Shown here: piece after piece, positions 1 through 20,000 of the stretch | How the letters are laid out: every line of letters begins with the position of its first letter | Numbering within the stretch: position 1 is the first letter of the stretch | DNA from: an uncultured virus (IMG/VR IMGVR_UViG_3300042306_000801) | Lineage: Duplodnaviria > Heunggongvirae > Uroviricota > Caudoviricetes | IMG/VR virus record: IMGVR_UViG_3300042306_000801 | Length of the DNA: 20,000 bases | Strand: one strand, 5' to 3' | Made by a program: the position numbers and the translations under genes | The notes under the pieces: model-generated | What the model saw: only the letters and a program-made list of their open reading frames with translations | The model's database searches: none | What the model was told of the DNA's origin: nothing

Positions 1-1
1 A

Positions 2-79
2 AAGATTGAAGCAGCCTTAATTACGTTTGGAATAGCGATGTATGAGTATTTCAAAGGTGGTAACAGGCCTTGGTATTAA
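2..79 (+). CDS. 3' end of a hypothetical protein (partial)
   Basis: Open frame from the window edge (KIEAALITFGIAMYEYFKGGNRPWY) ending in TAA at 77-79, 20 nt before iscU. Confidence 0.45.
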   Translation, partial: KIEAALITFGIAMYEYFKGGNRPWY

Positions 80-99
80 GAAACTAAAAATACAATAAT

Positions 100-510
100 A
101 TGGCATACGGAGAAAAGGTAATAGACCATTACCAAAACCCGCGCAATGTTGGTACGTTGGATAAAAGTAAATCAACGGTGGGGACAGGGTTAGTTGGAGC
201 ACCTGAATGTGGTGATGTGATGAGACTCCAAATAGAGATTGAAGATGGAATCATAACCGATGCGAAATTTAAAACGTTTGGATGTGGTTCGGCAATTGCT
301 GCATCTTCCCTAGCAACTGAATGGTTAAAGGGTAAGAGTGTGGATGAGGCGGCAAAGTTAGATAATATGGATTTGGTTGAGGAATTAGCTCTACCACCTG
401 TTAAGATACATTGTTCGGTTCTTGCTCAAGATGCGGTTCAAGCTGCTATTAACGATTATAGAACAAAGAATGGGTTAGAGCCATTACAATTTGAAGAAAA
501 ACTACACTAA
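100..510 (+). CDS. iscU: Fe-S cluster scaffold protein IscU
   Basis: VIDHYQNPRNVG, GAPECGDVM, FKTFGCGSAIA and LPPVKIHCS motifs with all three conserved Cys. Confidence 0.97.
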   Translation: MAYGEKVIDHYQNPRNVGTLDKSKSTVGTGLVGAPECGDVMRLQIEIEDGIITDAKFKTFGCGSAIAASSLATEWLKGKSVDEAAKLDNMDLVEELALPPVKIHCSVLAQDAVQAAINDYRTKNGLEPLQFEEKLH

Positions 511-698
511 TGAGAAGATTGTTTAGAAGCCGTTATGAGAAGAAGATAGCTGGAATATGTGGTGGGTTGGCACTTTATACGAATAGTGACCCATCGGTTT
601 GGAGAATCATTTTTCTAACCCTAATATTTGCGCCTGTACCTGTTATTATGTTTTACTTTATAGCTTGGGCGATAATACCTAAACATCACGCATTATAA
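510..698 (+). CDS. pspC: PspC domain membrane protein
   Basis: RLFRSRYEKKIAGICGGLA...YFIAWAIIP matches the PspC signature. Confidence 0.88.
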   Translation: MRRLFRSRYEKKIAGICGGLALYTNSDPSVWRIIFLTLIFAPVPVIMFYFIAWAIIPKHHAL

Positions 699-708
699 AA
701 TAAGAGAT

Positions 709-1008
709 ATGAAAGAGTTTATTCAAAAATACCAAAAGGCAATCGTTGGAACTGGTGCTGTGGCAGTTTTGGTACTATGTTACTTCCAACAAAAAGAACT
801 GGCTAAATTAAGAAGTGAGCATGTAGAGGTATCAACCGTTCCATATGTGATTGATTCTATACAACACGTAGTAGATAGTTTGGAAGATGAATTATTTATT
901 AAACACATTACAAACGGAAGATACGAATTAACATTTGAGCACCTAAAAGAAGTGAACCCAAAAATCGGTAAAGAAATGGAAGATTGGATGGGTCAAAATA
1001 CTGAATAA
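709..1008 (+). CDS. hypothetical protein with N-terminal membrane anchor
   Basis: 99-aa ORF packed tightly in the operon; one hydrophobic segment. Confidence 0.7.
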
Positions 1009-1010
1009 TT

Positions 1011-1343
1011 ATGGTAACACTACAACCTAAAGCATTAGAGCATGTAATTGAATTAATGGTGGAAGGTGGTTTAACACCGGATACGCATAACTTACGAGTT
1101 GGTGTGAAGGGTGGTGGATGTAGTGGATTATCTTACACAATGGATTTTGATGATAAGATAGAACCAACCGATGAAGTAGTTCAGGTGGATGGTGGATTGA
1201 AAGTAGTAATTGATAGAAAGAGTTTATTATACCTTTATGGTACTCAATTAACATATTCAGATGGATTAAATGGTAAAGGATTCCAATGGGAAAATCCAAA
1301 CGCAAGTAGAACGTGTGGATGTGGTGAATCATTCTCTTTATGA
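1011..1343 (+). CDS. iscA: A-type Fe-S carrier (IscA/HesB family)
   Basis: [15 protein letters not shown] and [14 protein letters not shown] motifs. Confidence 0.96.
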
Positions 1344-1462
1344 TAAAACAAATACTATATCTAATATTAGGAGTTGGTTTTACTTTCTTATTTGCATTTG
1401 GTATAGTGTATTTAGCTATTAAATTAAACGATTGGTTGCAGAATGAAAAAATGGATTCCTAA
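1340..1462 (+). CDS. small membrane peptide (40 aa, not in ORF track)
   Basis: ATGA overlap with iscA stop; [40 protein letters not shown]. Confidence 0.55.
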
Positions 1463-1634
1463 AATATTAGCCATTATAGTTATGATACCGGTATTTTTTA
1501 TTGGTATTACGGTAGGTATTATCTGGAATCTATACCTGATTGCAAATTACATATCGTTTAGATTAAAAAGAAAGTGGAAAGCGGGTATAAAAGAGGTTAA
1601 AAAACACCACCAAGAACCCAAAAATAAGGGGTAA
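1443..1634 (+). CDS. hypothetical membrane protein
   Basis: 63 aa, hydrophobic N-terminus and basic tail. Confidence 0.6.
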   Translation: MKKWIPKILAIIVMIPVFFIGITVGIIWNLYLIANYISFRLKRKWKAGIKEVKKHHQEPKNKG

Positions 1635-1733
1635 TTTGAGGGAAGTCTCCTAAACCCTATAAAGATATCCAAAACCTTGCATGCCATCCAAGAAACCACC
1701 ACGAAATCGTTCTGGTGGGATTAAAAAACACCC

Positions 1734-1785
1734 ATAACCCATTGAAAATCAACTGATTATAAGTCATTGAAAATCAATGGGTTAT
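1734..1785. repeat. tandem imperfect palindromes (TAA-N4-TGA-N3-TCA-N5-TTA type)
   Basis: CATTGAAAATCAA at 1740-1752 and 1765-1777; ATAACCCATTGA (1734-1745) is the reverse complement of TCAATGGGTTAT (1774-1785). Confidence 0.75.
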
Positions 1786-1788
1786 TTA

Positions 1789-1820
1789 TTTGGTAGAATG
1801 AGCAAAATTTCGTATATTTG
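1789..1820 (+). promoter_or_regulatory. Bacteroidota sigma70-type promoter
   Basis: TTTG (1789) + 20 nt + TATATTTG (1813), matching -33 TTTG / -7 TAnnTTTG. Confidence 0.85.
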
Positions 1821-1837
1821 TATATTAATAAAAAGTT

Positions 1838-2356
1838 ATGAGACGTAAGATTATTTTCATTGATGTAGATGGACCGTTGGCATGGGGAACGTGGGGCGAT
1901 GGTAGAGTTACTTTGAATGAAGCAACTAAAACTTTTACGATACCATACCCTTGGGTTCAAGACGATTGTCAAGCACTTGAAAAGATTTGTAATGAAACAA
2001 ATGCAAGTTTGGTAGTAAGTTCTGATTGGAAAAAACATTTTAGTTTTATTCAGTTAAAGCGTATATTTCAATACTATGGAATTACTGCACCAATTGTGGA
2101 TATAACTACACATCAAGACCTATGGATGAAGATGAGTAGACCGGGAGCTGAATGGGAAAGAGCTGCTGAAATTAAAAAGTGGGCTAAAGATAATAAGATT
2201 TCTAATTGGATTGCGATTGATGATATGAGGTTGAATCAACAATTCAAATGGATGAAAGTTCCACAATGGAGACATGTGCAGGTTGATGGTGATTTTGGAG
2301 TTGGTGGACGATTGAGAGATAAAATTGATGAATGTATTAATAAACTAAACCGATAA
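1838..2356 (+). CDS. HAD-superfamily domain protein (HAD_SAK_2-like)
   Basis: IIFIDVDGPL motif I, VVSSDWK motif II, WIAIDD motif IV. Confidence 0.85.
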   Translation: MRRKIIFIDVDGPLAWGTWGDGRVTLNEATKTFTIPYPWVQDDCQALEKICNETNASLVVSSDWKKHFSFIQLKRIFQYYGITAPIVDITTHQDLWMKMSRPGAEWERAAEIKKWAKDNKISNWIAIDDMRLNQQFKWMKVPQWRHVQVDGDFGVGGRLRDKIDECINKLNR

Positions 2357-2358
2357 AA

Positions 2359-3639
2359 ATGAGTAAAAGACAGCAAGTTTTAGAAAATGAAAGAAAACTT
2401 ATTGAGAAGTTGCAAAGTAATATGTTGGATGAATTGGATTTGGAATTGGATGGAGATATGCCTGAAGAACTTCTTGAAGCAATTAGAAATGCTCACGATG
2501 AGACGGTTGGTAATGGTGGTAGTGCTACTAATGAAGTAACAACCGGTCAACCATATCGTTTGAGCGATTCGGATGATTTTCCATTTGGTACTTATGTTCA
2601 AAACCAAACAGGTAGGATTGTAACAAAACACTTCCGAATTAGTGATGAGTATCAAATCAAACAGACTCCGTTTCTTGCTATGGTTAAGGATATGGGTTTT
2701 AATAAAATTTATGTTAGAGAATACTATGGGCACAACAATTATGGAGCAACGGAAGTGTGGGAAAAAAGAACAGGTGGTTCGGTTACATTGATTAATGTAT
2801 CCAATGTAATTCGTAAGTGGACGGCCAAAGTTAAGAAATCATTCAAAGATAGTATTGGTGTAGATGTTCAAGTATTTTCAAATGATGAATCTCAATTATA
2901 TACCGAATTGGTTGAGAAGATTATCGGTTTAGGTAAGAAACGAAAGCACGAAAGTAATAATATCGCATTGGTTATCCAAACTCCAAGAGGATATGATACA
3001 ACATCGTTTGAATTACCTGACCAGAAGTTGGATATTGAGCTGGGATATGGTAAGGCATTTAAACCAATCCACGAAAAGATTATCAACACTCTTAATAAGA
3101 AGAATGGTAAAGGGTTGGTTCTATTGCATGGAACACCGGGTACTGGTAAGACTCACTACTTAAAGTATATTGCAAGTAAGATTAAGGATAAGAGAGTACT
3201 ATTCATTCCACCATACTTGGCAGACTTCATCACATCACCGGAGATGACACCTTTCCTAATTCAAAATAGTAATTCAATTCTATTCATTGAAGATGCGGAG
3301 AGAGTAATTACGGATAGAAATAATGGTGGAGCAAATGGGGTATCAAACATCCTTAACATCACCGATGGTATATTAAGTGATATCTTAAAGATTCAGATTG
3401 TAGCAACATTCAATATGGATAAAGCTAAGATTGATTCGGCACTATTAAGAAAGGGTAGATTGATTGCAGAACATAAGTTTGATGCCCTACCAATTGATGA
3501 TGCCAATAACCTAATTAAGCATTTAGGTAAAGACCACGTGGCAACTAAACCAATGACCTTAACTGAAATATATAATTTAGATGAGGCAGAATACAAATCA
3601 GAGGACAAGTATTCACCAATAGGATTTAATAGATATTAA
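2359..3639 (+). CDS. AAA+ ATPase
   Basis: Walker A GTPGTGKT, Walker B ILFIEDAE, sensor ATFN, IDSALLRKGR arginine finger. Confidence 0.92.
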   Translation: MSKRQQVLENERKLIEKLQSNMLDELDLELDGDMPEELLEAIRNAHDETVGNGGSATNEVTTGQPYRLSDSDDFPFGTYVQNQTGRIVTKHFRISDEYQIKQTPFLAMVKDMGFNKIYVREYYGHNNYGATEVWEKRTGGSVTLINVSNVIRKWTAKVKKSFKDSIGVDVQVFSNDESQLYTELVEKIIGLGKKRKHESNNIALVIQTPRGYDTTSFELPDQKLDIELGYGKAFKPIHEKIINTLNKKNGKGLVLLHGTPGTGKTHYLKYIASKIKDKRVLFIPPYLADFITSPEMTPFLIQNSNSILFIEDAERVITDRNNGGANGVSNILNITDGILSDILKIQIVATFNMDKAKIDSALLRKGRLIAEHKFDALPIDDANNLIKHLGKDHVATKPMTLTEIYNLDEAEYKSEDKYSPIGFNRY

Positions 3640-3640
3640 T

Positions 3641-3985
3641 ATGAATTGGATTAAAACATATAAAATACATTTACTACTTGTGATAGCTACATTGGCTTTC
3701 TTTTCAACAATGGTTCATTATTTTAATTTAGTAGATGAAAACTACGAGTTAAAAGAACGAATAATTACGTTGGAAGAAAAAGTTAATTTATTAGATAGTT
3801 ATCCATACGAACATTCAAAAATAGAAAACAATGACAGAGTTACTGATTTTCCTAAACATAATGATTTTGGAAATTGTACTGAGCATAGACAATGCTGCTG
3901 TACTGGCTGCGATGGTAAAGGAACTACCAAAAGACCAACAAAAGAAAGCACTAACATACGGTATAGCAGGAGCTTACCTTTTTAG
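3641..3985 (+). CDS. hypothetical protein (signal/TM plus coiled coil); 3' part overlaps terC
   Basis: Starts 1 nt after the ATPase; last 155 nt overlap the TerC gene in another frame. Confidence 0.5.
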   Translation: MNWIKTYKIHLLLVIATLAFFSTMVHYFNLVDENYELKERIITLEEKVNLLDSYPYEHSKIENNDRVTDFPKHNDFGNCTEHRQCCCTGCDGKGTTKRPTKESTNIRYSRSLPF

Positions 3986-4481
3986 AGGATTGGCCTTACT
4001 ATTTGCATCGGTTCTTATCAAATTGGTATGGTTAAAAGTAGCAGGTGGCTTATATCTTATGTATTTAGCATATAACGCCCTATCATCAAAAGTTGAAACG
4101 GATGGTGGTAGTAAGATGACAATTAAGATACCATTCTTATCAGCATTATGGTCTACAATCGTAGCAATTGAGATTATGGATTTAGTATTCAGTATTGATA
4201 ATGTATTTGCTGCCGTTGCATTCACACCAAATTTATGGTTGATATATGGTGGAGTGTTTATTGGTATTCTTGCTATGAGATTCGCAACAACAAAGTTTGT
4301 GAAAGTATTAGAGAAGAATCCTATATTAGAGAAAGTGGCATATTGGGTAATTGGGGCATTGGGATTGAAGTTAGTATCATCATATTGGTTACATGATTTG
4401 AATACTGAAAGCATTGACGCAGTATTTTCAATCTTAACCTTATTAGCATTTATAATACCTTTAATAATAAAAAAGAAATAA
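3831..4481 (+). CDS. TerC family integral membrane protein
   Basis: LEIVLSIDNAAVLA and IEIMDLVFSIDNVFAAVA motifs; multiple TM helices. Confidence 0.93.
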   Translation: MTELLIFLNIMILEIVLSIDNAAVLAAMVKELPKDQQKKALTYGIAGAYLFRGLALLFASVLIKLVWLKVAGGLYLMYLAYNALSSKVETDGGSKMTIKIPFLSALWSTIVAIEIMDLVFSIDNVFAAVAFTPNLWLIYGGVFIGILAMRFATTKFVKVLEKNPILEKVAYWVIGALGLKLVSSYWLHDLNTESIDAVFSILTLLAFIIPLIIKKK

Positions 4482-4484
4482 GTT

Positions 4485-4724
4485 ATGCATAACCCCTTTT
4501 GTTATATCGGTTGTCACAACTGGGAATACCGAAAAGAAAAACATCAATGCACTAATCATCCACAAGGTAGAGATGTGATTAGAGTAGTGGTTAGAGAATG
4601 TAAATGGTGCGGACATAGAGAGCATCACACTTTACCCAGAGTTGGGAAAAAATTTACTCAATGGAAATCATTTGATGATATTGGTAAAGAAGATTGTGTA
4701 GATATTAAAAGAGTTTACGAATGA
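4485..4724 (+). CDS. small Cys/His-rich phage protein
   Basis: FCYIGCHNW...RECKWCGH pattern, possible Zn binding. Confidence 0.65.
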   Translation: MHNPFCYIGCHNWEYRKEKHQCTNHPQGRDVIRVVVRECKWCGHREHHTLPRVGKKFTQWKSFDDIGKEDCVDIKRVYE

Positions 4725-5113
4725 TATTCAGAACGAGAAAATTAATTAAACCAGGTGACCTAAATGCTAGAGGTACACTATTTGGTGGACAGGTATTAAA
4801 ATGGATTGATGAAGAAGCATCCATATTTACAATTTGCCAATTAGGTGAACGTAGTATTGTTACAAAGGCAATGAGTGAAATCAACTTTGTATCATCTGCC
4901 AAAACCGGTGATATTATTGAGATAGGATGTGAGTTAGTACAATTTGGTACAACATCGGTAACAATAAGTTGCGAAGTACGAAACAAAGATACAAAACAAA
5001 CAATTATTAAAATTGATAAAATTGTATTTGTTGCAGTAGATGAAAACGGAAGACCAAAGCCACACAACAAACCATCCGATGAAGATGATTTAAGATTTGA
5101 AACATATAATTAA
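4721..5113 (+). CDS. hotdog-fold acyl-CoA thioesterase (YciA-like)
   Basis: PGDLNARGTLFGGQVLKWIDE and FVAVDENGRP motifs. Confidence 0.9.
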   Translation: MIFRTRKLIKPGDLNARGTLFGGQVLKWIDEEASIFTICQLGERSIVTKAMSEINFVSSAKTGDIIEIGCELVQFGTTSVTISCEVRNKDTKQTIIKIDKIVFVAVDENGRPKPHNKPSDEDDLRFETYN

Positions 5114-5115
5114 TA

Positions 5116-5673
5116 ATGAAAAAAGAATGGGTATGTAGTAAATGTGGCCAATCAACTTTGGATGTTGATATAGATTATCTTATAGGATATGACCATATTT
5201 CATGTCTATTAAAAGCGGGGTTGCCTAAATTACAAAATTGGAATAAGTTAGAAGGGCAAGAATTTGATGTAATGGGAGTCTCTATGAGAATGCAAAATGC
5301 CGAAGTTGATATTGAGATTGATAGATACACAGTTTGGTTAATTGATAAGGAAGTAACAACCGAACCACTAATGAGAGTTGATATGTATTTGGCTGATAAA
5401 GAAATTGATATTAAAACATTCAGACCAGATACAATTTCACCACCATTTCATACTCGTAAGCAAATAACCAAAGACCATATTAAAGACCCATCTATCTTTA
5501 TGCAAACAATTGGAATGATGATGATGGGTGACCCTGAGATAAGAAAGGTTTTGGATTATCTATCGGAAATGAATGGTAATGTTGGTGCAAGAAGTGGAAT
5601 GAGAGGTGGAATTGTGAATCACGTACTAAATGGTGGAAATACTAAAACATTTGGTTCAGCAAGTCTTTGGTAA
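5116..5673 (+). CDS. hypothetical protein with N-terminal CxxC
   Basis: 185-aa ORF in the operon; WVCSKCG. Confidence 0.7.
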   Translation: MKKEWVCSKCGQSTLDVDIDYLIGYDHISCLLKAGLPKLQNWNKLEGQEFDVMGVSMRMQNAEVDIEIDRYTVWLIDKEVTTEPLMRVDMYLADKEIDIKTFRPDTISPPFHTRKQITKDHIKDPSIFMQTIGMMMMGDPEIRKVLDYLSEMNGNVGARSGMRGGIVNHVLNGGNTKTFGSASLW

Positions 5674-5697
5674 TATCAATAATTTTTCGTATCTTTA
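5666..5697 (+). promoter_or_regulatory. Bacteroidota-type promoter
   Basis: TTTG (5666) + 20 nt + TATCTTTA (5690). Confidence 0.75.
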
Positions 5698-5701
5698 CAT
5701 T

Positions 5702-6043
5702 ATGAATTTATTAATAGGGTTTCTTTATGGATTAGTGGCACAGGTATTAACCTTTTTGCAATTACAAGGTAGTATCAAATATGGTTGGTATGCAAAATAC
5801 CCAATCATAATAATTTTAGCATCCATTCCATCGGGTTGGTTGTTCCTAAAATCAGTACAACATTTTGTATTAGCGTTTAGTGGTGAAATATGGCCATCTC
5901 GTCTTTTAGGATATGGTATTGGTGTTATAGTATTTACTTTAATGAGTTGGCAATTATTTGGTGAACATCTAAATACTAAAACATTAGTTTGTTTGGGATT
6001 GAGTGTAGCGATAATATTGATTCAAATACTTTGGAAATCATAA
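5702..6043 (+). CDS. small 4-TM membrane protein (DMT/SMR-like)
   Basis: Start moved from 5630 to ATG 5702 (MNLLIGFL) because the promoter lies at 5666-5697; four hydrophobic helices and LFGEHL motif. Confidence 0.7.
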   Translation: MNLLIGFLYGLVAQVLTFLQLQGSIKYGWYAKYPIIIILASIPSGWLFLKSVQHFVLAFSGEIWPSRLLGYGIGVIVFTLMSWQLFGEHLNTKTLVCLGLSVAIILIQILWKS

Positions 6044-6064
6044 TAGATATAAAAATAAATTAGT

Positions 6065-6913
6065 ATGAATATATTAGTAACAGGTGGAGTTGGGTTTGTA
6101 GGAACTAACTTGGTAAATAGATTAAAAGAAGAAGGACATAAAGTAATTGTTATAGATGATTACTCAATTGGTAAAGTTGAAAACCAAATTCAAGGTGTTA
6201 GATATCTACCAATGAATGTAGAACAAATTGAATATATCAAAGGTGATGAAGTAGACTTATGTTTTCATTTAGCGGGATTGAGTAGAATACAACCATCATT
6301 TGAAACCCCATCCGAGTTCTTTAGAGTTAATACTTCAGGTACCGAAGCAGTATGTGAGTGGGCTAGAAAATGGAATGTGAAAGTTGTATATTCAGGTTCA
6401 TCTTCACAATGGCATGACCCATTTCAATCGCCATATGCGATGTATAAAAAGTTAGGTGAGGATGTGTGTAAAATGTATAGAAAGGTATTTGGTACTAACA
6501 TTGAGATAGCTCGTTTTTATAATGTTTACGGTCCACATGAAATTACCGATGGTAAATGGGCGGCTGTAATTGGATTATGGAGAGGACAGGTTGCGGAAGG
6601 TAACCCAATTACAATTGTTGGTGATGGTGAACAAAGGAGAGATTTTACACATGTTGATGATATTGTGGATGGGTTAATCAAAATCGGGTTTGGAACTGAA
6701 ACACACGAAGATGCTTGGGAATTGGGAACTGGATTTAATTATTCAATTAATGAAGTAGCTGATATCTTTGTTGAAAAGTTTGGATGTGAAAAACTTTATA
6801 TAGATAACCAAAAAGGAAATTATAAAGAAACACGTAGAGAGAATGATGATGCTATTAACCGATTGGGATGGCAACCAAAAGATGTATTAAAAGGTTATAT
6901 TGAAAATTTATAA
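6065..6913 (+). CDS. NAD-dependent epimerase/dehydratase (extended SDR)
   Basis: ILVTGGVGFVG, PYAMYK (YxxxK), RFYNVYGP, GDGEQRRDFTHVDD. Confidence 0.95.
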   Translation: MNILVTGGVGFVGTNLVNRLKEEGHKVIVIDDYSIGKVENQIQGVRYLPMNVEQIEYIKGDEVDLCFHLAGLSRIQPSFETPSEFFRVNTSGTEAVCEWARKWNVKVVYSGSSSQWHDPFQSPYAMYKKLGEDVCKMYRKVFGTNIEIARFYNVYGPHEITDGKWAAVIGLWRGQVAEGNPITIVGDGEQRRDFTHVDDIVDGLIKIGFGTETHEDAWELGTGFNYSINEVADIFVEKFGCEKLYIDNQKGNYKETRRENDDAINRLGWQPKDVLKGYIENL

Positions 6914-6924
6914 AAACAATAATT

Positions 6925-7077
6925 ATGAGTGCAATCGAAATTATCGGACTTTCTATGATAGCTAGTGGGTTGTTCATCGCTTACCATATGTGGAAAGCTC
7001 CAATGATGGATGAGAAAACTGGAAGGATTATAAAAGAAGGTAACAAATTATCAGACCTCTTTAAGAAAAAGAAATAA
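6925..7077 (+). CDS. small membrane peptide (50 aa, not in ORF track)
   Basis: MSAIEIIGLSMIASGLFIAYHMWKAPMMDEKTG...KKKK fills the gap between neighbouring genes. Confidence 0.65.
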   Translation: MSAIEIIGLSMIASGLFIAYHMWKAPMMDEKTGRIIKEGNKLSDLFKKKK

Positions 7078-7080
7078 GTT

Positions 7081-7653
7081 ATGAAAGTAGAATTTAAAGA
7101 CTCATTCTTTGAGAGCTTAGAGAAATTGGTATGGTATGATACGAACCTATGGAAAGTTTGGTCTGCTATAAGATATGATATCCCATTGTTCTTTAAGAAT
7201 ATATGGAGATTCAGAAAGGAGTTATATAGTCATCAATGGTGGGACTATCGTTTCCATTTAGAAATGATGTATCGCTCTTTGAGTATTATGGAGAGGGGAA
7301 TGAGTGAAAAAGGAATAGAAGTTGCTGAAACCCGAAATGTAAAGTTAATAAAGATGCGTAGAGCATTGGAGTTACTGAAACATAAGTTGGATGATGATTA
7401 TATTGAGAGAGCAGAGGCTGAGTTGGGTAAGATAAATCATAGTGAATTTGAGTTTGAGAAAACCGAAGAAGGAAATTATAGATTGATAGATAACGATACA
7501 CCGGCTGACAAGAAGCATGCTGGGAAAGTATATAAGAGAGCAAGAGTTATAGAAGATAAAGAGTGGAAAGAATTGTGGGACATCTTCAAGGGGAAAAAAT
7601 TTACTACTTGGGAGAAATTCGATGGTAGTGATTTAAGAGGATGGTGGGACTAG
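7081..7653 (+). CDS. hypothetical phage protein
   Basis: 190-aa Trp-rich ORF ending GWWD. Confidence 0.75.
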   Translation: MKVEFKDSFFESLEKLVWYDTNLWKVWSAIRYDIPLFFKNIWRFRKELYSHQWWDYRFHLEMMYRSLSIMERGMSEKGIEVAETRNVKLIKMRRALELLKHKLDDDYIERAEAELGKINHSEFEFEKTEEGNYRLIDNDTPADKKHAGKVYKRARVIEDKEWKELWDIFKGKKFTTWEKFDGSDLRGWWD

Positions 7654-7689
7654 AAGTCCAATAGAAAGGTAAACAAACAAAAACAATAT

Positions 7690-7890
7690 ATGGTGGGGAT
7701 TATTATTTTTGTTGTTGCCGCAACAGCGTTACTAAGCTGGTCATGGGTAAGAGGAATTGACTACATGAAAAAGAATCATCCTGATTACAAAGGAGAAGAT
7801 TTTTTGGACTGGGGAGATGATGATGTGACTAAAACCGCAGGTAGAGATGGTTGGGATGACAACATTGTACACACAGAAGGGGATTTTTAG
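7690..7890 (+). CDS. hypothetical membrane-anchored protein
   Basis: N-terminal TM followed by GIDYMKKNHPDYKGEDF. Confidence 0.7.
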   Translation: MVGIIIFVVAATALLSWSWVRGIDYMKKNHPDYKGEDFLDWGDDDVTKTAGRDGWDDNIVHTEGDF

Positions 7891-7969
7891 TATCAACTAA
7901 ATCAATTTATTTAGGTTATGTTTAGACATGACAAGGCAGAGTATTATCTAAAAATTAAATTATAAAAAT

Positions 7970-8533
7970 ATGTTACCATTAAAAGAAGCCATAGCTGAAA
8001 AGCACTCTTTGGCAGAAAAGATGACATTTAATCAAAGAATGTTTAAAGGAGAATTATCAAACGAAGAATACATTTTGTATTTGTGTCAGCAATTGGCAAT
8101 ATTTGATGCAATTGAAGTACATGAATTACCACACCCAGCTTTAGATAGAGCTGGTAAGGTATTTGAGGACATTAAAGAATTGATGGGAGAAACTCAAATT
8201 CAAATTACACCATTGGTAGCAACGAATGAATATCGTAAATACCTTCGTACATTGAGTAAAGAAGAAATATTTCCACACGTTTACCTAAACTACTTAGCAA
8301 TTATGTTTGGTGGGCAGATGATGAAAAAGAATGTACCTGGAAGTGGTAAGATGTATGAGTTTGAGGGTGATGTTAGAGAAATTGCCGGAACGATTAGAGC
8401 AATTCAAAAAGATGAATGGGCAGATGAAGCAAACAAAGCATTGGATTACAACATAACTATATTAGATGAATTACAAAGAGTATCTGAATCAGCTAGCGTG
8501 GACGTTGAAGGAGATGGTGGAGAAGGCGCCTAA
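7970..8533 (+). CDS. heme oxygenase (biliverdin-producing, Ho1/HemO-like)
   Basis: LKEAIAEKHSLAE with proximal His, HVYLNYLAIMFGGQMMKK distal helix, EANKALDYN. Confidence 0.88.
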   Translation: MLPLKEAIAEKHSLAEKMTFNQRMFKGELSNEEYILYLCQQLAIFDAIEVHELPHPALDRAGKVFEDIKELMGETQIQITPLVATNEYRKYLRTLSKEEIFPHVYLNYLAIMFGGQMMKKNVPGSGKMYEFEGDVREIAGTIRAIQKDEWADEANKALDYNITILDELQRVSESASVDVEGDGGEGA

Positions 8534-9095
8534 TTGCCAACCATTAGAAACCGAAGATTATGGATGGGATAATTTTAGATATGAATCAAAGTTATTTCGT
8601 ATGGCTCACGTGGAAAGATATGGTGATGGTAAAATAGAAGTACTACACTTTACAACATTCCCACATAAAAATTCACCAGAGCCTATTTTTGGATTTGATG
8701 TTATATCAACTGAAAAAATGGTAACGGGTGCGTATATGGATTTGAGTCCGGTTCTTAAAACATATCCTTTTGATGATGGTATGGATTTTAAAGAAAGGAA
8801 AAAAATACCTGAATGGGCTACCGTATTCTCTGACCGTTTTATTATGTTAAAACCTGAATCCGATGAGGAATTGGTTCGTTTTTGTAATTGGGTAGTGGAC
8901 AAATACGATTGGTATCTCAATTCATTACTTTGGCTAGAGAATAAAACTGATAATATTGAAGGTGTAATAGAGAAACAAAATATTTATTGTCAAATACAGG
9001 CTACTAATCCAAGAACGTTTTCGGCATTGAAAGCTCTAATTGGTGAGGAAAAAGCAAAGTATTTTATGGAAAACATATTATTCCCAAAGATATGA
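8466..9095 (+). CDS. ferredoxin-dependent bilin reductase (PcyA/PcyX family)
   Basis: FRMAHVE, VLHFTTFP, PIFGFDVI, DLSP, IPEWATVFS and QNIYCQIQATNPRT motifs; adjacent to heme oxygenase. Confidence 0.9.
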   Translation: MNYKEYLNQLAWTLKEMVEKAPNCQPLETEDYGWDNFRYESKLFRMAHVERYGDGKIEVLHFTTFPHKNSPEPIFGFDVISTEKMVTGAYMDLSPVLKTYPFDDGMDFKERKKIPEWATVFSDRFIMLKPESDEELVRFCNWVVDKYDWYLNSLLWLENKTDNIEGVIEKQNIYCQIQATNPRTFSALKALIGEEKAKYFMENILFPKI

Positions 9096-9466
9096 CACCA
9101 AAAAGAATATACATAGATTTTGGCACTCCCATAGAACAATGGGCAGATGCAAATAAGGGAGTGATAATGGATTCAATATACTCTAACGTATTTGATTTTC
9201 TTCAATCAGATGAAGATGATAGAGTTATATTACAAGTTACTCCTAAATTGGCACAAAAACCAAAAACACCACGAACGTTTGAACCACCGATTAATGTTGA
9301 TTTTATAATATCAAAAGATGATATAGATTTAACATTAAAGAAAATGATGGATTATTACATTGAAGTTGAGGAATATGAAAAATGTGCAGAAATACTTAAA
9401 CTGCAAAATGAGAAAGATAATCCAAAACCAAAGAAAAAAAGAGGAAGAAAACCTAAAAATATTTAA
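9092..9466 (+). CDS. hypothetical protein with UVR-like helix and basic tail
   Basis: EEYEKCAEILKL; KKKRGRKPK. Confidence 0.7.
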   Translation: MTPKRIYIDFGTPIEQWADANKGVIMDSIYSNVFDFLQSDEDDRVILQVTPKLAQKPKTPRTFEPPINVDFIISKDDIDLTLKKMMDYYIEVEEYEKCAEILKLQNEKDNPKPKKKRGRKPKNI

Positions 9467-9503
9467 ATTATATTTATATACACAAATAAATAAAGTTTAA
9501 ATA

Positions 9504-9944
9504 ATGTTCGTACCAAACCATCTTCATCTTTTGGTAAAGGGTTATGTAAAGACTCCACCAAAAACAGACAAAGTGTTAAACATCTGGTTTACACAATTAG
9601 TACAAAATGTGGGAATGAAAGTAGTAGCCGGTCCCACTTCGGTTTATGTTAATGAACCGGGTAACGAAGGGATAACCGGAACTGTTACATTAGCTACATC
9701 ACACGCATCAATTCACGTTTGGGATAATGAAAACCCAGCGATGTTTCAGTTTGATTTATATAGTTGTTCAAATTTTAAACCAAAAGATGTTTTAAATCAT
9801 TTAGATGATTGGTTTGGATTAACTGAAGCTCATTGGCAATTTATTGACAGAAACGGTAATGATTTCAAAGTGATTGATTCTGGACACTTTAAGAAAAGTA
9901 AGATAAAACAAATAATAGATATATTTAAAAGAAAGCAGGTTTAA
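9504..9944 (+). CDS. speD: S-adenosylmethionine decarboxylase proenzyme
   Basis: HLLV, GITGTVTLATSHASIHVW (pyruvoyl Ser site) and FDLYSC motifs. Confidence 0.85.
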   Translation: MFVPNHLHLLVKGYVKTPPKTDKVLNIWFTQLVQNVGMKVVAGPTSVYVNEPGNEGITGTVTLATSHASIHVWDNENPAMFQFDLYSCSNFKPKDVLNHLDDWFGLTEAHWQFIDRNGNDFKVIDSGHFKKSKIKQIIDIFKRKQV

Positions 9945-10588
9945 TGAATTTGGATGATATTAAATATGGTAATACAACTAAAGAGCAAGAAGCTAAAGTT
10001 AAAGAGGATAGAGCCGGTATATTAAAGGCTGCTATTGAAACTGGTATTATCAAAGATGTATTAGAAAATCATCCATTCCCAGCTAACTCATCTGATGAAA
10101 CAAAAAACGAATTAGAATATCTTACAAAGATAACTAATAACGCAGATGAAGATGACATTAAATTTTGTTATCTAATTGAAAATAATCACTATGATTTTTT
10201 TGTTATTGTAGCAAAGAAATTGGGATTAGATGTGAGTAAAGAAGAAATTCTAAAATGGGTTGGTGATATAGACCCTATAACATTTTACTTAAAGGATAAA
10301 TTCAATCGTCCAAGACCTTATCAATTAGCTAAAGAGTTGGGATTGGATTTACATCCGATTACTGCTACTGATGCAAATTCAGCAGCATATCCATCAGGTC
10401 ACACAATGGATTTTTTAGTTATACTTTATCACTTTGGAAAGATGAATCCAGCATTAGCGGAAGAGCTTGATGATTTTTATCACGAGATAAAGAGAGCAAG
10501 AGAATTAAGTGGATTACACTATCCATCTGATAGAAAAGTATCGGAATATATATTTAAACAATTGGTTAAACATAACCTAATAAAATAA
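9944..10588 (+). CDS. PAP2 superfamily phosphatase/haloperoxidase-like protein
   Basis: KDKFNRPRP, AYPSGH and RELSGLHYPSD, the three PAP2 motifs. Confidence 0.9.
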   Translation: MNLDDIKYGNTTKEQEAKVKEDRAGILKAAIETGIIKDVLENHPFPANSSDETKNELEYLTKITNNADEDDIKFCYLIENNHYDFFVIVAKKLGLDVSKEEILKWVGDIDPITFYLKDKFNRPRPYQLAKELGLDLHPITATDANSAAYPSGHTMDFLVILYHFGKMNPALAEELDDFYHEIKRARELSGLHYPSDRKVSEYIFKQLVKHNLIK

Positions 10589-10627
10589 GTTACACACCTA
10601 AACGAAATAAACCACACATGGACGAAG

Positions 10628-10873
10628 GTGATAGTAAAAACAATAAACAAATTAAAGGACAAAAGCAATCGCTTAATGCTTTACAAAGACATGGCATTGA
10701 TGTTGGCTCTATTCTTCAATCCGTTTGGATTCGATGCCGTTCAGTATTCCCTAATACTACTGACGGGAAGTTTATGGAAAGCGAACTTCGTTTTGTATTG
10801 TATTGCGGGGTTATTTTTTGGACTTTATATCTGGTTTACGAAGTGTTTAAATAAATTTGGTAATATCAAATAA
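10628..10873 (+). CDS. hypothetical membrane protein
   Basis: GTG start; two TM segments (LALFFNPFGFD...); preferred over the overlapping frame at 10618. Confidence 0.6.
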   Translation: MIVKTINKLKDKSNRLMLYKDMALMLALFFNPFGFDAVQYSLILLTGSLWKANFVLYCIAGLFFGLYIWFTKCLNKFGNIK

Positions 10874-10887
10874 AATTCGTATATTTG
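10856..10887 (+). promoter_or_regulatory. Bacteroidota-type promoter
   Basis: TTTG (10856) + 20 nt + TATATTTG (10880). Confidence 0.85.
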
Positions 10888-10894
10888 TATAGAT

Positions 10895-11128
10895 ATGGAA
10901 ATAAATGAGAAAATAGTAAAGCTAAAGATTAGGGAAAAAGAATTGCAAGAACAACTTGCATATTGGGAAGCCTATCCACCTGTAAATAATATGGGAAAAT
11001 GGGCTAGACAAACCAAACTTGATTCTTTAAAAGAAAAGCTAACAAAGGTTCAGGAAAAGATTCATTTCCACGATTCTATATATTTATCTAATGAAATATA
11101 TAAGGAATGGAAAAAGGATGTAAAATAG
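10895..11128 (+). CDS. hypothetical coiled-coil protein
   Basis: ATG 7 nt after the -7 element. Confidence 0.65.
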   Translation: MEINEKIVKLKIREKELQEQLAYWEAYPPVNNMGKWARQTKLDSLKEKLTKVQEKIHFHDSIYLSNEIYKEWKKDVK

Positions 11129-11832
11129 CACAACTAACTGAAGCCTCACTGGGTAGGGTTCTCCAACACGTTCAAGGTAAAAAGAAGGTAAAAAGTTGGG
11201 GAGTTATAACTGCTTATAGATATGCAAATACTCCTGCTGAAAATAAAGCGGCTAACAAAATATTAGCGGATAAAATAAGAGCTAAAGGATTAGGATTTTT
11301 TGAGATGGAAGGTCATTGGCAAGAGTGTCAAGATAATAGAGTAAACTATTTTGATTGTCCAAAAGATAAATTAGTTGATTCAACCGAAATTTCCTTATTC
11401 GTTCCAAACATTTCAATTAAAGATATTCACCAATTAGGAAATGAATTCACACAGGATTCAGTTTTGTATGGTGGCGAAGATACCAAAGGTAAAGGTGTTT
11501 TGGTTTATAAAAATGGTAGAGTAGAAAGTGTTGGGGATATGCATCCTGGTACAATGCAGCAAGCATATTCAAAAATGAGAAATACCAAACAAGTTTTCGC
11601 ATTTCAAAGAAAAAAAGGTACACAAAGAAATTTACAAAATCTACCAGGATCATCTGCGGAAAGAGATGATAAATTAATCAAAATGTTGCCAAAGGATATT
11701 CTTAATAAAACTGTAAGAAATCCAGAAACCGGCAGAGATATAAAAGTACAATCTGCGCTTAGATATCAAGATGATGCTCCTGTTAAAAAGAGTGCAATGT
11801 CATTAGTACAGATTATGCAAAAATCTAAGTAA
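11107..11832 (+). CDS. hypothetical phage protein
   Basis: 241 aa; WGVITAYR...ENKAAN domain and C-terminal VRNPETGRDIKV motif. Confidence 0.75.
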   Translation: MEKGCKIAQLTEASLGRVLQHVQGKKKVKSWGVITAYRYANTPAENKAANKILADKIRAKGLGFFEMEGHWQECQDNRVNYFDCPKDKLVDSTEISLFVPNISIKDIHQLGNEFTQDSVLYGGEDTKGKGVLVYKNGRVESVGDMHPGTMQQAYSKMRNTKQVFAFQRKKGTQRNLQNLPGSSAERDDKLIKMLPKDILNKTVRNPETGRDIKVQSALRYQDDAPVKKSAMSLVQIMQKSK

Positions 11833-11835
11833 GAT

Positions 11836-12429
11836 ATGCCAGATAGGTTACGATATTTAGTAGGCGGTACAATCGCAGCATCCGATATAAATACGGAATT
11901 CAACAGAGGTGGATATTTTAGTATATGGGACGCTAGAAATGGCAATTATGGTGCTATAAATGATGCAAGTAGTTATAGACCAACTGCTAACGGACAAAGT
12001 GGATACGAATTTAATGATTGGTGGGGATATACTCATAGTGCAAGTAGACCATACGTTTACATCTTCAAATATGAAGCACAAGCAAGTTGTAGTATAAGAT
12101 TATATAAGTGGAATGTATATGGTGGAACTGAATGGAGTGAACGATGGTATTTCTACAATATAGGTCCTTGGCACGATGCATCCGGTGGCGGTGATGGAAA
12201 TAATAGCCCCGCTGCTCCGGCTAGAATGGATGATAGAATAAGTTTTTATTGGTACACGTTTGGTTGGGGCAATATGTCAAAAACTACTTATAAAGCAGTA
12301 TATAGTAATGTTAGAGGAAATATAATTTACTATGGATGTGATGCCGTTTCAAATGCAAGATACGCCGAAGTAAATCCAATATGGAGTGGTGAATCTTTAT
12401 ATTGCTATTCTGTGGAAAACTACTGTTAA
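11836..12429 (+). CDS. hypothetical protein, possibly virion-associated
   Basis: Tyr/Trp/Gly/Asn-rich; N-terminal GTIAASDINTEF motif reminiscent of phage fibre-associated proteins. Confidence 0.65.
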   Translation: MPDRLRYLVGGTIAASDINTEFNRGGYFSIWDARNGNYGAINDASSYRPTANGQSGYEFNDWWGYTHSASRPYVYIFKYEAQASCSIRLYKWNVYGGTEWSERWYFYNIGPWHDASGGGDGNNSPAAPARMDDRISFYWYTFGWGNMSKTTYKAVYSNVRGNIIYYGCDAVSNARYAEVNPIWSGESLYCYSVENYC

Positions 12430-12448
12430 AAACTTTAATTAATATATT

Positions 12449-12724
12449 ATGAAAACTTATGTTCTAACTGGCGAAAGCCATATGTGCTTTGATGACGAAG
12501 AAAAAACCTTAATTTCAATTACCAATTCATCTAGAATTGACAATTCTTCTATTGCATACACAAAAGACCCTCTAGCATTTAGAGCGGTATATGACCACGC
12601 AATGTCTGAAATATCCGGTAGTGATAGACCGGTTGGTGGAATCCCATTATTTCAACCCGATACGGAAGAAATGTTCAATTCGGTAAGAGAACTGGTACTT
12701 AATAAGTTTAACGCTTTAATTTAA
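12449..12724 (+). CDS. hypothetical protein
   Basis: 91-aa ORF following the previous gene. Confidence 0.7.
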   Translation: MKTYVLTGESHMCFDDEEKTLISITNSSRIDNSSIAYTKDPLAFRAVYDHAMSEISGSDRPVGGIPLFQPDTEEMFNSVRELVLNKFNALI

Positions 12725-12731
12725 AAATAAA

Positions 12732-12763
12732 TTTGGTAGTTTCATATCTTTTTTGTATATTTG
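12732..12763 (+). promoter_or_regulatory. Bacteroidota-type promoter
   Basis: TTTG (12732) + 20 nt + TATATTTG (12756). Confidence 0.8.
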
Positions 12764-12820
12764 TATATACTTATAAATTCTTATGTATATAAGTCATTGA
12801 TAATGAGGCATTTATAAAAG

Positions 12821-12829
12821 TTATCCACA
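12821..12829 (+). promoter_or_regulatory. perfect DnaA box
   Basis: TTATCCACA in a non-coding AT-rich gap; single copy, function uncertain. Confidence 0.4.
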
Positions 12830-12843
12830 TTTTGAAAAATAAA

Positions 12844-12875
12844 TTTGGAAATTTGAAAAAGGTTTCGTATCTTTA
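12844..12875 (+). promoter_or_regulatory. Bacteroidota-type promoter for initiator tRNA
   Basis: TTTG (12844) + 20 nt + TATCTTTA (12868). Confidence 0.8.
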
Positions 12876-12898
12876 CATCGTTCTTTTAAATAATACAT

Positions 12899-12970
12899 CG
12901 TGAGGTAGAGCAGTGGTAGCTCGCCAGGCTCATAACCTGGAGGCCGGTGGTTCGAATCCATCCCTCGCAA
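12899..12970 (+). tRNA. tRNA-fMet (CAT)
   Basis: Cloverleaf, CCAGG-CTCATAA-CCTGG, C1:A72 mismatch typical of initiators. Confidence 0.92.
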
Positions 12971-12972
12971 CA

Positions 12973-13072
12973 AAATCTATAATAGTGGTATCTGATACTG
13001 ACAGCTCTTTGGGAGTGATGGGTGTGAAAGCAGATTGAAAAGGGTACAACCCAACCCCATTATAATAGATTT
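12973..13072 (+). ncRNA. unknown structured RNA
   Basis: 16-nt closing stem 12973-12988/13057-13072 (one mismatch, one G-U); internal ATCTG/CAGAT helix. Confidence 0.55.
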
Positions 13073-13081
13073 AAAAAAAGA

Positions 13082-13113
13082 TTTGGTAGTTTGAAAAAAC
13101 TTTCGTATCTTTA
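13082..13113 (+). promoter_or_regulatory. Bacteroidota-type promoter (repeat copy)
   Basis: TTTG + 20 nt + TATCTTTA. Confidence 0.8.
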
Positions 13114-13115
13114 AC

Positions 13116-13200
13116 AAAGTTAAGGTTGAAGCCAACAATAATAAAACCGATTGTGTGAGGGGCTCAAGCTCCGAAGAAAGCCGGATACCTTAATAACTTT
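13116..13200 (+). ncRNA. unknown small structured RNA
   Basis: Starts just after the promoter; closing stem AAAGTT-AAGGT / ACCTT-AAT-AACTTT; inner hairpins ACAAT/ATTGT and GGGGC-TCAA-GCTCC. Confidence 0.5.
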
Positions 13201-13210
13201 TAAAAAAAGA

Positions 13211-13242
13211 TTTGGTAGTTTGAAAAAATTATCGTATCTTTA
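13211..13242 (+). promoter_or_regulatory. Bacteroidota-type promoter (repeat copy)
   Basis: TTTG + 20 nt + TATCTTTA. Confidence 0.8.
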
Positions 13243-13303
13243 TAAAGATTCAAAAATAAAGTAGTTGATTGGTTTGACCAGAAAACAAAATTGAGAATCT
13301 TTA
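13243..13303 (+). ncRNA. unknown small hairpin RNA
   Basis: TAAAGATTC (13243-13251) / GAATCTTTA (13295-13303) closing stem. Confidence 0.4.
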
Positions 13304-13311
13304 AAAATAAA

Positions 13312-13343
13312 TTTGGTAGTTTGAAAAAGGTTTCGTATCTTTA
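13312..13343 (+). promoter_or_regulatory. Bacteroidota-type promoter for the large ncRNA
   Basis: TTTG + 20 nt + TATCTTTA. Confidence 0.8.
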
Positions 13344-13361
13344 TAAAGTTAGCAAATAACA

Positions 13362-13379
13362 AAGTTCTTTACATTATTG
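13362..13379 (+). promoter_or_regulatory. boxA-like antitermination element
   Basis: AAGTTCTTTACATTATTG, resembling rrn boxA (GYTCTTT core), between promoter and large RNA. Confidence 0.55.
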
Positions 13380-13420
13380 AAATAATTTACACATAATAAC
13401 TTCGTGTTATATAGTGTACA

Positions 13421-14256
13421 AAATGGCCGCCTATGGTCATTAAATAAACTACGAAAGTAGGATAAAGTGAAATGTTTGGTTAAGCATTTTGCGGTTCATA
13501 TCCCTGTAAGGTTATGAGCTTGAGTAGGCAAGTGAGATATCATTTGGGCTTTGTATGTGAGGGTAACACTGTAGCAGAAGAGTTTGGGTGACTGAGCAAT
13601 TGTAGATTGTTCAGTTGAGTTCGGAAGAACGATAAGAATAACTCATAGGATTATTGTAAGAAATAGAAAGCTAATCCCTTTTTATTATTGCGTGATTCAA
13701 TACCAAAGTGGTCTTGACAATCAAGCTATCCGAAAGGACGTAAGATAAGACTGTGTACGGGTGGTGCCGTTACTATCCTTTAATATGGGACACCAATCCC
13801 TATTAATGAAGATGACTTGAAGTATGGCGTTGAGATAACGCATCGGGTAGTATAGTATTCTGTTCTTCAAAAGGGGACAGAGCTAGTGGTGAACCGCTAC
13901 CTGAATCCATCTACGAACCAAAACTTTTATCAAATGCGGATTTGATTATTCAATTATAAATAAAAGCAAAAGTGTTCATCAGTTGTGACCGAAAGGTGCA
14001 TACATAGTTGGGAGTTGTTCCCAGCCACAAACGCCCGCAAGGCGAATGTGATATCTACGAAAAGCTTATAGACCCGCAAGGTTTAATCAGTTCGGCAGGA
14101 TTGAATAAGGGGAGTAATAGGTGAGTAAGTTACAACTTTAAGAGTGGTTAATCTATAATAACCTGCATTGACTGGTACATCTCAAAAGGGTGTGGAAACG
14201 AAAGGAAACAAAATAATCTTTCTAAAGCTAGTTATCCCAACGTATATTCTCAGCGT
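13421..14256 (+). ncRNA. giant structured ncRNA, GOLLD-like
   Basis: ~835 nt with no ORF in the track, GC-richer than the flanks, many helices capped by GAAA/GCAA/GTAA loops; size and tRNA-flanked phage context fit GOLLD; ends approximate. Confidence 0.75.
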
Positions 14257-14261
14257 TTTTA

Positions 14262-14305
14262 CTTTCTCAATGGTTGCATATTGGTTCGATTCCAATAGAG
14301 AGAGC
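14262..14305 (+). ncRNA. minimal tRNA-like element (acceptor stem plus T arm)
   Basis: CTTTCTC-N10-TATTGG-TTCGATT-CCAATA-GAGAGAG. Confidence 0.6.
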
Positions 14306-14362
14306 TACTAACAACTGAAAGGTTGTTCGTTTCATATCTTAATTTTTATTACAACTTGAAAA

Positions 14363-14386
14363 GGGGGGCATAGCAATATGTTCCCC
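14363..14386. terminator. strong hairpin, possible terminator or 3' end structure
   Basis: GGGGGGCATA-GCAA-TATGTTCCCC; weak U-tract on the + strand. Confidence 0.45.
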
Positions 14387-14457
14387 AATTTAAGCCTGAT
14401 AAAACTAACAAAGATTCGGAAAATAAAATTATTATATACTTATATAAACAAACAGTG

Positions 14458-14619
14458 ATGAAAACTTTAACACTACATACAAATTGTTCGCAACCTACAT
14501 TGAGAAATGAGTGGGCAGGCATTCGTATGTTTAGTACGTTAAGTAATCCGGCAAACTTACAATTAGGCAAGGTGGATTATATTAGTACGAAGCAGTTAGA
14601 GGACACTGATGTTGGGTAA
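14458..14619 (+). CDS. putative leader peptide of the tRNA array (53 aa, not in ORF track)
   Basis: MKTLTLHTNCSQPTLRNEWAGIRMFSTLSNPANLQLGKVDYISTKQLEDTDVG; contains all 20 amino acids; followed by a terminator. Confidence 0.65.
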   Translation: MKTLTLHTNCSQPTLRNEWAGIRMFSTLSNPANLQLGKVDYISTKQLEDTDVG

Positions 14620-14656
14620 TTACATAACTTAACTTAAATAGAAAGACCTCTAACTG
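14593..14656 (+). promoter_or_regulatory. putative antiterminator helix
   Basis: CAGTTAGAGG (14593-14602, inside the leader ORF) is the exact reverse complement of CCTCTAACTG (14647-14656, terminator 5' arm). Confidence 0.65.
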
Positions 14657-14680
14657 AATAAAATCGGTTAGAGGTTTTTT
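14644..14680 (+). terminator. intrinsic terminator immediately upstream of the tRNA array
   Basis: AGACCTCTAACTGA-ATAAAA-TCGGTTAGAGGTTT followed by more Ts. Confidence 0.85.
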
Positions 14681-14688
14681 CGTTTTAA

Positions 14689-14760
14689 GCTCCTTTGGCG
14701 CAGCGGTAGCGCAGCAGACTGTTAATCTGTTGGTCCTTGGTTCGAATCCAAGAGGGAGCG
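14689..14760 (+). tRNA. tRNA-Asn (GTT)
   Basis: Cloverleaf; GCAGA-CTGTTAA-TCTGT. Confidence 0.95.
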
Positions 14761-14767
14761 CAAGATT

Positions 14768-14785
14768 AAGTTCTTTGACATATTG
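14768..14785 (+). promoter_or_regulatory. boxA-like antitermination element
   Basis: AAGTTCTTTGACATATTG. Confidence 0.6.
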
Positions 14786-14793
14786 GATAAGTA

Positions 14794-14868
14794 GGAAGTT
14801 TAGCTCAGTTGGTTTAGAGCATCACGTTTACACCGTGAGGGTCATAGGTTCGAATCCTGTAACTTCCA
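14794..14868 (+). tRNA. tRNA-Val (TAC)
   Basis: Cloverleaf; TCACG-TTTACAC-CGTGA. Confidence 0.95.
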
Positions 14869-14874
14869 CAACAT

Positions 14875-14968
14875 GTTCCATACACATTCCTACAATCTCT
14901 CAGTTGAAAGCTGTTGTAGGATTGAGTGAGTAGCACGATAGGGCTATCAAATGTGAGTTATATGGAAC
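14875..14968 (+). ncRNA. unknown multi-stem RNA between tRNAs
   Basis: GTTCCATA/TATGGAAC, CACATT/AATGTG, TCCTACAA/TTGTAGGA, GATAG/CTATC. Confidence 0.6.
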
Positions 14969-14973
14969 GCCAT

Positions 14974-15055
14974 TGGGGTATCGCATAGTGGCAATTGCGG
15001 CTGACTGTAAATCAGCTCTCATTTGAGTTCGGCGGTTCGAGTCCGTCTACCCCAA
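14974..15055 (+). tRNA. tRNA-Tyr (GTA)
   Basis: GCTGA-CTGTAAA-TCAGC with long variable arm. Confidence 0.94.
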
Positions 15056-15059
15056 CACT

Positions 15060-15132
15060 GGTGATGAAGCTAACTAGGTAGAAGCGAAAGACTGAAAATC
15101 TTTAGGAAGTGGTTCGATACCACTCATTACCA
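15060..15132 (+). tRNA. tRNA-Phe (GAA)
   Basis: AAAGA-CTGAAAA-TCTTT. Confidence 0.92.
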
Positions 15133-15153
15133 CTTAACAATTAAAAAACAATT

Positions 15154-15363
15154 ATGGCAGATTTTAATCATGGAGTTGGTACATTAATAAAAGAGTTAGT
15201 GACACCAAAAGGAAAAATTGAAGTGGGTAGCAAAGGAGTAATTACCGCATATCTACCAGAAGATGGTAAGTTCGCAGTAGATTTTGGAAATGGACAATGG
15301 ATAACGTTTGATAAAATATCATTGGACGAATATTGTAAAATAGAATTAGAAGATAACAATTAA
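15154..15363 (+). CDS. small hypothetical protein (possible SH3-like beta barrel) within the tRNA array
   Basis: 69 aa; IEVGSKGVI...FAVDFG pattern. Confidence 0.7.
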   Translation: MADFNHGVGTLIKELVTPKGKIEVGSKGVITAYLPEDGKFAVDFGNGQWITFDKISLDEYCKIELEDNN

Positions 15364-15403
15364 AAACAAATACTATGGAAAGTGACAAGTATGACAAAAG
15401 TCA

Positions 15404-15477
15404 GACCTCTTAGCTCAGTTGGTTAGAGCACTATACTTTTAATATAGGAGTCAATGGTTCGAATCCATTAGGGGTCA
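15404..15477 (+). tRNA. tRNA-Lys (TTT)
   Basis: CTATA-CTTTTAA-TATAG. Confidence 0.95.
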
Positions 15478-15552
15478 CAAAAAGTTCCGAACTTAATATT
15501 GAGTTAAAATAATGATGTACACATTATACGATAGGATGGAAACCTATCACAT

Positions 15553-15626
15553 TGGGAATTAGCGTAGTCAGGTATCGCGCTAGCTTTGGGAGCTAGAGGC
15601 CGTAGGTTCGAATCCTGCATTCCCAA
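15553..15626 (+). tRNA. tRNA-Pro (TGG)
   Basis: CTAGC-TTTGGGA-GCTAG. Confidence 0.94.
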
Positions 15627-15674
15627 CCGAGATGGTTCGCACTACACAGCATTGGGAAATAGGAAGTGCAAAAT

Positions 15675-15748
15675 TGGAATATAGCTCAATTGGTTAGAGC
15701 GCCGCTCTGATACGGCGGAAGTTGAAAGTTCGAGTCTTTCTATTCCAA
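15675..15748 (+). tRNA. tRNA-Ile (GAT)
   Basis: CCGCT-CTGATAC-GGCGG. Confidence 0.94.
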
Positions 15749-15753
15749 CACAC

Positions 15754-15824
15754 ATCTCCTTGGTGTAATGGTAACATGCCGCTCTCCAAAAGCGTTGATT
15801 GCAGTTCGAGTCTGTAAGGGGGTG
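15754..15824 (+). tRNA. tRNA-Trp (CCA)
   Basis: CCGCT-CTCCAAA-AGCGT. Confidence 0.9.
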
Positions 15825-15830
15825 CATAAT

Positions 15831-15903
15831 GGCTCTTTGGTGTAATGGATTAGCACACGAAGCTACGGACTTCGGAGTATGGGTTCGAATCCTTTAGGGG
15901 CTA
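15831..15903 (+). tRNA. tRNA-Arg (ACG)
   Basis: CGAAG-CTACGGA-CTTCG. Confidence 0.93.
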
Positions 15904-15911
15904 CATAATAA

Positions 15912-15982
15912 GGCGAGTTGTTAGAGTGGTGATATGAAGTTCTGCAAAAACTTTTACACAGGTTCGAATCCTGTACTCGCCT
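15912..15982 (+). tRNA. tRNA-Cys (GCA)
   Basis: AAGTT-CTGCAAA-AACTT; U73 discriminator. Confidence 0.92.
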
Positions 15983-15990
15983 CGGCAAAG

Positions 15991-16049
15991 GATAAAGGAG
16001 TATCGCCTAACGTAAGAGTTGGGAAGGTGGTTCGATTCCACATTTTATT
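15991..16049 (+). ncRNA. D-armless tRNA-like element or tRNA pseudogene
   Basis: ATAAAG/TTTTAT acceptor-like stem, CCTAAC-GTAAGA-GTTGGG hairpin, GTGG-TTCGATT-CCAC T arm. Confidence 0.5.
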
Positions 16050-16117
16050 GTGGGGAGATTAGGTAATCCGTTTGGTCTCATAAGCCAGATATTCAGGTTC
16101 GATTCCTGGCCCCGCAA
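16049..16117 (+). tRNA. tRNA-Met (CAT), short D arm
   Basis: TGTGGGG/CCCCGCA acceptor; TTGGT-CTCATAA-GCCAG. Confidence 0.85.
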
Positions 16118-16123
16118 CAATAT

Positions 16124-16198
16124 GGTGTTTGAAGCATTAAGGTGATGCGCTAGTTTGTGGAGCTAGATAAGACGGTTCGATACCGTCCTTACACCCCA
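16124..16198 (+). tRNA. tRNA-His (GTG)
   Basis: G-1:C73, encoded CCA, CTAGT-TTGTGGA-GCTAG; two U-U mismatches in the acceptor stem. Confidence 0.9.
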
Positions 16199-16200
16199 AC

Positions 16201-16289
16201 GGAGAATTGCCCGAGTGGACGATGGGGCCGGTTTGCTAAACCGTTGTACGATGAAAGTTGTACCGTTGGTTCGAATCCAACATTCTCCG
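16201..16289 (+). tRNA. tRNA-Ser (GCT)
   Basis: CCGGT-TTGCTAA-ACCGT, long variable arm, G73. Confidence 0.94.
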
Positions 16290-16305
16290 CATTAAATTGG
16301 ACATT

Positions 16306-16446
16306 ATGAAAAATGATAAGTTTGAAATTAATAGAAGAAGTAATAAGTTATACCGAATAAGAAAAATAATAAGAGAAAACGGAGCTTGTATGATATGTAT
16401 AAGACGTTTGAAAGGTGGTATAAAAAAATATAAAACCTATTGTTAA
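16306..16446 (+). CDS. small basic hypothetical protein (46 aa)
   Basis: ATG 16306 (the track start at 16258 lies inside tRNA-Ser); K/R-rich with CMIC. Confidence 0.45.
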   Translation: MKNDKFEINRRSNKLYRIRKIIRENGACMICIRRLKGGIKKYKTYC

Positions 16447-16452
16447 AATAGA

Positions 16453-16484
16453 TTTGGTTATATCAGATATTATTCGTATATTTG
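16453..16484 (+). promoter_or_regulatory. Bacteroidota-type promoter within the tRNA array
   Basis: TTTG + 20 nt + TATATTTG. Confidence 0.85.
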
Positions 16485-16502
16485 TATAACATTAACATTA
16501 AC

Positions 16503-16574
16503 GCTCTGTTCGACTAAGGGTTAGGTCACATCCCTTTCACGGATGTAATACGGGTTCGAATCCCGTACAGAGTA
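16503..16574 (+). tRNA. tRNA-Glu (TTC)
   Basis: CATCC-CTTTCAC-GGATG. Confidence 0.95.
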
Positions 16575-16581
16575 CAAAGGT

Positions 16582-16667
16582 TGATTGGGATAAGCATATT
16601 AGTATGCATAAATCGGTTAGAAATGCCAATCATAAAAGTAGATGTCCACGCACCCATCTTCTACTTT
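16582..16667 (+). ncRNA. unknown structured spacer RNA
   Basis: TGATTGG/CCAATCA enclosing a GCATA/TATGC hairpin, then AAAGTAG/CTACTTT hairpin. Confidence 0.5.
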
Positions 16668-16674
16668 CCTAAAC

Positions 16675-16748
16675 GCTTCCTTAGCTCAGCAGGCCAGAGC
16701 ACCTCACTTGTAATGAGGGGGTCGTCAGTTCGATTCTGACAGGAAGCT
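16675..16748 (+). tRNA. tRNA-Thr (TGT)
   Basis: CCTCA-CTTGTAA-TGAGG. Confidence 0.95.
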
Positions 16749-16823
16749 CAAACTAATTTATTGAGGACTTTGTCAACCTACGCATGACGTGGTGGTGCAA
16801 TTTAAGATGAGTTGGTTTCAAAT

Positions 16824-16894
16824 GGAGAGTTAGTTAATCGGTATAATGCTGCCTTGTCACGGCAGTGTGACGGGTTCGATTCCCGTACTTTCCG
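16824..16894 (+). tRNA. tRNA-Asp (GTC)
   Basis: CTGCC-TTGTCAC-GGCAG; G73. Confidence 0.94.
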
Positions 16895-16896
16895 CA

Positions 16897-17060
16897 AGTT
16901 GTTCTATTCTTTTAGCACACCTAACTATAAGGTAAGTAACATAGAATAGCATAGATGCTTGGGTAGCTCCCATCGGCAACATTCGGACTACAAATGTGAT
17001 TAAGTTCAGACGTTGTAGAGAAAGAGATGTTAAAGGATAACCTTGCAAGTTAGAACAACT
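16897..17060 (+). ncRNA. unknown ~164-nt structured RNA
   Basis: Perfect 10-bp closing stem AGTTGTTCTA/TAGAACAACT; nested AAGGT/ACCTT, TAACAT/ATGTTA, GATG/CATC, CTACAA/TTGTAG. Confidence 0.6.
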
Positions 17061-17064
17061 ACTT

Positions 17065-17139
17065 GGGCCCATAGTTAAAGGGATATAACAAAAGATTTCT
17101 AATCTTTTATTCGTGGTTCGAGTCCACGTGGGCCTACCA
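17065..17139 (+). tRNA. tRNA-Arg (TCT)
   Basis: AAAGA-TTTCTAA-TCTTT; encoded CCA. Confidence 0.95.
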
Positions 17140-17154
17140 AATAAAAAATAAGTT

Positions 17155-17604
17155 ATGAGAAAAGTTATTCTTTTATTCTTAACTGTTATTATGTTTATTC
17201 CGCATAATATGATTAACTCCGAAATGAGTGAGGAAGAAGTTGCGGACATAATGATAGAAAAGAAAAAGATACCTTATGATGTAGTTACGGTTACAACATA
17301 TACGGTATCAAAAGGCGAAACTGATTCAACTCCACTAATTACCGCAAGTGGTTATAAGTTGGATAGTTTAAATCCTAAAAAGCAAAAGGTAATTGCAATT
17401 AGTAGAGACTTAAAACGAAAGTATAAGTTTGGACAAAAGGTAAGAGTGAAGGGTGCTGGAAAATTAGATGGGGTTTATACTGTCAGAGATTTGATGGCAA
17501 AGAGGTGGACAAAAAAGATTGATATATTAATTAATCCAGATGAAAGTGGAACTAAAATCAGAAGGGTTAAAATATATAATATAAAAAAGGATTTGGATAA
17601 TTAA
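17155..17604 (+). CDS. 3D-domain (MltA-like) cell-wall protein with signal peptide
   Basis: VTVTTY...TDSTPLITASG...IAISRDL...FGQKVRV...VRD...IDILI: three conserved Asp. Confidence 0.85.
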   Translation: MRKVILLFLTVIMFIPHNMINSEMSEEEVADIMIEKKKIPYDVVTVTTYTVSKGETDSTPLITASGYKLDSLNPKKQKVIAISRDLKRKYKFGQKVRVKGAGKLDGVYTVRDLMAKRWTKKIDILINPDESGTKIRRVKIYNIKKDLDN

Positions 17605-17623
17605 ATTATTATTCGTATCTTTG
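17592..17623 (+). promoter_or_regulatory. Bacteroidota-type promoter within the tRNA array
   Basis: TTTG + 20 nt + TATCTTTG. Confidence 0.85.
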
Positions 17624-17648
17624 TATAGTTATTAAAAATAGTATCGCC

Positions 17649-17733
17649 GCCGATGTGGTGTAATGGCAGCCACGAGAGACTTAAAATCTCTTGAACCGAA
17701 GGGTTCGTGCCGGTTCGAGTCCGGCCATCGGTA
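17649..17733 (+). tRNA. tRNA-Leu (TAA)
   Basis: AGAGA-CTTAAAA-TCTCT, long variable arm. Confidence 0.94.
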
Positions 17734-17744
17734 CGTTCAATTAA

Positions 17745-17818
17745 GGGGAAGTAGCTCAGTTGGCTAGAGCACCTGCCTTGCACGCAGGGGGTCATGGGTT
17801 CGAATCCCTTCTTCTCCA
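17745..17818 (+). tRNA. tRNA-Ala (TGC)
   Basis: CCTGC-CTTGCAC-GCAGG; G3:U70. Confidence 0.96.
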
Positions 17819-17822
17819 CATC

Positions 17823-17896
17823 GGACTTGTAGCTCACTCGGTTAGAGCGGCACACTCATAATGTGAAGGTAATAGGTTCGATTCCTATCTGGTCCA
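17823..17896 (+). tRNA. tRNA (CAT), probably Ile2 (lysidine) rather than Met
   Basis: GCACA-CTCATAA-TGTGA; body resembles Ile2 tRNAs; identity is inferred. Confidence 0.85.
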
Positions 17897-17903
17897 CAAA
17901 CAA

Positions 17904-17979
17904 GCGGAAGTAGCTCATTTGGTAGAGCATGACCTTGCCAAGGTCAGGGTGGCCAGTTCGAGCCTGGTCTTCCGCTCCA
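17904..17979 (+). tRNA. tRNA-Gly (GCC)
   Basis: TGACC-TTGCCAA-GGTCA; U73, encoded CCA. Confidence 0.96.
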
Positions 17980-18034
17980 AAGCAGATAAAACGTGTAGTA
18001 ACTGCAGGAATGATATCTTCCACTACACTCTTTA

Positions 18035-18107
18035 GCGAGAGTAGCTCATTTGGTAGAGCGGTAGCCTTCCAAGCTTCAGGTGGCCAGTTCGAGCCTGGTC
18101 TCTCGCT
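18035..18107 (+). tRNA. tRNA-Gly (TCC)
   Basis: GTAGC-CTTCCAA-GCTTC; U73. Confidence 0.93.
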
Positions 18108-18165
18108 CAAGTGGGCCTGTTAGTATTAGGCCGCAAGAAGAATAGATGTTTTTCAATTACTAAAA

Positions 18166-18238
18166 CTCAAGTACCCATACCGCTAGCGATGGGCTAAGTA
18201 AGATACAATTTCGCACTGCGGGAAGTAGAATGCTTGAG
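18166..18238 (+). ncRNA. unknown three-way-junction RNA
   Basis: CTCAAGTA/TGCTTGAG, CCCAT/ATGGG, TTTCGC/GCGGGA. Confidence 0.55.
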
Positions 18239-18243
18239 ATTAT

Positions 18244-18315
18244 TGCCCGATGATGTAATGGTTAGCATCACAGATTTTGATTCTGTTCGTATTGGTTCGA
18301 GTCCAGTTCGGGTAA
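18244..18315 (+). tRNA. tRNA-Gln (TTG)
   Basis: ACAGA-TTTTGAT-TCTGT; U1-A72. Confidence 0.93.
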
Positions 18316-18334
18316 CTCATTAAAAACAAATGTT

Positions 18335-18604
18335 ATGGGAATTTTTTGGACTTATTATTTGATTTGTTTGGCGTATTGTTTATATATGTCATTCAAAAAA
18401 TGGAATAGAGATATGATGGCAGGTGGATTAGGCATTTCGCCTGGTTTAGATACATTGGCTCTATTACTTATGTGTTGGATATTAGCACCAGTAGATATAT
18501 TCTTAACTTGGGTTAGGGTATATAAAGAAGCTGAAGAAGCTAGAAGAAAACATGCTGATACTGAAAATAGTTTAGACGGTAAAAGCGAAGAAAAAGTATT
18601 CTAA
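18335..18604 (+). CDS. hypothetical membrane protein
   Basis: 89 aa with two hydrophobic segments. Confidence 0.7.
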   Translation: MGIFWTYYLICLAYCLYMSFKKWNRDMMAGGLGISPGLDTLALLLMCWILAPVDIFLTWVRVYKEAEEARRKHADTENSLDGKSEEKVF

Positions 18605-18621
18605 TTATTAGAGTACTAAAC

Positions 18622-18706
18622 GGAGAAATGGCAGAGTGGTTGAATGCACCGGTCTTGAAAACCGGCAACTGTAACAGGTTCTGGGGTTCGAATCCCTGTT
18701 TCTCCG
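18622..18706 (+). tRNA. tRNA-Ser (TGA)
   Basis: CCGGT-CTTGAAA-ACCGG, long variable arm. Confidence 0.95.
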
Positions 18707-18713
18707 CAAAAAT

Positions 18714-18884
18714 TGTTAGATGGTGAAATTGGTTATCTATGTTATAACCTGGCAAACACACCCACTCGTCTCGTGGGCGAGGATAAAGAAATAGAAAAGT
18801 AATATGGGGTTGACCACCAGCTTGCAAGCACTAAATGTTACTTTTTGAATCTCCTCTTGTATGGTTCGAATCCTACTCTAACAG
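18714..18884 (+). ncRNA. oversized tRNA-like RNA (171 nt)
   Basis: TGTTAGA/TCTAACA acceptor, D arm with inserted hairpin, CCCAC-TCGTCTC-GTGGG, ~80-nt variable arm, GGTTCGAATCC T loop. Confidence 0.75.
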
Positions 18885-18897
18885 CATACTTATTGTT

Positions 18898-19446
18898 ATG
18901 AACGTTATATTATTTGTTGCATTAGAAAATGAGTTTCCAAAGGAAAAAGCACCAGCTGGTGTTAAAGTTGTTTATACTGGCGTTGGAAAAGTAAATGCAG
19001 CTATAAGAGCAACCGAAACTCTTAAAGATTTAGACCCTAAAGATGTGACCGTTATAAACTATGGAAGTGCGGGTGGACATGCCAATATGGTTGGTAGTTT
19101 ATTTAAGTGTAAAACATTTGTCCAAAATGATATGGACGCCAGACCATTTGCAGATAAAACAATCACACCATTTGATAATGAAATAGTAATGGGTAATATT
19201 GATTTCAATGGATTGGGATATAATATATGTTATACACAAGACCATTTTCAAACCACACCATCTGTAATATGTGATATGGAAGCATACTCAATTGCAAAGG
19301 TATGTAAGATTTATGGATTTGATTTTACTGCATACAAATATGTAAGTGATAGCGGTAATCCGGATGATTGGGAAGCTAATCACAACAAAGGAATTGAATT
19401 ATTTTTAAAATCATTACAAAAATATGCCCTGATGGTGGAACGGTAG
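18898..19446 (+). CDS. MTA/SAH nucleosidase family (PNP_UDP_1)
   Basis: ALENE, TGVGKVNAA, INYGSAG, CDMEAYSIA, KYVSD; start moved to ATG 18898 because 18835 lies in the tRNA-like RNA. Confidence 0.9.
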   Translation: MNVILFVALENEFPKEKAPAGVKVVYTGVGKVNAAIRATETLKDLDPKDVTVINYGSAGGHANMVGSLFKCKTFVQNDMDARPFADKTITPFDNEIVMGNIDFNGLGYNICYTQDHFQTTPSVICDMEAYSIAKVCKIYGFDFTAYKYVSDSGNPDDWEANHNKGIELFLKSLQKYALMVER

Positions 19447-19506
19447 ACACATCAGTTTTAGGAACTGATATCGAGAGGTGTGAGAGTTCGAATCTCTCTT
19501 GGGGCA
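19426..19506 (+). tRNA. tRNA-Leu (TAG)
   Basis: TCAGT-TTTAGGA-ACTGA, variable arm; overlaps the nucleosidase stop. Confidence 0.93.
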
Positions 19507-19522
19507 CAAACAACTTAATAAT

Positions 19523-20000
19523 ATGATAGTATTTTTTAAAGATTATAAACGAACTGATAGAACTTATTTATCGGTTCAATCGGTGAGACATCTTTTTCCT
19601 AATATTGATATAAGATGTCTTTTTTTATATGATAATGATATAAGCGAATACATTCAATACATACCAAAGTTTTTAGAATTAGGAGTATCAATTTATTTTG
19701 ATAAGAAGAAATGGAATTTTGGAAATACATCTGCAGCAGGTTCTACATTAAATGGATTTTACTTTACCGAAGGTATAAATAAAATACAGGCTCTAACTAG
19801 AGAATATGATAAAGTTCTAATATTAGATGAAGATTCATTTTTTACAAGCGGTGAAACAATTAGATTTCTTTTAGATAATACATTTGATTTAGCATGTGGA
19901 GATTGGCCCGCACCACCATGGCCTCCAATTGCATATGCAAGTAGACCATCGTATGAAGTTAATGCATGTACACTTGCAATAAATCCTAAAAAATTAAATC
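19523..20000 (+). CDS. putative GT-A glycosyltransferase (partial, runs off the window)
   Basis: Open frame MIVFFKDYKR...SVQSVRHLFP...YDKVLILDEDSFF with a DxD motif after a hydrophobic strand. Confidence 0.65.
   Translation, partial: MIVFFKDYKRTDRTYLSVQSVRHLFPNIDIRCLFLYDNDISEYIQYIPKFLELGVSIYFDKKKWNFGNTSAAGSTLNGFYFTEGINKIQALTREYDKVLILDEDSFFTSGETIRFLLDNTFDLACGDWPAPPWPPIAYASRPSYEVNACTLAINPKKLN

Follow-up and report, generated by a model that had tools for sequence, protein, structure and literature searches.

A short open reading frame (ORF) that encodes all 20 amino acids, together with an intrinsic terminator placed directly in front of a tRNA array, probably constitutes a ribosome-mediated attenuator through which a shortage of any aminoacyl-tRNA opens the array. 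The element lies in an uncultured virus of the Caudoviricetes (IMG/VR IMGVR_UViG_3300042306_000801), of which one stretch of 20,000 nucleotides (the window) was analysed. The phages that carry this leader are a family of uncultured lake phages, represented here by 63 distinct related DNA sequences and 122 distinct leader peptides. The anatomy of an attenuator, its conservation and covariation, the compensation of lost residues and the geometry of the pairing segments are found in these sequences. The original prediction, made from the letters of the window, had read the region as an attenuator of the tRNA array, and the comparisons of ORF, amino-acid completeness, covariation and promoters support that reading. 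The features of the window are as follows.

13312–13342, + strand: Bacteroidota-type promoter motif (TTTGG-N-TTCGTATCTTT), nearest upstream copy; the motif is recurrent in this phage
13843–14256, + strand: GOLLD RNA, conserved 3′ domain (RF02032, 305.5 bits; gathering score 150)
14238–14309, + strand: degenerate tRNA-like remnant, uncertain, with a T-arm-like GGTTCGATTCC
14458–14619, + strand: leader ORF, 53 sense codons and a stop codon, all 20 amino acids encoded
14465–14471, + strand: segment 1 (CTTTAAC, codons 3–5), which pairs with segment 2 as a putative anti-antiterminator
14593–14602, + strand: segment 2 (CAGTTAGAGG, codons 46–49), 5′ strand of the putative antiterminator, 14 nt before the stop codon
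14645–14680, + strand: intrinsic terminator, a hairpin and then TTTTTT, ending 8 nt before tRNA-Asn
14647–14656, + strand: segment 3 (CCTCTAACTG), common to the antiterminator (2:3) and the terminator (3:4)
14665–14674, + strand: segment 4 (CGGTTAGAGG), 3′ arm of the terminator
14689–16290, + strand: block of 13 tRNA genes, Asn to Ser-GCT, without a promoter motif of its own; the proposed direct target of read-through
16453–16483, + strand: internal promoter motif of the array, with a second copy at 17592–17622
19587–19626, + strand: weak terminator-like hairpin and T run after the last tRNA (−7.5 kcal/mol)

Amino-acid completeness of the leader ORF

The leader ORF starts at the ATG at 14458 and ends at the TAA at 14617–14619. 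Its 53 sense codons include 33 distinct ones, and Tyr, as the twentieth amino acid, first appears at codon 41. The GC-ending codons TCG, ACG, CCG, GGC, GGG, CAG and GAC are all found, and the leader has a GC3 of 0.36, compared with 0.25 for 20 long ORFs on the + strand of the window. The ORF contains no codon runs; most amino acids have between one and a few codons, scattered along it. Cognate codons are present for 24 of the 24 phage tRNA species (null mean 18.1, maximum 22, 3000 draws), and both isoacceptors of Leu, Arg, Ser and Gly are matched. Taken alone, the composition of the window's leader is only mildly unusual. The probability that 53 residues hold all 20 amino acids is about 0.05 for random peptides with this phage's composition, that of at least 33 distinct codons is likewise about 0.05, and 744 of 23,172 windows of real proteins are complete.

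The leaders of the relatives put the all-20 property beyond chance. All 20 amino acids are kept in 118 of the 122 distinct peptides, whereas 5000 column shuffles gave a mean of 71.7 and at most 86 (this test and the Fisher tests ignore shared ancestry, so that their p-values are too small). The other four peptides are without one to three amino acids, and two further peptides from outside the motif-based set are likewise complete. Across the family the leader peptide has 38–54 codons. The leaders of the short class, which have 38–41 codons and have lost 12–15, still encode all 20 amino acids, and five distinct sequences of this class reach the full set within 28 codons, for which the probability is about 9e-5 in random peptides and which is seen in none of 27,222 windows of real proteins. 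Codons for every phage tRNA species are found in six of the 12 long loci, the other six leaving one to three species uncovered.

Furthermore, residues that are lost from their usual place tend to be found in another. Another Cys is present in 31 of the 32 peptides without the usual one, versus a second Cys in only 24 of the 90 that keep it, and the alternative positions fall at five different columns, which shows repeated relocation events. Similar shifts are seen for Tyr (13 of 14 peptides without the usual Tyr, versus a second Tyr in 5 of 108 keeping it) and for internal Met (8 of 9 without the usual Met, versus an extra Met in 10 of 113 keeping it), internal Met being absent altogether in one of the 122 peptides.

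All 63 distinct relatives have an open leader frame that starts at the invariant ATG, and in all 63 each of the remaining five frames contains stops. Codon-position entropy is 0.57, 0.63 and 0.76 for first, second and third positions, the third varying most, and mean column identity is 75% in an alignment of the leader peptides (A2). The leader ORF is probably translated, and the peptide itself, given its fair conservation, may have a function. The coordinates of the ORF, its full set of amino acids by codon 41, its 33 codons and its GC-ending codons had all been part of the original prediction and were borne out. Two of the checks that it had proposed among relatives, for the ORF and for conserved amino-acid diversity, gave an open frame throughout and a completeness that is kept, with lost residues compensated.

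The region could also be an ordinary small-protein gene with a constitutive terminator that additionally ends the GOLLD transcript, the all-20 set being inherited by descent and the tRNAs coming from leaky read-through or an unrecognised promoter. Gene callers list the leader ORF as a hypothetical protein, a 53-residue peptide is complete by chance in about 3–5% of cases, the peptides are 46–98% identical among ten aligned members, and the conserved TATACTTAT precedes the ATG. Such a gene leaves unexplained the compensated relocation of rare residues, the completeness of the 38–41-codon forms, the fixed distance of segment 2 from the stop codon and the three-way covariation of segments 1, 2 and 3 that is described below. 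In addition, searches of Pfam and PHROGs returned no family for the peptide, and only 38 nt lie between GOLLD and the ATG in two relatives (L094 and L101). We consider this explanation very unlikely.

Pairing segments, terminator and spacing

The terminator hairpin at 14647–14674 has 11 bp and a 6-nt loop (−15.1 kcal/mol), and its TTTTTT ends at 14680. CAGTTAGAGG (14593–14602) is the exact reverse complement of CCTCTAACTG (14647–14656). Across the relatives, the 8-bp core of the 2:3 pairing is paired in 97.6% of 504 cells, three pairs show compensatory changes (UA47/CG11/UG5, AU44/GC17 and GC45/UA8), and the covariation score is reached by none of 500 shuffles; one sequence type (L092) has an A-C mismatch within 2:3. 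Thus, the strong terminator before the first tRNA and the 10-nt complementarity between leader and terminator are present as the original prediction had given them, and the covariation for which it had suggested a search in relatives is found with compensatory changes.

The 3:4 hairpin (−9.3 to −16.4 kcal/mol) and its T run are present in 63 of 63 relatives, and in 56 of 58 the distance from the T run to the start of the tRNA is 4–12 nt. Segments 2 and 4 often pair with segment 3 differently (C-G versus U-G), which argues that they are not mere copies of each other. The 1:2 pairing has at least 7 contiguous bp in 59 of the 63 sequences, versus 7% of random 24-nt windows; 80.4% of its cells are paired, two pairs show compensatory changes, and it belongs to the minimum free energy (MFE) fold of the full leader. 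It is absent in four sequences (L020, L052, L072 and L074). Segment 1 starts 7 nt 3′ of the start codon, and its nucleotides are kept even where a 1-nt shift turns the peptide KTLTL into KNFNL.

The position of segment 2 within the reading frame is also conserved. All leader indels preserve the frame; of the 63 sequences, 47 have 14 nt between segment 2 and the stop codon, 13 have 17 nt and 3 have 11 nt. The twentieth amino acid is reached at least three codons 5′ of segment 2 in 56 of 60 complete leaders; in three short leaders it falls within or past segment 2, and in one more only two codons before it. When folds were computed with a ribosome masking part of the leader, using an assumed footprint size, 2:3 was allowed for A-site codons 10–41 and forbidden from codon 46 and at the stop codon. 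The alternative folds are close in stability (−18.8 kcal/mol with 2:3 versus −22.5 kcal/mol with 3:4). When no ribosome is present, equilibrium folding favours 2:3 over 1:2 as soon as segment 3 has been made, and the state without translation is therefore uncertain.

Other structures were seen in the same region. An internal hairpin (TAATCC/GGATTA, 14544–14579) is paired in 89.6% of cells and shows no covariation, and an outer helix of the MFE fold (CAGTG/CACTG) was rejected as unconserved in alignment A1. For the leader, Rfam searches at E≤1 gave only a sub-threshold NsiR1 match, on the terminator hairpin.

GOLLD RNA, promoters and the tRNA array

All 30 related loci that were scanned have GOLLD RNA 5′ of the leader. 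In the window the variable 5′ domain of GOLLD reaches upstream towards about 13350–13430, and the leader lies outside the RF02032 model. The leader was rejected as a general accessory of GOLLD, as it is missing from Acinetobacter phage Herod and LR756502, in both of which a tRNA directly follows GOLLD. At the place equivalent to the tRNA-like remnant (−220 to −149), ARAGORN calls a tRNA in three relatives (L014, L015 and L021); in the window itself no tRNA was called at 14238–14309 and no Rfam tRNA match was found there at E≤1. Contigs from four RNA-library runs, in which DNA may be included, cover 13430–14237, and those with GOLLD end near 14237–14256, where the remnant starts. The leader is present in RNA-library contigs at low depth, in contigs that show no ends, strand or level and may derive from DNA. 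One RNA-library contig of a relative bridges 14563–14993, and some bins of 14238–15300 are without cover in some runs, which proves nothing.

These observations bear on an explanation in which the helices act as RNA only, in 3′-end formation, processing or folding of a GOLLD/tRNA precursor or in T-box-like binding of a factor or tRNA, with the ORF untranslated. The constant company of leader and GOLLD in one unit and the contig ends near the remnant would suit it, as does the finding that the region folds better than its shuffles (z −4.4). In an untranslated RNA one would not expect a single frame to stay open behind an invariant ATG in all 63 sequences, nor in-frame indels throughout or 20 amino acids kept by compensation, and no Rfam family, T-box included, was matched at E≤1 in 14257–14629. 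We regard an RNA-only element as highly improbable.

The promoter motif of this phage occurs in 10 + strand copies with a TTTGG...[CT]GTAT[AC]TTT core, among 13 matches to a relaxed pattern. The original prediction had noted that no promoter lies between the terminator and tRNA-Asn; a motif scan found none in that gap, nor anywhere between 13312 and 16453. With no promoter motif in this interval, GOLLD, the leader and the 13 tRNA genes appear to be one unit, split by the terminator, and the motif at 13312 is likely its start. A similar arrangement is seen in 16 long loci, where the nearest upstream promoter motif lies 1116–1760 nt before the leader ATG, and long relatives have 11–15 tRNA genes between the leader and the next promoter motif. 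TATACTTAT, which is conserved 15 nt 5′ of the leader ATG, and AAACTAAC are both conserved in relatives and not enriched in the window, which gives no support to a role as promoter.

It had also been cautioned that direct control might be limited to the first 13 tRNAs. This holds in so far as internal promoters are present at 16453 and 17592, with eleven tRNA species behind them that do not need the switch. It does not hold for read-through, since the terminator at 14645–14680 is the only strong one besides 19587 in a + strand scan of 12400–19990, and read-through could therefore feed the whole array. The hairpin at 19587 is likely the end of the array unit. GOLLD, segment 1, which gives the full four-segment attenuator, and the absence of other strong terminators are observations beyond the original prediction.

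Searches for relatives and host gave little further context. A DNA search of cultured phages returned only GOLLD and tRNA similarity and no close relative, and a protein search with a 426-aa ORF returned only distant jumbo-phage ATPases. The sole match among genome contigs was a 1.6-kb contig binned to a Cyanobium MAG, which is too short to indicate a host.

Proposed operation and comparison with known systems

Transcription would most likely start from the promoter at 13312 and proceed through GOLLD RNA into the 53-codon leader ORF, where three mutually exclusive pairings would be available, namely 1:2, the antiterminator 2:3 and the terminator 3:4. With no ribosome loaded, 1:2 and 3:4 would form and transcription would stop. 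A ribosome that reads smoothly as far as the stop codon, which lies 14 nt beyond segment 2, would occupy or block segment 2, so that 3:4 forms and transcription terminates. A ribosome that stalls between codon 2 and about codon 41, because a charged or intact tRNA is missing, would leave segment 2 free to pair with segment 3 once this is made; no terminator would then form, RNA polymerase would enter the tRNA genes, and the new phage tRNAs would close the switch again. We infer in this scheme both the step from stalling to read-through and its natural trigger. Since the leader holds every amino acid and a codon for all 24 tRNA species, almost any shortage of an aminoacyl-tRNA would raise phage tRNA synthesis. 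The response to mild starvation may be weak, because the codons are single and scattered rather than in runs as in classical attenuators.

The same switch might sense general translation capacity or the coupling of transcription and translation instead of the supply of individual aminoacyl-tRNAs. It would then report ribosome availability, elongation speed or ribosome-targeting stress, and the complete amino-acid set would be a by-product of an "average" test message. With segment 1 only 7 nt past the start codon, ribosome loading alone would free segment 2; single scattered codons would give weak amino-acid specificity; and attenuators that answer general antibiotic stalling are known (PMC9226507, PMC4191407). 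An average message needs no rare residues, yet lost Cys, Tyr and internal Met are replaced elsewhere, completeness is packed 5′ of segment 2, and in the window's leader Leu, Arg, Ser and Gly each have codons for both of their isoacceptors. A sensor of general capacity is, on this evidence, unlikely, and the sensing of aminoacyl-tRNA shortage remains the preferred reading.

Leader-peptide attenuators of amino-acid operons include trpL, hisL, leuL and pheL and the multivalent thrL and ilv leaders. Leader-peptide attenuation is well established for amino-acid operons and a few others, usually with one to three amino acids sensed. The attenuators of amino-acid operons are among the subjects of Elf and Ehrenberg (PMC1183508). 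The phage element resembles trp-type attenuators in its short leader ORF, its four segments with 1:2, 2:3 and 3:4 pairings, its terminator immediately ahead of the regulated genes and the position of its stop codon, at which a finishing ribosome would block the antiterminator.

Compared to the attenuators of amino-acid operons, the phage element has several distinct features. First, it has no runs of a single codon, and every amino acid is represented at least once. Second, its targets are tRNA genes and not biosynthetic enzymes. Third, it belongs to a phage and is apparently transcribed behind GOLLD RNA. Fourth, segment 2 lies 5′ of the stop codon and not just past it.

Two other classes of regulator share parts of this design. 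In the vmlR, bmrCD, msrD and erm leaders, which sense translation inhibitors by stalling, a ribosome stalled on the leader ORF turns the terminator off with no specificity for a single amino acid, as it would here. These leaders depend on ribosome-bound drugs and particular peptide motifs, whereas the conserved trait of the phage leader is amino-acid completeness. T-box riboswitches likewise sense tRNA charging through an antiterminator/terminator switch. A T-box lacks an ORF and recognises a single tRNA by direct binding, whereas the phage leader has an ORF, and the T-box model gave no match at E≤1 in 12700–14700.

GOLLD is described near tRNA islands in phages by Kretsch et al. (bioRxiv 10.1101/2024.12.08.627333), and the available portion of that preprint does not mention a downstream leader ORF or attenuator. 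We found no published description of an all-amino-acid leader attenuator that controls tRNA genes. Collectively, known attenuator hardware appears to have been rebuilt so that it reports on the aminoacyl-tRNA pool as a whole and controls tRNA genes. More tentatively, and with somewhat less than even confidence, the element might serve as a decoding-capacity homeostat, a pan-aminoacyl-tRNA sensor that decides whether the very abundant GOLLD transcript ends or enters a complete tRNA set. The phage replacements would then come on when host tRNAs are lost through starvation, host shut-off or anticodon-nuclease defence, and nucleases such as PrrC and PARIS may be among the triggers.

Such a switch would supply a regulatory logic for the on-demand use of full tRNA sets by large phages, and would connect these sets, in a testable way, with the depletion of host tRNAs and with defence systems that cleave tRNA. 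At roughly 230 nt, the element is a compact, well-defined object for reporter work. It also puts GOLLD, a giant RNA that forms cages and has no known function, apparently in one unit with a sensor ORF and a tRNA array. If the proposal is true, it would link GOLLD RNA functionally to translation for the first time, and it might explain the reported binding of ribosomes to GOLLD.

Leader reading frame and its relatives

The window is AT-rich and phage-like (35% G+C) and carries 26 tRNA genes on the plus strand. An array at 14689-19507 holds 25 of them, representing 24 anticodon species and covering all 20 amino acids, and the leader and its terminator sit immediately 5′ of the first array gene.

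Features of the locus (window positions)
13843-14256: GOLLD RNA (Rfam RF02032, 305.5 bits)
14458-14619, plus strand: leader ORF, ATG at 14458, TAA at 14617-14619, 53 sense codons
14647-14674: terminator hairpin, 11 bp, -15.1 kcal/mol; its T run ends at 14680, 8 nt 5′ of tRNA-Asn
12732-13342, plus strand: five promoter motif copies in tandem (motif scan)
1789, 5666, 10856, 16453 and 17592, plus strand: further promoter motif copies (motif scan)

The original prediction described a short ORF, a terminator and a 10-nt complementarity between them as a candidate tRNA-shortage-sensing attenuator; these three elements were correct in every detail, at the coordinates claimed. Its anatomy was right, but it overlooked GOLLD upstream of the leader, which was found by Rfam. 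Three protein ORFs lie inside the tRNA array: 17155-17604 corresponds to PHROG 21574 (unknown function), and no match was found for 18335-18604 or 18835-19446. The tRNA-Ser that carries GCT in the window is reported by ARAGORN with ACT, an unusual A34 anticodon, in three related loci (L017, L023 and L024).

With the leader peptide as query, 12 and then 15 loci were found among viral contigs, and 80 of 91 confirmed loci in metagenome contigs were retrieved. Matches elsewhere comprised 1 locus in genome contigs and 74 protein clusters. Removal of duplicates left 63 distinct DNA sequences with sufficient flank, and 122 distinct complete-length peptides were compared. Three loci outside the start-motif set (L075, L076 and L104), examined separately, contribute two more peptides with all 20 amino acids and have the same switch. 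The sole match in prokaryote genome bins, with a complete 39-codon leader, is a 1.6-kb contig under a Cyanobium MAG (L110), probably a mis-binned phage fragment.

The start ATG is invariant among the relatives, and the leader frame is free of stops in all 63 distinct sequences, while each of the five other frames has stops in every one. Indels preserve the frame, with segment 2 (14593-14602) ending 14 nt (47 sequences), 17 nt (13) or 11 nt (3) before the stop. Entropy by codon position is 0.57/0.63/0.76, with the third position most variable. Judged by this sequence comparison, the leader ORF is a genuine reading frame under constraint. The peptide had no family match in Pfam or PHROG, and the leader matched no Rfam family, T-box included, at E ≤ 1. 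Two further motifs kept across divergent relatives, TATACTTAT (14435-14443, 15 nt 5′ of the ATG) and, farther 5′, AAACTAAC (14402-14409), are candidate promoter or RNA elements.

Amino-acid completeness of the leader peptides

The window leader uses 33 distinct codons, and its set of 20 amino acids is complete at codon 41. All 20 are present in approximately 5% of random 53-residue peptides of this phage's composition and in 744 of 23172 windows of real proteins, and at least 33 distinct codons occur in approximately 5% of 53-codon windows from the phage's own ORFs. Completeness in the window alone is thus only mildly beyond chance, and the weight lies in the relatives, where 118 of the 122 distinct peptides are complete. 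When residues were shuffled column-wise, complete peptides averaged 71.7 and numbered at most 86 in 5000 trials; this test and the compensation counts below ignore shared ancestry, which makes their p-values too small.

Exceptions to completeness, and compensation for rare residues
L009 type: lacks Asp
L092 type: lacks Gln
P0037: lacks Cys
P0072: frameshift-like tail; lacks Asp, Val and Tyr
Cys: usual copy lost, another elsewhere in 31/32, at five columns; usual copy kept, second present in 24/90
Tyr: usual copy lost, another elsewhere in 13/14; usual copy kept, second present in 5/108
Internal Met: usual copy lost, another elsewhere in 8/9; usual copy kept, second present in 10/113

As the aligned peptides indicate, rare residues relocate instead of disappearing, and since several alternative positions exist for the replacements, compensation occurred repeatedly. 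Internal Met, the sole test of elongator tRNA-Met within the leader, is retained in 121 of 122 peptides. Leaders of a short class, 38-41 codons in length, are still complete despite the loss of 12-15 codons, the usual Tyr and Asp among them. Five distinct sequences reach all 20 amino acids inside their first 28 codons, an outcome with P of about 9e-5 for random peptides and found in 0 of 27222 real-protein windows. Collectively, these comparisons indicate that completeness is conserved and repaired across the leader family. Of 245 ORFs of 38-54 aa from six-frame translation, one more, found in L014 and L015, has all 20 amino acids (41 aa, MGIVKWYH...).

Proposed RNA switch and its geometry

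Four RNA segments covary in the pairings 1:2 (anti-antiterminator), 2:3 (antiterminator) and 3:4 (terminator). Segment 2 (CAGTTAGAGG, 14593-14602) is perfectly complementary to the terminator 5′ arm, segment 3 (14647-14656). Of 504 cells in the 8-bp 2:3 core, 97.6% are paired, and at three pairs both partners change (UA47/CG11/UG5, AU44/GC17, GC45/UA8), with G-U intermediates seen. None of 500 shuffles matched the observed covariation score or paired-cell share, slid controls dropped the paired share to 23-61%, and the covariation was also found with a second alignment. All 63 sequences have the 3:4 terminator (segment 4, 14665-14674), with hairpin energies between -9.3 and -16.4 kcal/mol. For 1:2 (segment 1, 14465-14471), at least 7 contiguous pairs form in 59 of 63 sequences, a length reached by 7% of random 24-nt windows. 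Covariation is seen at two of the pairs, and the pairing is absent from L020, L052, L072 and L074.

A segment 3 G is answered mostly by C in segment 2 and by U in segment 4, so that segments 2 and 4 are more than copies of each other. Segment 1 nucleotides are also retained in variants in which a 1-nt shift turns the peptide KTLTL into KNFNL. Both observations point to selection acting at the RNA level. A plain small-protein gene followed by a constitutive terminator is improbable, and an untranslated RNA or processing element is slightly more so; residue compensation and covariation speak against both.

The last amino acid to make its first appearance precedes the codon at which segment 2 starts by 3 codons or more (mostly 4) in 56 of 60 complete leaders; in one it lies 2 codons before, and in three within or after segment 2. 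The window leader was folded under a ribosome-sized mask, with the footprint size taken from general knowledge. The 2:3 pairing formed with the A-site at codon 10, 20, 30 or 41 and was absent from codon 46 onward and at the stop. Unmasked, the full leader has 1:2 plus the terminator as its minimum free energy fold, and 2:3 is favored in an RNA that stops at segment 3. The stability of 2:3 (-18.8 kcal/mol) is near that of 3:4 (-22.5 kcal/mol).

Probable transcription unit and proposed control of the tRNA array

A Bacteroidota-type promoter motif, TTTGG...TTCGTAT[A/C]TTT, recurs in the phage, with 10 plus-strand copies in the window and none between 13312 and 16453. The tandem copies span approximately 600 nt; one drives tRNA-Met (12899-12971), and the others are followed by 60-100-nt stretches, possibly small RNAs, that contain no ORF and match no known RNA family. 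A plus-strand terminator scan of 12400-19990 gave only 14647 (strong), 19587 (weak) and a doubtful hairpin at 14298. This layout of promoter motifs and terminators suggests a single unit made up of GOLLD, the leader, the terminator and 13 tRNA genes, and read-through past 14680 could extend through the whole array. The layout is the same in 16 long loci, with the nearest upstream motif 1116-1760 nt before the ATG, the next 1655-3220 nt past it and 11-15 tRNA genes in between. A tRNA follows the leader in 58 of 59 relatives with sufficient flank (tRNA-Asn in 57), starting 4-12 nt past the T run in 56 of 58. The window leader has a cognate codon for 24 of 24 tRNA species (null mean 18.1, maximum 22 in 3000 draws); among 12 long loci, coverage is full in six and lacks 1-3 species in six.

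GOLLD lies 5′ of the leader in all 30 relatives scanned, ending just 38 nt before the ATG in L094 and L101. In the GOLLD loci of Acinetobacter phage Herod and LR756502, a tRNA directly follows GOLLD and the leader is absent; the leader is therefore a property of this phage family and not a general part of GOLLD. Kretsch et al. (10.1101/2024.12.08.627333) described GOLLD as lying near tRNA islands, forming a 14-mer cage and being pulled down with ribosomes, in passages that mention no leader. A tRNA-like remnant directly after GOLLD (14238-14309) could be a processing site for its 3′ end; ARAGORN calls a tRNA at -220 to -149 from the ATG in L014, L015 and L021 (odd anticodon loop or Gly-ACC), uncalled in the window. 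A phage tmRNA lies 1.7-2.3 kb 5′ of the leader in L005, L009, L010 and L012, and also in L017 and L023-L026, with the tag DEKSTMTY(D/N)DLMAFVGMDYAVAA in most relatives and DEMSTMTYNDLMAFVGMDYAVAA in L026; it adjoins tRNA-Met and GOLLD, together a translation-RNA island.

RNA data consisted of contigs from four freshwater metatranscriptome runs in four studies, with partial cover of the region. They cover GOLLD (13430-14237) and, at low depth, the leader (14432-14588, 14462-14614 and 14465-14615), and one 434-nt contig of a relative spans 14563-14993, crossing the terminator into the tRNAs. These contigs show only that such RNA-library sequence exists; ends and levels are beyond them, and DNA is possibly present. 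The k-mer depth, a poor measure of expression, is in the thousands over GOLLD (13350-14256) and 2-14 over the leader.

Full-text searches of the openly accessible literature found no paper on leader-peptide control of tRNA arrays. The element matches leader-peptide attenuators in its hardware. The window leader lacks one of their defining features, a run of one repeated regulatory codon, and the genes it would regulate encode tRNAs. A sensor of general translation or coupling is an unlikely explanation. We consider it fairly probable that the element gates the tRNA array as an attenuator of the trp type, with a leader generalized to all amino acids. Smooth translation, or none, would keep the array closed, and a ribosome stalled upstream of segment 2 would open it.

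Follow-up and report, generated by a model that had tools for sequence, protein, structure and literature searches.

The window analysed here, a stretch of 20,000 nucleotides from an uncultured virus, carries phage-type genes, a GOLLD RNA and 26 tRNAs called by ARAGORN, none of which is the element described below. The nearest record (G001, 274 kb), with which the window has 63% of sampled words in common, holds this element almost unchanged, encodes a tail sheath, a major capsid protein and a terminase, and is a myovirus according to a PHROGs scan of 79 of its 213 open reading frames. No synthetase or amidotransferase was found at E ≤ 1e-25 among those 79 frames, and G001 gave no gatB or aspS match. 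The tRNA block that includes the element is headed by a promoter-like site of the Bacteroidota type (17592-17623, plus strand), one of five matches in the window, all on the plus strand, against 1.43 expected, a count reached in 5 of 200 shuffles. Together with the distribution of homologues given below, these matches suggest a Bacteroidota host. The same array holds an ordinary tRNA-Asp(GUC) (16824-16895, plus strand), so that the element is not needed for reading Asp codons, and a tRNA-Asn(GUU) (14689-14761, plus strand) which, because it has G1-C72, is expected to be a poor substrate of bacterial GatCAB, judging from the accessible part of PMC1635274.

Several other features of the window deserve mention. 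A low-scoring tRNA-Met(CAU) at 16049-16118 (30.3 bits) has a short D arm and a U1-A72-like start and is unusual beside the two further CAU tRNAs present, and a short Thr/Asn-rich ORF followed by a hairpin and T-run lies just before tRNA-Asn and tRNA-Val (14450-14680). A heme oxygenase gene adjoins one for a ferredoxin-dependent bilin reductase (7970-9095), here in a phage with a probable Bacteroidota host, and IscU/NifU-like and IscA-like Fe-S genes occur together with AdoMet decarboxylase-like and SAM-lyase-like genes (100-1343, 9504-9944 and 11107-11832). The GOLLD RNA, which lies in the same array as the element, matches Rfam at 13843-14256 (305.5 bits); since RNA-library contigs also cover about 13430-13843, upstream of this match, it probably has a further 5' domain of some 400 nt.

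The element itself is a 171-nt tRNA-like RNA gene at 18714-18884 (plus strand), extending from U1 to the discriminator base G73, with no CCA encoded (the genome reads on C, A). The 5' strand of its 7-bp acceptor stem (18714-18720, beginning U1, G2, U3) pairs with 18877-18883, the 3' strand together with G73 occupying 18877-18884. The D arm (18723-18759) is of the tRNA-Leu type, with a 3-bp stem (18723-18725/18757-18759), GG at 18751-18752 and one extra base, 20a, and its loop bears a phage-specific inserted hairpin (18731-18749) that is a perfect palindrome in many relatives. The anticodon arm (18761-18777) presents the loop U32 C33 G34 U35 C36 U37 C38 (18766-18772). The variable domain of 81 nt (18778-18858) is built of a basal stem (18779-18782/18853-18856), a conserved internal loop, a long stem (18794-18805/18835-18846) and a tip, where a sequence-conserved motif (18807-18817), a candidate small GG/CC hairpin plus ACCAC shared by 137 of the 140 phage copies and 27 of the 61 bacterial ones, precedes a spacer-less 10-nt palindrome (18820-18829). 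The T arm (18859-18876) has a canonical T loop and a bulged U at 18862, a bulge found in 20 of 103 aligned copies. A preliminary description made from this sequence had reported the D-loop hairpin, an anticodon loop UCGUCUC lacking U33 and purine 37, and a long paired variable domain, all of which we confirm; it had also called the acceptor, D and T elements intact, which holds for the acceptor and the D arm but not fully for the T stem with its bulged U. An ORF listed at 18835-19446 overlaps the RNA, and the nucleoside-phosphorylase-like gene it represents more likely starts at 18898.

The fold energy of the element by itself is not beyond chance (z -1.27, with 24 of 200 shuffles equally good), so this score is uninformative. 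The proof of structure is comparative. Scans with sequence patterns picked up 15, 18, 91 and at least 120 loci in viral records, in overlapping sets, and 23 loci in genomes, 22 titled Bacteroidota and one on a 518-base contig in an alphaproteobacterial bin. Parsing yielded 168 distinct sequences, a set that model searches raised to a family of 201 distinct tRNA-like RNAs of 76-212 nt, 140 from phages and 61 from Bacteroidota. In an alignment of 103 homologues 94.4% of cells pair and two-sided changes occur in 32 of 39 pairs; none of 500 shuffles reached any of five pairing measures, and slid controls paired at 41-52%, relative to which the structure is favoured by having been drawn from the window copy. 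The long variable stem likewise shows two-sided changes in a 17-sequence subset, and covariation supports an acceptor/T branch of the 7/5 type. The cloverleaf with U8-A14, 15-48, G18G19 and the T loop is present. Because the tertiary pairs U8-A14 and A15-U48 are invariant (103/103) and 26:44 covaries (A-C 62, G-U 24), the tRNA elbow is under selection. The element is thus real and conserved, and the earlier argument from good pairing against simple decay is borne out by homologues with compensatory changes.

The preliminary description had proposed building a covariance model from the homologues and running ARAGORN. The latter makes no call on the element and at default settings calls only one of the 201 family members. 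Model R1 scores the window element at 138.9 bits and the true tRNAs of the window at 20 or less, the element being in its training set. Members mostly score 80-138 bits, and the next-best matches are host tRNA-Leu at 50-56 bits; in the phylum sample described below, matches of 82-86 nt at 49-56 bits are ordinary tRNAs, all seven inspected being tRNA-Leu. No Rfam family, the tRNA model RF00005, YrlA, tmRNA, tRNA-Sec and GOLLD included, matched the element or the 11 relatives' loci at E ≤ 1; a weak sX4 match on the upstream tRNA-Ser overlaps the first 15 bases of the element. A blastn comparison with annotated phages returned short chance or T-arm matches, none of 75 covering most of the query. 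The family is apparently undescribed and resides in Bacteroidota and their viruses. We found no description of it in a literature consisting mainly of freely readable papers, and an earlier description may exist.

The family also includes some unusual forms. A 76-nt family-like RNA (L397:1339-1414) has a short variable loop, an AUC anticodon, U37, U1-A72 and G73, and a 93-nt phage form (L016:984-1076) combines an ordinary class II arm and a GUC/U37 loop with A1-U72. Bacterial copies are solitary or in tandem, with a terminator present at the one locus scanned; four tandem copies lie at L055:2726-3813 and three at L050:2693-3251, in Saprospiraceae and Sporocytophaga genomes, and some of their variable tips differ. 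A region of a Saprospiraceae genome (L426:1-1601) holds a nine-gene tRNA array with a tRNA-Ile(UAU).

Contigs from four RNA libraries, which may include DNA, lie on the element. One matches 18769-18856 with 0 differences and another spans 18751-18886 with 8, and 19532-20000 is without cover in any run. All four runs are assembled contigs, which drop rare forms and carry no level, strand or end information; among the joints listed (9 further joints lie outside this listing) none skips across the variable arm, and the unspliced arm is covered. The preliminary description had offered, as one possibility, a tRNA with an unusual intervening sequence, either the variable domain or the D insert being removed from a precursor. 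The insert-like variation in size between copies would suit such an intron. The variable region, however, ranges from 24 to about 140 nt in graded lengths on a conserved basal stem, the RNA-library contigs run through it, no Rfam intron matches, and removal would leave positions 33 and 37 unrepaired, so that this explanation is extremely improbable. One further contig can be read as a circle of 118 nt that starts at U35 and closes after C74 and an additional letter, which fits neither flank; it would suit a cut in the anticodon loop followed by partial CCA addition, a weak hint from a single contig of one run that may be a library product.

Decoding tRNAs carry U33 and a purine at position 37. 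Among 88 phage copies found with the loop left free, G34, U35 and C36 are present in all 88, U37 in 86 and C38 in 82, and the base at position 33 is C, U or A in 46, 40 and two copies, respectively; a purine at 37 occurs in two. G33 is found in five bacterial copies, and the anticodon departs in some bacterial copies (UUC in two and AUC in one of 60 parsed). Since U33 and purine 37 are not kept, the family probably does not decode. A class II tRNA that reads GAY, either as Asp or as a mistranslator inserting Asn or Ser by way of the long arm and G73, would agree with the 7-nt loop and its invariant GUC, with the Leu-like elbow and with the existence of allo-tRNAs having GUC (PMC5389517, accessible part); we regard it as very unlikely, given the mixed position 33, the near absence of purine 37, the G33 of bacterial copies, variable domains of up to about 140 nt and an ordinary tRNA-Asp in the same array.

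With anticodon-anchored patterns and the acceptor left free, U1-A72 is found in 97 of 97 copies, G73 in 96 and G2-C71 in 94; three short 93-nt phage loci with A1-U72 (L016, L019 and L023) lie outside this set. Conservation of U1-A72, G73 and the tertiary core is equally strict in phage and host copies. The accessible text of PMC9976931 gives G73, G34, U35, C36 and C38 as the Asp identity determinants, and states that bacterial tRNA-Asp has G1-C72, which helps E. coli AspRS. All six members of the AspRS identity set G73, G34, U35, C36, C38 and G2-C71 are present in the window copy, and the U33, purine 37 and G1-C72 of a decoding tRNA-Asp are not features of the family. For bacterial GatCAB, U1-A72 is reported as the main determinant, the anticodon being ignored (PMC1635274, PMC2811023); G1-C72 costs 100-fold and U20A 7- to 10-fold with the N. 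meningitidis enzyme (PMC1635274), and an engineered tRNA-Asp with U1-A72 and no U20A is amidated almost as tRNA-Asn (PMC1635274, PMC2811023), as far as the available portions of these papers go. The family has the U1-A72 pair, but its Leu-type D loop carries the extra base 20a. Signals for AspRS and for GatCAB are thus combined in an RNA whose body violates the rules of decoding.

The D-loop insert is an extra confined to phages (present in 77 of 140 phage copies and in none of 60 bacterial ones), and 45 of 69 distinct inserts contain a palindrome of at least 6 nt (shuffle mean 13.7). Tip palindromes of at least 6 nt are likewise found in 63 of 74 distinct phage tips versus 7 of 24 bacterial ones; over all tips the count is 67 of 80, against a shuffle mean of 15.5 and maximum of 26, letter shuffles not controlling for ordinary hairpins. 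In phage copies the palindrome centres switch among ten self-complementary 4-mers, and several palindromes are unable to fold on themselves. The 10-nt palindrome of the window copy, a candidate homodimer site, is predicted at -0.1 kcal/mol as a hairpin and -16.3 kcal/mol as a homoduplex. From their sequences, the phage palindromes suggest self-dimerisation, and in OLE and GOLLD the same switching-palindrome pattern marks cross-chain bridges, according to the accessible part of bioRxiv 10.1101/2024.12.08.627333. The two pairs of the tip-motif hairpin never vary in the alignment, making it a pairing candidate only; a pseudoknot between this motif and the D arm was rejected because ACCAC is fixed while the D stem varies.

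These phage-enriched palindromes and inserts would also fit a phage copy whose main use is to counter host anticodon nucleases as a decoy or scaffold, its palindromes serving to multimerise it and a metabolic role being left to the host copies. Such a function could account for the circle beginning at U35, as a weak hint of anticodon-loop cutting, and for a nearest phage record with no gatB or aspS match. Against it, phage copies keep their acceptor bases and tertiary core as strictly as host copies do, the array already has a normal tRNA-Asp, and the circle may be a library product; we consider it unlikely as the main function, while noting that it can coexist with a carrier function.

Of 39 bacterial loci inspected, 26 have as their divergent neighbour an Lrp/AsnC-like regulator gene, whose best NCBIfam match is AsnC at 152-174 bits, under the cut-off of 227. 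In E. coli, asnC faces asnA. The RNA was found in 16 of 151 genomes of a phylum sample, in which 126 have gatB, and in 28 of 151 genomes of a class sample (Bacteroidia), all within the 112 with gatB. The latter association (28/28 versus a background of 112/151) has P = 8e-5, uncorrected for kinship, which may inflate the co-occurrence, and 5e-4 for the 22 new genomes alone; one of the genomes counted, G229, is unpublished, and none of our claims depends on it. Over both samples and three further loci, gatB is present in 41 of 41 RNA carriers, and no RNA was found in the 25 and 39 gatB-less genomes of the two overlapping samples. Conversely, no copy was found in 84 of 112 (class) and 110 of 126 (phylum) gatB-positive genomes, and searching 40 genomes more deeply yielded no copy other than that of G048; the genomes are MAGs of unstated completeness, in which a miss is not an absence. 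Five gatB-positive non-carriers were examined for four genes: GlnRS is missing from all five, a lack that accounts for their gatB, canonical asnB and the AsnC orthologue are missing too, and AsnRS is present in four.

The canonical asnB model scored over cut-off in 0 of 24 carriers versus 9 of 11 gatB-less non-carriers; six of the 24 have partial AsnB-like matches below cut-off (180-238 bits), and asnA is intact in one and broken in one. The Bacteroidia-type subset was delimited post hoc, on the basis of AsnRS scores. GlnRS is present in 17 of 24 carriers and AsnRS in 16 of 19, so that many carriers do not need GatCAB for translation. All five carriers tested have gatA, and the GatB turn that reads pair 1-72 is retained, NMEEG aligning with KMEEG of S. 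aureus in an alignment that left out G005, G012 and G140. In G004, G072, G076 and G148 only G1-C72 tRNA-Asn was seen among the copies found, with gatA and gatB over cut-off; a full U1-A72 tRNA-Asn is still present in 12 of 18 carriers. On an AspRS tree of 29 genomes, which left out G040, the distribution of the RNA needs five changes, two of them forced by strong branches, and the non-carriers that lack gatB and bear asnA/asnB occupy three distinct branches. A His at the RDHGG position, presumably a marker of AspRS type, occurs in only two of the 29, both non-carriers, and other non-carriers are also without it. The gatB-less G022 has an AsnC orthologue with no asn gene facing it. We also note a 1106-aa GatB-AspRS fusion after a gatA gene (L396:3304-6624, genome G186) and gatB in frames of 1110-1120 aa in three more genomes, none of these four having the RNA.

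Starting from the fold, identity bases, gene context and co-occurrence observed in sequences and genomes, we infer with a probability of roughly 0.6 that this tRNA-like RNA does not decode and serves as a dedicated carrier for the amidation of Asp to Asn, and that the phage took it from its Bacteroidota host. RNase P and the CCA-adding enzyme would mature the RNA like a tRNA; host AspRS would charge it with Asp through GUC, C38, G73 and G2-C71, and host GatCAB would read U1-A72 and amidate the Asp to Asn. C33 or G33, U37, the bulky variable domain and the T-stem bulges would keep the RNA off the ribosome, so that Asn would not be put at Asp codons, and Asn would be released by some further step and then used by AsnRS. 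The AsnC-like regulator facing the gene may adjust the RNA to the supply of Asn. During infection the phage copy, relying on host enzymes, would increase or restore that supply, and copies are probably linked through their palindromes into dimers or larger complexes. The preliminary description had proposed a non-decoding mimic serving as decoy, ribosome modulator or scaffold. Its non-decoding part is the most likely reading of the mixed position 33 and U37, but we favour a metabolic carrier over a mere decoy or scaffold because of the invariant GUC, the acceptor with its U1-A72 and G73, the homologues on chromosomes that face asnC-like genes, the gatB link and the lack of asparagine synthetase, all of which had escaped that description.

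Some of the evidence weighs against amidation on this RNA. The 20a base is an antideterminant, at 7- to 10-fold, for the GatCABs tested in the accessible part of PMC1635274, and the D-loop hairpin of the window copy lies near where the GatB tail binds. In many gatB-positive genomes no copy was found, a full U1-A72 tRNA-Asn is retained by 12 of 18 carriers, and G1-C72, which the RNA lacks, helps E. coli AspRS. PMC4206432, in its accessible part, explains Bacteroidetes with U1-A72 tRNA-Asn by a relaxed AspRS acting on tRNA-Asn. The full Asp identity set, the AsnC-like neighbour and the disfavoured 20a base would all suit a regulator or decoy, controlled by AsnC, that AspRS binds or charges and that modulates Asp/Asn flux with no amidation. 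We think this rather unlikely, as it leaves unexplained the U1-A72 of 97/97 copies, a departure from the G1-C72 of bacterial tRNA-Asp, as well as gatB in every carrier and the mutual exclusion with asnB. Quite unlikely, too, is an aminoacyl donor for non-ribosomal chemistry that passes Asp or Asn to lipid, wall or protein: the non-decoding loop and the T-stem bulges would agree with it, and the staphylococcal non-proteinogenic tRNA-Gly (PMC8007984, accessible part) offers a precedent, but the scanned neighbours of the RNA and of gatB include no recurrent transferase gene, and the mutual exclusion with asnB indicates a role in Asn supply. Nor is there a release enzyme among the genes next to gatB, which are a TlpA-like redoxin, AlaRS or a PDZ protease.

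Extended to its full scope, the carrier proposal describes a reusable RNA coenzyme for free Asn that replaces asparagine synthetase in many Bacteroidota, is controlled by AsnC and has been captured by jumbo phages as a self-dimerising form, a picture to which we give slightly better than even odds. A family present in about one in five sampled Bacteroidia genomes (28/151) and in many phages has been missed by Rfam and ARAGORN. If the carrier role is correct, it would explain why many Bacteroidota have GatCAB alongside AsnRS and GlnRS yet no asparagine synthetase, including those whose tRNA-Asn no longer has U1-A72. Bacteria would then have a third route to asparagine, in which an amino acid is made on an RNA that is dedicated to this task and does not decode. 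Predictions of Asn auxotrophy from metabolism would have to be revised, and phages would be credited with an auxiliary metabolic RNA.

Among known systems, the proposed pathway resembles tRNA-dependent Asn synthesis by non-discriminating AspRS, tRNA-Asn and GatCAB (PMC1635274, PMC2811023, PMC4206432) in its enzymes, chemistry, U1-A72 handle and missing asnA/asnB, and differs from it, as described in the accessible parts of these papers, in that the carrier would be a separate non-decoding RNA with an Asp anticodon, a class II body and a 20a base. With such a carrier AspRS need not be relaxed, and Asn must be released rather than delivered to the ribosome. The family has G34, U35, C36, C38, G73 and G2-C71 in common with bacterial tRNA-Asp(GUC), from which it is set apart by U1-A72, U37, the lack of a fixed U33, a Leu-type D arm and a variable region of 24 to about 140 nt. 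The 3-bp D stem, A15-U48 and D-loop layout are those of bacterial class II tRNA-Leu, unlike the G73, GUC loop and giant arm; G73 is a LeuRS antideterminant in E. coli (PMC9976931, accessible part).

Like allo-tRNAs (PMC5389517), these are overlooked tRNA-like RNAs with a long variable arm, G73 and, for allo-tRNAs, non-cognate anticodons that include GUC. In allo-tRNAs, as portrayed in the available text, the acceptor branch is 8/4 or 9/3 and the D arm is Sec-like, and they occur in other phyla, whereas the present family has a covariation-supported 7/5 branch and a Leu-like D arm, and we rejected allo-tRNA identity on the branch type. The non-proteinogenic tRNA-Gly of Staphylococcus aureus (PMC8007984, accessible part) is similarly a charged tRNA kept off EF-Tu and the ribosome for metabolic use, as proposed here; amino acid, fold and use differ, and in the present case the amino acid would change on the RNA. 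The switching of self-complementary loop words that remain palindromic throughout recalls the GOLLD, ROOL and OLE multimers (bioRxiv 10.1101/2024.12.08.627333, accessible part), in which alone bridging has been shown; there is no sequence or Rfam similarity to them, the palindromes here being grafted on a tRNA body. In function, as we infer it, the family most likely works like tRNA-Asn in the indirect pathway but is neither tRNA-Asn, tRNA-Asp, allo-tRNA nor any Rfam family.
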